Assembly: GCA_964519305.1 (NCBI GenBank)
Contig: CAZFHY010000014.1
Span: forward strand, 47,448-111,447
Origin: Candidatus Undinarchaeota archaeon
GTDB taxonomy: Archaea > SpSt-1190 > JASMDC01
DNA length: 64,000 nucleotides
Reading direction: 5' to 3'
Position 1 is the stretch's first letter. The number at the start of each line of letters is the position of its first letter. The notes beneath the pieces are model-generated. The model ran no database searches. It saw only the letters and a program-made list of their open reading frames with translations, and was not told the DNA's origin. Shown piece after piece: positions 1 through 64,000 of the stretch. The position numbers were made by a program, and so were the translations under genes.

Positions 1-399
1 GGGCCACCCTTCCTCGCGCCCCGGTGCGCTTACGATTACCATATCATGCATAGCCAGGGCCGTGATCAGTGAGAGGACCGTCGTCTCTGCTCCGGTACCT
101 GTCCCCGCTGCCGATACGAAGGCCGCTCCTACCTTGTCCCTGAGCTTACTCTCACCGTATAGAGAGACCGACTTGTCCACGAATGCCTTCATCCGGCCGG
201 TCATATTGCCGAAGTAGGTCGGTGAGCCAAGGACGATCCCATCGGCCCATACAAGGTCATCCATCCCTGCCTTAGTTACCTTCTTCAGGAGCACTTCAGC
301 GCCAGCGTCCTTGGCACCCTGCTCCACTGCCTTAGCCATGGCCTCGGTGTTGCCCGTATGGGTGTCGTAAACGATCAGTACTTTTACCATGGTCTTCAT
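1..399 (-). CDS. Flavodoxin-like NAD(P)H:quinone oxidoreductase (WrbA family), runs off the window edge
   Basis: Hand translation: MKTMVKVLIVYDTHTGNTEAMAKAV...DGIVLGSPTYFGNM...KVGAAF. Shows the FMN loop (T-x-T-G-N-T) and GSPTY motif. Start at 399 or 390. Confidence 0.85.
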   Translation of the reverse strand, partial: MKTMVKVLIVYDTHTGNTEAMAKAVEQGAKDAGAEVLLKKVTKAGMDDLVWADGIVLGSPTYFGNMTGRMKAFVDKSVSLYGESKLRDKVGAAFVSAAGTGTGAETTVLSLITALAMHDMVIVSAPGREEGWP

Positions 400-481
400 T
401 CCCCCGATTCCCAACGCCTTCTACTCGTTAAGTGATAAATATTTCCACCAGAGCATCGCAGCGCCATGCAAGGGCGGTCAA

Positions 482-1285
482 TCATCTCTCGTTTGGAGGT
501 GAGTCCAGCACTGATCGCGTGATGTCCTGCAGGTATCGTGAACCTATTGCGATTCGCTCCTCGAGCGTGTTCGCAGTGTTCGTCTCAATCACATAGGAGA
601 AAGGTGTCCGCTCGTCCTCGACCTTGCGAAGGGTCCCATCTGAGCTCGTATCGGGGGAGATCACAGGCCAGTAGCCTTGCGCGGTCAGTGCATCACCCGT
701 GGGATGGGCCTTCGCAACCGCGCCCGGGTCCGTCGCGCACACCATGTGCATAGAGCCCAGCGAGAATCCGGACTTGGAGGTCTCGTGGATGTCGAAGGCC
801 AAGGCCAGCGGTCCGTACTGCTTTTCCGCCCGAGTGAGCGTTTCCAGTACGGCCTGCTCCTCTGGGACCTGTGATCCCGTCGGGGAGTAGCCGCTGTTCA
901 TCACCTGCCCGGAAGCGTTGGTCTCGTCCTTCTCGATGGGGAACTTACCGGGATCGGCCATATCATATCGGTCAGCGTTGACCACCGGTGCCATGACCAG
1001 TGAATAGCGCTCACGTATCCCCTCGAAGACAGAATCGCTCAGATAAGTATCGAGGAAGTCCAGTGCTGCTGACACGGAGGCGGGTTCGCTGACGTGCTGC
1101 CCCGCTGTCACGTAGATCAGCCCCTGTGATTCGCCGCTGGCGGCGACTTCGATGAGCGGAATGTCCTTACCCTGGGATGAGGCCCCCTCGGCGCGGCCGA
1201 AGCTGACACGGTCACCATAAGTGTCGGCCAGTGAGGAGCAGTACTGCTCTACGTCCGACAATGTGTAGAGCGCAGCACCTTCCAT
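482..1285 (-). CDS. M14 family zinc carboxypeptidase-like protein
   Basis: AGQHVSE (HxxE), PVVNAD and DIHET zinc-ligand motifs. Confidence 0.75.
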   Translation of the reverse strand: MEGAALYTLSDVEQYCSSLADTYGDRVSFGRAEGASSQGKDIPLIEVAASGESQGLIYVTAGQHVSEPASVSAALDFLDTYLSDSVFEGIRERYSLVMAPVVNADRYDMADPGKFPIEKDETNASGQVMNSGYSPTGSQVPEEQAVLETLTRAEKQYGPLALAFDIHETSKSGFSLGSMHMVCATDPGAVAKAHPTGDALTAQGYWPVISPDTSSDGTLRKVEDERTPFSYVIETNTANTLEERIAIGSRYLQDITRSVLDSPPNER

Positions 1286-1360
1286 TGTTGTTACTACTAG
1301 TCAGTAGTGATATAAATACTTACCGCATTATCCGGCATGATACCGTTCAGGCTATCTTCA

Positions 1361-2170
1361 CTACGTCCTAGAGCTCTGCCCTTCCTCGATACCTTCCCTG
1401 ATGCTACGGGCGAATGCACGTATTTCGTCCAACGAGGCATCAGGATCGTCAAGATACTGCTCATAGATGCTCCCTATTGCGCTGCCGGTGATCACGCCAT
1501 CGGCGCCGGCTGAGACCACCGCGGTCGCCTGTTCCTGCTTCGAAATTCCGAAACCGACAAGGAGCGGGATGTCAGAGTGAGCTCGAACCCTCTCGATGAG
1601 CCTTAAAGTCGCCTCATGGAGCGATTCCCTGGCACCGGTGACACCGGCGACGGAAACCACGTAGACGAATCCACGGGCAACTGAAAGGATCTTTTCGAGA
1701 CGGTCGTCAGGGGTGGTCGGGGCGACGAGGAAGATAATATCGATACCGTTCTGCTCACTTGCCTCTAGCAGGTCATCAGCTTCCTCTATCGGGACATCGG
1801 GAACGATAAGGGCGCATGCTCCTGCGTCCTTGATCCTCTTGACGAAAGACCCTACCCCCATATGGTAGATGATGTTATAGTAGGAGGTGACGACGATGGG
1901 TTGCGTGATGCCCTCATCCCGGAGCTTACTGATCGACTCTATGGTCTTAGAAGGGGTCATACCGGCCTTCAGCGCCCGCTCGCAGGCCCGCTGGAACACG
2001 GGACCATCGGCAGTGGGGTCCGAGAATGGTATACCCAGCTCGATGATGGACACGCCGCTATCGCACAGTGCTTTGATCTCCTTCAGGGAGAACCCTTCGC
2101 TGGGATCGCCGTAGTATACATGTGCCATGTACGCTACCTTTTCCTTGGCGAACAGCTCACTGAGGTTCAC
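1361..2170 (-). CDS. trpA: Tryptophan synthase alpha chain
   Basis: [38 protein letters not shown]. Confidence 0.98.
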
Positions 2171-3348
2171 AGGCTCACCCCCTCTAGTCCAGCGATCATA
2201 TGGACGTCCTTATCCCCCCTGCCAGAGAGGCAAACGATGATAATGTCATCCTTCTCGAGGCTCGGAGCAAGGTCCTTGAGATGCGCAAGTGCGTGCGAAC
2301 TCTCCAGAGCGGGGATGATCCCCTCGACCTTGGACAGGAGGTGGAACGCCTCGACCGCTTCGTCGTCGGTCACAGCGACGTACTCAGCTCGCTTTAAGTC
2401 ATTGTAGAACGCGTGCTCCGGCCCGACGCCCGGGTAGTCCAGGCCCGCCGAGATGGAGTGCGCCTCGCGGATCTGGCCGTTCTCGTCCTGGATGAAGTAG
2501 CTCTTCTTACCGTGCATGATACCTACCTCGCCGGCACCAATGGAGGCACCGTGCTTGCCGGTAGCGATACCCTTACCAGCGGCCTCGACGCCCACCATAC
2601 GGACATCGTCATCGAAGAAAGGATGAAAAAGACCCATAGCGTTACTGCCACCGCCGACACAAGCGACGAGGCAGCTGGGAAGCTGTCCCTCCTGCTCCAG
2701 TATCTGTCGCCTGGCCTCGATACCGATGACGGCCTGGAAGTCGCGAACCATGGTCGGATAGGGATGCGGGCCCACGACCGATCCGATGACGTAGTGGGTG
2801 TTCCGGCAGTTTGCGGTATAGTCCCTCATTGCTTCATTGACAGCATCCTTGAGCGTCCTGGAACCAGAGGTGACCGGTACGACCCGTGCACCGAACAACC
2901 GCATTCTGAAAACGTTCAGTGATTGGCGCTGGATGTCGACCTCACCCATATATACGTCGCACTCGAGCCCTAGAGCTGCCGCTGCCGCAGCTGTGGCAAC
3001 GCCATGTTGACCAGCTCCAGTTTCTGCGATTATCCTCGTCTTTCCCATCCGCTTAGCAAGGAGCACATGGCCCAGGGTGCTGTTGATCTTGTGGGCTCCA
3101 AGGTGGGCGAGGTCTTCGCGTTTAAGGTAGATCTTGGCACCACCAAGAAGCTCGGTCAGACGATGTGCGAGGTACAGCGGTGTCGGCCTGCCCGCGAACT
3201 TTTCCAGGTATAGTCTCAGCTCCTTCTGGAAATCCTCGTCGGTCTGCACCTCCCTGTACGCTGCGTCCAGCTCCTGGAGTATGGGCATGAGCGTCTCAGG
3301 GACGAACTGGCCACCGTACTCGCCGAAATAAGCATCATCGTTCCTCAT
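2167..3348 (-). CDS. trpB: Tryptophan synthase beta chain (TrpB1 type)
   Basis: [14 protein letters not shown] (PLP Lys), [35 protein letters not shown]. Confidence 0.99.
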
Positions 3349-3983
3349 TCTTTACACCTCTTCACGAACTGTCTGACCTTCTCAGGGTCTTTTCTCCCGT
3401 CGTCCGACTCGACACCGGAGGACACGTCGACCATGTACGGACCGAGCTTAAGCGCCTCATCTACGTTGTCGGGTGTAAGACCGCCAGCGATGCTGAATCG
3501 CGGGCAATATCGTATATAGGGGGAGAGCGCGGTCGCGTAATCGGTACTCAAACCCATGCCGCCGACCTTCCCGTCATGCGTCGGCTCGAAAAGTAAAAGG
3601 TCACAGACCTCCACGAACCCCTCGAGCTCTTCGATGGTCGACGAGAGCTTCCCGGTCATGACATCGACGCCTACTGCACGAACGATTCTGAAGCCGCTGT
3701 CCCGCATCCTTGTGAGCTGACTAGCGGTCAGTGTGTACACCTGCAGCACGTCGGCCTTGACGCGCTCTCCCTTCTCGATGAACTCCTCTGCTGTAACGGG
3801 GAATCCGATGAGCGTAGAATCGACCGAGGGGCCCAAACGTCCGATGATGTCCTTGATCTGTTCAAGTGGGACGTTCCTCTTCCGGCCCTCAACGCTGACG
3901 AAACCGATGGCGTCCACACCCGCGGCCTTGCATATCAATGCATCCTCGAAGCTCCGAACCCCGCAGACCTGCACCTTCGTCAT
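3345..3983 (-). CDS. trpF: Phosphoribosylanthranilate isomerase
   Basis: [33 protein letters not shown]; position in trp operon. Confidence 0.95.
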
Positions 3984-4774
3984 CGTACCACCTCATCTCC
4001 CGCGGCTACAAGCTCTGCGACCTTTCTGGAGACGCTGTCGGCCGTCATCAGGGACGAGCCGACCAGGACCGCATCCACACGACCGCCCGACGATGCGTAC
4101 GCATGCTCGATGTCGGCTGCTGTCGATATGCCAGAGGCGCTCACGAAAGCGATGTCGTTCGCCAGCCCCTTGCCGATGGCGGCATTCTTGAGGTCGAAAG
4201 ACAGATCGCCGTAGATGTCCCGGTTGTTTATCTCGATGATCGTAGCGCCAACGCCCAATGCCTTTTCGATCTCGTCGGGTGTGTTGGCTTCGATGAACGC
4301 TTCCATACCAAGGGCCTCGCCAAGCTCGATGAGCCTGCCCGCATCCTGTAGGACCGCGTCGACGACACGGACCATGAGCAGATAGGCGTCCGCGCCCGCT
4401 ACCATGCACTCCGCCAGCTGACGTGGTGAGAACAGGAAGCCCTTGGCGAGTAATGGTAGGTCGGTGCACTCTCGCACTGTCCTGAGGTTCTCGAGGCTAC
4501 CCCCGAAACGCCGTGGCTCCACCAGGACCGAGATAGCATGCGCACCGCCCGATTCGAGCTCCTCGACTATTGAAGGTATCTCACGTGCTCCAATGCTCCT
4601 GAGCTCTCCCCTGCTGGGGGAGGACGGCTTAAGCTCGGCGATGACACGCACTCCATTCCTGCGACCGTCGCGGAGAGCGTCGTACATACCACGGACGTTC
4701 TTTTTTTCACGCAGTATATCGTCGACTATATCCCCGACGGCCTTCCCCAGGAGCTCGTGCGTACTCATCGTCAC
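3980..4774 (-). CDS. trpC: Indole-3-glycerol phosphate synthase
   Basis: IAELKPSSPSRG, ISVLVEPRRFGGS, INNRD, SGI, LVGSSLM; ATG at 4768 is an alternative start. Confidence 0.95.
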   Translation of the reverse strand: MTMSTHELLGKAVGDIVDDILREKKNVRGMYDALRDGRRNGVRVIAELKPSSPSRGELRSIGAREIPSIVEELESGGAHAISVLVEPRRFGGSLENLRTVRECTDLPLLAKGFLFSPRQLAECMVAGADAYLLMVRVVDAVLQDAGRLIELGEALGMEAFIEANTPDEIEKALGVGATIIEINNRDIYGDLSFDLKNAAIGKGLANDIAFVSASGISTAADIEHAYASSGGRVDAVLVGSSLMTADSVSRKVAELVAAGDEVVR

Positions 4775-5787
4775 TAGTTCCCGAAACCCTTGGACCGCTC
4801 GATCAGCTGATCGAGCTTCTCCCGGGCCTTTCCGCTCTTGATGGCCTGGCGTGCGAGCTCGATACCCTCTGCGATGTCGCCGGCCTTGTCGGCGGCATAG
4901 AGGGCAGCGCCCGCGTTCAGAAGGACGATGTCCGTGTACGGCGAGTCATCACCGTCCAGCACCGAGCGGGTGATGGCGGTGTTATCCTCTGGAGTCCCGC
5001 CCTGGATGTCCTCGAGCTTGGCACGGTCGAGCCCGAACTGCTCGGGGGTCAGGTAGTAAGTCTCCACCTTGCCGTCCTTCAGTTCAGAAACCTTCGTCCT
5101 ATCGATGGTGGAAAGCTCGTCCAGGCCTGAGCCGTGCACTACCAGAGCGTGGCGGAGACCGAACTTGCCCAGCACGCGGGCCAACGGCTCGGTGAGCCGT
5201 TCGTCGTACACACCGATAACCTGGTGCGCCACGTTCGCGGGATTCGTAAGAGGTCCGAGCACGTTGAACACTGTCCGGATACCGATCTCCCTCCGCGGGC
5301 CGATTGCGTACTTCATGGCCTTGTGGAAAGTCGGCGCGAAGATGAAGCCGATCCCAACGTCGCGTATGCACGTCTCGACGTCCTTTGGTGACAGGGTGAT
5401 ATCCACGCCCAAGCTCTCGAGGAGGTCGGCGGACCCAGACCTGCTCGATACGCTCCTGTTCCCATGCTTGGCGACGGACACACCCGCACCGGCCACGACG
5501 AACGCGACAGTGGTACTGATGTTGAACGTCCCGGCGCAGTCGCCGCCCGTCCCGCAGGTGTCCACCGCAGTGCCCTGGACCGAGATGCTCTCGGCCTTCT
5601 GTCGCATCACGGTAGCGCATGCGAAGATCTCATCCACTGTCTCGCCCTTCAGTCTGAGCGCGGTCAGGAACGCAGCGATCTGCGCGGGCGTAGCGTCACC
5701 GCCCATGATCTCGTTCATAACGTCGAGCGCCTCTTTCTCCGACAGGTCCTTGCCTTCGATGACTTTCTTGATTGCATCTTTTATCAT
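4774..5787 (-). CDS. trpD: Anthranilate phosphoribosyltransferase
   Basis: DTCGTGGD, FNISTT, KHGNRSVSSRSGSAD, RTVFNVLGPLTNP. Confidence 0.98.
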   Translation of the reverse strand: MIKDAIKKVIEGKDLSEKEALDVMNEIMGGDATPAQIAAFLTALRLKGETVDEIFACATVMRQKAESISVQGTAVDTCGTGGDCAGTFNISTTVAFVVAGAGVSVAKHGNRSVSSRSGSADLLESLGVDITLSPKDVETCIRDVGIGFIFAPTFHKAMKYAIGPRREIGIRTVFNVLGPLTNPANVAHQVIGVYDERLTEPLARVLGKFGLRHALVVHGSGLDELSTIDRTKVSELKDGKVETYYLTPEQFGLDRAKLEDIQGGTPEDNTAITRSVLDGDDSPYTDIVLLNAGAALYAADKAGDIAEGIELARQAIKSGKAREKLDQLIERSKGFGN

Positions 5788-6357
5788 TCATGCTCCCTCC
5801 AGGAAGTTTCTGAGGATGTCCCTACCATGTTCTGTGAGTATAGATTCGGGATGGAACTGGACGCCGTGGATCGGGTACTCGCGGTGCCGGACCGCCATGA
5901 TCTCGTCGGCCTCTGTCCTGCCTGTGATCTCCAGCTGGTCGGGGAAACCTTCAAGGGCGATGACGAGCGAGTGGTATCTGGTCGCGGTGATGGGGGTCGG
6001 TACATCGGCGAAGATGCCCGTGCCGGTGTGATGGACGCGGCTCGTCTTCCCGTGAAGGAGGTTGGCCGCCCGCTCGATCGTGCCCCCGAACACGAGCCCC
6101 ATGGCCTGATGGCCCAGGCACACACCGAGGGTCGGTATCTTCCTGCTCATCGTCCGCAGTATGTCGAGGGTGACGCCCGAGTCCTTGGGATGGCCGGGCC
6201 CCGGACTGAGCACGATCCTGTCCGGTTTTGCGGCCATGGCCTCCTTAAGGGTGATGTCGTTCCTCTTAACGATGATCTCTGCTCCCATCTCGCCAAGGTA
6301 CTGTGCTATGTTGTACACGAACGAGTCGTAGTTATCGATGATGAGGACCCTGACCAT
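5788..6357 (-). CDS. trpG: Anthranilate synthase component II (glutamine amidotransferase)
   Basis: IDNYDSF, SPGPG, GVCLGHQ, RYHSL, QFHPES. Confidence 0.97.
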   Translation of the reverse strand: MVRVLIIDNYDSFVYNIAQYLGEMGAEIIVKRNDITLKEAMAAKPDRIVLSPGPGHPKDSGVTLDILRTMSRKIPTLGVCLGHQAMGLVFGGTIERAANLLHGKTSRVHHTGTGIFADVPTPITATRYHSLVIALEGFPDQLEITGRTEADEIMAVRHREYPIHGVQFHPESILTEHGRDILRNFLEGA

Positions 6358-6358
6358 C

Positions 6359-7657
6359 TCAGCCGCCCCCCAGCACCGACATCATGGCGCCCATCTTGTT
6401 CTCCGTTTCGATGAACTCGTTCTCTGGGACAGAGTCCGCGACGATACCGGCGCCCGCCTGCAGGTACGCCTTGTTCCCCTTAGTGAATATCGATCTGATC
6501 GTGATGGCGAAGTCCATGTTCCCGCAGAAGTCAAAGTATCCGACCGCGCCAGCGTAAGGCCCCCGCCGGGTCATCTCGAGCTCCTCGATGATCTCCATTG
6601 CCCTGATCTTAGGAGCGCCCGAGACGGTGCCCGCCGGGAAGCATGAGCGCAGCGCGTCGAAGCAGTCCCGGTCCTTACGCAGCCTGCTCGTGACGTTCGA
6701 GACGATATGCTGGACATGTGAGTACTTCTCGCAGCCCATGAGCTCGTCCACCTTGACAGATCCGTACTCGGAGACGCGGCCCATGTCGTTGCGGTGCAGG
6801 TCCACGAGCATGATGTGCTCGGCCCGCTCCTTCTCGTCGAGAAGCATGCTCACTTTCAGCTTCTCGTCCTCCTCGGGGTCCTTGGACCGGGGACGCGTGC
6901 CGGCCAGTGGCCGGGTGGTCAGGACGCTGTTCTCGAGCCGCACGAGCATCTCGGGAGAGGAACCGAAGACCTTCGACTCGGCGAAGTCGATGTAGAAGAG
7001 GTAGGGTGAGGGATTCACTTGCCTGAGGATCCGGTACATGTCGAACTCATTGCCCTTGAAGGTCGCTTCCGTCCGCCTCGAGATTACCGACTGGAATATG
7101 TCGCCCGCCCGGATGTACTCCTTCGCCTGCTCGACCGCGTTCTCGAATGCCGGGCTCTTCATATTGGTCCTCGGCTTACCGATCGTGAGCTCTTCTCGTT
7201 CCTCATCTCGATAGCTGTTGATAAGACCCTCGACCTCTCGGGCGGATCCGTGGGAGATCAGGTAGGCCTTCTGGTTGATGTGGTCGAAGCAGACGACCTG
7301 TGACGGAATGATGAAGTGCGCATCGGGAAGGTTCAGCTCGTCCGTTCTCAGTTCAGGGAGCCGCTCGAAGAACCTGACGATATCGTAGGAGAAGTATCCC
7401 ACCATTCCACCCGAGAACGGGAGGAAGTCGACGGGCTCGGCACTGAAGTCGTAGAACTCGCGTCGCAGATAGTCGTACGGGTCCTCGCACTTCTCTCGGG
7501 TGCCATTGAACCGCACCTCGTGTCCCTTGGACCTGAAGGATAAGACCGGATCGAATCCGATAAATGAGTACCGCGCGGTCTTCTTGGTCCCCTCCACCGA
7601 CTCCAGGAGGAAGCTCTCGTCCTTGTACTCCTGTTTGATCGCAGCGTATGCGCCCAC
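6359..7657 (-). CDS. trpE: Anthranilate synthase component I; true start unresolved (frame stays open to 7771 with no ATG/GTG/TTG above 7657)
   Basis: FLLESVEG..ARYSFIG, NPSPY, SSPE, PLAGTRPR, EHIMLVDL.RND, PAGTVSGAPK, QAGAGIVADS. TrpE-like sequence (LKTRVRNLRLDRFDVVGAY) continues upstream of the GTG at 7657. Confidence 0.97.
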   Translation of the reverse strand: MGAYAAIKQEYKDESFLLESVEGTKKTARYSFIGFDPVLSFRSKGHEVRFNGTREKCEDPYDYLRREFYDFSAEPVDFLPFSGGMVGYFSYDIVRFFERLPELRTDELNLPDAHFIIPSQVVCFDHINQKAYLISHGSAREVEGLINSYRDEEREELTIGKPRTNMKSPAFENAVEQAKEYIRAGDIFQSVISRRTEATFKGNEFDMYRILRQVNPSPYLFYIDFAESKVFGSSPEMLVRLENSVLTTRPLAGTRPRSKDPEEDEKLKVSMLLDEKERAEHIMLVDLHRNDMGRVSEYGSVKVDELMGCEKYSHVQHIVSNVTSRLRKDRDCFDALRSCFPAGTVSGAPKIRAMEIIEELEMTRRGPYAGAVGYFDFCGNMDFAITIRSIFTKGNKAYLQAGAGIVADSVPENEFIETENKMGAMMSVLGGG

Positions 7658-7724
7658 GACGTCGAACCTGTCGAGACGGAGGTTCCGGACACGTGTTTTC
7701 AGAAGGTGTGGGTTGGACGTGGGA

Positions 7725-7775
7725 CTACCTTTGCGCTTCTTTCCGCCGACGCCAAAGATGATCCCTCCTTTTCAT
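7725..7775 (-). CDS. Putative trp leader peptide MKRRDHLWRRRKEAQR containing a candidate +1 frameshift site (CTT TGG)
   Basis: Hand-read ATG 7775 to TAG 7727-7725; single Trp codon at 7754-7752; first ATG downstream of the TATA box at 7811-7804. Confidence 0.6.
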   Translation of the reverse strand: MKRRDHLWRRRKEAQR

Positions 7776-7803
7776 GTGACCGAATAGAATAGACGCTTCC
7801 AGC

Positions 7804-7865
7804 TATATAAAGATTGCTATTATATGTTGATAATTGTACATTATTGTCCATTTTATTATTGTCCA
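7804..7865. promoter_or_regulatory. Divergent promoter region: trp TATA box (TTTATATA, minus strand 7811-7804) and phased TGTACA/TGTCCA boxes
   Basis: AT-rich island in GC-rich DNA; TGTACA 7835-7840, TGTCCA 7845-7850, TGTCCA 7860-7865. Confidence 0.6.
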
Positions 7866-7910
7866 CCCCTAGTAAAAGTATAAGAACCGGATCAGGCCGC
7901 ATCCCGCCAC

Positions 7911-9287
7911 ATGGACGCTGAACACCTAGTTCCGCCAGATGAGCTCTACGACAAGGCGGTAACCTTCTTCGAGGGTGTCAGCAAGTACGACAAAGTGCTG
8001 GTCTATGGTGACGGTGATCCTGATGGGATGACCGCAGCGGTATGCGTGTCCGAGGTGCTGGACGCCCGACTCGCCACCTATGATGTGCGGTTCACCCGGG
8101 GCCAGCTCAATACAAAGGATGTCGAACAGGTGGCACGTGGCGGGTACAACAAGATCTACTGCACTGACTTCTGGGAGATCTACGAGTCGCCCGTAGAGGT
8201 CGTCGCCGACATGGTCGAGAAGGTGAAGGAGTTCGTGGTGTATGATCATCATGACATCCGCACCGCGGGGCGAGAGAACCTCGACCGCCTGTACGAGGAA
8301 CTTGACAGGCGTGGCATCCGTGACCGGTTCACTCTCATAAATCCTAATCTGGAGGGCGTCGTCGAAGTCCCCAATGGCTCGGCATGGGAGTACCGGGTCG
8401 CCGAGCGGTACGTCGCCCGCCACCCGCGGGCGTTGCTCGGTAAGCATATGGCGCGACTCAAGGAGGTGGCGACAGCAGGAGCGATCCTCGACTACTGTGC
8501 ACCACAGTCTGCCGACCTCGTGGCCGAGACGCTGCTCGAGCATCCCGATTCCCTCGACTGCGACCGGACGGTCCTGAGGAAAGCGCTGGATGACTACCAG
8601 AACGCCATACCGGAGGACGCTGTTACGTTTACTGCACTGAAGGAAGCACTGCCGTCGCAGAACGAACTGCTCGGCTCAACCTTCGGTCTCGCCGGGCGTA
8701 ACACGTTCGCCAATTGGATTGTCGCTGGATGGCGCGGAGCACAGGACGTGTATAAGGCGGCCAAGTCCATGGTCCGCGGAACTGGCTCCTTCAATGACCT
8801 CGTAGAGGACACGGGCAGGTTCCCTGCGTACTTCAAGAACGTGAACCGCGTGGAGGGCGAACTGACTTCACAGTACGCGATATTCGAAAAGGACCTGGAG
8901 CGTCACGAGCGGGGAGAGGATACGACCGCGACCTCGTTCGATGACGAGCTGGAGCTCGCTGTGTTCCAGTACTCCTCGGAGGATCCCTTGCGTTTCGCCA
9001 GCCATCTGTCCACAAACCTGCGCGACCGACATCCAGAGTTCACTTGGTTCGTATACCAGATCAACGAGGAGAAGGGGTGGGCCGGTGGGAGCCTGCGTCT
9101 TGACGAGGAGCATTTCCCACAGTACGACCTCGCCCGCGCTGTAGCCGAAGCGTCAAAGGGCATTGACGGGGCACGCGGTGGTGGCCACAGTGCCGCCAGT
9201 GGAGCGAGCATGGCCGAGAAGGACCTCCCGCAGTTCATTGAGCGTATCAAGGAAGAGCTCAGGCAGCAGCGGAGTGCACCTGAATAA
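7911..9287 (+). CDS. DHH/DHHA1 family phosphoesterase (RecJ-like, divergent)
   Basis: DGDPDG (motif I), TDF, YDHH, GSLR and GGGH.AASG in the C-terminal DHHA1 domain. Confidence 0.8.
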   Translation: MDAEHLVPPDELYDKAVTFFEGVSKYDKVLVYGDGDPDGMTAAVCVSEVLDARLATYDVRFTRGQLNTKDVEQVARGGYNKIYCTDFWEIYESPVEVVADMVEKVKEFVVYDHHDIRTAGRENLDRLYEELDRRGIRDRFTLINPNLEGVVEVPNGSAWEYRVAERYVARHPRALLGKHMARLKEVATAGAILDYCAPQSADLVAETLLEHPDSLDCDRTVLRKALDDYQNAIPEDAVTFTALKEALPSQNELLGSTFGLAGRNTFANWIVAGWRGAQDVYKAAKSMVRGTGSFNDLVEDTGRFPAYFKNVNRVEGELTSQYAIFEKDLERHERGEDTTATSFDDELELAVFQYSSEDPLRFASHLSTNLRDRHPEFTWFVYQINEEKGWAGGSLRLDEEHFPQYDLARAVAEASKGIDGARGGGHSAASGASMAEKDLPQFIERIKEELRQQRSAPE

Positions 9288-9429
9288 ATGTCCGCATGAT
9301 GCCAGTGGGACACCGTTCGACCAATCCCGACATGCCGGTGTCGTCCCGGCACCTCGCGGTATAACAATTTAAAACTGAGATACCTCTAGCTTGTTGATAC
9401 ACCGATGGGTGTATAGGAGGTGGCATCTT

Positions 9430-9705
9430 ATGTGTAGTAACGAATTCGATGCAAGGACCGCGGGTTTCTTTGTCCTCTCACTCTGCGCCATGCTGATGTT
9501 GTTGAAGTTCATCTCGCCGGAAACACTGCTCCTGTCGATGATCAGTCTGATCCTTCTGGTCCTGATCATTTTCCTCAGGATCGATGTTATTGAGAACCGG
9601 AAGATTCTTTCCGATATCAGGGATGAGTTGAAGAGTCTGAAGGATAAGAAGGACGAAAAGAAGGACGAAAAGAAGGACGAAAAGAAGGACGAAAAGAAGA
9701 AGTGA
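9430..9705 (+). CDS. Small two-TM membrane protein with charged (KKDE)n tail
   Basis: GGAGGTG SD before ATG 9430; two hydrophobic helices; repeat tail. Confidence 0.6.
   Translation: MCSNEFDARTAGFFVLSLCAMLMLLKFISPETLLLSMISLILLVLIIFLRIDVIENRKILSDIRDELKSLKDKKDEKKDEKKDEKKDEKKK
9646..9693 (+). repeat. Perfect 12-bp tandem repeat (AAGAAGGACGAA)x4 encoding KKDE
   Basis: Read directly. Confidence 0.95.
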
Positions 9706-9738
9706 GGTCCCCACAAAGGGGCCTCATTCCCTCTTTTC
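9703..9738 (+). terminator. Possible hairpin plus pyrimidine tract terminator
   Basis: TGAGG-T-CCCC ACAAA GGGG-CCTCA followed by TTCCCTCTTTTC directly after the stop codon. Confidence 0.3.
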
Positions 9739-9803
9739 GGGGGTAAGGGGGCCGAAAAACCGTGTTATTTTTATACTCCGGACGCTGCTCCCCTCTACTA
9801 TCC

Positions 9804-10589
9804 ATGCGAAGTGCTGTCACGCTACTAGTGCTCGTTCTCATCTGCGGCTGCACCGGCGGTCCGGCGGACGACCTCGCAGCCAACACCACTACAGCAGGTA
9901 CGGACGCACATGATAGGGCGAACCTATTATCGAAGGAGGCGTTACCGCTCCGTGTAGCACAACGTGAGCCGCTGGACCTCACAAGTGTCGAGAGCTTCGG
10001 ACATTACCAGCGTTTCTGCAACGAGACCAACGTCCTCGTCGACGAGATGAACCGGGAGTTCGACCTCGGGATGCCTCGCATGGAGGCCACGCGTGAGGGC
10101 TGGGATAAGGCCGCCGTGACGATCAATGAGTATGGCCCGCTCATCCGCACGCACAACGAGCTCATCGACACGGCCCGCGCTTATGAGAAGGAGCCTACAG
10201 AGGCGAACCTGGAACTCTTCTATCGCAAGTCAGGACGCTTCGCCCTGGAGACGACGCTCATCTCAGGCCTGGTATTCTCGGTCCCCGGAATCACCATCAT
10301 CAGAGTGGGTTATCACGCGACCAAGGTCAACCGGTTCGACTGGGACCGTTCCAGCAGCGTCACCAGGATGCTCAGTGAGGCCAGGGACACGACGAAGGAA
10401 GTGCTCGTCGAGACGAGCCAGACGCCGGCCGACGAGGCGATCGAGGGTATCCTCGAGATGGCGAAAGAGCAGGATGGGATTGAAGCGAGCTTCGATGATC
10501 TGAACGAGTCCCTCGGCGACCTGAAGGACGAGCTCGTCAGCGGGCTCGACGATGTCCGACGTCAGGCGGCCGAGATCACGGACAGCTGA
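9804..10589 (+). CDS. Hypothetical secreted/lipoprotein-like helical protein
   Basis: MRSAVTLLVLVLICGC signal ending in the G-C motif typical of archaeal lipoprotein-like proteins. Confidence 0.65.
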   Translation: MRSAVTLLVLVLICGCTGGPADDLAANTTTAGTDAHDRANLLSKEALPLRVAQREPLDLTSVESFGHYQRFCNETNVLVDEMNREFDLGMPRMEATREGWDKAAVTINEYGPLIRTHNELIDTARAYEKEPTEANLELFYRKSGRFALETTLISGLVFSVPGITIIRVGYHATKVNRFDWDRSSSVTRMLSEARDTTKEVLVETSQTPADEAIEGILEMAKEQDGIEASFDDLNESLGDLKDELVSGLDDVRRQAAEITDS

Positions 10590-10977
10590 TCTGCGGGACG
10601 GACGTCAGTGATACCGATTGTGCATGCCTGCGATGCTCATGCTCTGGAATAGATGGTCCCGTAGCTCATGCTCCCGCGGCGCAGTATGACTCGATAAAAG
10701 GCGCGGATGAGCGTCCATCTAACGAGTTCCATGCGAAGGAGCTGGCTCAAGGACATTTCCGAGATATCGGGGCGGGCATGCGAAGGCCTTTTCATACCTT
10801 CGGCAGGGGGGGGCATACTCTGCATCTAGCAATGAGCTACGACCTCGGGCCATATGAACCTTGCACACTTATTCTCTATACGATATCAATGGTAAAGATG
10901 TCCCCATCTACCAATGGCCCGATGTGACGTCACCGAGGGAGAGATATTTAAGAGTCGTTCGTCGTTTAAAGAACGTC

Positions 10978-11214
10978 ATGGGTGTTGCCGACCGGGATTA
11001 CATGAAGGGCGGGTACGATGAGGGTGACCACCCACCTGCATGTACCTGCTGGAAATGTAACGAGGTCCGGCGTCGCCGTCGCGCAGAAGAGGGGCCGAGG
11101 TCGGAAGATGGAGGGGAGGAAATGTTCGAAGGGCTCCCGGGGATCCTCCAGAACCGTGTGTTCTGGGCCGCGATCGCCATGCTCGCGGGATTCTTCCTCC
11201 TGCGGGCGCTGTGA
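10978..11214 (+). CDS. Small membrane-anchored protein with H..CxCxxC motif
   Basis: MGVADRDY start, HPPACTCWKC, C-terminal TM helix; AT-rich TATA-like element about 30 nt upstream. Confidence 0.55.
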   Translation: MGVADRDYMKGGYDEGDHPPACTCWKCNEVRRRRRAEEGPRSEDGGEEMFEGLPGILQNRVFWAAIAMLAGFFLLRAL

Positions 11215-11306
11215 GCGGTCCTGGAACGAAATATATATTTTGTATGGGTATTTTGGATACTCACATAACCGCTGAGTGGCACATAGATTATTAGGGAGGC
11301 ATAGGA

Positions 11307-14300
11307 TTGGTAATCAAGTTATCCGCACATGGACGCAACAGGGCACAAATGGCAGTGGAGTTCCTGTTGAGCTATGGGTGGCTTATGGTCATCATCGTGA
11401 TCGCGGGGGCAGCCATGTACGCCATGGGCATCCTCCGCCCAGGTACCTATGTCAAGACACATTGTGTTGGATTCGAGAGGCTCCATTACCACGACCACCT
11501 CTTCGGTGCTCCGGGGGAGCCCTTCATCTGGAACATGGAACACGATGATAGCGATTATGACGACCGTGAGAGCGTGTTCGATCTACGGATCCAGAACGGT
11601 GCTGGGATCATGCTACGCGTCACTGAGATGGACGTGCATTATCCCGAGGGCACTCACGTGAAGTGGTCCGAGAAGGGCTTTGGCTGCGCCTATTACAATA
11701 CAGCAGGGAACGTCAGCTCGGGATGCCGCGAGCAGAACGTGTCCGAGGCCGAGCTGACGACCCTCTCCGTCGAGGACGTCGGAGCGGGCACGCTGGACCT
11801 GAAGCATGGCTCGGTCTATCATATGAAGGTGAAGGTGACCTTCGACATTTTCACACAACTCGGAGACCATTCAGAGACGGCAATCTGCTCTGGCAAGATC
11901 GAGGCTGGAGGGACGACCATCTCGGCCATGTCCGTACAAACGTACACCCTCGACTCGAGCTTCGGAGGTGCGGACGCGGTGTATGCCACGGACATTGACG
12001 GTGACGGGGACAATGACATCCTGGGAGCTTCGTTCAACCTCGACGATATCTCGTGGTGGGAGAACGGCAATGACTGGGCAAAACACGACGTCGACACGAA
12101 TTTCGACGGTGCTCGATTCGTTTATGCCGTAGATATTTCCGGCGACAGTGTCGTGGACGTGTTCGGTGCGGCGAATGGAGGGAACGAGATCGCGTACTGG
12201 ACGAACAACGGGGATGGATCGAGCTGGTCCAAGACCAGCATCGACTCGAGCTTCGGTGGCGCCTGTTCTGTGTACGTGGCGGACATCAACGGTGACGGCA
12301 GCCTGGACGTCCTCGGAGCGGCCAACCTGACCGACCAGATCGCTTGGTGGAAGAACACCGGTGGCGGGTGGTCCAAGGGCACGCTCGCCAGCGATTTCGA
12401 TGCGGCGCGCGACGTATATGCAGTGGACATCGACGGTGACGATGACCTCGACGTTCTCGGAGCGGCCTACAACAGCGACGAGATCGCCTGGTGGGAGAAC
12501 GGCGGTGGCACATCGCCCTCATTCTCAAAGCACACAATCGACTCGAGCTTCGACGGTGCCAGTTCGGTCATGGGGATCGACATGGACGGCGACGGCGACA
12601 ATGACGTCGTCGGAGGCGCTTATGAGGCCGGTAGTATCGTCTGGTGGGAGAACGACAACGGCGATGGTTCCAGCTGGACGAGCCATGAGATATCAGGGGA
12701 TTACGAGCACGTGACATCGATCTTCGCCATGGATATGGACGGTGACGGGGATATCGACGTCGTCGCCGCCCAGTACAACGACGGATCGGTCTCCTGGTTC
12801 GAGAACACAGGTGTCCGCTGGGAGCAGCGGATGGTACAGAGCAGTTTCCACGGAGCCATGTCGGTCCACGCGGCCGACCTATCGGGTGACAGCTTCCCCG
12901 ACGTGCTCGGGGCCGCAGAGATTGTCGACACGGTCTCCTGGTGGGAACTGACCCACACACGACGGGCAGGACAAGGACGGGGCGGTACATCAGGCTCGTC
13001 CTCCGGCAGCGGTACCGGCAGCGGTACCGGCAGCGGTACCGGGAGCGGAACGGGCAGTGGAACCGGTTCAGGCACAGGGACCGGCACCGGTAGCGGTTCT
13101 GGTGGCGACACGAGCCCGCCGTCCATCACGCTCACATCGGTCGGAGGCGACAGTTCCACCGCCTATTCGACCTCTGACAACACACCCGATATTGCTATCA
13201 CTACCGACGAGAACGGGTCCTGCCGTGCCAGTGCGACCGACGAGAGCTACACAGACATGAGCGATGACATCACCTGCTCCGGCGGCGGTAGCACCAGCCA
13301 CACATGCACGTTCACAACGCTTTCCGATGGTTCAACGACGCTATATGTCGCCTGCACAGATACGAGCAGCAACGAGCACACAGCATCCACGAATACCGGG
13401 ATAACTCTTGAAGTCGACACAGCGACACCCACCCAGTCCGGATGGGACCCGGCCGACCAGGCATCCGTGTCCTCCAGCTCACCGACGATCAACATAACGC
13501 TGAACGAGAACGGTGACTGCAAGTGGAGCCTCACCGACCAGGCCTACGGTGACATGACGGGCGACTGCACGGGCGACGGGACCACGTCGATCTTGTGCGC
13601 GACCAGCGGGCTCGTGACCGGGACCGAGGAGATCTTCATCGCGTGCCGCGACGACACCGACACTTCGCCGAACGCTGACACAACGGACTCCAACTCGGAG
13701 CTCACGTACACGGTCAGCGAGGGCGGCGTCGCCGGTATCACCCTCACGTCCGCGGGCGGAGATTCCTCCACTGGGGACGTCTCGACCTCCGACAACACTC
13801 CTGAGATAGTCATCACCACCGGCGAGAACGCCTACTGCCGTGCAGGAACCTCCGACGAGAGCTACGGTGATATGGCGGACGACATCACCTGCACCGGTGG
13901 CGGTGGCACCAGCCACACTTGCACCTTCCCGACACAGTCGGATGGGACCGTGACGCTACACGTCTCGTGCAAGGACGGTGACGGCAACGAGGACACCTCG
14001 GAGACGAACATCGACATAACCATGACCATCGACACCCAGCCGCCATCGACGTCCGGTGAGTCACCGTCAAGCGGATCGACTGTCACCACAACCTCTCCGA
14101 CCATCACCATCACCCTTGACGAAGCAGGAGACTGCAAGTGGGACCTTGACGACGACGCCTACGCTAGCATGTCGGGCGACTGCACCGGCGATGGTACGAC
14201 GTCCATCTCGTGCGCTACCAGCGAGATACACGCGGGCGAGGAGATAGTCTACATAGGGTGCCGTGACGAGACCGAGGGCGGTGGGGCCAACGGCGACACC

Positions 14301-15401
14301 GCGGATACCAACACCGAGATATCGCTCACCGTTGACGCGGACGCGATCGCGGACACGGAGGCCATCGGTAGCGGCTACAGCGTGGTCATCGGCGACACCG
14401 GAGGCTACGTGACGATCCTGCGTAACGACTATGCGGACAACACACACTGGACGGCCATCCAGGTGGACCAGCACGACAACGTCGGTGATGTGGCCGTCGG
14501 CGATTTCAACGGCGACGACGAGGTCGATATCGTATCGGGCTCGAGCACAGGCCGTATCTACTTCTACGAGCAGACCTCGAGCGGTGACGGCTCGGCATGG
14601 GACACGATCACGTGGACCGGGAGCTCATCCGCTGTGAAAGGCATCGCCCTGATGAACCTTGACGGTGATAGCGACGATGACATGGCGACCGCTCATTCAG
14701 GCGGTGAGGTCAGACGCTCCCTCAATCCCGGCACCGGTGGCGCTTGGACTAACACCACGATCGCGGACTTCAGCAATCCTGTCGCGCTCACATCGCTCGA
14801 CGTGGGCGACGTCGACGGCGACAACGACCTGGACTACGTGGTAGGGGACGGTGCGAACAAGGTTCGGCTGGTCCTGGATAGCGGCGGTTGGAGCTCCTTG
14901 ACGGTATACAGCGGGACCAAGGACGTCAACGATGTGGCCTTCGGCAACATCAATGGCGCGGGCGGCCTGGACATAGTCATGGGCGGTACCGATGCGGCCG
15001 TCAGCTTCCTCACCAACACCGGCGGCTCGTTTACAGGACCCACCACGATCGGCAGCCTCTCCAACACGCTCTGGGCGCTGGACGTCTACGACGTGGACGG
15101 TGACGGTGACCTCGATGTCGTGACCGGAGACGGTGGAGGCAGCACCGGATACGTCAAGCTCCACCGCAACGGTGGTGGCGGGAGCAGCTGGACCTCGGTC
15201 ACTGTGCGCACGTCCTCGGGTGGCGACATCAACGCCGTGGAGATCATCGACGTGGACCAGGACGGCGACGGCGACGTGCTCTCGGCTGGAAAGGACAACC
15301 TCGTGGTGCTGAGCATCAACGACGGTAACTACAACGACAACTGGTCGTCGTCAACGATGTACACCGCGACCCACACGGTCAACACGCTGGCGCCCATCTG
15401 A
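11307..15401 (+). CDS. Class III signal peptide (pilin-like) giant surface protein: FG-GAP propeller, GSGT linker, four Cys-containing Ig-like repeats, second FG-GAP propeller
   Basis: RAQ/MAVEFLLSYGW prepilin motif; repeated DIDGDGDxDV FG-GAP/VCBS motifs; A-B-A-B Cys repeats; no C-terminal TM. Confidence 0.85.
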   Translation: MVIKLSAHGRNRAQMAVEFLLSYGWLMVIIVIAGAAMYAMGILRPGTYVKTHCVGFERLHYHDHLFGAPGEPFIWNMEHDDSDYDDRESVFDLRIQNGAGIMLRVTEMDVHYPEGTHVKWSEKGFGCAYYNTAGNVSSGCREQNVSEAELTTLSVEDVGAGTLDLKHGSVYHMKVKVTFDIFTQLGDHSETAICSGKIEAGGTTISAMSVQTYTLDSSFGGADAVYATDIDGDGDNDILGASFNLDDISWWENGNDWAKHDVDTNFDGARFVYAVDISGDSVVDVFGAANGGNEIAYWTNNGDGSSWSKTSIDSSFGGACSVYVADINGDGSLDVLGAANLTDQIAWWKNTGGGWSKGTLASDFDAARDVYAVDIDGDDDLDVLGAAYNSDEIAWWENGGGTSPSFSKHTIDSSFDGASSVMGIDMDGDGDNDVVGGAYEAGSIVWWENDNGDGSSWTSHEISGDYEHVTSIFAMDMDGDGDIDVVAAQYNDGSVSWFENTGVRWEQRMVQSSFHGAMSVHAADLSGDSFPDVLGAAEIVDTVSWWELTHTRRAGQGRGGTSGSSSGSGTGSGTGSGTGSGTGSGTGSGTGTGTGSGSGGDTSPPSITLTSVGGDSSTAYSTSDNTPDIAITTDENGSCRASATDESYTDMSDDITCSGGGSTSHTCTFTTLSDGSTTLYVACTDTSSNEHTASTNTGITLEVDTATPTQSGWDPADQASVSSSSPTINITLNENGDCKWSLTDQAYGDMTGDCTGDGTTSILCATSGLVTGTEEIFIACRDDTDTSPNADTTDSNSELTYTVSEGGVAGITLTSAGGDSSTGDVSTSDNTPEIVITTGENAYCRAGTSDESYGDMADDITCTGGGGTSHTCTFPTQSDGTVTLHVSCKDGDGNEDTSETNIDITMTIDTQPPSTSGESPSSGSTVTTTSPTITITLDEAGDCKWDLDDDAYASMSGDCTGDGTTSISCATSEIHAGEEIVYIGCRDETEGGGANGDTADTNTEISLTVDADAIADTEAIGSGYSVVIGDTGGYVTILRNDYADNTHWTAIQVDQHDNVGDVAVGDFNGDDEVDIVSGSSTGRIYFYEQTSSGDGSAWDTITWTGSSSAVKGIALMNLDGDSDDDMATAHSGGEVRRSLNPGTGGAWTNTTIADFSNPVALTSLDVGDVDGDNDLDYVVGDGANKVRLVLDSGGWSSLTVYSGTKDVNDVAFGNINGAGGLDIVMGGTDAAVSFLTNTGGSFTGPTTIGSLSNTLWALDVYDVDGDGDLDVVTGDGGGSTGYVKLHRNGGGGSSWTSVTVRTSSGGDINAVEIIDVDQDGDGDVLSAGKDNLVVLSINDGNYNDNWSSSTMYTATHTVNTLAPI
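13005..13100 (+). repeat. (GGCAGCGGTACC)x3 plus degenerate copies encoding a (GSGT)n linker
   Basis: Read directly. Confidence 0.9.
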
Positions 15402-15511
15402 GCGGAACGGGCCGACCGTTCAAACGGTTGCGCGAGCGTTGCGGGACGGTTACAGGGAACCGATTTAAACAATCGAGCACATAGTCTATCAACAAGGTAG
15501 GTGGAGCAGTA

Positions 15512-18511
15512 ATGAAGTTCACGTTCTCACGCAAAGGTCAGGCATCCTTGGAGTTCCTGATGAGCTACGGGTGGCTGATGGTGATCATCGTCATCGCCGG
15601 AGCAGCGCTGTATGGTATGGGTATCCTCAATCCATCCACGTACCGCAAGACCGGCTGCATCGGTTTCGAGAAGATACACTACCGCGACCATCTCTTCCGT
15701 GCCACGGGAACGACGGGGATCTGGGACCTTACCATGGACAATGTGGATGCTGACGACCGGGACAGCGACTTCAAGCTCCGTATCCAGAACGGTGGGGGGA
15801 TGCAGATCCGCGTAAGCAACGTCGACGTCGAGTACCCGGAAGGTGTGCACGTGACGTGGGCGGAGCGCGGGTACAACTGTGACTACTACAATACAGCAGG
15901 CGACACGACCAGCGGCTGCCGCGAGCAGAACGTGTCCGAGGGCGAGATCGGTACGCTCTCCATCGAGGACGTGGGCGCCGGGACGGTGGACCTGCGCCAT
16001 GGTGCCGGCTACCGGGCCAAGGTGAAGGTCTCCTTTGATGTGTTCAACGCAATAGGCGACCATTCCGAGACCGCCATCTGCTCGGGCAAGATCGCGGGCG
16101 GCCAGGACCCCGAGGCAATCAGCCTCCTAGTCTCGTCGGGTGCCATCGACGAGGACGCTGGTACGTCCACCATCACCGCCCGGCTCTCGGGCCACAATGA
16201 CCTGGACGTGCATGTCGTATTCACCATCTCGGGCACCGCCATTGACGGCACCGACTATACCGTTGACCTTTACGAGGTGACCATCCCGCAGGGTGAACTG
16301 GAGAAGAGCATCACGATAACGTCCATCCACGACAGGGTGGACGAGGACGACGAGACCGTCGTGGCGACGATACAGAGCGTCTCCAACATCGCCCACAACC
16401 AGCATGGACAGTCGGCGACGGTCACCATCACGGACGATGACGACTCGGGCATCGTCACCGACAGCACGCCCGAGGTCTACGAGGACTCGGGCGATGGCTC
16501 GACGACGGACACGTACCAGGTCAAGATGAACAGTGATCCAACCTCGACCGTCACCATCACGCTCGCAGAGACCGTCGACCATCACTCCGAACTTATTATC
16601 ACGAGCTCGACGACGCTGACGTTCACCGGCGGCTCCGGTGGCACCTGGGACGACTATCAGACCGTTACCATCGCTTCCGTGGACGATGACTATGACGAGC
16701 CGACCGATGAGCACAGCGGCCACATAACCCACACCGCCGCGAGCTCCGATCCGCGGTATGACGGGCAGTCACGCCAGATCAATCCTACTATCCACGACGA
16801 TGACGTTGCCGGCATCACGCTCACCGAGGCCGGCGGGTCCACGGCGGTCGACGAGGATGGGGATCCCGACTCCGATACCTACACGGTCGTGCTGAACACC
16901 AGGCCGTACGAAGACGTCGTCATCTCAGTCACCGACGATGACGAAGCGTACACCGACAAGAGCAGCCTGACGTTCAGCAACAGCGACTGGAGCTCGGCGC
17001 AGACCGTAACCGTCACCGCGTTCAAGGACTACATCGACGAGGTGACGGAGCCCCACTCGGCCACAGTCAGCCACAGTGTGTCCAGCTCCGACAACAAGTA
17101 CAACGGCATGTCGCTCTCGTCCGTGTCGGTCAGCATCACCGACGATGATGCTGCGGGAGTGCAGATACCCGACAAGGATGATGAGGTCGACGAGGGTGCG
17201 ACGGGTGACGGGTACTATGACATCGTGCTCACCAGCGAACCCGTCGGGACCGTGACCGTTACTATCGTGGACTTCGATGAGCAGTTCGAGGCAATGAGCC
17301 CGCTGACCTTCAATTCGGGCAACTGGAACTCCAGCCAGCGGGTGACCGTTACGGCCACCAACGACGACGTGGACGAGGCGGCAACGCACTTGCATTACAT
17401 CTGGAACAGCTTCTCCAGTACAGGTCCCAAGTACACTTCTGGTTTCGTGGGCGTGGGTTTCACCATCACCGACAACGACGACGCTGGTATGATCCTCACA
17501 GAGTCAGGCGGCTCCACCGACGTCACCGAAGGCGGGGCCACCGACAGCTACACCGTGGTCCTCGAGAGCGATCCTAACATGACCGTGACTGTGACCATGG
17601 CCAACGACGCGGACCTCCAATCAATGACGGCGCTCACCTTCAATGCCGGCAACTGGAACTCTGCCCAGCCCGTTACCGTAACGGCCAATGACGATTCGCT
17701 GGACGAGACCTCACCGGAAACGAGTACGATCACCCACACGGTTACGAGCTCCAACACCGACTACAATGGCTATGCACTGGGCAACGTCGATGCCGCAGTG
17801 ACCGACGACGACGTGGCGACCATCACCCTCAACCTCGTTGACTCCCCGCTGACTGAGAACGGCGGCACGGCCACGGTGAGCGCGACCGCGAGCACGCCAG
17901 TGGCGGCCGAGGTCACGATAACGCTGGCGTTCTCCGGGACGGCGGTCCTCACGACCGACTACACCCGCTCGGGGACGAGCCTGACCATCCAGGCGGGCCA
18001 GACCTCGTCCAACACGGTCACCCTCACGGGTGTCAACGACGATTTCGATGACGATCCCGTGACGGTGATCGTGGACATAGATGGCGTGAGCCCGGCAGAG
18101 AACGCAGCCGAGAGCGGCACCCAGCAGGAGACCGCGACGATCACCGACGACGACACGGCAAGCATCACGGTCACTGAGTCTGGCGGCTCTACCGATGTCG
18201 ACGAGGAAGGCGAGACATCGGACACCTATACGATCGTCCTCACGAGCGAGCCGACAGCAAGTGTCACGATTGACATCTCATCGGCCGATGAGATCAACGG
18301 TGCGACCGTAAGCCCATCCCAGGTAGTGTTCGATGGCGGGAATCCCTGGAACACACCGCAGACGGTGACTGTGACGGCAGAGGATGACGTCGATGATGAG
18401 GCGGATCCGCATACGGTCCTGATCACGAACGGGGCTGCCACCAGCGGTGATGGTGATTACAGCGGCATGAACCCGGCCGACGTGACCGCGAACATCACCG
18501 ACAACGATTAG
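15512..18511 (+). CDS. Class III signal peptide (pilin-like) surface protein with Calx-beta/cadherin-like repeats ending in (I/V)TD(D/N)D
   Basis: KGQ/ASLEFLMSYGW prepilin motif; N-terminal ~190 aa homologous to the upstream gene; repeated DSYTVVL...P...LTF...NW...QTVTVTA.DD. Confidence 0.85.
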   Translation: MKFTFSRKGQASLEFLMSYGWLMVIIVIAGAALYGMGILNPSTYRKTGCIGFEKIHYRDHLFRATGTTGIWDLTMDNVDADDRDSDFKLRIQNGGGMQIRVSNVDVEYPEGVHVTWAERGYNCDYYNTAGDTTSGCREQNVSEGEIGTLSIEDVGAGTVDLRHGAGYRAKVKVSFDVFNAIGDHSETAICSGKIAGGQDPEAISLLVSSGAIDEDAGTSTITARLSGHNDLDVHVVFTISGTAIDGTDYTVDLYEVTIPQGELEKSITITSIHDRVDEDDETVVATIQSVSNIAHNQHGQSATVTITDDDDSGIVTDSTPEVYEDSGDGSTTDTYQVKMNSDPTSTVTITLAETVDHHSELIITSSTTLTFTGGSGGTWDDYQTVTIASVDDDYDEPTDEHSGHITHTAASSDPRYDGQSRQINPTIHDDDVAGITLTEAGGSTAVDEDGDPDSDTYTVVLNTRPYEDVVISVTDDDEAYTDKSSLTFSNSDWSSAQTVTVTAFKDYIDEVTEPHSATVSHSVSSSDNKYNGMSLSSVSVSITDDDAAGVQIPDKDDEVDEGATGDGYYDIVLTSEPVGTVTVTIVDFDEQFEAMSPLTFNSGNWNSSQRVTVTATNDDVDEAATHLHYIWNSFSSTGPKYTSGFVGVGFTITDNDDAGMILTESGGSTDVTEGGATDSYTVVLESDPNMTVTVTMANDADLQSMTALTFNAGNWNSAQPVTVTANDDSLDETSPETSTITHTVTSSNTDYNGYALGNVDAAVTDDDVATITLNLVDSPLTENGGTATVSATASTPVAAEVTITLAFSGTAVLTTDYTRSGTSLTIQAGQTSSNTVTLTGVNDDFDDDPVTVIVDIDGVSPAENAAESGTQQETATITDDDTASITVTESGGSTDVDEEGETSDTYTIVLTSEPTASVTIDISSADEINGATVSPSQVVFDGGNPWNTPQTVTVTAEDDVDDEADPHTVLITNGAATSGDGDYSGMNPADVTANITDND

Positions 18512-18532
18512 GAGAGGGTGCGCCCCCCGGCC

Positions 18533-19801
18533 TCAGTCGGGACCGGTCGAGTACACGCACCGCCGCAGGAACAGCTCGGGCTTCCCCACCACGGCACGGT
18601 CCAGGTCGACATCCATGCCCAGGTCGGCGAGGAACCTGCCGTGCGCTCTCCCCAACCTGCACTCGACGTCCGACGGTACCGTGTACGCAAGCTCCGGAGC
18701 TTCCGAGAGCACCTTCATGTTCGTGTCCCGTGTCCGTCCCACGGGCATGTAGACCAGACCGTACCTGGCGAACTGGCCGAGGTTGAGCGAGACCGCGGCC
18801 TTGAGCACCTTGAGCATACGCTCACGCTGGAGCGGCTTGAGGGAGATGGAGTAGAGCACGTCCTCGTGGGATAGCACATAGAAGCTCGGCAGCCTGTAGG
18901 TGCTCTGGAGCCGTTCGAGCCGTTCCCTATGCCTCTCCTCCCGTCTCCTGAAGTGCTTGAGGATGACCACGCTCCGGTCGGTACCCGGTACCCTGCTGCT
19001 AACTAGGGTACGAAGGCGGGTGGGCGGCGACCTGGCTCCCCATCGGTGCAGCCGCCCGAAGATGGTGCGGACCATTGAAAATGGTCGTTCATCTCCCCAG
19101 AAGGGGATCCTGGGAGCAGGATAGTATACGCGCTGCACGCGTTTAAGGATTTCGTCCACGGGTCGGGCGACCTCGTCCCGTGAGAGCACCGTGCACACGT
19201 ACCCGGTCTTGGCGTTGATGGTCCCGGGGATGCGGAAGATGCGGCGCGTGTCAATGGTCGTCTTCCCGTCAACGACGATCCCCGCCTCGCCGACCTCCTC
19301 CACCATGGCCTTGTTGGCCTCCTTGTACGCGTCCTCCCGCGCCTCGGGATCGGGCTCTGCGATGCGCTCGTTGTCGCACACGACATGGAACCCCTTGCTC
19401 CCGCTGAAGGCGATGTAGCGCACGTTCACACCCTTGCCATCAAGGAACCCGAGAAGAGAGAGCGTCTGCTTCCGCACGTCCTCCAGCGTCCTGAGTTCTT
19501 CTCCCACGTCCAGGTCGAAAACGAGGTCGTTGTAGAGGAACATAGCCGTCTTGAGTGCCTTGGGCCCCAGTTTCTCAGGTGTCAGAAAACAGGATGTCGT
19601 GTAGTAGGCGTCCTGTGGCGCGTGGCGTACGAGCTGCTCCTTGAGCTGGTCGGCAGTACGCACATGCTCCTTGATCTTCTTGAACCGACCGTCGATGCGG
19701 AACCGGAAGTGACGGAACCGTACGTTCGGGATGGGGAACGCGGGCGTCAGTCCCCTGTAGTACGATTCAGCCTTCTTGTCGGACCCTGACCAGATTACCA
19801 T
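18533..19801 (-). CDS. Stand-alone archaeo-eukaryotic primase (AEP/PriS-like) domain protein with C-terminal extension
   Basis: LVFDLD (motif I), FSGSKGFH (motif II), IDTRRIFRIPGT (motif III); ATG 19801 preferred over 19870. Confidence 0.85.
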   Translation of the reverse strand: MVIWSGSDKKAESYYRGLTPAFPIPNVRFRHFRFRIDGRFKKIKEHVRTADQLKEQLVRHAPQDAYYTTSCFLTPEKLGPKALKTAMFLYNDLVFDLDVGEELRTLEDVRKQTLSLLGFLDGKGVNVRYIAFSGSKGFHVVCDNERIAEPDPEAREDAYKEANKAMVEEVGEAGIVVDGKTTIDTRRIFRIPGTINAKTGYVCTVLSRDEVARPVDEILKRVQRVYYPAPRIPFWGDERPFSMVRTIFGRLHRWGARSPPTRLRTLVSSRVPGTDRSVVILKHFRRREERHRERLERLQSTYRLPSFYVLSHEDVLYSISLKPLQRERMLKVLKAAVSLNLGQFARYGLVYMPVGRTRDTNMKVLSEAPELAYTVPSDVECRLGRAHGRFLADLGMDVDLDRAVVGKPELFLRRCVYSTGPD

Positions 19802-20015
19802 ACTTCTCGGCCGTGATGTAGGTCTCCAGCGCCTTGACGAAACTGTCGGGTGCATCCCTGGGGCGGACACCGATGAGCGCGGACCTGATCTCGGCCTTGG
19901 TCATACCATCGCGGAACCGGTCACCGTGGTTGTCCTTTATCCACATGATCACCGAGTCATAGCCACCGTAGTCAGGCCCGTAGATGAGGTCCCAGATGAA
20001 GTCGAAGAGTCCCAT
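19767..20015 (-). CDS. Hypothetical 82-aa protein overlapping the AEP gene start
   Basis: TTTAAA TATA-like element about 25 nt upstream; host-like codon use; 35-nt overlap with the AEP gene. Confidence 0.6.
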   Translation of the reverse strand: MGLFDFIWDLIYGPDYGGYDSVIMWIKDNHGDRFRDGMTKAEIRSALIGVRPRDAPDSFVKALETYITAEKYGNLVRVRQEG

Positions 20016-20109
20016 CGTACCCTACGCACTTGGGATGCTTTAAATCCTTGAGGCCGGGCGCGTGCAGCGAACGTCACACATAAAAAAACGAGGAGGCTCG
20101 AAGTAAACA

Positions 20110-21189
20110 ATGGATATCCAGACCTACTTCGATGATATGATCGCACGGGCCCTGGCGGTTAATTCGCCGCAGGCCTTGTTCACTGCCACGTTCGCGTTCA
20201 TTGCCACGATCGTCATCCTGATGATCGTCAAGAGCACCATATGGCGTAAGTTGCAGGACCTCATCGCTGCCAAGGAGGAGACCCTCGACGGGGTTCTCTA
20301 CTGGCTGATCGGCTCACTGAGCTACTCCTCATATGTGTTCATCGGCCTGTGCGTGGCCGTCCAGTTCCTCGTCCTCCCGGTCTGGGTGACGAAGATCATC
20401 TATGCCGTCACCATGGTCATCGTATCAGTCTACGCTGTCGTCGGTATACAGAAGGGCGTTGACTCCATCATCGAACGTGTAGCTGAGAAGAAGAAGGAGG
20501 AAGGCGAGAGGGTCGACTCTTCGCTGATCGATCTCACGGGCAAGTTCCAGAAGGTCGTCCTCTGGTGCCTGGCCACGGTGCTCATCCTGTCCAACCTCGG
20601 GTACGATGTCACGGCCCTGGTGGCCACCCTTGGTATCGGCGGCATGGCGCTGGCCTTCGGTCTCCAGCGGGTAATCGAGGACATATTCTCGTCCTTTTCG
20701 ATCTATCTGGACGAGCCTTTCGAAAAGGGTGACTTCATCGAGGTGGGCAGCGACGGCGGCACCGTCAAGCACATCGGGATAAAGTCCACCCGTATCCAGA
20801 CGCTGCCCGGTACGGAGCTCGTCATCCCGAACCGCGACATCACCGGCAAGCGCATCAACAACTACAAGGTGCGGGAGAAGCGACGTGTTGTGTTCGATTT
20901 CGGTATCAAGTACGAGACGCCCACGGCGAAGGTGAAGCGCGTCCCGAAGATCGTGACGGATCTCATCGAAGAGATGGAGCACGCTGAGGTCAGTCGTGTC
21001 CACCTGAAGGAGTTCGGGGACTACGCACTCAACTTCGGCGTCGTCTACCTGGTCGATACGACGGACTACACCGTCTACATCAACGTCCAGCAGGACCTCC
21101 TCCTCAAGATCAAGGAGGCGCTGGAAAAGGAAGGTATCCAGTTCGCCTACCCGACGCAGACGCACTTCGTGGTGAACGCTGCGAAGTGA
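20110..21189 (+). CDS. mscS: Small-conductance mechanosensitive channel
   Basis: LGIGGMALAFGLQ, PFEKGDFI, IGIKSTRI, IPN, FAYPT. Confidence 0.95.
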   Translation: MDIQTYFDDMIARALAVNSPQALFTATFAFIATIVILMIVKSTIWRKLQDLIAAKEETLDGVLYWLIGSLSYSSYVFIGLCVAVQFLVLPVWVTKIIYAVTMVIVSVYAVVGIQKGVDSIIERVAEKKKEEGERVDSSLIDLTGKFQKVVLWCLATVLILSNLGYDVTALVATLGIGGMALAFGLQRVIEDIFSSFSIYLDEPFEKGDFIEVGSDGGTVKHIGIKSTRIQTLPGTELVIPNRDITGKRINNYKVREKRRVVFDFGIKYETPTAKVKRVPKIVTDLIEEMEHAEVSRVHLKEFGDYALNFGVVYLVDTTDYTVYINVQQDLLLKIKEALEKEGIQFAYPTQTHFVVNAAK

Positions 21190-21204
21190 GTGGGTGGATC
21201 CGGA

Positions 21205-21537
21205 CTAGAACCCGAAGCCCAGGCCCAGTTCGCCATCGGAGTCGATGACGAGGCCGGGTGACACCTCTATGCCCATCTTACCGCCGTAGGTCATCCCAAC
21301 GCCGGGACCGTCCCAGCCGTCGTCACCCTCAACGGGTGCACTGTTGTTGGTAGCGGGCGCCTGGTACTCACCGGGCTCGGCCGTGGCCGCGAAGTAGATG
21401 GCCGCACCGATACCTGCGACAGCAAGACCGCCGATTCCGATCATAGCATATTCCATGCCATCAAGGTCGTTGGTTGTAGAGTAGCCTGCTGCAGCGTCAG
21501 AATGAGCGTATTCGATTGTGTCGAGCTCGATGTCCAT
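21205..21537 (-). CDS. 110-aa single-TM protein with Gly-rich GLGFGF C-terminus (paralog 1)
   Basis: Clear homology to the adjacent gene. Confidence 0.8.
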   Translation of the reverse strand: MDIELDTIEYAHSDAAAGYSTTNDLDGMEYAMIGIGGLAVAGIGAAIYFAATAEPGEYQAPATNNSAPVEGDDGWDGPGVGMTYGGKMGIEVSPGLVIDSDGELGLGFGF

Positions 21538-21639
21538 GATCGTCCTTCCAGTGTTCCGCTGCCAGCAAGGCCGTTAATATACTTTTCTACGACCTTGTAC
21601 GAAAAGAGGTCCCCCGTCCCGGACCACTTTCTCCTTTGT

Positions 21640-21972
21640 CTAGAACCCGAAGCCCAGCCCCAGCTCACCGTCGAACGTGTAGACGACGCCGGGTGCGATC
21701 TCGAGGCCTAGGTCACCACCATAGCTCATGCCAAGACCGATACCGTCCGAGCCGCTGTCCTGATATCCGGCGCCGGTATCGTTCGTGACAGGTGCCTGGT
21801 ACTCGCCGGGCTCGGCCGTGGCCGCACAGTAGATCGCAGCACCGATACCGGCCGTCGCCAACGCCCCTACGCCTATCATCGCCCAGTCTGCACCGTCCAG
21901 GTCGTCAGCGGTAGAATAGCCGGAGGTCGCCTCGGCATGAGCATACTCGATGGTGTCAAGTTCCATGTCCAT
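21640..21972 (-). CDS. 110-aa single-TM protein with Gly-rich GLGFGF C-terminus (paralog 2)
   Basis: ATG 21972 gives MDMELDTIEYAH and the same length as paralog 1. Confidence 0.8.
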   Translation of the reverse strand: MDMELDTIEYAHAEATSGYSTADDLDGADWAMIGVGALATAGIGAAIYCAATAEPGEYQAPVTNDTGAGYQDSGSDGIGLGMSYGGDLGLEIAPGVVYTFDGELGLGFGF

Positions 21973-22154
21973 TATCATCACAGAGGGGGCAGGCACCCTA
22001 GTAATCTTAAATAACTTGCGCTTTTCGCCGACAAGTGGTAATATTGCTTCGTTATTCGTAGTTCCTTCGCCAGTATACATAAATATTCGTTGTTTTAAGT
22101 CGAAACATAGAGCTAGGACAAGAAGGATCGATACGTGTACCGGATGAAACGGGA

Positions 22155-22679
22155 CTACTCGTCCGGATGCAGCTCTCTGAGCTTGTCGAGGAAGGCCTTC
22201 ATGAAAGAAGGAAGGTCCTCGGCGAACCGGGATGTGACCAGATTACCGTCCACGACGACGTCCTTGTCGACGATCTTGACGCCTGCTTCCTCCAGTTCGT
22301 TGGTGATGGCAAGGAAGCAGGTCATGGTCTTGCCCGAGAGGTCGAAGGCCTCCTTGAGCACGAGACCGCCGTGGCAGATCGCGCCGATGAGCTTGCCCTT
22401 GGCGCACATGTCACGGACGAATGCGACGGTCTCGGGATCCCTGCGCAGCTGGTCGGGCGAGTACCCGCCGGGGATGATAAGCGCGTCATAGTCGTCCGCT
22501 TTGACATCGCTTGCACCGAACCCGCTGACCACGGGGTACCCGTGCTTTCCCTCGTAGGAAGTACCCTTCTTCGGACCTATGATGTCGACGTCGTAGCCCT
22601 CTTCTCGAAGACGGAACTTCGGATAGTGGAGCTCTAGCTCGTCGTAGAGGTCTTCGGCGAGGATGGCGATACGGACCAT
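22155..22679 (-). CDS. pfpI: PfpI/DJ-1 family protease/deglycase
   Basis: YDELELHYP, IPGGYSPDQLR, AICHG, VVVDGNLVTSR. Confidence 0.92.
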   Translation of the reverse strand: MVRIAILAEDLYDELELHYPKFRLREEGYDVDIIGPKKGTSYEGKHGYPVVSGFGASDVKADDYDALIIPGGYSPDQLRRDPETVAFVRDMCAKGKLIGAICHGGLVLKEAFDLSGKTMTCFLAITNELEEAGVKIVDKDVVVDGNLVTSRFAEDLPSFMKAFLDKLRELHPDE

Positions 22680-22728
22680 GATGCGTTCCCTAGCGGGGGT
22701 GACCCATTAAATAACTACCGTCGAGGGG

Positions 22729-23340
22729 CTATAGCCAGTCCACCACGTCAGCGATCGGACGACGTGGACGTGGCTTGGGTGCTCGGGCCGGATGGCCTAG
22801 CGTTATGATGCCGGCCACCTCCCAGTTGTCCTCCGGTCGGCCCACCTCCTGCCTGATCCGCTGCTCGACCGTCGCATCGCCCGTGGCCACCATAGTCCAG
22901 CAGGCGCCAAGGCCTAGACCGTGGGCCGCAAGACAGATGTTCTCGATGGCCGCACTCGCGGAGTGGACCGCGTATCCCTCACTTGTGTCCGCAAGGACCA
23001 CGATGACGGCCGGGGCCCTACCGATGAAGCTGAAGAACCTACCGGTGGCCATGTCCTCCACCAGCGCCTTGCGCTTCTCCTCGGGCAATCCTGCAAAGCG
23101 CTCCTCGAGGACGTCCCGATGGGGCGAGAAGAGTGCCTTTGCGCCCATCTGTGAGTGTCGTCCGATGCGCTTGATGGTCTCTTTGTCCTGGACCACCACG
23201 AACCGCCAGGGCTGCTGGTTCTCGGCATTGGGAGCACGTACACCGGCCTCGACGATCTTGATGAGGGCGTCCCTGTCCACGGGATCGTCGGTGTACCTGC
23301 GGATGCTGGCCCGGCTGGTGATCGCATCGAAGAGGTCCAT
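22729..23340 (-). CDS. Nitroreductase family flavoprotein
   Basis: RASIRRY, APNAENQQPWRF, AIENICLAAHGLGLGACW, LGHP. Confidence 0.93.
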   Translation of the reverse strand: MDLFDAITSRASIRRYTDDPVDRDALIKIVEAGVRAPNAENQQPWRFVVVQDKETIKRIGRHSQMGAKALFSPHRDVLEERFAGLPEEKRKALVEDMATGRFFSFIGRAPAVIVVLADTSEGYAVHSASAAIENICLAAHGLGLGACWTMVATGDATVEQRIRQEVGRPEDNWEVAGIITLGHPARAPKPRPRRPIADVVDWL

Positions 23341-23366
23341 TGCGTTCCGGAGAGGGGCAAGCTTCT

Positions 23367-25715
23367 TTAATCGTTCGCCTCGGCGTCCTTCTTCGCCATC
23401 GCTACCTTCTCGGCAGTAACGGGCATGGACGTGATGCGTACCCCCAGCGCGTCCTCGATCGCATTGGCCACGAGCGGTGCGGCCGGGATCATGGGATGCT
23501 CGCCTACGCCACGGGCGCCGAACGGCCCGTCCGGTTGGGCGACCTCCACGATTATCGGGACGGTCTCGTCGGGGATGTCCATGGCGGTGGGGATCTTGTA
23601 GTCGGTGAAGTTCGGATTGAGGATCCGCCCGTTCTCATCGAACCGCATGTCCTCGTAGAGCACCGTTGCGAGTCCCTGGACGATACCTCCGACGATCTGG
23701 CCTTTGACCAGATCGGGATTTATCGCGCGCCCCACATCGATGGCCTCGGCCACCTTCTTCACTTTCATACGACCTGTCTCGCGATCGACCTCGAGCACGA
23801 TGCCGGCAGCACCCACGGTGTAATGGACGTTGGGTTTCCCTCCCTGGCTGGTCTTCGGGTCTGAGAGCGCCGAGGAGAACTCGGGCATGAACATGCCGCG
23901 CCCCATGATGGGCCCGCCCATGAACGTGCCGTCCTTGTTCATGATGCCTTCGATGACGAAGTCCTTCAACGGGAGCTCGAAGTCGGGGTTCGATGTGGAC
24001 CGGACCGCCTCGTCCTCAAGGTAGAGCGTCTTTACCTGATAGTCATGGGCCCGTGCGACGAGCTCGAATATCTGCTTACGCGCATCCTCGGCCGCCAGCT
24101 TTACGGCATTACCGCACGACCAGGTGACGTGTGAAGCCACTGTCTGCCACTCGTAAGGGTTGCGGTCCGTATCGGGGGTCTCCACCCTGATCTTCGAGGG
24201 GGGCACGGCCAGTACTTCAGCGGCTATCTGGGCCATGGCCGTCATGAACCCCTGACCGATCTCCATACCGGAGACCAATACGTTGATGCTCGCGTCCTCA
24301 TTGAACTTGAGGTATGCTCCCGAAGACGCGTTGGGCGGCATGGCCGGCGCCTTCCAGAAACAGGCCACGCCCTTACCGATGGCTTTCGCCGGATCATCGC
24401 TGTCCTCCTTCACGCCCCAGTCGATGGCTTCTTCCACCCGATTGATGCACTGGTGCAGGCCGGACGGGTTCATGGCCGCACCATAGGCGAGCGTGTCCCC
24501 TTCCTTGATGGCGTTCTTGCGTCGGAACGCCACAGGGTCCATCCCGAGCTTGCGGGCGATGCGTGTCATGTGCGACTCGAGCCCGAAGGTGAACTCCGAG
24601 TATCCGAAGCCACGGTAAGCACCCGAGGGCGGGAGGTTCGTGTAGCAGCAGACCGAGTCGATCCACACATTGTCGATACGGTACGGGCCGGTGGCCGAGA
24701 GGCCTACAGCGTTCACGATGTTGGCGCCGTACTCCACGTACGCACCCGCATCCCAGTTGAGTACGTGCTTGAGCGCGGTGATCCTGCCGTCCTTCTTGAC
24801 GCCCACCTTCAAGCGTGCGACGACCGACTGGCGCTGGTAGGTGTTGTAGAACTCCTGCTCCCTGCTCCAGTTGATCTTCACCGGGTGACCGGGCACCATG
24901 ACCGCAAGAGCGGCCGCGAATATCTCCATGGTCACTCCGGCCTTGCCGCCGAATCCTCCGCCCACGAACGGTGCGATTACGCGCACGTCCTTGTGGCTGA
25001 TGCCCAGGGGCGCGAGAGCCTCGGCGAACCCATGGCGCTGGGTGAACGGTGACTGCGAAGATGCCCACACGGTAAGACGCCCGGCATGGTCGAAGCGCGC
25101 CGTCGCCCCGTGGTACTCGATCGCGCAGTGCACGTACCTCGGCACGCGGTAGGTGTCCTCGAACACAAGGTCCGCCTCATCGAAGCCCTTCTCGATATCG
25201 CCCTTGCGCGTTTTACGCCAGTGGGCGATGTTCGTGTCCGCCTCTGGGAAGAACCAGGGTACGTGCGGGTAGTCGCCCAGGTCGGGATGGACCAGCACGC
25301 AGCCGTCTGCGAGCGCCTCGTCCGGATCGAACACGGGTTTCAGTGGTTCGTACTCGACCTTCACGAGAGCTGCTGCTCTTTTTGCGGTCCTCACGTCACG
25401 GGCGATGACGGCGGCGACCTGCTCGCCGACGAACCGTACCTTGTCAGTGGGGAAGATGAACCGGTCCTTCATGTAGAGGCCGTACTTGTAAGGGAGGTCC
25501 TTACCGGTGACGATCTTCACGACGCCGGGCACCTTCTGTGCCTCGGACGTGTCGATGGATAGGATGCGTGCATGGGCGTGAGGGCTCTCCACGAGCACGG
25601 CGTGGAGTAGGTCTGGACCGAACTGCAGGTCGTCGATGTACCTGGCAGCGCCAGTGACCTTCTCAAGACCGTCCACGCGGGTCACGGGCGTTCCAACGAA
25701 CCGCTCGCCCGCCAT
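23367..25715 (-). CDS. Xanthine dehydrogenase family molybdopterin-binding large subunit
   Basis: RVDGLEKVTG, GGGFGGK, AYRGFG, EIGQG, GQIVGG, GARGVGE (catalytic Glu). Confidence 0.95.
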   Translation of the reverse strand: MAGERFVGTPVTRVDGLEKVTGAARYIDDLQFGPDLLHAVLVESPHAHARILSIDTSEAQKVPGVVKIVTGKDLPYKYGLYMKDRFIFPTDKVRFVGEQVAAVIARDVRTAKRAAALVKVEYEPLKPVFDPDEALADGCVLVHPDLGDYPHVPWFFPEADTNIAHWRKTRKGDIEKGFDEADLVFEDTYRVPRYVHCAIEYHGATARFDHAGRLTVWASSQSPFTQRHGFAEALAPLGISHKDVRVIAPFVGGGFGGKAGVTMEIFAAALAVMVPGHPVKINWSREQEFYNTYQRQSVVARLKVGVKKDGRITALKHVLNWDAGAYVEYGANIVNAVGLSATGPYRIDNVWIDSVCCYTNLPPSGAYRGFGYSEFTFGLESHMTRIARKLGMDPVAFRRKNAIKEGDTLAYGAAMNPSGLHQCINRVEEAIDWGVKEDSDDPAKAIGKGVACFWKAPAMPPNASSGAYLKFNEDASINVLVSGMEIGQGFMTAMAQIAAEVLAVPPSKIRVETPDTDRNPYEWQTVASHVTWSCGNAVKLAAEDARKQIFELVARAHDYQVKTLYLEDEAVRSTSNPDFELPLKDFVIEGIMNKDGTFMGGPIMGRGMFMPEFSSALSDPKTSQGGKPNVHYTVGAAGIVLEVDRETGRMKVKKVAEAIDVGRAINPDLVKGQIVGGIVQGLATVLYEDMRFDENGRILNPNFTDYKIPTAMDIPDETVPIIVEVAQPDGPFGARGVGEHPMIPAAPLVANAIEDALGVRITSMPVTAEKVAMAKKDAEAND

Positions 25716-26179
25716 TACCGCTCACCTCCGATGGTCTCGAGCACAGCATCGATGATCGGTGCGTACCCTGTGCAGCGACAGAGGTTGCCCGTCAGGGCCT
25801 CCTGTACGTCCTCCCTCGAGGGGTTCGGGTTCCGTGCCAGGAGGTCGGTGACCGTGAGGACGATGCCGGGTGCGCAGAAGCCGCACTGGAACGCGTTGCG
25901 GTCAAGGAACGCCTGCTGGAGGGGTGTGAGGCCGTCCCGGTTGATGCCTTCGAGGGTCGTGACCTCATGACCTGCCACCTCCACGGCGAGCACCAGGCAG
26001 CTGCGGACGCTCCTGCCGTCCAGGAGCACTGTACACGCGCCGCAGTCACCACGGTCGCACCCGCACTTGGGGCTGGTGATGCCCATGCGGTCGCGCAGCA
26101 CTTCGAGCAATGTCTCGTTGGGCTCGACCGGGACCCGGCGTTCCTCGCCGTTCACAGTGATCGTCAGTTCCTGCACCAT
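25715..26179 (-). CDS. Xanthine dehydrogenase family 2Fe-2S small subunit
   Basis: GCDRGDCGACTV, FQCGFC, NLCRCTGY. Confidence 0.95.
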   Translation of the reverse strand: MVQELTITVNGEERRVPVEPNETLLEVLRDRMGITSPKCGCDRGDCGACTVLLDGRSVRSCLVLAVEVAGHEVTTLEGINRDGLTPLQQAFLDRNAFQCGFCAPGIVLTVTDLLARNPNPSREDVQEALTGNLCRCTGYAPIIDAVLETIGGER

Positions 26180-27067
26180 TCAGACCACCCGCTCCCCGTA
26201 CTTGGGTCCCTCGCCTGCCCGACGGCGCACCGCCGTCCGCAGCGCCCGGGTGAGCAGAATCCCTGCCATGTGAGCGCGGTACTCCTTGGATGCCCTGATA
26301 TCGGTTATGGGGGAGATAGCATCGGGCACCAGAGCCACGGCCTCTTCGATGATGTCGGTATCCAGTGATCGGCCGTCGAGGGCAGCCTCGATGTCGCGTG
26401 CCCTGGTGGCTAAGGGGCCTACAGCACAGAACGCCACGCGGTACCGGTCACCATCGAGAGCGAGCGCTGCCGCTCCCACCTGTGCCAGGTCCTCGCCCGC
26501 GTAACGGCCCGCTCGCGCGTAGCATCCGCCATGGGCGTCCTTTGGTAAAGGCACCGTGATGCCTGTGACGAGCTCTCCCGCACCAAGGGCCGTCCGCTTG
26601 GGGCCCGTGAACCATTCAGTGATGGGGATCCTGCGTTGCCCGTCAGGACCGCGCACGAGCACTTCCGCTTCGTGGACGAGGAGGGCCGGCCCGCTGTCGA
26701 GCGACGGCACGGCCGAGCAGATGTTCCCGACAAGTGTCGCACGGTTGCGTACGCCCATGGATGCTACGGTCGTGGCAGCCTCCCAGAGCAGCGGGAGCTT
26801 CTCACGCACGAGCTCGGACTCGATGATGTCCGTGAAGGTCACGAGCGCACCGATCAGGAGCGCCTCATCGGATGCCTCGAGCCGTTCCAGTTCCTTGATA
26901 CCCTTGAGGTCGACGACCGCTCCGGGTTCGTCCGCACCGTCCTTGAGGCGGACCACCAGATCGGTACCGCCAGCCAATGGCCGTGCGCTCTCGCCGTAGC
27001 GCTCCATGAGCATGAGCGCCTCGTCGAGGGAGGTAGGTCTATGATACTCGAACCCGGCAGTGATCAT
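26180..27067 (-). CDS. Xanthine dehydrogenase family FAD-binding medium subunit
   Basis: FEYHRP, AGGTDL, RNRATLVGN, DIRASKEYR. Confidence 0.95.
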   Translation of the reverse strand: MITAGFEYHRPTSLDEALMLMERYGESARPLAGGTDLVVRLKDGADEPGAVVDLKGIKELERLEASDEALLIGALVTFTDIIESELVREKLPLLWEAATTVASMGVRNRATLVGNICSAVPSLDSGPALLVHEAEVLVRGPDGQRRIPITEWFTGPKRTALGAGELVTGITVPLPKDAHGGCYARAGRYAGEDLAQVGAAALALDGDRYRVAFCAVGPLATRARDIEAALDGRSLDTDIIEEAVALVPDAISPITDIRASKEYRAHMAGILLTRALRTAVRRRAGEGPKYGERVV

Positions 27068-27078
27068 CGTAACGACAC

Positions 27079-27900
27079 CTATTCCTCAGGGGCTCCGAAG
27101 GCGACCATGCGGCAGAGCGAGCTCTCGAGCTCCATACCCTTGAGCGGCATGCAACCGATCCAGCAGCGCTTGTTGGACAGCTTCTCGATGTCGCCGCCCA
27201 TGTTCTCCGCGTGGACGAGCTTCTCCGGGAAGAGCTTCAGGTGCATGACCTGGTAGTACACTTCTGGAGGGAACATCTCGTCCCATTCCTTCCCGTAGTT
27301 CTTCTTGAGCTTTGCCTCGGCTTCCTTGAAGAGCTTGGGATGCCAGTCGCGGATGATCGTGTTCATAGGGTGATCGGCGGACCCGCAGTCCACACCGATC
27401 CACTTGAGCTTCATCTTGAGCGCCCACTTGTGGAACTCCGGTCCGGGGCCGGGATGCTTGACGAAGTAGCGCACCTCGTCGCTCTCCGGCTCGTACCATG
27501 CGTACCGGTGGTAACCGGTGTTGATGATGAGGATATCACCCTCGCGGATGTCAGCGCGCTCGGTGAGCATCTCGGGCGAGTAGAGGTCGTAGTCCCCCAC
27601 TTCCCCGGATATATCGACCACGACGCCGGGGCCCACCCACTCCTCCAGCGGGACCTGACCGATGGTCCGGCCGCTACCGTGGAAGTGGATCTCCCCGTCC
27701 ATGTGGGTGCCCACGTGGTTGGAAGTCTTGATTATCTGGCCGTTGGCGCCCTGACCCATATGGGCTCCAGCGATGCGTTTGAAGTACTGCACCTGCAGCG
27801 GCATGTAACTGGGCCACGGTGGCGTGTGCACGCTCAGCGGCTGGGTAAGGTCGTACATCTTCACTTTGCTCATGAACTCAAGGAACTCGTTCGCGTCCAT
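27079..27900 (-). CDS. Cyclase family metal-dependent amidohydrolase (kynurenine formamidase/isatin hydrolase-like)
   Basis: DLTQP, HVGTHMD, GVDCGSADH, HAEN. Confidence 0.9.
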   Translation of the reverse strand: MDANEFLEFMSKVKMYDLTQPLSVHTPPWPSYMPLQVQYFKRIAGAHMGQGANGQIIKTSNHVGTHMDGEIHFHGSGRTIGQVPLEEWVGPGVVVDISGEVGDYDLYSPEMLTERADIREGDILIINTGYHRYAWYEPESDEVRYFVKHPGPGPEFHKWALKMKLKWIGVDCGSADHPMNTIIRDWHPKLFKEAEAKLKKNYGKEWDEMFPPEVYYQVMHLKLFPEKLVHAENMGGDIEKLSNKRCWIGCMPLKGMELESSLCRMVAFGAPEE

Positions 27901-28008
27901 CGTTTTTCACCCCGTTCCATCACCCTCTCGGGCGGGTGATGAGGACGACCTGACCAATCATTAAAAGGGCTTCGGTCGGTGGTCGACGGGACTGCGGGGG
28001 AAAGGTTG

Positions 28009-28674
28009 ATGAACCTTCCTCCTCGTGTGAAGCCTGTGATAATCCCTCCCGAGGAGCGCTCGTCCCAACCGCTCGAGGGGCCGGCTGTGCTCACGCATCC
28101 CGACATGGAGCGGGCCTGGCGACATATCGTCGAGGAGTACGAAGCCCCCCGGCGCGAGTACTGCATCCTCCTCACCTGCTCCATGCGCAGACCATATCAC
28201 GTGAGCCCCTCGCATCGTATCTACGACCAGATAATCTTCTCCGTGCTCCCCCGCGAGAAGGTCCATCTCGTCGTGTTCGGGACCTGTGGTGTGGTGCCCC
28301 GGGAACTGGACGGCGAGTACCCGTTCACTGACTACCGCTTCATGCTGGGAAAATCCGATCCATCCGTAAAGCGCGCCTTCGTCCCCCATGAGGCGATGCG
28401 GCTCGCCGCTTACCTCGAGCGCAATCGGGACCATTACGAACACGTCGTCGCTTATGCTATCGGGGTCTTCCGTGAGGCCGTCATGCTCGCAGGCGAGATG
28501 ACGGGGATACCGATCAAGGTGCTTCCCCACGACGACACGATAACCGCGCTCACGGACCCGTCGCGTCGTTTCCCCGCAGGCAGTCTCATGGCACAAGAAT
28601 ACCTGCAGGACCTGTCGGACGCTCTTGCTGACATAGAAGGGGTGCCTCGTAAAGAAGCGGTCTTTACACGCTGA
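28009..28674 (+). CDS. DUF5591-type protein related to the archaeosine tRNA modification enzyme domain
   Basis: CSMRRPYHVSPSH, GVVPREL..EYPF..Y. Confidence 0.7.
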   Translation: MNLPPRVKPVIIPPEERSSQPLEGPAVLTHPDMERAWRHIVEEYEAPRREYCILLTCSMRRPYHVSPSHRIYDQIIFSVLPREKVHLVVFGTCGVVPRELDGEYPFTDYRFMLGKSDPSVKRAFVPHEAMRLAAYLERNRDHYEHVVAYAIGVFREAVMLAGEMTGIPIKVLPHDDTITALTDPSRRFPAGSLMAQEYLQDLSDALADIEGVPRKEAVFTR

Positions 28675-28675
28675 C

Positions 28676-29758
28676 CTAGTGGATGGGCAGTAACGTCGCG
28701 ACGCCCGCGATGAGGACGGCCTTCTCGACATCGTACTTGAAGCGCTCGTTCACGGCCTCCGTGTAGAGGTCCGGTTCGTAGTCGCCCTTGACCTTCTGCC
28801 AGAGGCGGCGCCCGCCGGCACCTACCATGTCATGGATGTGCACGTGCTTGAGGTCGTCGATGTCCAAGCGTCCCTCACGGTACTCCTCGAGGAAGTCGTT
28901 ACCGCTCTTGTGCTCGTACTTGAGCGCCTTGAGGGCGACATCGTTGAATTCCGTTGGGATCGTTCCGAGGTACTTACCCGCTGCCCGAATGTCGTCGGTC
29001 GTGCTAACTGCCCTGAGCGTAGAAGTGGCACCGACCTTCCGTTCGTCGCCGGTCCGTATCGAGTATATCTCGTCCATGAAACGGACGGTCATGATGGTGG
29101 CCATCTCCTTCGAGAGCTTGGGAGAGATCGTGACCTTGTATGCGGAACCGTCAGGGCTGATCCCGAGCGAACCGAACTCGTTCCAGCCAAGTCTGTCGCT
29201 GCTGAACTCTACATCAACGTTGTCCAGGAGCTCAAGGCCCTGGTCATCCCAGTAATCCGAGCTGTTCATACGTTCCATAGCGCTCCTGTACACGTCAGCA
29301 GCGTCATCCTCGCCAAGGTCCTTGTGATGGAACTTACCCTCGCGATTGTAAAGGTCGATGTTGTGCTCGGTGAAGGGGATGGGGATGTATCCGCCTACGA
29401 GTATGTCGGTACCAAGGAGCCGTGCCAGCCGGCTCCCAGCACCCTTCCGCTCCTGGGGCTTGAGGGATTTGAGGTCCACATCACTGACATAGCAGCCTAT
29501 CGTGTCCGAGTTGTGCCCGTCGAACCCGTCCAGCTCGTTCTCACCGACATGCTCGATGAAGTATGTGGTCCCGATCTGAGCTGCGACCTTGGCGCTGTAG
29601 TGGTACACCGCATCCATGGCGGAGGCCCCGACCTTGGGTATCTCGTGACAAAGGTTGGCCGTGGCGTACCCGGCAGCGAGGCCTACACCAGCGGCGACCC
29701 CGTCCGAGATGTACTCACGGTTGGGGATGCGCTCTGATGAAACGGTCAGGTACTCCAT
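28676..29758 (-). CDS. Hypothetical protein with N-terminal hydrophobic segment
   Basis: Long ORF with host-like codon use; TTTATAA about 25 nt upstream. Confidence 0.7.
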   Translation of the reverse strand: MEYLTVSSERIPNREYISDGVAAGVGLAAGYATANLCHEIPKVGASAMDAVYHYSAKVAAQIGTTYFIEHVGENELDGFDGHNSDTIGCYVSDVDLKSLKPQERKGAGSRLARLLGTDILVGGYIPIPFTEHNIDLYNREGKFHHKDLGEDDAADVYRSAMERMNSSDYWDDQGLELLDNVDVEFSSDRLGWNEFGSLGISPDGSAYKVTISPKLSKEMATIMTVRFMDEIYSIRTGDERKVGATSTLRAVSTTDDIRAAGKYLGTIPTEFNDVALKALKYEHKSGNDFLEEYREGRLDIDDLKHVHIHDMVGAGGRRLWQKVKGDYEPDLYTEAVNERFKYDVEKAVLIAGVATLLPIH

Positions 29759-29833
29759 CCAGTGGCGTTCGGCCAGAGTGACGGATTATAAATGTTACCT
29801 GGGGGTAGTAACAGTAGCAGGAGTGGGACGAGA

Positions 29834-30001
29834 TTAGAACCGCTCGGCATAGTACGAGTGCTGGTCGCTGACGCTGGCGTTCCAGATCTTGTACATCACG
29901 AGGAGGAAGAAGGGCAGACCGCCGATCACGAAGCCCTTGAAGATGTTACTACCTTCGATGCCGCGCCAGACGATATCATCCGGCACTTCGTGATACGTCA
30001 T
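29834..30001 (-). CDS. 55-aa single-TM microprotein (not in ORF track)
   Basis: MTYHEVPDDIVWRGIEGSNIFKGFVIGGLPFFLLVMYKIWNASVSDQHSYYAERF; strong GC3 bias. Confidence 0.6.
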   Translation of the reverse strand: MTYHEVPDDIVWRGIEGSNIFKGFVIGGLPFFLLVMYKIWNASVSDQHSYYAERF

Positions 30002-30031
30002 GGTGAGATTTGATTACGGACTTATTCTTTT

Positions 30032-30919
30032 ATGGATTACCTCTCTAGTCCACTATTGATGGTCGAAGACACGGATGATATGACCACAGAAAAGGTGGAG
30101 ACCATCGACAGGAGGACGATGCTCAACCGACTGGCCGCTCTCGGTATCGGACTGGTCGGACTACGGCTACTCAGCGACGGTCAGCTTCTGCGCGTGCTCC
30201 AGAGCGCCGAGCGTGAGCCTGAAGTTGCGTCAGCTCTATCAAAGAACAGTGGTGATCGTGTGGTTGTATCTAAAGGGAACGCGACCGACCTTGATCCGGA
30301 AGCCTCGCCCGAGGCCATACCTGCCGTAGGGGAGCTTGTCATCAGCCCTGACACCCGGCGGGACAACCGCGTGCCGCCCGGCCAGCGCCTGACGAAAGGA
30401 TTCCCGATAACCGGTGCCGGTCCCATTCAACGTATCGATCCGGCCCACTGGGAGTTCTCCATAACCGGGCTCGTGGATGAGGAACGGACGCTGTCCTTTG
30501 AGGAATTCGTTTCCCTTGAGCATGTCAAGGTGCTCTCGGACATCCATTGTGTCACGACCTGGTCACGCTTGGATAATGTTTGGGAAGGTATCTCGACCCA
30601 GAAGATCAAGGACATCGTCGGCATACGGCCGGAAGCCCGTTTCGTCATGATCCATGCAGCAGGGGGTTTCAGTGCGAACCTGCCTCTGGAGGACTTCTTC
30701 GAGGAGGATGTGCTTTTCGCACTCAAGCACAACGATCAGGAACTGAGCCCTGAGCACGGCTACCCGGTCCGCCTCGTCGTCCCACGGCTCTATTTCTGGA
30801 AGAGCGCCAAGTGGGTCACGGGCATCGAGTTCATGGCGGAGGACAAGGCTGGCTACTGGGAATCTCTCGGTTATCACATACGCGGAGATCCCTGGAAGGA
30901 AGAACGGTACAGCGGATAG
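30032..30919 (+). CDS. Sulfite oxidase-like molybdopterin oxidoreductase (YuiH/MsrP-like) with Tat-like N-terminus
   Basis: RVPPGQ, DIHCVTTWS, EHGYPVRLVVPRLYFWKSAKW, GYWE..GYH; IDRRTML twin-arginine-like motif; start may be 30059 or 30080. Confidence 0.9.
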   Translation: MDYLSSPLLMVEDTDDMTTEKVETIDRRTMLNRLAALGIGLVGLRLLSDGQLLRVLQSAEREPEVASALSKNSGDRVVVSKGNATDLDPEASPEAIPAVGELVISPDTRRDNRVPPGQRLTKGFPITGAGPIQRIDPAHWEFSITGLVDEERTLSFEEFVSLEHVKVLSDIHCVTTWSRLDNVWEGISTQKIKDIVGIRPEARFVMIHAAGGFSANLPLEDFFEEDVLFALKHNDQELSPEHGYPVRLVVPRLYFWKSAKWVTGIEFMAEDKAGYWESLGYHIRGDPWKEERYSG

Positions 30920-30955
30920 TGTTCTGCAAGTCAGTCCGAGGGTGTGTTCCCCGGT

Positions 30956-32107
30956 TCATTTGTCCTTCTTAGCTACCGATTCAGGTGGTAAGCGCTTGTA
31001 GAACACATGCCATGTCCGGTTTCCGATGTAGTTATGGAGCGTCGTACGGATGCGGTATCGACGCTCACGAAGAACGGTCGTGAGCATACCGCGTGCGGGA
31101 ACAGTAGCGAACACCTTAGCGATGCCCTTCTTAGCAAAATGCTGTTCGCATCGTTCCACCAGTCGAGCAGATGCTTCAAGGGCGAGCGGTCCGTCCATCT
31201 CCATGATGGCCGATTCTACGAATCCGCAGTCGTCCTGGATAGCGGCGATGAGCCTTCCTACACGCTTGACTCCTAATGTGGCCGAGAGCGTGGTCGTGGC
31301 GCGTCCCGCGGTATCGTTGGTCCGCGAGGACTCTGTCAGTATCGAGAGCTCATCACGGGGTACGAGAATGAGACGGTCCGGCTGGAGCGTCGTGTCCACA
31401 CCGTGGAACGGTGCATGGACGCGACGAAGGAGAAGCAGGACATTGTCCTGGATATACTTGAGCACCTGAGGCCGTTTACCCGGATCGACGTCCTCTGCTA
31501 GAATGACACCTGTGCGCATGCCATGGGTGAAGAGCTCTCTGATGACCGGATAAGGGACTGGCGGCGGTGGGAGCTCACGTCGCGGGGCCGTTGTCTTTCT
31601 AGGTCGTTCCTTCGGTAAGGGCGTCCCCTTGGGGACATAATATGCCCGTCGTGATGACTCGCGGATCTTCACGAGTTCCCTGGAGCGAACGAAACGCCGA
31701 TAGACGCTGGCGAAGGATAGGTATCGGCGGTCCGTAGAGGGTAGGTTCCTGCCGTAGACCATCTTTATCGCAGCTTTGTAGGTGAGCTTCCCGTCTCGTT
31801 TGAGGACCTTATCGAGCTTCGTGTAAGCCGCCTCATCACGTCGGACGCGACGAGCATGTCGCGGACCGCTACCCCTTCTTTTCGTCGACTTGGGTACGAA
31901 GACGAGGCGTCCTTTCGAGCGCCGGCCACGACATAGGCTCATCTCCCGAACGAACTGATCATAGAACGGACGTAGCTCAAGATAGCTGGGCGAACTAGAA
32001 CTCAGGCGACGGCCGAAGACTGCGTTTACAGCCTCGGTGTAAGTGAGTCGGCCGTTCTGATGCAGCAGTTGATGGAGGGTGGTGAACACGCTGTCCCTTT
32101 CGAGCAC
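30956..32107 (-). CDS. Hypothetical basic protein: two repeated helix-turn-helix-like units plus degenerate GNAT-like C-terminus
   Basis: Internal repeat GRLTYTEAVNAVFGRRL / GKLTYKAAIKMVYGRNL; TATA at 32138-32131 favours a GTG start at 32107 or 32089 rather than 32284. Confidence 0.6.
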   Translation of the reverse strand: MLERDSVFTTLHQLLHQNGRLTYTEAVNAVFGRRLSSSSPSYLELRPFYDQFVREMSLCRGRRSKGRLVFVPKSTKRRGSGPRHARRVRRDEAAYTKLDKVLKRDGKLTYKAAIKMVYGRNLPSTDRRYLSFASVYRRFVRSRELVKIRESSRRAYYVPKGTPLPKERPRKTTAPRRELPPPPVPYPVIRELFTHGMRTGVILAEDVDPGKRPQVLKYIQDNVLLLLRRVHAPFHGVDTTLQPDRLILVPRDELSILTESSRTNDTAGRATTTLSATLGVKRVGRLIAAIQDDCGFVESAIMEMDGPLALEASARLVERCEQHFAKKGIAKVFATVPARGMLTTVLRERRYRIRTTLHNYIGNRTWHVFYKRLPPESVAKKDK

Positions 32108-32150
32108 TGTTCGTGGCTGTGGTGCCCGTATTATATATGTTTGAGCCCGT

Positions 32151-33101
32151 TCAGTATTCGTAGTCAAGGGATGTTGTTTCGAACGTCTGTTCACCGCACT
32201 CGGAACAGTAGATACTGCCCTCTTGCTCGAGGGTGCAGTCAGGACATACATATCGTCCGCATGCCGAGCATTGCTCGGGATCATCAGTGTTGTTCCCGCA
32301 CACCGCGCACTCTCTAATGGACACGAGTGCGTCCATCGAATAATAGATCGCTGCGAGCGTGAGCAGAACGAGAGAGACCACGATGATGAGAACTACCTTG
32401 TTCTGCATCATAAGTTCCCATACGGTCTCGGGCGGGCGAGGTGTCGTCGATCCCTGGACCACGTCTTCCAGGGTCTTGTTCGTGATCTTCAGTTCAATGT
32501 CCTGAACGAACGCCATGTGGGACGGGCCCCTGCTACTCGTGAAGGGCTCCAGAACGACAAAATTCTCTCCAACGATGACCTTGCAGTTGTTCTTGTTCTT
32601 TAGCACTTCTTTACGGAACTTCGAGGCGAAGAGCTTCTTGCAGTCGTTCTCGAGAAAACCCTCGCAATCGAGCACGACACTGTCGATATGGCAGCATTTC
32701 TCTTCATTGTCTGGATCTTCGCATACCTTCACGGAGAAGGACGCGTGCTGCGCCAGATACATTCGTGAACCTTCCCTCACCGTGTGAACTGTCACGGTAT
32801 CGATGAACTTCTGTTCAAGGACATCGAACACATACGTGAGACGGTCGTTCACACCAGTGGGTCCGATGATGGCGACAGCACCCGTTTTGCTCTTTGGGCC
32901 GCATTCCTGGCCTTCAGCAATGGACGGGCATGCTCCGATTATCTTTTCCCTGTTCGTTTCACCGGGGAAGTAGACCGAATCGCCATTTAGCACAGGGTCC
33001 TGTGCAACTGCGAAAACAGTCAGGATGATCAAGCAGATTAGGACGTGTTTTATGACATGCCTGTAGCTGTTCTTTCGATCACCTCCCATCCTGATGTTCA
33101 C
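32151..33101 (-). CDS. Type I membrane protein with cytoplasmic zinc finger
   Basis: Signal peptide, Cys-containing ectodomain, TM helix, then CxxC-x9-CxxC-x4-CxxC-x9-CxxC. Confidence 0.75.
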   Translation of the reverse strand: MNIRMGGDRKNSYRHVIKHVLICLIILTVFAVAQDPVLNGDSVYFPGETNREKIIGACPSIAEGQECGPKSKTGAVAIIGPTGVNDRLTYVFDVLEQKFIDTVTVHTVREGSRMYLAQHASFSVKVCEDPDNEEKCCHIDSVVLDCEGFLENDCKKLFASKFRKEVLKNKNNCKVIVGENFVVLEPFTSSRGPSHMAFVQDIELKITNKTLEDVVQGSTTPRPPETVWELMMQNKVVLIIVVSLVLLTLAAIYYSMDALVSIRECAVCGNNTDDPEQCSACGRYVCPDCTLEQEGSIYCSECGEQTFETTSLDYEY

Positions 33102-33165
33102 TCTCTTCTTCTTAGTTTATAAAATTCCTTCCACGCCCGAAGGTCGGGGTGAACCTTCATAAATC

Positions 33166-33357
33166 ATGAGAGTAAATACCATGCCAACGGGGACCACGGA
33201 TATGGAGAACGAATACTTTGAATCTTACATGGCCGAACCCCACAATATGGGGAATGTGTTCGAGCAACTTGCTGAGCGCGAGCGTGACATGTGGATGTGC
33301 GAGCTGTACAAGGAGATCCAGCGAGACTACCACTTCTATTCCGTAGGCTGGCTATAG
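33166..33357 (+). CDS. Hypothetical small acidic protein
   Basis: ORF fills the intergenic gap; start uncertain. Confidence 0.4.
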   Translation: MRVNTMPTGTTDMENEYFESYMAEPHNMGNVFEQLAERERDMWMCELYKEIQRDYHFYSVGWL

Positions 33358-33406
33358 ATCGCCGTCCCCACCCCCTAGGTTCACTTTATATTGTTTGACT
33401 TAGTCA

Positions 33407-34126
33407 ATGGATTCGATGGCCAAGGGTGCGTCGGACAAACAGAAGGACCTTTCTGACGAGAAGAAACGGATCCTTAAAGAGCTCCTGAAAGTGGAGAAGG
33501 AGGAGCTTCGTATCGCCGAGACCGAACGGAAGCTTGCCCGGGACATCAAGACCATCGAAGCAGAAGAGCACCGTATCGAAGAGGCAGAACACCGGATTTC
33601 CGAAACGGAGCGTCGTCTTAGTCAAGCTGAGCGTAAGCTCGAACGGGATCTTTCCATGGTCGCTGCCGGGGAGAAGCGGATCGAGGCCGAAGAGATCAAG
33701 ATCGAGGAGGCCGAGGAGAAGATCGAAGAAGGTATCCGGAAGTTGGCCAAAGAAGAGCGCAAGATCGAGGCCGAGGAGCGCAAGATCGAAGCGGTCGAGA
33801 AGAATCTCGAAAAGAATATCGAGAAGCTCGCCAAGGAAGAGAGGCGTATCGAGGTCGAGGAGCGCAAGATCGAGGAAGCCGAGCAGAAGATCGCCAAAGA
33901 TATCAAGACCATCGAGGAGAAGGAAGACGAGATCATTCGCACCGAGAAGCGCCTCGTTGAGACCGAGGAGTTCCTCAGACACGAGACCAAGGTCATCGAG
34001 TTCCTAGCCTTCATGGGCATCCTCTTTCTTGTGATGATACTCGCGGCCCTGGGATTCTATATATTCTCTGGCGGTATCATTGCGGGAGCACCTCCGGTGA
34101 ACGTGACCGGTGCGGGCGTACCCTGA
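33407..34126 (+). CDS. Tail-anchored heptad-repeat coiled-coil protein
   Basis: Repeated E-R/H-K/R-I-E-A/E-E units over ~190 aa; single C-terminal TM helix. Confidence 0.8.
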   Translation: MDSMAKGASDKQKDLSDEKKRILKELLKVEKEELRIAETERKLARDIKTIEAEEHRIEEAEHRISETERRLSQAERKLERDLSMVAAGEKRIEAEEIKIEEAEEKIEEGIRKLAKEERKIEAEERKIEAVEKNLEKNIEKLAKEERRIEVEERKIEEAEQKIAKDIKTIEEKEDEIIRTEKRLVETEEFLRHETKVIEFLAFMGILFLVMILAALGFYIFSGGIIAGAPPVNVTGAGVP

Positions 34127-34244
34127 GGACCTCGTCCGGATTCCTGAAGGATTAGTTTTCATCGAGCGATCGCCCTAGATTGTCGACGATCACGAGAAAA
34201 CCGCGAACAGGCGAGGGTTTGCCACTCGTTAGGAGTTACAAAAA

Positions 34245-34259
34245 AGGAAAACTATATAA
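34245..34259 (+). promoter_or_regulatory. BRE-TATA promoter
   Basis: AGGAAAAC-TATATAA about 40 nt upstream of ATG 34299. Confidence 0.6.
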
Positions 34260-34298
34260 GGCCCGGGCGACACTAGTATCATCGGGTGTGGGTTTAAG

Positions 34299-35984
34299 AT
34301 GACTAATTCGCTTGATGTCGATGATCTAAAGGCCGATGTGAAGGAAGCGGCCAAGCGTGTAAAGGGGGTTATCGACAAGGGAGGAAAGATCCTCGTTGTC
34401 AGTCACAGCGGCGACACCGACGGAGAGACCGGAGGTGCTATCGCTCTAAAGGGCATTTCCCGCGCCTATGGATTCGACAGGCCCTATCTCTGGGACAACA
34501 GGGACGGCACCTTCGATGTGAAGGGGACACAGGGTAAGATCGATTACATGCCCGCATCATACAATCCTGACTCCGTGGAAAAGGTCGTCGAGATGGCCAA
34601 CTCGGGTCAGTACGACATGGTTCTCGCGTTCGACTGGGGTTCTGGCCTGCTTCGCTCCCTAGGAAAGATCGACAACAAGGTCAGCGTGATCCTCGGTGAC
34701 CATCATACTCAAGACATCTCAGAGACAGAGCGACAGAAGCCCGAGTACCAGAACATCCTGGAGATCAATCCCAACCGGTACGGTCTCGATGAGGGCAAGG
34801 ACGCCTGTGGTGCTTCTCTCTCTTATCTGGTCGCAAAGGGCGTGGACCCGCGTAACAAGGACCTTGCAGGCCTCGCCGTAATCGGCGCAAAGGGTGACAT
34901 GCAGGACTTCAAGCGCGACGGTCTTGAGGGCGACATATACAAGGAGATACTCGCTGACGCCACTTCCTCGACCGGTACCAACAAGGTAACTGCCGAAAAG
35001 GGCTTCATCGTGTACGGACGGGACACAGTAGAGGTCCCCAAGCAGCTTCTCACCTACTACAACCGCTCCGGTCCTCTCACACGAGCACTTGTGGCCAACC
35101 ACGGGCTCGACCAGGACATCAGCCGCCGCAGGCTGCTCACAGCGTTCGGTAAGATAATGACGAACGACTGGGGCATGGACGTGAAAGACAAGACGCTCTC
35201 ACAGCTCTCCGACAAGGAGCAGAAGGAGATGTTCGACCACGTCTACCAGGAGCTCACGGACAGTGGTTACAAGATCGACAGGGCCCGGTTCGACGATGAG
35301 ATAACGGGCACGGTCTTCACGCTCGACAACCAGCCCGAGGGCACCAAGTGGCACAACGCCTCCGAATATTCCACAATCACCTCAGCCTGCTCGAAGATGG
35401 GCGAGCATGCTACTGCGATAAACGCGCTCCTCGACCACAAGCAGTCGAGGGATCGAGCAGAGAACACTGTCTACAAGGGTTACAGACGCGAGATCGGAAG
35501 GGCTCTCGGCCAGGTCAAGTACGAGGACCGTGAAGATATCCGTGTCGCCGACGCCTCCGGACACAGGGCCACCATCACTGGTATCCTCGCCGGTATCTAC
35601 GTGGACGACGATTTCGAGAAGCCCATGGTCAGCGTCGTCTACTCCAAGCTCCCTGGCGGTGGCTACAAGGGCTCGGTCCGCAGACCCGTGGACTCGCCCC
35701 TCTCCTGCTCGGACATGTGCCGCATCGCCGACAACTACGGAGGCGAGGGCGGCGGCCACCCGTTCGCTGCCGGATTCTTCGCCCCCGACGAGAAGGCCCT
35801 GAACAGCATACTCACCGACATGGAGGCATACGCCAAGCAGGGCGGCGGCTCGTACGCTGCCAGCACTCCTGGCGCCAGCCTCAAACCCTACGAGCAGTTC
35901 ATCATGCCGGGCTCCACAGGGATCAGCGGAAGGGATAACCACGTCCAGATCGAGGCGCCCGCCGAGGGCTACCAGATCGGATAG
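34299..35984 (+). CDS. RecJ/GAN-like DHH family nuclease
   Basis: HSGDTDG, FDWGSG, GDHH, INPNRYGLD, GAKGDMQ, GGGHPFAAG. Confidence 0.85.
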   Translation: MTNSLDVDDLKADVKEAAKRVKGVIDKGGKILVVSHSGDTDGETGGAIALKGISRAYGFDRPYLWDNRDGTFDVKGTQGKIDYMPASYNPDSVEKVVEMANSGQYDMVLAFDWGSGLLRSLGKIDNKVSVILGDHHTQDISETERQKPEYQNILEINPNRYGLDEGKDACGASLSYLVAKGVDPRNKDLAGLAVIGAKGDMQDFKRDGLEGDIYKEILADATSSTGTNKVTAEKGFIVYGRDTVEVPKQLLTYYNRSGPLTRALVANHGLDQDISRRRLLTAFGKIMTNDWGMDVKDKTLSQLSDKEQKEMFDHVYQELTDSGYKIDRARFDDEITGTVFTLDNQPEGTKWHNASEYSTITSACSKMGEHATAINALLDHKQSRDRAENTVYKGYRREIGRALGQVKYEDREDIRVADASGHRATITGILAGIYVDDDFEKPMVSVVYSKLPGGGYKGSVRRPVDSPLSCSDMCRIADNYGGEGGGHPFAAGFFAPDEKALNSILTDMEAYAKQGGGSYAASTPGASLKPYEQFIMPGSTGISGRDNHVQIEAPAEGYQIG

Positions 35985-36192
35985 AGCTGCAAGCGCACCT
36001 AAGCACTCACCACGCCCCCAAGGTAGATACTGACCAGCGCGTTGACGGCCGTCCCACCCACCCAACGGCCACCGACCTGCTGTCCTTGTCTGCTATCGAG
36101 GTGCGCTGGCAGGATACGGATGTCCCGTACATAGATCGGTACGTCACATACGGAGGTCGGGCTCCAGGACGTGACATTTTTCAATCTAGCTG

Positions 36193-36537
36193 ATGATACA
36201 GTACTCGATGGTTCCTCCAGAGCAGATAAAGGTGCGATGTCCCGGCTGTGGGGTGCGGATGGGTGAAGCTCACCACCGTGCTTGCATGATCCCCATTTGC
36301 TCCGTTTGCGGAGAGCCTTTGAACCAGTGCGGGCACTTCCCGGAGGGTAACACCGTATGGAACGGTATCCAGCACCGGGAAGAGGTGCTCGTAGCCGAGT
36401 TGCTAGGCCTCTTCGTGAAGTGGACCGGGAGCGAATGGATAACCTGTCCGCCTGAGGACCCGGGGGCCCGATACGATCTCGTTCGCGCGTCGATGATCAT
36501 CAAGAAGGCTCTCAGGAAGATCCGGGGCAATCTGTGA
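36193..36537 (+). CDS. Small zinc-binding hypothetical protein
   Basis: CPGC...H...C...CSVC...CGH. Confidence 0.6.
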   Translation: MIQYSMVPPEQIKVRCPGCGVRMGEAHHRACMIPICSVCGEPLNQCGHFPEGNTVWNGIQHREEVLVAELLGLFVKWTGSEWITCPPEDPGARYDLVRASMIIKKALRKIRGNL

Positions 36538-36611
36538 TCGTGACCGGTTGACCTGGACAGCGAGAGCTCAACGTGTTGAGATCGATTCCTTTCCGAAGGC
36601 TACGGTGCACA

Positions 36612-37622
36612 CTAGAGCGATTCTAGGATGAAGCCGTTCTCCATCACGTCGGCCGCGGGCAGGTCCTGTGGTTTGATCGAAGGTTTACGCGCCCTGGACC
36701 GGTTCCTCCGTGCCCGTCGCTCGCCCGGCGGCTCGAGGTTGAGATGCTCCTTGAGCTCATGGTACCGGTTCCGCAATGTGATCTCCGTGATACCGGCCAC
36801 GGAGGCGGCCTGCTTCTGGGTGAAGCCCATCCCCTTGATCCTCGCTGCTAGGTAGAGGGCCGCGAGGGCGATCCCCTTAGGGTCCTTACCGTTGGTGATG
36901 TTCGTCTGTTCGGCAGCGCGAGTGATGCGGACTGCCTCCATCTCGACATCACGCGGTAGTTCCAGTGCCGAGGCGTACTTGGGGATGAAGTCCTCAGGGG
37001 AGGCGGGAGTGATCTTGATACCGAGCCCTCGTGATACGAGCCTGTGGGCCTTCCCGATGTCACGCTTGGGGATGCGGAACACCTGCGAGAGGTCCTTGAG
37101 GGTCACGGGGCACTTGTTCTGCTTGCATACGGCGTAGAGGACGCCTGCGAGCACGCACTCTGACGAGCGTCCACGGATGCCCCGCTTCTTGAGGAAGTTA
37201 CGGTAGAGGAAAGCGGCCTGCTCCTCGACGATACGGGGCAGGTTAAGGAACGAGGTCGCGCGGGTGAGCTCCGTTAGCCCCTCTTTTAGCGTGACGTCCT
37301 TGGACGGGGTTGAGAACCTGTTCTGCCATTTGCTCAAACGCTGGTACTGGTTGCGCATCTGACCGTTGGGCAGTTTGTTGAGATCTGCGGACGTACCGAT
37401 CTTGGTCGCAAGTCCGCCGTCATGCTTGGTGAGCGAGAGTGGTGCTCCAACGCGCTCCTTGTCGTTACTGGAGTCATCGCTGAACGATCGCCATTCCTTG
37501 TTGGTATCCACCATTGATTCGCTGATAACGAGGCCGCAGGAGGAGCAGATGAGCTCGGCACGAATGGCGTCGTTTTGAAGATTGTTTGAACCGCATTCAG
37601 GACAGTCGTTGATGAACTCCAT
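36612..37622 (-). CDS. tfb: Transcription initiation factor IIB (TFB)
   Basis: CPEC..CSSCG zinc ribbon, EWRSF, RVGAP, two cyclin repeats, GKDP, TEITLRNRYHEL. Confidence 0.97.
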   Translation of the reverse strand: MEFINDCPECGSNNLQNDAIRAELICSSCGLVISESMVDTNKEWRSFSDDSSNDKERVGAPLSLTKHDGGLATKIGTSADLNKLPNGQMRNQYQRLSKWQNRFSTPSKDVTLKEGLTELTRATSFLNLPRIVEEQAAFLYRNFLKKRGIRGRSSECVLAGVLYAVCKQNKCPVTLKDLSQVFRIPKRDIGKAHRLVSRGLGIKITPASPEDFIPKYASALELPRDVEMEAVRITRAAEQTNITNGKDPKGIALAALYLAARIKGMGFTQKQAASVAGITEITLRNRYHELKEHLNLEPPGERRARRNRSRARKPSIKPQDLPAADVMENGFILESL

Positions 37623-37799
37623 TGGAGGTATCCGTCGAAATTTCGCCCTTATATATGTTTTCTTTTATGCGAAAGTTTCAGGCCGCATACCATAATTTCA
37701 CGAAGTATTACGATAGCTCCGTGCATTGTTCTCACGCCGTTAATTACCGGAGAGACGCCCGCAGATAATCGACGCCTTTTTAAACTCAGACTTTCCTCT

Positions 37800-38330
37800 T
37801 TGATAGGGATGGAACTGCTCCACATCCTTGCCCTCATCGTGTTAGGGGCCTTGGTTGTGTATATTATCAACGAGCGGCGTGCATTGTACTTCCCAAGTAC
37901 GCGCCGTATAGTGGATACAATAGCGGAGTTTGCCCAAATAAAGGACGGTGATGTGGCCGTGGACCTTGGGGCGGGTGATGGGCGCGTATGCATAGAATTG
38001 GCGCGGCGTGGGGCCGTATGCATCGGTATAGAGCGTAATCCTTTCCTTTTCTGGAGAGCTTCGAACAAGGTCGCTGCAACGGAGGTGGAGGACAGGATCA
38101 CCCTCGTCAAGCAGGACCTCAATGACTATGACCTGTCAGGTGCGTCCGTCGTCGTGGCTTTCCTCTCCCAGACCACAACGTACCCGCTCAAGGACAAGGT
38201 CCTGAAAGAAACGCGGCCTGGGACCCGTGTCATTCTTGTCGACCATCGCTTCGAGGACTGGGAGCCGGAGAAGATGGTTACCGTCCAGCGGATACCTGTC
38301 AGATTATATGTCGTCCCGGGGGCGAGCTAG
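37800..38330 (+). CDS. Class I SAM-dependent methyltransferase with N-terminal TM
   Basis: YFPS, VDLGAGDGR, GIERNP. Confidence 0.88.
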   Translation: MIGMELLHILALIVLGALVVYIINERRALYFPSTRRIVDTIAEFAQIKDGDVAVDLGAGDGRVCIELARRGAVCIGIERNPFLFWRASNKVAATEVEDRITLVKQDLNDYDLSGASVVVAFLSQTTTYPLKDKVLKETRPGTRVILVDHRFEDWEPEKMVTVQRIPVRLYVVPGAS

Positions 38331-39136
38331 AACTCAAGCCTTGTCCGCAGCGGCTTGTTGGATGGTTCGGTGGTGGCGATGACCTCCACGTGCTCACGGA
38401 GCGCACTGGAACTTATCTTCTTACCGAGGATGCGCTGGACCTGGAAGATGCCCGCGGACTCTGTCATCTCCACCTCGAACCGGAGCGGCTTCTCTTTCCC
38501 CTCCACGATCCTGATCTTCCGGACGGCCATGGCTGATACTGAATGGATGTCCACCTTGCCGAGCTTGTAGGGGATGCGGGAGCGGCCTGCGGCAAGATCG
38601 GTCCCATCGGCCACGGACACGATGCCTGACTCCAATGTGAGGGATTCGAGCTCCGGGTGCTCGTACACATCGTGGACATAGATACAGTTGAGGATCTCTG
38701 TCATGATCCGTGTGCGGACCATCACATCGGGGAAAATCTTGGGGAGGAGCCGGTCGAGCACTCCCTTTGCGAGCGTCACGGAGTGGATGAAGTGGTTGTC
38801 GCGGTGGACGGCATTGCCCACATCATGGAGGTAGGCGCCAGCGGCCACGATACAACGCAGGTCGTCAGAATCAATAGATAGTAGCTTGGCCGTCTCCGAG
38901 GTGATGCCGGCGTTCTCGAGTATCCGCATCATGCGCAGAGCGTTATTAGCGACGATGAGAGCATGGGTGCGTCCATGGTCCGTGAAACCGTACCGGAGGA
39001 TCATCATAGTGTTAGCCTGCTCGAGGAGCGCGTCCGTCTCCTTGTCCTTTCGGAGCAGGTCCATGAGACCGGCGGCTTTTGGGGATGAGCGCAGCTCCTT
39101 ATCGATGCCTTTTGAAGCGCGCTGGGCGATGTCCAT
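38327..39136 (-). CDS. HD superfamily phosphohydrolase (COG3294-like)
   Basis: GFTDHGRTH, YLHDVGN.VHR..H, VADGTD...GRSRIPY; start at MDIAQ (39136). Confidence 0.88.
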   Translation of the reverse strand: MDIAQRASKGIDKELRSSPKAAGLMDLLRKDKETDALLEQANTMMILRYGFTDHGRTHALIVANNALRMMRILENAGITSETAKLLSIDSDDLRCIVAAGAYLHDVGNAVHRDNHFIHSVTLAKGVLDRLLPKIFPDVMVRTRIMTEILNCIYVHDVYEHPELESLTLESGIVSVADGTDLAAGRSRIPYKLGKVDIHSVSAMAVRKIRIVEGKEKPLRFEVEMTESAGIFQVQRILGKKISSSALREHVEVIATTEPSNKPLRTRLEF

Positions 39137-39239
39137 GGAGCCCACCGCCAGCGCAAACCTTAAAAATTGAGGCGGCGTCCGCAGGCATCTGAGGACGACC
39201 CGGTCCGTATATCGGGCTTGGTCGTGCCTGTCGAGGTGC

Positions 39240-39701
39240 ATGAATTTGGCACGTATGTATGCAAGAAAGCGTGGAAGTTCAGGGTCCACCAGGCCCCTGC
39301 GGACCACTGCTCCCAACTGGATACGGCACTCGGCCAAAGAGGTCGAACTGCTCGTTGTAAAGCTCCGGCGTGAGGGGATGGACCCCTCCAAGATCGGTCT
39401 AACGCTCAGGGATTCCTACGGTATCCCTTCCGTGAAGATCATCACCGGTAAGAAGATCACTCAGGTGCTCAAGGAGCACAAGATGCCCCTGGCCCTTCCC
39501 GAGGACCTTTCGAACCTCATCAAGAAGGCCATTCGCGTCCACAAGCATCTTGGGCCCAACAGGAAGGACCTGCATTCCAAGCGAGGACTACAGCTGAACG
39601 AGGCCAAGATCAGGCGGATGGTCAAGTACTACAAGCGACAGGGGATCCTCCCCGCCGAATGGAAGTACACTGCCGACAAGGCCGCGCTGCTGGTAGAGTA
39701 G
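39240..39701 (+). CDS. rps15: 30S ribosomal protein S15 (uS15)
   Basis: ARMYARKRGSSGS, IGLTLRDSYGIP, PEDL, KDLHSKRGL. Confidence 0.98.
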   Translation: MNLARMYARKRGSSGSTRPLRTTAPNWIRHSAKEVELLVVKLRREGMDPSKIGLTLRDSYGIPSVKIITGKKITQVLKEHKMPLALPEDLSNLIKKAIRVHKHLGPNRKDLHSKRGLQLNEAKIRRMVKYYKRQGILPAEWKYTADKAALLVE

Positions 39702-39713
39702 GAGGGGTGAGGC

Positions 39714-40295
39714 ATGGCAAGACGAGTACGAAAAGACACATGGAAATCAAAGAAGTGGTACAAGGTCATGGCCCCGCCCATGTTCGGCGAGTTGGAGATC
39801 GGGGAGACCCCCGCCTCCGATCCGAACGCGATCCTCGGGCGCCGGTTGCAGACCACCCTCAAGGAGCTCACGGGCAACATCCGCAAGGGTAGCAAGGTCA
39901 AGGTCGATTTCGAAGTGGAGTCTGTGAACGGGACCACGGCCAAGACGCAGTTCCATTCCCTGGAGCTCGTTCGCTCCTACGTCCGAAGCATGGTCCGACG
40001 GCGCATCTCGCGCATAGATCCCATCTTCATCGTTGACACGAAGGATGCGGGCAAGCTGCGGATCAAGGCCCTTCTCATCACAACCCGCCGTGTGCGCACG
40101 TCCATCAAGGACGCGCTCCGGAAGGAGACCGAGAGGCTCGTTACGGTCGCGGCCAAGGAGAAGACTACCGACGAGTTCGTCAACAGCATCGCTGATGATG
40201 CCATGACGAAGGAACTGAGGAACGGGCTGCATGCGATCTACCCGCTCAAGAAGGTGGAGATCCGAAAGATCGAGTCCATTCGGCCGAAGGCCTAG
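39714..40295 (+). CDS. rps3ae: 30S ribosomal protein S3Ae (eS1)
   Basis: DTWKSKKWY..APPMF, YVRSMVRR, IYPLKKVEIRK. Confidence 0.97.
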   Translation: MARRVRKDTWKSKKWYKVMAPPMFGELEIGETPASDPNAILGRRLQTTLKELTGNIRKGSKVKVDFEVESVNGTTAKTQFHSLELVRSYVRSMVRRRISRIDPIFIVDTKDAGKLRIKALLITTRRVRTSIKDALRKETERLVTVAAKEKTTDEFVNSIADDAMTKELRNGLHAIYPLKKVEIRKIESIRPKA

Positions 40296-40306
40296 GTGAT
40301 CTTCGG

Positions 40307-40720
40307 ATGGACCGTCTCGACAGAGAGCTCCTAGAGAGGCTGCGACGTAACGCTAGAATGCCGTTCGTCAAGATGGCCGAGGAGCTCGGAGTATCCGAGG
40401 GGACCATCAGGTCACGCGTGAGGAAGCTGGAGACCATGGGGATCATCCGGCGGTTCACTGTGATCACCGACTTCAAGGACGGCGTCGAGGCGTTGGTGAA
40501 CGTGAAAACGAGCACCACTGCAGCGACACGGGACCTCGCTGATGCCATCTCACAGATGGAGAACGTCGACTTCACCTTCGAGATAATGGGTGAGACAGAT
40601 ATCCTGACCCTAGTGAAAGCGGCATCGACTGCGGACCTGGACAACCGTATCGAGGACATCAGAAAGCTCCCCGGTGTGGAGAACACCACCTCCTCCCTTA
40701 TCCTCCGTAAGTACTACTGA
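40307..40720 (+). CDS. Lrp/AsnC family transcriptional regulator
   Basis: DRLDRELL..NAR..MAEELGVSEGTIRSRVRKL; C-terminal RAM domain. Confidence 0.92.
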   Translation: MDRLDRELLERLRRNARMPFVKMAEELGVSEGTIRSRVRKLETMGIIRRFTVITDFKDGVEALVNVKTSTTAATRDLADAISQMENVDFTFEIMGETDILTLVKAASTADLDNRIEDIRKLPGVENTTSSLILRKYY

Positions 40721-40784
40721 GGTAATGAGGGAGGGGGTGGCCCCCTCTAACCTATCTATTTCAAGGTTTTCATCCTGCAGGTCC

Positions 40785-41411
40785 ATGATGGCCATCGGAT
40801 CGCGGAAGGTACTGGCCATGCGGCTGCAGGACGTGTCTCACTTCACACGTCCCCGGCTTGAGCTGGAGCAGTACGTGACCCCTCCGGACGTGGCAGCATC
40901 ACTCCTCTGGGAGGCCAACCTCGCAGGCCATATCGAGGGAAGGGTCGTCGCGGACCTGGGCGCAGGGACCGGGATGCTCACCATCGGCGCTCTCCTCCTG
41001 GGAGCGGAGCGTGTGATATCGGTCGAGATGGACGAGGACGCGGCCGATGACCTGGAGCGGAACCTCGATTCGTTAGGTCTTGACCTGGAACGCGTCGAGC
41101 TCGTGCGCGGCGATGCCCGAAAAGTGACCGTGAAAGCGGATACGGTCGTGCAGAACCCTCCCTTCGGTGTATGGCGACGTCACGCCGATGCCGATTTCGT
41201 GCAGGCGGCAAAGCGAACAGGTGGTGTGGTGTACACACTTCACAAGGAGGCGACCGACGCAGTGACCTGGATGGAGGCACAAGCGGCTCCGGGGCACCGT
41301 TTGGAAACGCTGTCCCGCGTCGTAATGACCATCCCTCCGGTCCACGCATTCCATAGGAAAAAGTTATATATGGTTGCCGTTCTGCTCTTCCGTCTAACGC
41401 CACGAGGTTGA
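40785..41411 (+). CDS. METTL5 family (COG2263) RNA adenine methyltransferase
   Basis: LEQYVTP, DLGAGTG, QNPPFG, FHRK. Confidence 0.92.
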   Translation: MMAIGSRKVLAMRLQDVSHFTRPRLELEQYVTPPDVAASLLWEANLAGHIEGRVVADLGAGTGMLTIGALLLGAERVISVEMDEDAADDLERNLDSLGLDLERVELVRGDARKVTVKADTVVQNPPFGVWRRHADADFVQAAKRTGGVVYTLHKEATDAVTWMEAQAAPGHRLETLSRVVMTIPPVHAFHRKKLYMVAVLLFRLTPRG

Positions 41412-41695
41412 CAATCATGCAAGTGGAGCTGCTTCATAAAGAAAAGAACACTTGGGTCCTCGGGATCCCAGATGAGGGCCACACGTTCCTCAATATACTA
41501 CGCTCCACCCTCAATAAGAACAAGAGCGTGGAGGGTGCAGCCTATCGCATCGACCACCCGCTGGTGGGCTTGCCCGAATTGATCGTGGAGACCAAGAAGA
41601 AGTCCCCCAAGGACGCCTTTGCCGGTGCGGCGAAGGAACTGCTCACAACCGCAGGGGATTTCCGCTCCGCGTTCGAGAAGGGGTTGCGACAGTAG
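41408..41695 (+). CDS. rpoL: DNA-directed RNA polymerase subunit L (Rpo11)
   Basis: EGHTFLNILR, AAYRIDHPL. Confidence 0.95.
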   Translation: MTIMQVELLHKEKNTWVLGIPDEGHTFLNILRSTLNKNKSVEGAAYRIDHPLVGLPELIVETKKKSPKDAFAGAAKELLTTAGDFRSAFEKGLRQ

Positions 41696-41729
41696 GTCGG
41701 GCTCGCCCCGGCCGTACCGGGGAGGGGTC

Positions 41730-42362
41730 ATGGAGGAACCAATAGAACTAATCCCCGATGAGGGACAGGCTCATTTCTGGACCATCAAGTCAGAGGTCCG
41801 TGCCGTCGGCATCGATGACGGTCCTTTCGAGAAATACGAACCGGGAACGTCCATGGTAGTGGGCGCCGTGTGCCGGGGTGGAGGCTGGCTCGATGGCATC
41901 ATGCGCACGGACGTGGAGGTCGATGGTGACGATGCGGGCGCCCGTATAGCCGCTATGGTGAACGCCTCACGGCACAAGGGCCAGCTCCGGGTAATCTTTC
42001 TCAATGGTATCACCTTCGGCGGGTTCAACACCGTGGACATCGCCAGGCTCAACCGGGAGACCGGGCTCCCCGTCATCGTTATCATGCGGCGGCGTCCGGA
42101 CCGGGAGGGCATCCTCGAGGCACTTGAGAAGCTGCCTTACCGGGACCAACGCATCGCGGCCATGGCGCACGCCGGCCCGGTGCATGCAGCATCGGGCGGG
42201 AAGGACAAGACCGTGTTCCTACAGGTATGCGGCATCTCGCTCGAGGACGCAATGGAGGTCGTACGGATCACGTCCACGCGGAGCGTAGTGCCCGAGCCCC
42301 TGCGTCTCGCCCATCTAATCGCCTCTGGCGTAACTCTCGGTGATTCACGGGGGGGTGCCTGA
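41730..42362 (+). CDS. DUF99 family (endonuclease V-like) protein
   Basis: GIDDGPF, VDGDDA, GITFGGFN, PEPLRLAHLIASG. Confidence 0.9.
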   Translation: MEEPIELIPDEGQAHFWTIKSEVRAVGIDDGPFEKYEPGTSMVVGAVCRGGGWLDGIMRTDVEVDGDDAGARIAAMVNASRHKGQLRVIFLNGITFGGFNTVDIARLNRETGLPVIVIMRRRPDREGILEALEKLPYRDQRIAAMAHAGPVHAASGGKDKTVFLQVCGISLEDAMEVVRITSTRSVVPEPLRLAHLIASGVTLGDSRGGA

Positions 42363-44083
42363 TGGCCGACGAGCTCTCTCCGATGGAGGTCGTGGAGTAC
42401 TACTCACGAGATGACATCTCACAGGAGATGGTGAGCTCCGCTCAGGACCGCGAGGTCGGCGGGCGCTATCGCTCCGGTGGCTTCGGCAAGCGACCCGATG
42501 TGCTGATGTACCCTGCGGACGTCAAGGCCCTGGCACGGAGCGGTATTACCTCCTTCCATTTCTCGGTGGAACGATGGCGTAATCCGAAGATGCTCAGGCC
42601 CGGGATGGCGAAGAAGGAGCTGGACGCCCTCAGGTCAGGATGGGACCTGCTTCTCGACCTCGATCCAAAGGACTTTATCCTGGGTAAGATAGTCGCTGAG
42701 AAGTTCATCGAGGTGCTCAAGCAGCTCAAGCTGAGCAATGTGAGCGTGAAGTTCTCAGGGAACAAGGGATGGCATATCGCCATACCATTCGAGAGCTTTT
42801 CAGGTATCGAGTCGTACGATGGCAAACCCATCCAGGCACATTTTCCAGATGCTGTCCGGAAGATCTGCGAGTACCTCATGTACGAGAAGGTCTCGCCTCG
42901 TAATATAGACAAGAGCGGGACCCAGATTTTGCAGAACGACCTCGTGGACCAGTTCGAGGACCGACTTACCGTGGAAGAGTACCGAGTTCTCTCCGGAGCG
43001 TACCTGTTCAAATGGGACGATGTGCCCGGTACCGGGGAAGAACACCTCCGCCGGTTCCTCTCCAACGCTCCGTACAACCATCTCCACCTCGAACAGGCCC
43101 CCATAAACAAGAACTCGGCAGGAACCATGATAACTCTCCAATCCGCTTCCAGCTGGATCAAGTTCAGGCTCAGCGACGACCGACGGAAAGCGAGCCTGGA
43201 GACGAGCGACCGACGCTTCGCCAAACTGAGCGTGATGGAAGTGGAGGGTAGTGTCAACGTCTATGCGGACTCCGACGTGGCATGGACGAAGGACAACCAC
43301 ATCGATCCATTCAAGATAGTCGATGTCGATGCTCTCCTTATGACCAACAGGCACATGATCCGTATGCCCTACAGCCTGCACGAGTCTTCATGGCTCGTGT
43401 CAGTCCCCCTCCCGTATGAACGCGGCGTCATCAACACGTTCGACAAGGAAATGGCCCGACCTCATAACATGCGTGTGAACGAGAGCTTCCTCAATGGGCG
43501 CTCCGCGACCAACGACGCCCTTGAGCTATTCGTCCGGGCATACAACTGGTCGGCGGAACGACATGGCAAGGAGGAGGAGAAGCTGCATGCCCTTTCCCAG
43601 GAGGCTCTATCCCGGATACCGAAGGACGCGATCCCCGTGGACCACTTCCCGCCGTGCGTGGGCCGGGCATTGGAGGGGCTCGAGGACGGACGCAAACGAA
43701 TGGAGTTCATTCTCGAGGGTTTTCTCAGGAAGTCCGGGTGGGGATGGCCGCAGGTGGAGGCCCAGCTATTGGAGTGGGATGCCCGGAACACCCCTCCTCT
43801 GGGCGAGGGCTACATCAAGCGCCACATCCGCTATGGGATGAACCGGGAGCGAGACGTCCTACCTCCGAACTGCCGGAACACGACCTTCTATCAGGAGTCG
43901 GGACTATGCCGCCCCGACGCCATATGCAAGAGTATAAAAAACCCCATCAGTTATTCCCGCATCTCGCTGAAGCGGGCCAAGAGGAAGAAGGACGATGGCC
44001 GAAAACGAGGAGCGGATAACGTACGAGACGATAGTGAACAAGGAGCGTCAGGAAAAGAACAGCAAGCGCCTTCTGGACCTTGA
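42362..44083 (+). CDS. priS-priL: Fused PriS-PriL DNA primase with internal domain insertion
   Basis: GWDLLLDLD, KFSGNKGWH, RHMIRMPYSLH, then PriL C-terminal Fe-S motifs FPPC, DGRKR, PPNC..C.PD..C..IKNP. Confidence 0.93.
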   Translation: MADELSPMEVVEYYSRDDISQEMVSSAQDREVGGRYRSGGFGKRPDVLMYPADVKALARSGITSFHFSVERWRNPKMLRPGMAKKELDALRSGWDLLLDLDPKDFILGKIVAEKFIEVLKQLKLSNVSVKFSGNKGWHIAIPFESFSGIESYDGKPIQAHFPDAVRKICEYLMYEKVSPRNIDKSGTQILQNDLVDQFEDRLTVEEYRVLSGAYLFKWDDVPGTGEEHLRRFLSNAPYNHLHLEQAPINKNSAGTMITLQSASSWIKFRLSDDRRKASLETSDRRFAKLSVMEVEGSVNVYADSDVAWTKDNHIDPFKIVDVDALLMTNRHMIRMPYSLHESSWLVSVPLPYERGVINTFDKEMARPHNMRVNESFLNGRSATNDALELFVRAYNWSAERHGKEEEKLHALSQEALSRIPKDAIPVDHFPPCVGRALEGLEDGRKRMEFILEGFLRKSGWGWPQVEAQLLEWDARNTPPLGEGYIKRHIRYGMNRERDVLPPNCRNTTFYQESGLCRPDAICKSIKNPISYSRISLKRAKRKKDDGRKRGADNVRDDSEQGASGKEQQAPSGP

Positions 44084-44627
44084 TCGCACCTTCTATTCAC
44101 AGATCAGACAGTTCTTCCTATCGCGTAAAGAGGCGTTCGCCAACGACCAGGTCGGGAACCAGCGCCTTATGTACCAATTGGCCAACGTCCAGAAATCCAT
44201 CGAGCAGTTATACAAGCACCGCGAGAAGAAGGTGCTCATCCTCGCCCTCAACGACTCACGGTCGGATAGCCAGTGTCCGGAGGTCTCCGACATGGTGCCC
44301 CACGAGAAGAAGCTCTACGGAGCGCTCATAAAGGTCCTCAACGAGCACCGCGACCTGTACTATCTCCCGCTCTTCACCGACGAGAAGGGTGCGGCTCCGC
44401 CGTCGGTCCTCGTGGAAAGCCCCGCTCCAGTCAAAGTGGATGAGGCAGCTCCGAACGATAAGGATGATGGATTGGTGGAGTTGGAGTTCCTTGCCGACAT
44501 ACCGAGGACGCTGGGTATGGACGCCAAGGAGTATGGGCCCTTCAGACGTGGTGAGAAGGCCCGAATTCCGGCGGCCAACGCCGAAAACCTTATAAATAGA
44601 GGTAAGGCAAGGTCGGCGGAGGCCTAA
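43995..44627 (+). CDS. GINS complex protein (Gins51-type)
   Basis: ITYE..ERQEK..L..L...FY, REKKV, YGPF..GE.A.IP..NA..L; conserved position between primase and rpl44e. Confidence 0.88.
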
Positions 44628-44629
44628 CG

Positions 44630-44905
44630 ATGAGGTTCCCTAAGGAGATCAAGACGTACTGTCCTTTTTGCGAGAGTCACACTCTTCATGAGCTCAAGGA
44701 GGTCAAGAAGCACAAGGCGGGCGAGCTCACCTGGGGTCAGCGACAGTTCCGCCGCGTGCTCAAGGGGTACCGCGGATACCCGCGCCCTCTGCCCCACCAT
44801 GAGAAGCCCACCAAGCGAAAGGATGTTCGTGTGTGGTGCAAGACCTGCAAGAAGGGACATGGACGCAAGGCCATCCGTTCGAAGAAGTATCAGATTGGGA
44901 GGTAG
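44630..44905 (+). CDS. rpl44e: 50S ribosomal protein L44e (eL42)
   Basis: [25 protein letters not shown]. Confidence 0.97.
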
Positions 44906-44910
44906 TCATC

Positions 44911-45093
44911 ATGGAGCTCATTCCACGTCCTAAGACCAAATTCATCAAGGTTAAGTGCAAGTGCAAGAACGAGCAGATTATCTTCGGGAACGCAGCAAGC
45001 CAGGTGAAGTGCCTCGTGTGCGACGAGGTCCTCGCCGAGCCGCGTGGCGGCATGGCCGATGTAAAGGCCAAGGTGCTCGAGGTCCTGGAGTAG
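44911..45093 (+). CDS. rps27e: 30S ribosomal protein S27e (eS27)
   Basis: PKTKFIKVKC..NEQIIF..A...VKCLVC..LAEPRGG; GGAGG SD before ATG 44911. Confidence 0.95.
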   Translation: MELIPRPKTKFIKVKCKCKNEQIIFGNAASQVKCLVCDEVLAEPRGGMADVKAKVLEVLE

Positions 45094-45099
45094 GCTCGG

Positions 45100-45888
45100 A
45101 TGCGTGTCAAGAAAGGATTCCCCAGCGCGGGCGACGTCGTCGCTTGCACCGTGAAGAGCGTATCCTCCTATGCTGCTTTCGCCTCACTTGATGAGTACGA
45201 CAACCTGGAGGGCATGATCCACATTTCTGAGATCTCCACCAAATGGGTGAAGAACATCCGGGACCATGTCAAGGAAGGTCGCAAGAACGTATGCAAGGTC
45301 CTCAGTGTCGATTCGCGGAAGGGCCATATCAATCTCTCGCTCCGTCGTATCACGTCAGCTCAGGAAAAGACCAAGCTCGAGGAGGTGTCCCAGGCCAACA
45401 AGGCCGAGAAGCTCTTGGAGATGGTCGCCAAGGAAAAGGGCATAGACCTCGAAAAAGCTCTCGATATTATCGCTAGCCCCCTGGAGACGCAGTACGGTGC
45501 CCTCTACTATGCGCTCGAGGACTCTGTTGACAAGGGGGAGACGGTATTCACCGATGTGGGCATATCTGCAGACTGGGCCAAGGCCCTTGTCGAAGTGGCC
45601 AAGCGCAACATCATCCCTCCGACAGTCACTATCTCTGGTGTGCTCACCCTTTCGAGCGAGAAGCCTACGGGCCTCGAAGACATAAAGAAAGCTCTCCTGG
45701 AGGCAGAGAAGGCGACGAAGGAAAACGAGAGCCAGGGTGAAGTAGTGGTCATCGCGGCACCCCGGTACCGCATCAAGATCACTGCTCCCGATTACAAGGT
45801 GGCAGAGTCGACGCTCAAACAGGCATACGAAAAGGCCATCAACATAGTCACAAAGGCTGGCGGTTCAGGCGCCTTCCAAAGGAAATGA
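45100..45888 (+). CDS. eif2a: Translation initiation factor 2 alpha subunit
   Basis: S1 domain (LDEY...GMIHISEIS..WVKNIRD), APRYRI, APDYK. Confidence 0.97.
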   Translation: MRVKKGFPSAGDVVACTVKSVSSYAAFASLDEYDNLEGMIHISEISTKWVKNIRDHVKEGRKNVCKVLSVDSRKGHINLSLRRITSAQEKTKLEEVSQANKAEKLLEMVAKEKGIDLEKALDIIASPLETQYGALYYALEDSVDKGETVFTDVGISADWAKALVEVAKRNIIPPTVTISGVLTLSSEKPTGLEDIKKALLEAEKATKENESQGEVVVIAAPRYRIKITAPDYKVAESTLKQAYEKAINIVTKAGGSGAFQRK

Positions 45889-46073
45889 GGAAACTTCGCA
45901 AATGCTCGGAGTGCGGGACGTACACACTGCTCGAAGCTTGTCCTCGATGCGGTGCGGATGCAACCTGCCCACATCCCGCGAAGTTCTCTCCCGACGATCC
46001 CTACGGACGGTACCGCCGTCAGCGAAAGAAGGAGGTTATGGTAGATCATGGTGACCCACCTGAACGTGCTTGA
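45885..46073 (+). CDS. nop10: H/ACA RNP protein Nop10
   Basis: KCSECGTYTL..CPRCG...HPAKFSPDDPYGRYRR. Confidence 0.95.
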   Translation: MRKLRKCSECGTYTLLEACPRCGADATCPHPAKFSPDDPYGRYRRQRKKEVMVDHGDPPERA

Positions 46074-46833
46074 ACGCCCAAAGCTCACAAAACCCGTTCT
46101 TATAGAGGGGCTCCCCGGTATAGGGAACGTGGGCAAGGTCGTGGTGGAGTATCTCATCGAGATGCTCGGTGCCACCAAGTTCGCCGAGCTCCACTCCAGC
46201 CACTTCCCCTATCACGTCTTCGTCGGCGACGACGACACCGTGGACCTCCCGACCAATTCGTTCTACTATTGGAAGAAGAAGAAGCGTGGGCAGCAGGATG
46301 TTATCATCCTCACGGGCGACATCCAGTCCATCACTCCCGAGGGTCACTACGAGGTCGTGTCCACGATCCTCGACCTCTGTCAGGAGTACAAGGTAAAGGA
46401 ACTCATCACCATCGGCGGTTTCGGGGTACAGAAGATACCTGACGTCCCCAAGGTCATTGGTGCCGTCACCGACAAGAAGCTCAAGAAGAAGCTGAAGAAG
46501 AGCAAGGTCATCTTCAGCGGTGGCAACCGCGTAGGATTCATCGTCGGCGCGTCCGGTCTACTTCTTGGTCTGGGGAAGATCAGGGGCATAGATGGTTGTT
46601 GCCTCATGGGCGAGACCGTGGGTGCCCAACCCTTCTTCACCGACTCCAAGGCGGCCAAGTCCGTGCTTTCGGTCATAAACGACGTCCTTAAGCTCAAGCT
46701 GGACATGGCGGGTATCGACGAGATGACCCAGGACATGGAGAAGGCCATTGGCAAAGCCAAGGAGATCCAATCCCGCATTATCGAGGAGATGGGTCGTAGT
46801 GGCCCCGTGGAAGAACTGCGCTACATAGGGTAG
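46048..46833 (+). CDS. PAC2 family proteasome assembly chaperone
   Basis: EGLPGIGNVGK, GDIQ, TIGG, IVGASGLL, LMGET, YIG C-terminus. Confidence 0.93.
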   Translation: MVTHLNVLERPKLTKPVLIEGLPGIGNVGKVVVEYLIEMLGATKFAELHSSHFPYHVFVGDDDTVDLPTNSFYYWKKKKRGQQDVIILTGDIQSITPEGHYEVVSTILDLCQEYKVKELITIGGFGVQKIPDVPKVIGAVTDKKLKKKLKKSKVIFSGGNRVGFIVGASGLLLGLGKIRGIDGCCLMGETVGAQPFFTDSKAAKSVLSVINDVLKLKLDMAGIDEMTQDMEKAIGKAKEIQSRIIEEMGRSGPVEELRYIG

Positions 46834-46838
46834 GTCCG

Positions 46839-47240
46839 TTGGTCAAGAAGACACTGAAAACCAAGCATTCGAACGAGGGGGACTCGCTACTGGGTTCCAT
46901 CAAGGACCTGTGCGGTAGGATCCTTCCCGGTCAGAAGGCCGTTCCAAAGGACATCGTCGTAAATACAGAGGTCCATACCTCCAACACCTATGAGAAGGCG
47001 CTCGCCTTTGCCCGGGCGCACGATGACTTCACGCTCGAAGAGATCGAGGATGACACGAAGTGCTCGCGCCAGAGCCTGAAGAACCAGTTGTCCTTCCTCG
47101 TCAAGGCCGGTGAGCTCGAGTCCGTTATGAGATGCTCGTTGTGTGGTTACATATTCCGGGATGGTGAGGACATCTGTCCCACCTGCCGTAAGCGGAAGAG
47201 GGCCCACGCCTATCGTATCAAGAGCCGTAACGAGTTCTGA
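46839..47240 (+). CDS. Winged-helix plus zinc-ribbon protein
   Basis: HTH-like segment followed by RCSLCGYIF...CPTC. Confidence 0.6.
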   Translation: MVKKTLKTKHSNEGDSLLGSIKDLCGRILPGQKAVPKDIVVNTEVHTSNTYEKALAFARAHDDFTLEEIEDDTKCSRQSLKNQLSFLVKAGELESVMRCSLCGYIFRDGEDICPTCRKRKRAHAYRIKSRNEF

Positions 47241-47292
47241 ATCGTCCGGTTCGAACGATTCCCTTTTATGCTTTGGGTAGCCCCCACGCCAC

Positions 47293-50073
47293 ATGGAAAG
47301 ACAGAGGAGTGTCGCGGTCTTTGTGGCCTTCCTGACGCTCCTTTTTCCAATTTCCGGGCTGGACGAACCGACGTTCGACTCGACCGTCTTTCTGGCATCG
47401 CTCCTCCCCGGTACGATCGACTGTCCTCCGGGCATGGTCCGCGTTGACGCCTTCTGGGGGAGCTTCTGCATCGACCAGTACGAGGCGTCCCGGGACGACC
47501 GTATGTGGCCGGTATCTCTTGCTGGCCGGAACCCGTGGACCAATATTACGTGGGAAAGGGCGCGGTTCGCATGCGGGCTCTCGGGAAAACGCCTGTGCAC
47601 CGGTAGGGAATGGCTCGCTGCATGCGACCTCCAGGGTCAGAAGTACGATCTCACACAGGAGGGGACAGCGGAGCTTTTCGATTGTTTCACTTACTGCTCC
47701 AACTGCACGCTCGTAGCGATCGCGAACCACGATACTGGTATGCATCCCGAGTGCAGGTCGGGCTCCAATGCCTTTGATATGGTCGGGAACGTATGGGAGT
47801 GGGTCGAAGAGACGGTGCCTGATCACGGCTGGTCCGGTTCGGAGCGGTCCGTGGGCGACGTGCTCGGCAAGGATCCCAAGCGGTACGGGAACGACCATGT
47901 ATACCCTCCTCTCGATGGTTCGGGTAAGGGGTACCCGGTCAGGCGTGGCGGCTCGTGGAGCACAATATCCTTCCAGGGGGCCGAGCGGGCGGGTTGCTTC
48001 TCGCTCAATTTCGCGAACAGCGAGCCTGACGTGCGCACCGGTTACCGGTGCTGTTACGGTTTCGATTCAAGCCCCCTCCCCACCGGGACGCTCGCCGATG
48101 CGCTCGAGGACCGCAACAGCCTCTTCCTGGAGAGCATGCGCCAGGGTATCGACCTCTCCCAAGAAGAGCGGTTCCAGGAAGCACTGATCGCCTTCGAGGA
48201 TGCTCGCGCCATCTCGCCAGCTAGCAGCGAGGCCAATAACGGTCGTGCTGTCGCTCTGGCGGGACTTGACCGCTTGGACGCGGCACTCGCGGTGGTTGAC
48301 AGCGTCCTGGACAACGATCCGGACGACACCTACTCGCTCGCAAACAAGGGTGCGTTCCTTATCCGTGCGAAGCGGTACGAGGACGCGATAAACACCTACG
48401 ACCTCCTGCTCGAGGTCATTCCCGGGGATGAACGGGCCATCGGTAACCGTGAGTATGCTCTCGTCGCCATGGCTGCCGGGACCAACGCAACGTCTTCGCC
48501 GGTCCCCTCCCCTGAACCGCCTGTACCCACGCCGACGGCCGATCCCACAACGGTCACCGGGCCTACGACCACGCCGGCTCCGACCGTGGAGGTCGAGGGG
48601 CCTTCGGTCCAACCGTGTCCGGGTAACCGCCTCCACTGCGAGGGGAAGTGCGTCGATACCACGAGCGATCCAAGGAACTGCGGCGGATGCGGGATATCAT
48701 GCATCGTCCCCCAGGCCGCAGTGGGATGCTCGGGCGGTGTCTGTTCGCTCATCGAATGTATGCCCGGGTACGTTAGCTGTGACCTTCGCCGGGAGACCGG
48801 GTGCGAGACCTTCGTTCGAACCGATCCTGAGAACTGTGGTGGATGTAAATTCCGGTGTCCTGTGGGGGAGGCATGCGTTGAAGGGACCTGTACGGTGCTG
48901 ACGGCCGAACCCGAGGTGTCCGCGGTCCCACCGGAGGAGTCGTGCGAGGACGATAATCCTTGCACGCGTAGCACGGGTACGGATGGCGTCTGTGAGGTCG
49001 TTGCCGTGAACTGCGGCCATTCCTGCGGTGAAGGTCGCGTCTGCGATGGTGACACCGCGTGCGTCCCGCTCAGCGACATCGATGAGCCCTGTGTATGTGC
49101 TGCCATGTGCACTCCGGGCCTGACGTGTACTTCCAACGGCTGCAGCCGTGTCATATCCTCGTGCGGTGATGGGCGATGCGAGCCCGGCGAGTGCTCGGAA
49201 TGCCCTGACGACTGCTCCCCGATCAATTGCGCGGGGAACGGCCGTTGCGACAGCGCGGTCGGAGAGACGTGCGCCACCGCCAGGACCGACTGCCTCTGTG
49301 CCCAGGGACTTGTCTGCAAGCCAGAGAACGAGGGCGCTCTGAAGAACGGGTGCTACGAGGTCGTGTGCGGTGACAAGAGCTGTGATTACCCCGAGACCGC
49401 CGTCGGATGCTGCCTTGACTGCCCCTGCCCTGAGGGTTTTGGCTGTCATGAGGTGACACAGATGTGCATGCTCACGTGTGGCAATGGTCGATGCGATGAA
49501 TGGGAATGCAACACGTGCATACGGGACTGCGGCTGTGATGATTGCCGTTGCTCGTTCATCGTGAGCATGATCGACGAGGTCCAGCTGAAGGTGGGCGGAA
49601 GTCACGAGCTATCGTTCATCATCCGCAACACGGGCATTGTCCAGGACACCTATACGATCGGTGTCACCTCGCCCATCGAGGCGGGCTGGCTCGGCGAGCG
49701 AACTGTGCGGCTGGAGCCGGGGGAGGATGAGGAGTTCACCCTCCATCTCCACCCCAAACAATCCGGGAGGTTCAAGATAGTCGTCCACATCGAGGCCTGG
49801 GGGACTCACGAGAAAAAAGAGTTCTTCACCGATGCTACTGTCTCCCGCCAGGGGCTCCTGGAACGCGTGCTCGGCGGACTGGCCCCGCTCCTGGGGCTCA
49901 AGGACCTTGCCGAGATCCTCCTCATCAGCGTATCGCTCGTGTTCGCGGGCCGACGCTATCTACAGTATCGACGGAACCTCGATGCGATGGCCCGACATAC
50001 CAATACTCTCAACCGTATGCGTACTCCGCCCTCGGGCGGGGGGGGACAGGGATATGCCAACAGACACTACTGA
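47293..50073 (+). CDS. Mosaic membrane-anchored surface protein: FGE-sulfatase (C-type lectin fold), TPR, P/T linker, Cys-rich repeats, Ig-like domain, TM
   Basis: CPPGMV, FCIDQYE, GKRLCT..EW..AC, DMVGNVWEWV, RGGSW, GYRCC; TPR-like helices; DPRNCGGC and CGDGRC repeats; C-terminal TM. Confidence 0.85.
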   Translation: MERQRSVAVFVAFLTLLFPISGLDEPTFDSTVFLASLLPGTIDCPPGMVRVDAFWGSFCIDQYEASRDDRMWPVSLAGRNPWTNITWERARFACGLSGKRLCTGREWLAACDLQGQKYDLTQEGTAELFDCFTYCSNCTLVAIANHDTGMHPECRSGSNAFDMVGNVWEWVEETVPDHGWSGSERSVGDVLGKDPKRYGNDHVYPPLDGSGKGYPVRRGGSWSTISFQGAERAGCFSLNFANSEPDVRTGYRCCYGFDSSPLPTGTLADALEDRNSLFLESMRQGIDLSQEERFQEALIAFEDARAISPASSEANNGRAVALAGLDRLDAALAVVDSVLDNDPDDTYSLANKGAFLIRAKRYEDAINTYDLLLEVIPGDERAIGNREYALVAMAAGTNATSSPVPSPEPPVPTPTADPTTVTGPTTTPAPTVEVEGPSVQPCPGNRLHCEGKCVDTTSDPRNCGGCGISCIVPQAAVGCSGGVCSLIECMPGYVSCDLRRETGCETFVRTDPENCGGCKFRCPVGEACVEGTCTVLTAEPEVSAVPPEESCEDDNPCTRSTGTDGVCEVVAVNCGHSCGEGRVCDGDTACVPLSDIDEPCVCAAMCTPGLTCTSNGCSRVISSCGDGRCEPGECSECPDDCSPINCAGNGRCDSAVGETCATARTDCLCAQGLVCKPENEGALKNGCYEVVCGDKSCDYPETAVGCCLDCPCPEGFGCHEVTQMCMLTCGNGRCDEWECNTCIRDCGCDDCRCSFIVSMIDEVQLKVGGSHELSFIIRNTGIVQDTYTIGVTSPIEAGWLGERTVRLEPGEDEEFTLHLHPKQSGRFKIVVHIEAWGTHEKKEFFTDATVSRQGLLERVLGGLAPLLGLKDLAEILLISVSLVFAGRRYLQYRRNLDAMARHTNTLNRMRTPPSGGGGQGYANRHY

Positions 50074-51328
50074 TCCGCGATCGTCCCTCGGGCAGGTCGC
50101 TCGGGACCTCTCCGCCCAGGCAAGGGGCCGTGAGGCCGATGTCGTCGGCCGGTACGGCGGCGCCCTCGGTAGCGAAGATACGAAGCGCTACCTGCGCCAG
50201 CGGGCGAAAGCGGTCGAGCGCGTAGTATCGCTCGGTGCCGTGCTCGATCACATGGACAACTGCCTGTACTACGGAGCCCTATCGCCGGGATGCGAGCTGT
50301 GCCGCAGGGGTTCGTGGGACTGCGTGTACGTGACCCATGCCTGCACCCGCTCATGCTTCTTCTGCGCCCAGTCCCGGACGAGCTCCACGCCCCTGCCCAA
50401 CGTGGGTGGGGAACATTTCAGCGCGCCGGACGGTCTAGTTGCCCACGAGCGGGAACGCGGGAACGACGGGTGTGCGCTATCGGGGGGCGATCCTCTCTGC
50501 CGTCCGGACGAGTCACTGGCGATGATCCGGGCGATGAGGTCGTCCTTCGGCCCATCGTTCCGCATATGGCTCTATACCAACGGTGACCTGCTCACGCCCG
50601 ACCTTCTCACCCGGCTCAAGGACGCCGGTCTCGACGAGCTGCGCTTCAACATCGCGGGGAAGGCCTACGATGTAAAGGCTCTCGAGCTTGCCCGTGACGT
50701 CATCGACCGGATCGCAGTGGAGATCCCCATGATACCTGAGGACGAGGAGCGACTTCGACGCCTGCTCCCTGTGTTCAAGGACGTGGGTGTCGATCACATA
50801 AACCTGCACGAGCTCGTGTACACACCGGACAACGTCGATCGGCTCAGCGAGCGGGGGTACCAGTGCATGACCGGTGCCTCGCCCATGGACCGATATGTCG
50901 AGAACCGTCCTGTCCTGGGCAGTGAACTGACCGCACTGCGGCTGCTTGAGCACAACATCCGGTCGGGTATCCGGCTACCTATCAACATCTGCTCCTACTG
51001 CTACAAGGTCAACGTCCAGATCCCGGCCCTTCGCCGCCGCGATTCCCGGCTGGTGGTCCGGCCTCACGAGCGTGTCGGGTACGACGGGATGTGCGAGACC
51101 CTGCTGGTCAAGGGGCCTCCGCCGCTCATGACGAAGGTCGAGAGCTTCCTCCTGGGCCGGGGTGTAGCACGCGATGCCGTTCGTCGACAGCGTGACCGGC
51201 TCTACGTCCACCCGCGCCATGCGGGGGATGTGAAGGAACTGGAAGGCCTGCCTGGCGTGGAGAGCGGATTGCTGCGGACCCAGCCGACCCAGGGGCCCGA
51301 ACGCAACGACGTCGAGCTCCGGTTATGA
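50054..51328 (+). CDS. Radical SAM protein (COG2108-like)
   Basis: LSPGCELC, CTRSCFFC (CxxxCxxC), SGGDP, LYTNG, GLDELRFN; start MPTDT at 50054. Confidence 0.9.
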   Translation: MPTDTTDPRSSLGQVARDLSAQARGREADVVGRYGGALGSEDTKRYLRQRAKAVERVVSLGAVLDHMDNCLYYGALSPGCELCRRGSWDCVYVTHACTRSCFFCAQSRTSSTPLPNVGGEHFSAPDGLVAHERERGNDGCALSGGDPLCRPDESLAMIRAMRSSFGPSFRIWLYTNGDLLTPDLLTRLKDAGLDELRFNIAGKAYDVKALELARDVIDRIAVEIPMIPEDEERLRRLLPVFKDVGVDHINLHELVYTPDNVDRLSERGYQCMTGASPMDRYVENRPVLGSELTALRLLEHNIRSGIRLPINICSYCYKVNVQIPALRRRDSRLVVRPHERVGYDGMCETLLVKGPPPLMTKVESFLLGRGVARDAVRRQRDRLYVHPRHAGDVKELEGLPGVESGLLRTQPTQGPERNDVELRL

Positions 51329-51658
51329 GCGCAGAAGCTTTCGTGGAGCAAGCCGCACGCTACCGTGGCCGATGGCGATCTCCACGGTCTTCCCGTAGAT
51401 AGTGATCCTGCCGTCCCGGACCTCCACCACGTTCCCCAGCCGGAACCGGCCGGCGTCCTCACCCCACAGGACTAGCCTGACGCGGGGACCGCCCTCCGGG
51501 TCCTCGACCTCGAGGCGCTGGCGGGCGACCGTGCGTCCGTCCTTGGTCGTGACCTCCTTGACCTGCTCGGACGAGACTATCCGAGCGCGCACGTTCATGT
51601 TCACAGTGAACGGCTTGAGGTCGGCGACCCGGGTCCACTTCATGGTGGTCCTTCCCAT
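51323..51658 (-). CDS. Single OB-fold ssDNA-binding protein (SSB/RPA-like)
   Basis: VADLKP..NVRARIV...TKDG....VED..G.VRLVLW.E.A. Confidence 0.8.
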   Translation of the reverse strand: MGRTTMKWTRVADLKPFTVNMNVRARIVSSEQVKEVTTKDGRTVARQRLEVEDPEGGPRVRLVLWGEDAGRFRLGNVVEVRDGRITIYGKTVEIAIGHGSVRLAPRKLLRS

Positions 51659-51685
51659 GGCACAGATTTAAGAATCATCCCGCCG

Positions 51686-54163
51686 GTGGCGGACGTGATG
51701 CTCCTGGCCATCCATGGACACGATCGTAAGGCCGGGACCTGGCGTGTCGAGCATATCCGTGCTCCACGTGCTGCATCGGTCCGCCGCATCGATCCAGTAC
51801 GCCGGATGACGGTGAGGATGGACATGTCCGACCTAACTCCGGTGAAGTACTACACCGATGTCGAGGGCCGTCGTGAGTTCGACGAGCCCCGGTCATTCAT
51901 CGCACATCTTCGTGAGGCCAAGCACATCCTCCTCGAGGACGACTCGCTCGCACCATTGCTCGAGCACTACCGGCTGGATAGCGAGAAGGTATCGTTCTGC
52001 CGGCACTGCTTCCTTGCGGAACGGGCCACCGTGCTGGACGAGAGCGATATCCAATGGGGATCCGAACGGCTGTGCCTGGACTGCGCGGAGCACGAGATGA
52101 AGCACGAGTTCCGCAGCTGGTTCGGCAGGGACGTGGAATCGGACCTCAAGCCGTTCATCAAGAAGGCGGGGGAGCTGGACGCCGCGATGAAGCTCTTCGA
52201 TCCCCGCGTCGATCCTCTGACCACGCCCGAGAAGAGCCTTCACTCGGTCGTTAAGGCCAAGAGGGACGCTGTGGACTGCCTGCAGATGTCCGGCCTCCCG
52301 ATCCCTGACGGCATGAAGGCCGCCCTGAAGAAGGTCGGTGTCAAGGAGCTCACGCCGGTCCAATCCCTCGCTGTCAAGGCAGGGCTCCTGGACGGGAAGG
52401 ACCTTCTCGTCGTCTCTGCCACGGCCTCGGGAAAGACCCTGGTAGGTGAGCTCGCAGGCGTGACCCGGGCGCTCGATGGTCGCCGGCTCCTGTTCCTCGT
52501 GCCCCTGGTGGCGTTGGCCAACCAGAAGTACCACGAGTTCACCGAGCGGTACGGCCCTCTGGGGCTCACCATATCCCTGCGCGTGGGCTTCTCGCGCCTT
52601 GAGTCCGTGTCCGGTGTGAACAGGGACCATGCAGCGGATATCGTGGTCGGGACGTACGAGGGGGTGGACCACCTCATGCGCTGCGGCACTAAGCCCGACA
52701 ACGTGGGCTGCGTCGTCATCGACGAGGTCCACATGCTCGGTTCGGACGAACGGGGTCCCAGGCTCGACGGCTTCCTGGCGCGACTACGGACGTTCTACCC
52801 GGACGCCCAGTTCGTGGGTCTGTCGGCCTCGGTCGGAAACCCGCGGCGTCTAGCCGAATCACTTGGGGCCGAGCTCGTGGAGCATGCCGGTCGGCCGGTC
52901 GCCCTGGAACGCCACCTTGTCATCGTGCGCGATGCCAACGACAAGCAACGCCAGCTGGAACGGTACTGCTCCCGCGAGTGGAACATGCGGGCCAAGGGTG
53001 GCGTGCGAGGCCAGTCGCTCGTGTTCACCAATGCCCGTCGCAAGGCCGAGGAGCAGGCAAGGACGTTGACAAAGGCCGGCATCCCGTCCAAGGCCTACCA
53101 CTCCGGCCTCACATACGCGAAACGCAAGGAGGTCGAGCGCGAGTTCATGTCGCGCAAGATCGGCGCGGTCGTGAGCACCGCGGCGCTCGGTGCGGGGGTC
53201 GACTTCCCCGCGTCGCAGGTCGTGTTCGAGTCGCTGGCCATGGGTATAGAGTGGCTCACCGTGCAGGAGTTCCAGCAGATGGCGGGACGCGCGGGCCGAC
53301 CTACCTACCATTCCCGGGGGCTCGCCGTTGTGCTCGCGGAAGTGGGACGCGGCCTCCACCCGGCGATAGGTGGCACTGAGGAATCGATGGCGTTCCGGCT
53401 CATGGAGGGCACCCTCGAACCGGTGGACGTGGAGTACTCCCGGGACGCGGATGACGAACAGGTGCTCGCGACGATGGTATGCGGCGTGCCCGCTGACGAA
53501 GTGGACGATCTGCTCCGGCGGTCGGTGGGCTTTGACACCGACGTGGGTCCCGTCATCGAACGGCTCGAGCGCGAGGGCTTGGTCGCGAACGGGCGGCCCA
53601 CGCCCCTGGGCGAGGTCGCGTCACGGCACTTCCTGACGATCGAACAGGTATCTCTCATGGTGGGGACGCTGGACAAGGAGCCCGAGGAGTTCGTGGAACG
53701 AGCGCGCCCCTTCGAGCGTGCCTACCTGGGTCAGGGCCTTTCCCGAACGATCGAGGGGATACTGGGCATCCGGGCGCCACAACGTTTCTTCGACGGAAGG
53801 TTCCTCGACATCTACCAGCGGAACCGGGACCAGCTCGAAGCACGCATGGGACGGTACGTGCGCATGGTCACGCAGGCGTTCTTCTCCTGCCATTGCAAGG
53901 GACGTCCCTTCTGCGGGTGTCCGGAGCGACAGTTCACCAACTACTTCCTGACCCTTCGTCGCCGCGGTCTCGATCCCCGCGCCATGGTGAAGCAGGCAAA
54001 GAAGGACTACTGGCTGAAGGTGTACTCGGGCGATGTCATCCGCTGGCTGGACGATGTCATCCGCTGGCTCGAGGCCAGGGAGGCGGTTGCACGGATCCAG
54101 GGCGAGGGTGATGTCGGACGAGAGACCCGGGAATTGCTCAATAAATTACAAGGTAGGATATGA
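51686..54163 (+). CDS. Archaea-specific superfamily II DEAD/DEAH helicase (COG1202-like)
   Basis: ATASGKT, PLVALANQK, DEVH, SAS, YHSGL, QMAGRAGRP, C-terminal CHCKGRPFCGC. Confidence 0.93.
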   Translation: MADVMLLAIHGHDRKAGTWRVEHIRAPRAASVRRIDPVRRMTVRMDMSDLTPVKYYTDVEGRREFDEPRSFIAHLREAKHILLEDDSLAPLLEHYRLDSEKVSFCRHCFLAERATVLDESDIQWGSERLCLDCAEHEMKHEFRSWFGRDVESDLKPFIKKAGELDAAMKLFDPRVDPLTTPEKSLHSVVKAKRDAVDCLQMSGLPIPDGMKAALKKVGVKELTPVQSLAVKAGLLDGKDLLVVSATASGKTLVGELAGVTRALDGRRLLFLVPLVALANQKYHEFTERYGPLGLTISLRVGFSRLESVSGVNRDHAADIVVGTYEGVDHLMRCGTKPDNVGCVVIDEVHMLGSDERGPRLDGFLARLRTFYPDAQFVGLSASVGNPRRLAESLGAELVEHAGRPVALERHLVIVRDANDKQRQLERYCSREWNMRAKGGVRGQSLVFTNARRKAEEQARTLTKAGIPSKAYHSGLTYAKRKEVEREFMSRKIGAVVSTAALGAGVDFPASQVVFESLAMGIEWLTVQEFQQMAGRAGRPTYHSRGLAVVLAEVGRGLHPAIGGTEESMAFRLMEGTLEPVDVEYSRDADDEQVLATMVCGVPADEVDDLLRRSVGFDTDVGPVIERLEREGLVANGRPTPLGEVASRHFLTIEQVSLMVGTLDKEPEEFVERARPFERAYLGQGLSRTIEGILGIRAPQRFFDGRFLDIYQRNRDQLEARMGRYVRMVTQAFFSCHCKGRPFCGCPERQFTNYFLTLRRRGLDPRAMVKQAKKDYWLKVYSGDVIRWLDDVIRWLEAREAVARIQGEGDVGRETRELLNKLQGRI

Positions 54164-54174
54164 TTCTGATACTA

Positions 54175-54240
54175 TATCCCAATAATGGGATACAAAATGA
54201 TTGTATTGGGATACAAACAAAGCAATTTCACAAAGCAAAT
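54175..54240. promoter_or_regulatory. Nested inverted and direct repeats in an AT-rich intergenic region (putative operator array)
   Basis: TATCCCA-N4-TGGGATA; ATACAA-N5-TTGTAT; TTGTAT-N4-ATACAA; TGGGATACAAA x2 at 21-bp spacing; ACAAAGCAA x2. Confidence 0.5.
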
Positions 54241-54599
54241 GACAGACTATATGTGGGAGTCTAGACATCGTTATTAACGGGAACAGGGGAATCCCGTCCA
54301 CCCCCCATGGTGACTTAACAATGATTGAACTAACAGTCGTACAACTATCTGTGCTGATGCTGGGCCTGATCTATATCCTTGACCGGCCGATGCTACAGTC
54401 CAATCCGAAACCGTTCTCCAGGGACCTCTGAGCGAACGGTACTTACGGTGCGCAACATGGCCATAGAGAGCGTAATAATCCTGGCGTTCATTGTACTCTC
54501 ACTCCTTGCGCTCGGTGCGGTCTACCTATCGACAGGACAGGGTGAATGGCGGTACGATGCCCGGTTCTCCGATAGAAAATTGGTTCTTGGAGCCGGTGT

Positions 54600-55430
54600 T
54601 CAGCCGAACCTGAACAGGATGCACGGGCCGGCCTTCTTACCGATCCATTTCACAGGTCGTCCCTCCTTGAGGAACACGACCTCCTCGTCGTCGAAGCGGA
54701 CCATGTCGAAATCGGGCAGGTCCAGCGCGGCCGGGCGAAGGGCCACAGTGATATCACGTACCTCGTCGCCATCGACCGCGCCATCAGTGAGGAGCACCTC
54801 CCTCCCGTCACCCAGGTAGAGCAGGGGGGATGTAAGGTGACGCCGCATCTCCTCCTCGAACGCGGGATCGTGCTCTCTCAACAGTTTTCGGACCTTCTTT
54901 CCCAACGCTACTGCCTGCGGGCATGAGTAGGAACAGGGGAAGTTCGAGATGAACCCGTGCCCGGTGATGCCCCGGAGCAGTGAGTGGGCGTGGATGTCGA
55001 ACCGTTCCGAGCGCCGGTGTATCGCTACCGGGATGTCGCGCTTGGGCTGGGCGACGTAGAACTCGATGCAGCACTCGGGGTACCCCAGAACGCTGCCGAG
55101 CCTGGCGATGTGCCCGTCCTCCTCGTGCCGGCGGGCGCGTATGCAGCCTTCCCGAGTCCCGATGTACACTATTCTGCGATCGGCCCCGGGGTGACTGGAG
55201 GGGACCCGCTCGAAGGTGCCTCCCGGGTGGAGGGCCACACGCTCGGTAGAGATGACGAGGTCAAGACCAAGACGCCTGGCCGCCTCCCTGAGCTTCGGGA
55301 CCTCGCTCTCGCGAGCGATGTCGCGGACCGACTCGCGCAGATCCGCCCTGAGGGCGAGAATCTCGCAGAGCATACCGTGGGCGGCGAGCGTTGCCAGAGC
55401 GTCGTCCTCGCCCGATGCTTTCGTCGTCAC
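54600..55430 (-). CDS. DUF483-like protein
   Basis: LGSVLGYPECCIEFY and FPCSYSCPQA motifs. Confidence 0.7.
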   Translation of the reverse strand: MTTKASGEDDALATLAAHGMLCEILALRADLRESVRDIARESEVPKLREAARRLGLDLVISTERVALHPGGTFERVPSSHPGADRRIVYIGTREGCIRARRHEEDGHIARLGSVLGYPECCIEFYVAQPKRDIPVAIHRRSERFDIHAHSLLRGITGHGFISNFPCSYSCPQAVALGKKVRKLLREHDPAFEEEMRRHLTSPLLYLGDGREVLLTDGAVDGDEVRDITVALRPAALDLPDFDMVRFDDEEVVFLKEGRPVKWIGKKAGPCILFRFG

Positions 55431-55475
55431 CGGTGGACTGTCCGCGGCCCAGCTTTATGAACCTGACGGCGAGCG

Positions 55476-56846
55476 CTAGGCGGTCCGCTTGAACCGGGAC
55501 TGGAAGTGCCGCAGGATAGGCGCCTCGTACTCGAAGTCCAGGCCCTGCACGTCATGCCGGCGCTCCCACACGGCAGCGACCGTGTCGGCGATGTAGTCCA
55601 TGTGCTCCTGGGTGTACACCCTGCGGGGGATGGTCAGGCGCGTGAGCTCCAGAGCAGGATGGATGTTCTCCCCTGTGTCCGGATCACGTCCGGCGAGCAG
55701 GGTCCCGATCTCCACGGTGCGTACACCGCCCTCGATGAAGAGCTCCACGCAGAGCGTATGGGCAGGGAACATGTCCTGGGATATGTGCGGGAAGAACGCC
55801 TTGGCGTCTATGTACACGGCATGTCCTCCGACGGGCTTGACGATAGGGACGCCTGCATCCATCAGGCGCTGGCCGAGGTACTCGATCTGTCCGATGCGGT
55901 AGGCGAGGTACGGCTCCTCGATGGCCTCGTACAGGCCGCGAGCCAGTGCCTCGATGTCGCGTCCGTTCATGCCACCGTAGGTGGGGAAGCCCTCGAACAG
56001 AACGCATATGGGACATAGCTGTCTGTACAGCTCCTCGTCGCGCAGGGCAAGGAACCCGCCCATGTTGACGATGGCGTCCTTCTTCGAGCTCATCAGCACA
56101 CCGTCGGCTAGCGAGAAGATGTTGCGCACGATGTCGCGGATGGACTTGTTCTTCTGCTCGGGCTCGCGTGTCTTGATGAACCAGGCGTTCTCTGCGTACC
56201 TGGCCGCGTCGATGTAGAGCGGGACCTTGTGCTCGCGGCAGATGGCCGAGACATCGCGGATGTTCTGGAGAGATACCGGCTGTCCGCCGCCGGAGTTGTT
56301 CGTGATGGTGATCAGAACGTAGGAGACGTTCAACGGGTCCGGCTCGATGGCGGCCCGGAGCTTGTCGAGGTCCAGGTTACCCTTGAACGGGAGCTCGGCC
56401 GCGGGATCGTGGATGGCATCGATGGTGCAGTCCACGGCCCGGCCACCGAGGTGCTCGATGTGCGCCTTCGTGGTGTCGAAATGGATGTTGCCCGGGACGG
56501 TCTGTCCTTCTTTGAGCAGGACGCGGTTGAGCACCTGCTCGGCACCCCTCCCCTGATGGCAGGGCATGACGTACTCGAAGCCCATGATGTCCTTGACGGC
56601 GTTGCGGAGGTTGTGGAAGTTGCGCGATCCTGCGTAGGACTCGTCGCCCAGCATGATGCCCGCCCACTGGTTGTCGCTCATGGCGCCCGTACCGCTGTCA
56701 GTGAGGAGGTCGATGAACACGTCCTTGGAGTTGAGGAGGAACGGATTGAAACCGGCCTCGACGATCGCCCGCTCTCGCTCCTCGCGGGGTATGAGCTTGA
56801 TCGGTTCGACCATCTTGATCTTGAAGGGCGGTATCATCCTTGCCAT
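55476..56846 (-). CDS. tnaA: Tryptophanase (tryptophan indole-lyase)
   Basis: IDLLTDSGT, GDESYAG, HQGRGAE, HFDTT, MSSKKD (PLP Lys). LRHF and FDTT are tryptophanase-type rather than tyrosine phenol-lyase-type. Confidence 0.9.
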   Translation of the reverse strand: MARMIPPFKIKMVEPIKLIPREERERAIVEAGFNPFLLNSKDVFIDLLTDSGTGAMSDNQWAGIMLGDESYAGSRNFHNLRNAVKDIMGFEYVMPCHQGRGAEQVLNRVLLKEGQTVPGNIHFDTTKAHIEHLGGRAVDCTIDAIHDPAAELPFKGNLDLDKLRAAIEPDPLNVSYVLITITNNSGGGQPVSLQNIRDVSAICREHKVPLYIDAARYAENAWFIKTREPEQKNKSIRDIVRNIFSLADGVLMSSKKDAIVNMGGFLALRDEELYRQLCPICVLFEGFPTYGGMNGRDIEALARGLYEAIEEPYLAYRIGQIEYLGQRLMDAGVPIVKPVGGHAVYIDAKAFFPHISQDMFPAHTLCVELFIEGGVRTVEIGTLLAGRDPDTGENIHPALELTRLTIPRRVYTQEHMDYIADTVAAVWERRHDVQGLDFEYEAPILRHFQSRFKRTA

Positions 56847-56978
56847 ACGACGCGCCAGCGGGAGTAGACTTAAAAGGGGACCCGGGAGGCGTGCCACCAT
56901 GGGGCAGGGCCGTGGTATGGCGTACGGGTTCGAAAACTATATATACCGCCTGTCCTGCCGAGATTGTCGGACAGGGCA

Positions 56979-57800
56979 ATGGATTCTATCTTGAGCAATG
57001 AGTACGTGGACCTTGGCTTGGAGGTGTATCAACCGGACGACCTCGTGCCCGGACAGGACACGTGCAACCTCGCCTTCGACGTCCATGTCGACGGAAAGAG
57101 GATCGACAAGCTCGAGTACGACCTGGAGTTCCATGCACCGTCCTATGGCGACATCCCGCCCGAGATCTCTTTTAGCGAGGACTTCTCCGATGGCCAGACG
57201 CGCTATCGGGGCAAGGAGGTCAAGGCCTTCCTCGGCACGGGGATCATCCAGGGGACCAAGGAGTTCCTCAAGGCGGGATTCCTCGCCGCAGGCGCATTCC
57301 TGGGCATGGGGGCCGGTCCGTACGCCCCGATAGCCGCGGTAGGTATGGGCGCCGTTGGCGCCACGGTCGGCCGGTACGTCGGTGACAAGCTCGGCGACTA
57401 CGTGGAGTCCAAGCAGACGTACAAGTTCAGCCAGGAGCATGATTGGGGCAAGCGCTCCTTCGGCACCAGCAAGGCCACCATGGACCGCCTCGAAGAGGAC
57501 TTCATCAACCTGCCCGACGAGATGGTCCCGACCACCGAGTACAACGAACGTGCTCTGCACACCAAGCTCAAGCTCAACCGTGACGCCGGTACCGTCGTCG
57601 ACAACACCTTCGTGAGCGTCCGATATGACGTGCGCCACGACAAGGACCACTACATGCCGTTCAGCCTGACGGTGAAGTACAAGCCCAAGGGCGAGAGGAA
57701 GCAGGAGAAGGTGGTCCGCGGGTACGCCGTGTTCCACGACGACAAGTTCTCGCGAGTGGAGCTTCTCAAGGACGGGGAGCCCGGGGCAGAGGACTGCTAG
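56979..57800 (+). CDS. Hypothetical protein with glycine-zipper hydrophobic hairpin
   Basis: AAGAFLGMGAGP..AVGMGAVGATVGRYVG; BRE-TATA (GAAAACTATATA) upstream. Confidence 0.7.
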   Translation: MDSILSNEYVDLGLEVYQPDDLVPGQDTCNLAFDVHVDGKRIDKLEYDLEFHAPSYGDIPPEISFSEDFSDGQTRYRGKEVKAFLGTGIIQGTKEFLKAGFLAAGAFLGMGAGPYAPIAAVGMGAVGATVGRYVGDKLGDYVESKQTYKFSQEHDWGKRSFGTSKATMDRLEEDFINLPDEMVPTTEYNERALHTKLKLNRDAGTVVDNTFVSVRYDVRHDKDHYMPFSLTVKYKPKGERKQEKVVRGYAVFHDDKFSRVELLKDGEPGAEDC

Positions 57801-57911
57801 GTCCTTAGCCTGGATGACATCTCATTCTACAAGTGTCAGCTTTATCGAGCTCATCCTCTGGGAGAAAGGTGTTGAAGGGGGCCCGCAGACCCCCTCCGGT
57901 CCACTATCGCT

Positions 57912-58286
57912 TCATTCCTTTGGCCTGAACCTGAAGCCTTCGATGGTCTCTTCGCCGAGCGTTCGCAGCATGCCCCAGTCGGGGACGAGCTTCATGCCCA
58001 TCTCGACCTCTTCGGGCTTGGCAAGGACCTGTCCCGTAGCGCGCACGGGCTCGTCGAAGCCGTCGAACGAGACGATGCCGAGCACCAGCGGTCTGGTCTT
58101 CACGCCCGTGGGCACGGCAGTGAGCACCGTGTAGGTGACAAGGCTCGCCTCGGCGCCCAGGGGCACCTCCTCGAACTCACGCGCACCGCACTTCGTGCAC
58201 ACGTCGTGGGCGGGGTACATGACCTTGCCGCACTTCGTGCACCGCTGACCGATCATCTTTCTTTCCTCGTCCTCCATCTCAGTCAC
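57912..58286 (-). CDS. DUF35 zinc-ribbon/OB-fold protein
   Basis: RCTKCGKVMYP...CTKCG, LVTYTV..VP. Confidence 0.9.
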   Translation of the reverse strand: MTEMEDEERKMIGQRCTKCGKVMYPAHDVCTKCGAREFEEVPLGAEASLVTYTVLTAVPTGVKTRPLVLGIVSFDGFDEPVRATGQVLAKPEEVEMGMKLVPDWGMLRTLGEETIEGFRFRPKE

Positions 58287-59457
58287 CTCGCTCCAGGATG
58301 TGGGCCACGACGTTGTTGCCGAACCCTCCGAAGTTCACCGTGAAGGCGCGCTGGGCTCCGTCGACCTGTCGCTCGCCGGCATCGCCGCGCAGCTGCCACG
58401 TGCACTCCACGAGCTGGGCAGCTCCTGTTGCGCCCACGGGGTGGCCTCTGGCCTTGAGCCCGCCGGACGGATTGATCGGGAGCTTCCCGCCTATCTGAGT
58501 GACGCCCTCGCGAAGGGCCTCGGCGCACTTCCCGGGCTTGAAGAAGCCGGCGTTCTCGCTCTCGGCGAACTCCAGGATGGTGAACGCGTCGTGCAGCTCT
58601 AGGAAGTCGATGTCCTTTCGCTCGACGCCCGCCATGGTAAAAGCCCTGTCGGCAGCCGTCCGCACGCTCTTGAGCACCAACGGATCGGGCCGCTCGTGCA
58701 CGGCATGCAGGTCGGTCCCCTGCCCCACGCCCGCGATGCGGACCGGGGTGTCGCAGTACTCCTTGGCCTTCTCCAGAGGACAGATGATGAACGCAGCGGC
58801 ACCGTCGCTCACCGGGCACATGTCGTAGAGCCTGAGCGGGTCCGCGATGACCGGGTTGTTGAGCTTGGCCTCCCGCGAGAGCAGGATGCCCTCGAGGGTG
58901 ATCTTCTGGTGGATGTGGGCGTAGGGATTTAGCATACCGTTGTCATGGTTCTTCACGGCGATGTTGGCAAGGTCCTCGCTGGTGATGCCATATTTGTCCA
59001 TGTACAATCGTGCGAACATCCCCGCCAGAGATGGCAGGGTGACGCCATGGATGTACTCGGCCTGAGGATGGCTCATCATGGCGACGAAATCAGTGATCGT
59101 CCCACCGGATGCGACACGCATGCGCTCGCCCCCGGCCACCATAACGCAGTCCGAGTAGCCGCTGGCCACCTCGAAGAATCCCAGCTTGGCGGCGTTCTGA
59201 CCTGACGCTGGACCGTTCTCGATGGCCACGGCCGAGGTCTTACCCAGCAGCCCGAGCCGGTCGATGACGGCCGACGCGAGAGCGGTCTGTCGGTTGATGG
59301 CACCGGCGCCCATGTTGGCCACGTACACCGAGTCGATGCCCGGGTTCCCGCAGTCGTCCATGGCCGCAAGACAGGCAGTGGCGATCATCTCGTCCAGAGC
59401 GCTGTTAAGGCGCCCGAACTTGGTCATGCCAACGCCGACGATAGCGACGTCGCGCAC
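58279..59457 (-). CDS. Thiolase-superfamily protein (SCP2-type) lacking the nucleophilic Cys
   Basis: VGVGMTKFG, ENGPASG (canonical ENACASG), KNH.NG..NPYAH, PVSDGAAA, ELHDAF, NPSGGL.ARGHPVGATG. Confidence 0.92.
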   Translation of the reverse strand: MRDVAIVGVGMTKFGRLNSALDEMIATACLAAMDDCGNPGIDSVYVANMGAGAINRQTALASAVIDRLGLLGKTSAVAIENGPASGQNAAKLGFFEVASGYSDCVMVAGGERMRVASGGTITDFVAMMSHPQAEYIHGVTLPSLAGMFARLYMDKYGITSEDLANIAVKNHDNGMLNPYAHIHQKITLEGILLSREAKLNNPVIADPLRLYDMCPVSDGAAAFIICPLEKAKEYCDTPVRIAGVGQGTDLHAVHERPDPLVLKSVRTAADRAFTMAGVERKDIDFLELHDAFTILEFAESENAGFFKPGKCAEALREGVTQIGGKLPINPSGGLKARGHPVGATGAAQLVECTWQLRGDAGERQVDGAQRAFTVNFGGFGNNVVAHILERGD

Positions 59458-59460
59458 GAT

Positions 59461-60135
59461 CTATCCCTGCCCTGTGACGCGTCGCCTGATCTCTTCCGGC
59501 GGAGGTACTATGATCTCCTTGTTGGCCTCGATGATCTCGTCGGGAACAGGCCGCTCGCCGAAGAGCTTCTCGGGCTCCATGAAGGTCTTGAAGTTCTCCT
59601 TTGTGAGCACCCAGGAGTCCACGCCGCCCAGCTCGTGCTGGATCTCGTTCTTGGGCTCGAGCCTCAGCTCCTCCATCCAGCGGCGGAACCCGATGGGGCT
59701 CTCGGCCACGATGAGGACCTCTTCCTGGCCCAGCATGAAGTGGTACTCCATCTTGGCAGGGAACAGATGCGCACCCACGCGCAGTCCCCGCTTCAGGGCC
59801 ATGGTGTGATAGCTCATCCCGACCTTATCGTCCACGCACCGGCCGTTAACGATCCCGACGATCTCGCCGTCGATGAGGCCCACAAGGCAGTACTCGTCGC
59901 GAACGCGGTAGCGGTACCAGCCTAGCAGCTCGGCGTACACTCGTGATGCCACGATGTCGTAATAGTCCTTGGCGACTGTGGTCAGCGGGCGGACCGCTTC
60001 GAGGAGCTTGGGCACCTCTTCGCGTTCTGCCTGCCGGATCAGCAGCTTCTCTCCGCTCACAAGCGTGATAACCTTGGGCGGGTAGGGTTTCATCTCCCTT
60101 TCAGGAGGTCTCAGAAGGTCCTCGTCTCCAGCCAT
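59461..60135 (-). CDS. Putative GNAT-like N-acetyltransferase
   Basis: IRQAEREE, LVGLIDGEIVG, RGLRVGAHLF (acetyl-CoA loop-like); first gene of the operon. Confidence 0.65.
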   Translation of the reverse strand: MAGDEDLLRPPEREMKPYPPKVITLVSGEKLLIRQAEREEVPKLLEAVRPLTTVAKDYYDIVASRVYAELLGWYRYRVRDEYCLVGLIDGEIVGIVNGRCVDDKVGMSYHTMALKRGLRVGAHLFPAKMEYHFMLGQEEVLIVAESPIGFRRWMEELRLEPKNEIQHELGGVDSWVLTKENFKTFMEPEKLFGERPVPDEIIEANKEIIVPPPEEIRRRVTGQG

Positions 60136-60316
60136 GATTCGTCCCCCATAATCTGGGTGGGGGCGGATAGTGCCCAAATGCATTTAATCCTTGTGATGCG
60201 CCCGCCGTTGTTGTCATCACCGTCAGGTGGTCGCACAACAATCTATTAATAAGAGAAATAGTGCTAAACCCCGCCACGGTCCTTAGAGGACCGTGTGTTC
60301 AGAGGAATAGGGGACC

Positions 60317-61351
60317 ATGTACGGGATCGTGGACGTTGATCTGGAGACGGACGGGTACGCCGACGCGCTCGGGGCCGAGACGCGGCACGAGTCGGACGAC
60401 CTTGTCGCGAACAAGCTCTCGCAGTACGCCATCTCCGCCGCCACGCTCATTGGCGTCTCTTACGCTCTCGACGTGTTCACCTCCTTCTCGATCGCCCGCC
60501 TGACCAATGCGCGACAGGACCCTAACGAGTACCTCTCGCCGGAGGGCCAGGAGCGCGTAGCAAGTGTCATCGACACCGAGGAGGTCTGGAACGACATCTC
60601 CGAGAACCCGGACCAGTACTCGGGACAGGACATCGTCGAAAGGCTCCATGCAAAGGTGATGGTGCACCTGGATTACGACGACTCTTTTGCCGATACCGGA
60701 ATAGATCCCGCCGTCGACGACGGTTCGGGCATCTGTTTCGACTTCTCGGGCATGACCTACTCGGCCTTGCTCAAGCTCGCGGCCGACCACCCGGAGATCG
60801 CCGAGCAGGCCCAGGACGTGCGCTGGGTGTTCGGAGCCTCTGGCGAGGAGAACATCGGACATGCCTGGCTCCATATACGCGGAGAGGACGGCGCTTGGTA
60901 TAACTACGACGCCACCGTGGACTACGTGGAGAACGGTGTGGGCAACGCCGACATCGTCCACCAGTACCCGCCCGTGGACATGGGCAAGTACATCGACATG
61001 GGCAGCGTCCAGCAGGCGGCCGACGGCACCTATGACCATGACATGGTTTGGGAGAACATCCTCGTCCCCAAGATGTCCGCCGGTGAGCAGCTGCTCAACA
61101 TGTACGAGATGACGAGCGGCAACGACATCCCCAACAACATCGAGCAGTACCTGCCTGAGACGTTCATCGTCGTGGCCGGTACCAGCGGTATCTATACGGG
61201 CGTCAAGTGGACATTCGGGAAGGTCTGGGAGTGGATCAAGGGCCGTCGAGGTGGCGGTGGCGACGAGGGCGATGGCGACAGTGGTGGGGAGGGTCTCGAA
61301 CGCTACATCGAGGAGATGGAGCGCCGACACCGGCAGAAGGACGGCGAGTAG
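60317..61351 (+). CDS. Transglutaminase-like (papain-fold) membrane protein
   Basis: GICFDFS (Cys), GHAWL (His), W.NYDAT (Asp); flanking hydrophobic segments. Confidence 0.75.
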   Translation: MYGIVDVDLETDGYADALGAETRHESDDLVANKLSQYAISAATLIGVSYALDVFTSFSIARLTNARQDPNEYLSPEGQERVASVIDTEEVWNDISENPDQYSGQDIVERLHAKVMVHLDYDDSFADTGIDPAVDDGSGICFDFSGMTYSALLKLAADHPEIAEQAQDVRWVFGASGEENIGHAWLHIRGEDGAWYNYDATVDYVENGVGNADIVHQYPPVDMGKYIDMGSVQQAADGTYDHDMVWENILVPKMSAGEQLLNMYEMTSGNDIPNNIEQYLPETFIVVAGTSGIYTGVKWTFGKVWEWIKGRRGGGGDEGDGDSGGEGLERYIEEMERRHRQKDGE

Positions 61352-61482
61352 GTCACTTTCTCAGTATATGTACTGTGTATAGTCCCGGTCCAGCATGAGC
61401 AAAGACCGTCAAAGTACCCCCCGCTGCGGGGGAACAGTTCTTTTTCATACATCCAAGACATCGAGTTCACAAGGTGAGCGGT

Positions 61483-62547
61483 ATGACGACAACGATCAAG
61501 CTGGAAAGGCGCAGGGACGGCAACATCGCCGTGTCGCTCCCGTACGACAAGGAGCTCATCGACAGGATCAGGACCGTGACGGGCCGGGAGTGGCTCTGGG
61601 AGGAGAAGGTGTGGACCGTTCCGGAGACGTCCGGCATGGTGGAGGTGCTCCAGTCGCTGTTCTCCGATATGAGGGTGGAGGTCGATCCCTTGCTCCGTGG
61701 GAACGTCATGCCGATCGAGCGGATGCGGCGCGAGCTGGTGGCCAGGAAGTACAGCCCCAAGACCGTGAAGGCGTACGTGCGGACCAACGAGAGGATGCTC
61801 GAGATGGTCGAGAAGCGGCCTGATGACATCACCAGCGAGGACGTGCGCCGGTACCTGGCGCACCTCTCCCAGAACAGGGGAGCGTCCGCATCCACACTGA
61901 ACCAGGCCATCAACGCCCTCCGGTTCCTGTACGGGCGGATCATGGGCCGGAGGCTGGCCTACGACATCCATCGGCCAAAGAAGGACAAGCGGCTGCCGGT
62001 GGTCATGGGGCGGCAGGAGGTGGCCCGTCTGCTCAGGGGCGTGACCAATCTCAAGCACCGGACCATCCTCACCCTCACCTACTCCTCGGGGCTGCGTGTG
62101 AGCGAGGTCGTGCGCCTCCGCGTGCACGACGTGGACCGCGAGCGAAAGCTGCTCCACGTGCGGCGGGGGAAGGGGCGCAAGGACCGCTACACGGTGCTAT
62201 CGGGCATCGCCGAGTCATGCTTGGAGGGGTACATCGACGAGTACCGGCCGGTGAAGTGGCTCTTTCCCGGAGGGAACGGCCGGGGCCATCTCACAGAAAG
62301 GACGGTCCAGCACGTGTTCGAGCGGGCGTCGCGGAGGGCCGGGGTCAGGCCGGGCGCTACCGTCCACAGCCTGCGCCACAGCTTCGCCACCCACCTCCTC
62401 GAGGACGGAGTGGACCTGCGGTACATCCAGGAGCTCCTCGGGCACGCGAGCTGCAGGACGACGCAGATATACACCCACGTGACGAAGCGGGACCTGGTGC
62501 GGATCGTCAGCCCGCTGGACAGGTTCGGGGATGGGGGGGCGATATGA
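61483..62547 (+). mobile_element. Tyrosine recombinase/integrase (integron-integrase-related, SAM-like core-binding domain) with an extra N-terminal domain
   Basis: YSPKTVKAY, KRLPVV, GLRVSE (R), GKGRKDR (K), HSLRHSFATHLL (HxxR), LLGH, TTQIYTHV (Y), SPLD end. Confidence 0.93.
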
Positions 62548-62584
62548 GCACGGAGGGGGACGAATTGGGGGCCGAGGCGGAAGG

Positions 62585-62624
62585 TTTATATCCCGCGGTA
62601 TACCTAAGTATACCTAGGTATACC
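62585..62624 (+). promoter_or_regulatory. TATA box followed by three 10-bp-phased GTATAC palindromes (TA autoregulatory operator)
   Basis: TTTATAT 62585-62591; GGTATACC 62597, AGTATACC 62607, GGTATACC 62617; ATG at 62628. Confidence 0.7.
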
Positions 62625-62627
62625 ACA

Positions 62628-62921
62628 ATGCCCGCCGATGCCACCACCATCAAGCTCCACAAGGACACGAAGAATGAACTCGACGAATTCCGCCAGCACA
62701 GGAGCGAGAGCTACGACGAGATCGTGAGGAAACTCATGGTCATCGCTAGAAGGGAAGAGGCGGTCTGGAAGGAGCATCTGCCCTTCCTCAAGGAGATGCA
62801 GAAGAAGCTCGGGCTGGATGACGAGGGATTAAAGCGCGTATGGATCGCTCTTGTGACACAACCGTCCTTGGCAGATGATTGGTTGAGGCCTGAGGAGGAT
62901 GAGGCGTGGAAGGACCTGTGA
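62628..62921 (+). CDS. Antitoxin: RHH-like N-terminus plus DUF2281-like C-terminus
   Basis: TTIKL..DTK..L......ESYDEIVRKL; SLADDWLRPEEDEAWKDL tail; GTGA overlap with the toxin. Confidence 0.8.
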   Translation: MPADATTIKLHKDTKNELDEFRQHRSESYDEIVRKLMVIARREEAVWKEHLPFLKEMQKKLGLDDEGLKRVWIALVTQPSLADDWLRPEEDEAWKDL

Positions 62922-63238
62922 AGGGTGACGTCGTCATCGTCTCCCTTCCATTCACCGACTTCTCCAGTTGGAAGCGACGACCAGCTCTCGTCGTCGCCAA
63001 GGGTAGCGGCGAGGACCTCATCATATGCAGGATTACGAGCAGGTCGGTGAGGGATCAGTACGCCATAAAGATTGACCAGGATGACTTCGAATCGGGGTTT
63101 CTTAGGACGTCAAGCAACGTTCGCCCGAACAAGCTCATGACCATCCACCGAAGGTTGGTGATGTACAAGGCAGGTCGCCTTGCATGTGAGAAGGTCGATA
63201 GGATCGTCGAAAGATGTGTTGAGGTACTTAGGAAATGA
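62918..63238 (+). CDS. PemK/MazF family toxin
   Basis: KGDVVIVSLPFTD...KRRPALVV, ITS, SNVRPNKLMT. Confidence 0.92.
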   Translation: MKGDVVIVSLPFTDFSSWKRRPALVVAKGSGEDLIICRITSRSVRDQYAIKIDQDDFESGFLRTSSNVRPNKLMTIHRRLVMYKAGRLACEKVDRIVERCVEVLRK

Positions 63239-63281
63239 TGATGAATAAGGCGCCCACGTCGGAGCTGTCAGCAATCGATTC

Positions 63282-63326
63282 GTTATAAAACATAATGAAT
63301 AGTAATAAATAGTTACGAAACATAAT
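63282..63326 (+). repeat. Direct repeat GTTA(TA/CG)AAACATAAT x2 at 30-bp spacing
   Basis: 63282-63296 and 63312-63326; each begins with GTT-N4-AAC. Confidence 0.7.
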
Positions 63327-63354
63327 ATATTCTAGGAATAAACGGTGAACGATC

Positions 63355-63591
63355 ATGGTCCAGGCACTAATCACGTTGACAGATGAAGGGTCTCGGGTGG
63401 TCAATGTCGTTAAAGGATTGCACGGTTTCCGGAACAAGTCCCAAGCGATCGAGTACATCCTCCAGGTCTACGAAGAGGAACTCTTCGAACCGGAGCTAAG
63501 GCCTGAGTTCCTCGAGAAGATGAGGACGAGGCAGAAGGAGAAGACCGTCAAGGTCAAGGACTTCCGGAAGCATTTCGGGCTGAATGAGTGA
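63355..63591 (+). CDS. DUF2683-like antitoxin
   Basis: MVQALI......VVNVVK..HG..NKSQAI.....YEEE..EPELRPEF. Confidence 0.8.
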   Translation: MVQALITLTDEGSRVVNVVKGLHGFRNKSQAIEYILQVYEEELFEPELRPEFLEKMRTRQKEKTVKVKDFRKHFGLNE

Positions 63592-63860
63592 TGTATGATT
63601 ACGAGCTCAGGAAATCGGTCGAGAAGACCTTCTTCAAGCTAGCGAAGAAGGATCCCGGACAGCTTGAGATCATCTTCAAGAAGATCGACGAGATCGTGAT
63701 CAATCCTCATCGGTTCAAGAACCTTCGAAGACCACTCCAACACCTGAAACGGGTCCACATCGATAGTAACTTCGTGATGGTGTTCTCTGTGAATGATAGA
63801 AAATGAACCGCCATCATCGAGGATTACGATCATCACGATAACATCTACAAAAATGGATAG
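63588..63860 (+). pseudogene. RelE/YafQ-like toxin interrupted by an in-frame TGA at 63804-63806
   Basis: NPHRFKNLRRPLQHLKRVHI..FV.VF; the same frame continues after the TGA with TAIIEDYDHHDNIYKNG-stop. Confidence 0.75.
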
Positions 63861-64000
63861 TTCGGATTATCATACTGATCCTATGTGATATCTGAATGCC
63901 CGATATAGATTCCCTGACGTGGTGTATACGACATTACTTTCGGATACCACTCGGCTCAAGGGGCACAAACGTCATGCAGCATGTCGGATATAATGAGTTA

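Follow-up and report, generated by a model that had tools for sequence, protein, structure and literature searches.

How is trpE, the gene for anthranilate synthase component I, translated in this archaeon of the Candidatus Undinarchaeota? Within the window (the whole 64,000-nucleotide stretch of DNA that was analysed), its coding region occupies 6359..7720 of the minus strand, counted from the ancestral start position described below, and its product matches the Pfam families Anth_synt_I_N (2.1e-37) and Chorismate_bind (1.8e-93). The remaining operon genes come next on the same strand (1361..6357), namely trpG (5788-6357), trpD (4774-5787), trpC (3980-4774), trpF (3345-3983), trpB (2167-3348), and trpA (1361-2170). 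Stops and starts overlap or abut: the GATase gene (trpG) begins 1 nt past the trpE stop, and the junctions among the other trp genes are ATGA, GTGA, or TAGTG overlaps, which makes coupling the rule in this operon. The first ATG, GTG, or TTG codon of the TrpE frame is GTG 7657, and the TrpE N-terminal domain begins upstream of it, at residue 36 of the open frame; on both points the initial annotation of this locus was right. Thus, a gene of an essential pathway has a conserved coding sequence, which is under purifying selection in several lineages, yet no AUG, GUG, or UUG at or near its N-terminus. Because a normal start codon is missing, translation by an unusual route is necessary. The gene stands 35th among 2,801 ORFs listed for coding-like sequence before the first canonical start, a list in which many entries above trpE are contig ends, N stretches, or uncertain.

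The sequence ahead of trpE has a compact layout, and re-reading it bore out the description given in the initial annotation. The TATA box (TTTATATA, 7811-7804; TTTAAATA in a congener, G001) lies 28 nt upstream of ATG 7775, compared with 23-26 nt between TATA and start in two neighbouring leaderless genes, so that the ATG does occupy a leaderless position. It opens a small ORF of 16 codons and a TAG, MKRRDHLWRRRKEAQR*, hereafter uORF1 (7775-7725, minus strand; ATG 7775-7773, TAG 7727-7725), which reads ATG AAA AGG AGG GAT CAT, then CTT TGG, then CGT CGG CGG AAA GAA GCG, and finally CAA AGG TAG, and which thus contains AGGAGG-N6-CTT-TGG-C. The TrpE frame is +1 relative to uORF1 and is open from 7771, because a TGA (7774-7772) overlaps the uORF1 ATG. 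Four nucleotides separate the TAG from an ACG codon (7720-7718), and a weak SD, AGGU (7730-7727), stands 6 nt before this ACG, a distance at which GGAGGG or GAGGTG precedes other genes of the operon. A stronger SD-like element, AGGAGGG (7769-7763; the 16S 3' end is GGAUCACCUCCU), lies inside uORF1, 6 nt from CTT 7757 and 8 nt from TTG 7755; the latter distance is the usual SD-to-start spacing of the genome, where the mode to ATG is 8-9 nt counted from GGAGG. That TTG opens a third-frame ORF of 18 codons (uORF2, 7755-7699), whose TGA (7701-7699) overlaps a CTG (7702-7700) as CTGA. No duplicate of the leader was found elsewhere in the genome, just chance matches of 13-16 nt, and the curated families of Rfam 15 gave 0 matches at E up to 1 on both strands of 7300-8300.

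This layout is not an assembly artefact. In separately assembled contigs from 4/4 runs, which come from 2 studies and possibly from the source samples, positions 7300-8200 were covered with 0 other letters and 0 gaps, and the same arrangement recurs in G001, a second species, and in an independent metagenome contig (L024); a 1-nt indel at the trpE start is thereby ruled out. The ATG, AGGAGG, CTT-TGG, TAG, and frame offset are identical in G001, as the initial annotation would have required of a related genome. The single change within uORF1 there, CAT to CAC, is synonymous in the ATG frame. ACG 7720 is kept in both species, and the next codon varies (TCC/CCC). GTG 7657 (7657-7655), the first canonical start here, is not conserved, being GTC in G001 and changed from G to C in a minor variant contig from run X3. 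Over the whole open frame, the two TrpE proteins share 95% amino-acid identity, and the DNA is 88% identical. It should be noted that the comparison of leader DNA covers two species: a genome scan for leader DNA of relatives found G001 alone, and a metagenome scan found three loci, two of them cut inside trpE and one G001-like. The nearest other trpE genes among 401 genomes are 57% identical (G056 and G119) and have their first canonical start (GTG and ATG, respectively) directly after a TATA-like stretch; with no small ORF in between, they are uninformative on this leader.

Proteins of relatives indicate where trpE once began. Three close relatives (P0002, P0127, and P0129; 456 aa) begin MSDPNLLRTRV..., which aligns to T-SNPHLLKTRV of the window, and the initial Met of the outgroups P0003, P0005, and P0006 (about 63% identity) also falls at ACG 7720. 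An ancestral trpE ATG therefore corresponds to the ACG found here. Such an in-frame ATG in relatives is what the initial annotation had named as evidence against its own proposal, a tryptophan-sensing frameshift. The ATG state of the three close relatives is deduced from their proteins, and the lack of a canonical start in P0126, P0004, and P0134 from gene calls. Public gene calls for this TrpE vary between 412, 415, 432, 450, and 456 aa; P0126 and P0002 differ at 2/412 residues, yet the start at the 7720 position was called in one of them. Residues 1-18 of the open frame are covered by no called protein among close relatives (90% identity or more). Within the genus, the TrpE tree lacks resolution (the ATG type forms one clade in 0/200 bootstrap trees, the non-ATG type in 20%), and the number of ATG/non-ATG changes is thus not countable.

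The best reading of these data, which we nonetheless hold only tentatively, is that TrpE is made by ribosomes that have finished the leaderless small ORF and begin anew at ACG. We infer that transcription starts a few bases ahead of ATG 7775, such that the mRNA would be read as leaderless. The ribosome would read the 16 codons of uORF1, terminate at UAG 7727-7725, and restart 4 nt downstream at ACG, i.e., by termination-reinitiation on a near-cognate codon, perhaps helped by the weak SD AGGU. A predicted hairpin (7768-7715, minus strand) would pair the first half of uORF1 (AGGAGGG...CUUUGGC) with the restart region: its 5' arm is GGAGGGAU.AUCUUUGGC and its 3' arm GC.CAAAGGU.GUCCC[ACG]UCC, with the ACG bulged out, such that AGGAGG lies in one arm and the ACG region in the opposite one. 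If, as is probable, the hairpin bars free ribosomes from the restart region, TrpE synthesis would probably depend on ribosome traffic through uORF1, and it is this dependence on upstream translation that we propose. Folding of 61 nt gives -21.8 kcal/mol (z -3.38, 0/200 shuffles), but the significance varies with the window folded (z -1.53 here and -2.12 in G001 in 76-nt windows). The sole leader substitution in G001 changes a U.G pair to C-G, and there is no compensatory pair.

Termination-reinitiation has been shown experimentally in an archaeon, where SD motifs are not essential, according to the excerpted text of PMC6728339. The trpE leader resembles the Haloferax volcanii and Escherichia coli cases in that excerpt in having an upstream stop within a few nucleotides of the downstream start and an SD-like element inside the upstream ORF, in an operon rich in ATGA/GTGA overlaps. 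It differs in that the upstream ORF is a 16-codon leaderless ORF and not a gene, that a 4-nt gap replaces the overlap, and that the restart codon is not AUG, GUG, or UUG: it is ACG in both species. The archaeal start codons named in the excerpted part of a review (PMC7531240) are AUG, GUG, and UUG, and ACG is not documented as one.

A second locus in the same genome repeats the arrangement. At C20 (L046 462-402, minus strand), a TATA box is followed after 24 nt by a 17-codon ATG ORF, a TAG, 4 nt, an ACG, and a main ORF that runs for 68 codons without a canonical start; the layout is conserved in G001, and the codon-usage score is -0.08 before the ACG and jumps to +0.55 after it. This gene is unrelated to trpE, and its leader has neither a Trp codon nor a CUU-type site. 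Its protein matches no Pfam family, which leaves its identification as a glutamate-cysteine-ligase-like protein unsupported, and it has a homologue in its own genus only, so that its N-terminus is not fixable by homology. A hairpin in the C20 leader is significant here and is not retained in G001. Leaderless small ORFs abutting a main start recur across the genome. One, at C4 (L049 180-219), abuts a canonical ATG and is conserved in G001 with 3 synonymous changes and 1 non-synonymous change; another, before C11:120885, is not conserved in G001. The sequence L050 matches G001 over 145 nt only.

Near-cognate starts also appear elsewhere in this lineage. The aRF1 gene and an ABC-2 permease gene each have an apparent GGAGGG-N7-ATC start, and a HAD-like gene has an apparent GGGGTGA-N5-CTG start, with its first canonical start after the DxDxT motif; all three are conserved in both species, and the C11 gene has an apparent SD-led CTG start. 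Besides trpE and C20, at least three genes thus appear to start at an SD-led ATC or CTG in both species, no other start being plausible for them. Together, the layout of the trpE leader, its conservation in a second species, the ancestral start position, and the second gene with the same layout argue for restart at ACG. Against it stand the weakness of the SD before the ACG and the lack of genome-wide support for ACG starts: there is no excess of SDs before ACG (44/691; background 5.5%), and the sequence of small-ORF stop, N4, and ACG is not enriched (9/695 ACG codons vs 378/38,735 of all codons). Near-cognate SD-spacing profiles were uninformative, being swamped by coding periodicity. The TrpE frame before the ACG (7771-7721) is coding-like in its codon usage (+0.23 per codon; P about 0.07-0.10 vs non-coding windows); the uORF1 frame scores -0.37. 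This difference would fit translation in the TrpE frame upstream of the ACG.

Restart at ACG is more likely than the explanation put forward in the initial annotation, a +1 programmed frameshift that senses tryptophan. According to that proposal, translation starts at the leaderless ATG 7775 and, when Trp-tRNA is scarce, pauses while CUU occupies the P site and UGG the A site, whereupon tRNA-Leu(GAG) slips to UUU and a product MKRRDHL-GVGGKKRKGSPT-SNPHLL... results. The site is suggestive: the heptamer CTT TGG C (7757-7751, read in both species) is one base off that of E. coli prfB, CTT T (7757-7754) provides a P-site codon able to re-pair in the +1 frame (CUU-U), the sole Trp codon of uORF1 (TGG 7754-7752) comes next, and a tRNA-Leu(GAG) gene is present in the genome. 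Moreover, G001 retains the slip site together with the ATG, the frame offset, and an open +1 frame, and its one substitution in the leader is synonymous when read in the ATG frame. From the site to the ACG, no stop interrupts the TrpE frame, whose 11 codons score as coding-like (+0.24 per codon, where the 95th percentile of off-frame windows is 0.00). The near-identical P0126 and P0002, which differ in their called start, would fit a dispensable internal start, and control would run in the right direction. In the 3.63 Mb genome, the two strands together contain 14 copies of GGAGG-N4-8-CTTTGG, which makes one in-frame copy in a 45-nt window improbable a priori, with the caveat that the site was picked post hoc.

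The likeness to prfB, which encodes RF2, includes a short 0-frame ORF, CUU followed by U, an upstream SD-like element, and a protein encoded in the +1 frame; slow decoding of UGG under tryptophan starvation would supply the slowly filled A site and the autoregulatory logic. In prfB, the SD-like element lies 3 nt upstream of the slip codon, a spacing held to give strain, and a stop is the slow A-site codon. Here, the A-site codon UGG is a sense codon and the host is an archaeon, with no RF2. Whereas the CUU-U slip codon of the proposed prfB-like site stands, the spacing does not: at 6 nt, near ordinary SD-start spacing, little strain of the prfB kind is to be expected, and AGGAGG lies at exact start spacing from TTG 7755. 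The CUUUGGC sequence is in turn accounted for by its pairing with GC.CAAAGGU in the predicted hairpin, and the prfB-like appearance may follow from this pairing, together with an SD placed as for an ordinary start. Unlike a protein of the prfB type, for which no relative should have a separate initiation site, TrpE has one in P0002, P0127, P0129, and the outgroups; in the window, its ancestral position is kept as ACG, with the 0-frame ORF ending 4 nt before it. Frameshifting was thus historically not required, and the residues 1-18 that the open frame would add are found in no called protein of a close relative. At C20, the TAG-N4-ACG layout occurs with neither Trp codon nor CUU-type site. Nor does the Trp codon itself, which had been taken as a sensor, carry much weight: with Trp used at 11.3 per 1000 codons in the genome, one Trp in a 16-codon ORF is expected by chance in about 16% of cases. 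In the excerpted text of PMC8211752, the frameshifting shown in cellular archaeal genes is -1 only. From the original interpretation, the missing canonical start, the conservation, and the coding-like upstream frame remain in its favour; the ancestral start, the TAG-N4-ACG layout, and the near-cognate starts speak against it. It therefore seems unlikely that trpE is made only via a +1 slip at CUU-UGG under tryptophan starvation.

A start at CTG 7702, giving a protein that begins MKTR…, is less probable still. It could arise de novo or by coupling, in which AGGAGG-N8-TTG 7755 would drive uORF2 and the CTGA overlap would act like the ATGA/GTGA overlaps of the trp genes. The NCBI protein record for G001 TrpE (P0122, 450 aa) implies this very start; G001 retains the CTG as well as the TTG ORF with its stop; and the AGGAGG-to-TTG spacing matches those of trpD, trpB, trpF, and trpA. 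The SD-led CTG starts of the HAD-like and C11 genes lend it further plausibility, as does the variable stretch 7717-7703, where changes are 1 synonymous/2 non-synonymous in the TTG frame vs 0/3 in the TrpE frame. However, no SD precedes the CTG, and none of the 71 CTGA overlaps found genome-wide, most of which are just followed by ATG, is a convincing CTG restart. In relatives of the ATG type, uORF2 would cross the trpE start; its SD and TTG lie within the predicted hairpin 5' arm and no more than 20 nt from the leaderless ATG, and in its codon usage the TTG frame looks like an off-frame one (-0.22).

We consider it improbable that a +1 shift occurs elsewhere in uORF1. One version places it at AAA-AGG (7772-7767), where tRNA-Lys can re-pair perfectly on a run of four A and AGG-AGG comes next (peptide MKGGIIFGVGGK, MK-GGIIFGV...); the other places it at the stop, with AGG-UAG-U read as GGU-AGU (peptide EAQRSPTSNPHLLK, ...KEAQR-SPTSN...). 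In E. coli and antizyme genes, +1 shifts are known at tandem AGG codons and at stop codons, and the TrpE frame opens at 7771, a single base past the ATG codon. In both leaders of this genome, the small-ORF frame contains 'xAA AGG RGG G', and N4-ACG is preceded by AGG-TAG; the C20 counterparts are GAA-AGG-GGG-G and AGG-UAG-A. However, the motif is defined from these two loci only, the combination of blocks occurs at no other locus, and the C20 leader of G001 has ATG-TAG instead of AGG-TAG; furthermore, AGG is not rare, at 13% of Arg codons, and the genome encodes tRNA-Arg(CCU). Finally, an ordinary start at GTG 7657, yielding an N-terminally shortened TrpE or marking a gene in decay, is very improbable: although this is the first canonical start and was called in public sets (P0124 and P0125; 432 aa), it has no SD, both G001 and the minor variant read GTC instead, with the next canonical start there lying after the conserved LLES motif, and synonymous-type changes and the Pfam domain reach upstream of it in an open frame that is 95% conserved throughout.

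In its regulatory aspect, the leader invites comparison with bacterial leader-peptide control, as in the transcription attenuation of trpL and the translational attenuation of ermC and cat. Here, too, the Trp codon of a leader ORF falls within the 5' arm of a predicted hairpin whose 3' arm contains the region for ribosome binding further downstream; a ribosome that paused at UGG would make this region accessible. The differences are a single Trp codon in 16 where leader peptides have several regulatory codons or a tandem pair, no terminator or alternative hairpin, and an archaeal, leaderless message with a non-canonical downstream start. Any role of the Trp codon or the hairpin is putative, and restart at ACG by itself gives no Trp-responsive control, since a ribosome stalling at UGG would lower restart. 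In eukaryotes, GCN4 and ATF4 are controlled by reinitiation after uORFs, and the +1 site of Ty1 is CUU-AGG-C. The trpE leader resembles the former in placing a small ORF ahead of an amino-acid-pathway gene, in a domain whose initiation factors are eIF-like, and the latter in its CUU-NGG-C heptamer with a hungry codon. In contrast to GCN4 and ATF4, there is no scanning 40S subunit and no cap, and nothing in the trpE leader points to control by ternary-complex level or by a rare tRNA.

In the promoter, TGGACAATAAT is repeated at 7865-7855 and 7850-7840, and a TGTACA stands at 7840-7835 (7835..7865 in all, minus strand). We regard these elements as candidate operators resembling the 'TRP boxes' of TrpY, the consensus of which we take to be TGTACA. 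In G001, TGTACA occurs twice at the equivalent position, and it is found next to the TATA box in more distant archaeal trpE promoters as well (L037 and L041). In Methanothermobacter thermautotrophicus, as described in the excerpted text of PMC6737238, TrpY represses trpEGCFBAD by binding TRP boxes between trpY and trpE. The window shares with it the TGTACA-type repeats just upstream of TATA and the position of trpE as first gene; it differs in that the divergent gene encodes a DHH/DHHA1 protein and not TrpY.

Any of the candidate routes (ACG restart after a leaderless uORF, +1 frameshifting, or a CUG start) lies outside what archaeal translation has shown, reviews naming AUG, GUG, and UUG as the only starts and a single -1 frameshift, and ACG restart and +1 frameshifting would each be new for Archaea. 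A real frameshift here would amount to the RF2 autoregulatory mechanism transposed to a sense codon. Archaea would thereby gain their first cellular +1 programmed frameshift, and trp would be the first amino-acid operon known, in whatever domain, to be controlled in this manner; the disappearance of the internal ATG from most lineages would in that case record a take-over by the frameshift route. On the preferred reading of restart at ACG, the trpE and C20 leaders form a testable pair for reinitiation on leaderless mRNAs. A second gene with the same layout, together with at least three conserved ATC/CTG candidates, suggests that this lineage may have relaxed start-codon rules. Such relaxed starts would matter for gene calling in uncultured archaea, for which the range of 412-456 aa called for a single TrpE is a case in point.

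The trpE gene of the window lies on the minus strand behind a TATA box (TTTATATA, 7811-7804) located 28 nt upstream of an ATG at 7775, which opens a small leaderless-type ORF (ATG AAA AGG AGG GAT CAT CTT TGG CGT CGG CGG AAA GAA GCG CAA AGG TAG, 7775-7725; product MKRRDHLWRRRKEAQR, stop at 7727-7725). The TrpE frame is +1 relative to this ORF and open from 7771, and its first ATG, GTG or TTG is the GTG at 7657; on re-reading of the sequence, the initial annotation had this layout right. Pfam searches identify the product as TrpE (Anth_synt_I_N, 2.1e-37, from residue 36 of the open frame; Chorismate_bind, 1.8e-93) and uphold the operon order trpE-G-D-C-F-B-A, in which neighbouring genes overlap or abut via ATGA, GTGA and TAGTG. 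A one-nucleotide assembly indel was looked for and not found: between 7300 and 8200, contigs from four of four separately assembled public runs (two studies, possibly the source samples) contain no differing letters and no gaps, and the layout is shared by G001, a second species of the genus, and by L024, an independent metagenome contig with the same sequence as G001. The G001 TrpE is 95% identical over the entire 470-residue open frame (88% at the DNA level), and in the leader, for which the DNA comparison comprises two species, a single base differs among 58 nt (CAT to CAC). Run X3 also contains a low-depth 199-nt variant contig (window 7512-7710) with 17 differences; of the 14 listed by position, most hit the third base of TrpE-frame codons, which points to a co-occurring relative. 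The source genome, G000, is 3.63 Mb long, 99.8% complete and 4.3% contaminated, the class relatives compared having 0.6-1.2 Mb, and public labels for the genus disagree ('Candidatus Undinarchaeales archaeon' vs. 'Methanopyri archaeon'); its placement looks doubtful or unusual.

A homologue search with the N-terminal 140 residues of TrpE revealed three kinds of same-genus gene calls. The 456-aa forms start with MSDPNLLRTRVRDLRLDRFDVVGAY (P0002, P0127 and P0129; five contigs in all), the 432-aa forms (G000 type) are called from the GTG, and the 412-415-aa forms (G001 type, P0126, P0004 and P0134) are called from a GTG past LLES, while the first residue of an NCBI record of G001 TrpE (P0122, 450 aa) falls on CTG 7702. 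In the alignment, the initial Met of the 456-aa forms stands opposite the Thr of P-T-SNPHLLKTRV in the window, i.e., with ACG 7720-7718, and the outgroup proteins P0003, P0005 and P0006 (approx. 63% identity) start at the same position. Judged from these alignments, the ancestral trpE start is position 7720, which is now ACG in both species whose DNA was read. Because P0126, which has no called canonical start, matches the ATG-type P0002 at all but 2 of 412 aligned residues, the state of the start appears to have changed recently and at least once; a TrpE tree gave no firm branching order inside the genus, and for five lineages the start state is the one implied by gene calls. Residues 1-18 of the open frame are covered by no called protein of close relatives (at least 90% identity).

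We tentatively favour a reading in which trpE is translated by restart at the ACG: ribosomes would finish the leaderless small ORF at its TAG and resume 4 nt further on (AGG TAG TCCC ACG). Such a restart would account for the position of the ACG, the 4-nt spacing, a parallel at a second gene, the coupled arrangement of the operon and the disagreement among gene callers. AGGU (7730-7727) occupies the place taken by GGAGGG or GAGGTG in other genes of the operon, and the 16S has the common 3' end GGAUCACCUCCU. Termination-reinitiation has been demonstrated in Haloferax, where, according to the excerpted report, the SD is not essential (PMC6728339). The reading needs ACG as a restart codon, a use that is not documented; the archaeal start codons named in the excerpted text of an initiation review are AUG, GUG and UUG (PMC7531240).

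The second gene came from a screen for ORFs without a canonical start behind a TATA-supported ATG in another frame, whose 61 matches were mostly noise and included one clear parallel to trpE (G000:C20 45062-46348, minus). Its leader (L046:402-462 = G000:C20:46301-46361, minus) consists of a TATA box, 24 nt, a leaderless 17-codon ORF (ATG TTA ACG ATA GAC GCA GAA AGG GGG GAG TGC GAA AAG CGA CTC CCT AGG TAG), ATAT and ACG GAT GAC, and the main frame, shifted by +1 relative to the small ORF, runs through 68 codons without ATG, GTG or TTG. This leader keeps its ATG and 45 identical nt in G001, along with the TAG, the 4-nt spacer and the ACG, and the codon-usage score per codon rises from -0.08 before the ACG to +0.55 after it. 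The protein matches no Pfam family and has only an own-genus homologue, and the leader hairpin is significant in G000 and lost in G001. Genome-wide, there is no enrichment of ACG at 4 nt past a small-ORF stop (9 of 695 ACG vs. 378 of 38,735 codons of all kinds); within this pattern, and with a G000 gene list obtained from a home-made codon-usage caller, only trpE and C20 have both a TATA-supported small ORF and a start-less coding ORF, a class of two members.

Near-cognate codons appear to be used elsewhere in the genus. In three genes, a strong SD stands at the normal distance from such a codon, with coding-type conservation from there on in both species. The release factor aRF1 has an apparent ATC start (L027:467-469 = G000:C12:14766-14768, minus; GGAGGG-N7-ATC) that is kept in G001, with synonymous changes 3' of it; use of its next canonical start, a GTG, would cost an N-terminal helix. 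A HAD-like gene has an apparent CTG start directly past an in-frame TGA (L028:183-185 = G000:C2:60782, plus; GGGGTGA-N5-CTG), its first canonical start lying beyond the DxDxT motif, and an ABC-2 permease has an apparent ATC start (L029:267-269 = G000:C2:93466, plus; GGAGGG-N7-ATC); both are kept in G001. SD motifs precede CTG (49/541) and ATC (46/593) slightly above the 5.5% background, with no excess before ACG (44/691). Leaderless small ORFs ending beside a canonical main start recur across the genome. Two were compared with G001: an 11-codon ORF on C4 (MQASGPGPGRA, L049:180-219 = G000:C4:135179-135218, plus), containing GGGAGGG and separated by its stop and 1 nt from the ATG of a membrane-protein-like gene, is kept with three synonymous and one non-synonymous changes, whereas one on C11 is not conserved. 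At G000:C16:91316-91700 (minus), ATG GAC GCT ACA GAC AGG TGG GGG GTC GCC TGA precedes an in-frame, coding-like ORF that reaches its first canonical start 18 codons later; readthrough, selenocysteine or one more instance of restart are conceivable explanations.

The initial annotation had instead proposed a Trp-sensing +1 frameshift at CUU-UGG, which we consider unlikely. Although it accounts for the striking CUU-UGG-C, for why the ATG is dispensable and for a TrpE frame that is open and coding-like 5' of the ACG (+0.23 per codon, P about 0.07-0.10), and its regulatory direction is correct, a frameshift has no need of the ACG, leaves C20 unexplained and was expected to find relatives without an in-frame ATG, whereas the 456-aa forms carry a Met there. 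Moreover, AGGAGG (7769-7764), regarded as a prfB-like stimulator, is at the wrong distance from the slip codon, 6 nt from CTT 7757. It lies 8 nt from TTG 7755; genome-wide, ATG peaks 6-7 nt past GAGGTG and 7-8 nt past GGAGGT (8-9 nt from the GGAGG core), in agreement with trpD, trpB, trpF and trpA, and the element is thus at start-codon distance for TTG 7755. For cellular archaeal genes, only a -1 frameshift (fucA1) is reported as demonstrated in the review text excerpted (PMC8211752). A TrpE start at CTG 7702, the first position of P0122, seems improbable; an 18-codon third-frame ORF, kept in G001, runs from TTG 7755 to TGA 7701-7699 (minus) and overlaps this codon as CTGA. Other +1 shifts within the small ORF are less probable still, and a GTG 7657 start or gene decay is very improbable: the codon is GTC in G001 and in the minor X3 variant and is therefore no conserved start, and the next canonical start of G001 trpE lies only beyond the conserved LLES motif.

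TGTACA, which we take to be the TrpY box consensus, and TGGACA are repeated immediately 5' of the trpE TATA box in the window (TGGACAATAAT twice and TGTACA once, 7835-7865, minus) and in G001 (TGTACA twice), and TGTACA also stands beside the TATA box of more distant archaeal trpE promoters (L037, L041). These repeats suggest transcriptional control of the TrpY type; in Methanothermobacter thermautotrophicus, TrpY is reported to bind TRP boxes between trpY and trpE (PMC6737238). The divergent neighbour of trpE (7911-9287, plus), which has a leaderless-type ATG with a TATA-like box 26 nt before it, encodes a DHH/DHHA1-family protein and not a trpY-like regulator.

In the RNA, a hairpin is predicted at 7768-7715 (minus), in which GGAGGGAU.AUCUUUGGC pairs with GC.CAAAGGU.GUCCC and UCC, leaving the ACG bulged; the leader matched none of the known RNA families. 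In a 61-nt window, the hairpin reaches -21.8 kcal/mol (z -3.38, 0/200 shuffles), but with windows of 76 nt z falls to -1.53 (G000) and -2.12 (G001); the sole G001 substitution converts U.G to C-G within it. Given this predicted pairing, both CUUUGG and the SD-like run can be interpreted as sequence complementary to the surroundings of the former ribosome-binding site. The single Trp codon of the small ORF may be coincidental, with approx. 16% expected from a Trp usage of 11.3 per 1000. If it does have a role, a ribosome pausing on UGG would cover the 5' arm of the hairpin completely, leaving the ACG region exposed, and trpE would then combine restart with an added erm/cat-like control.
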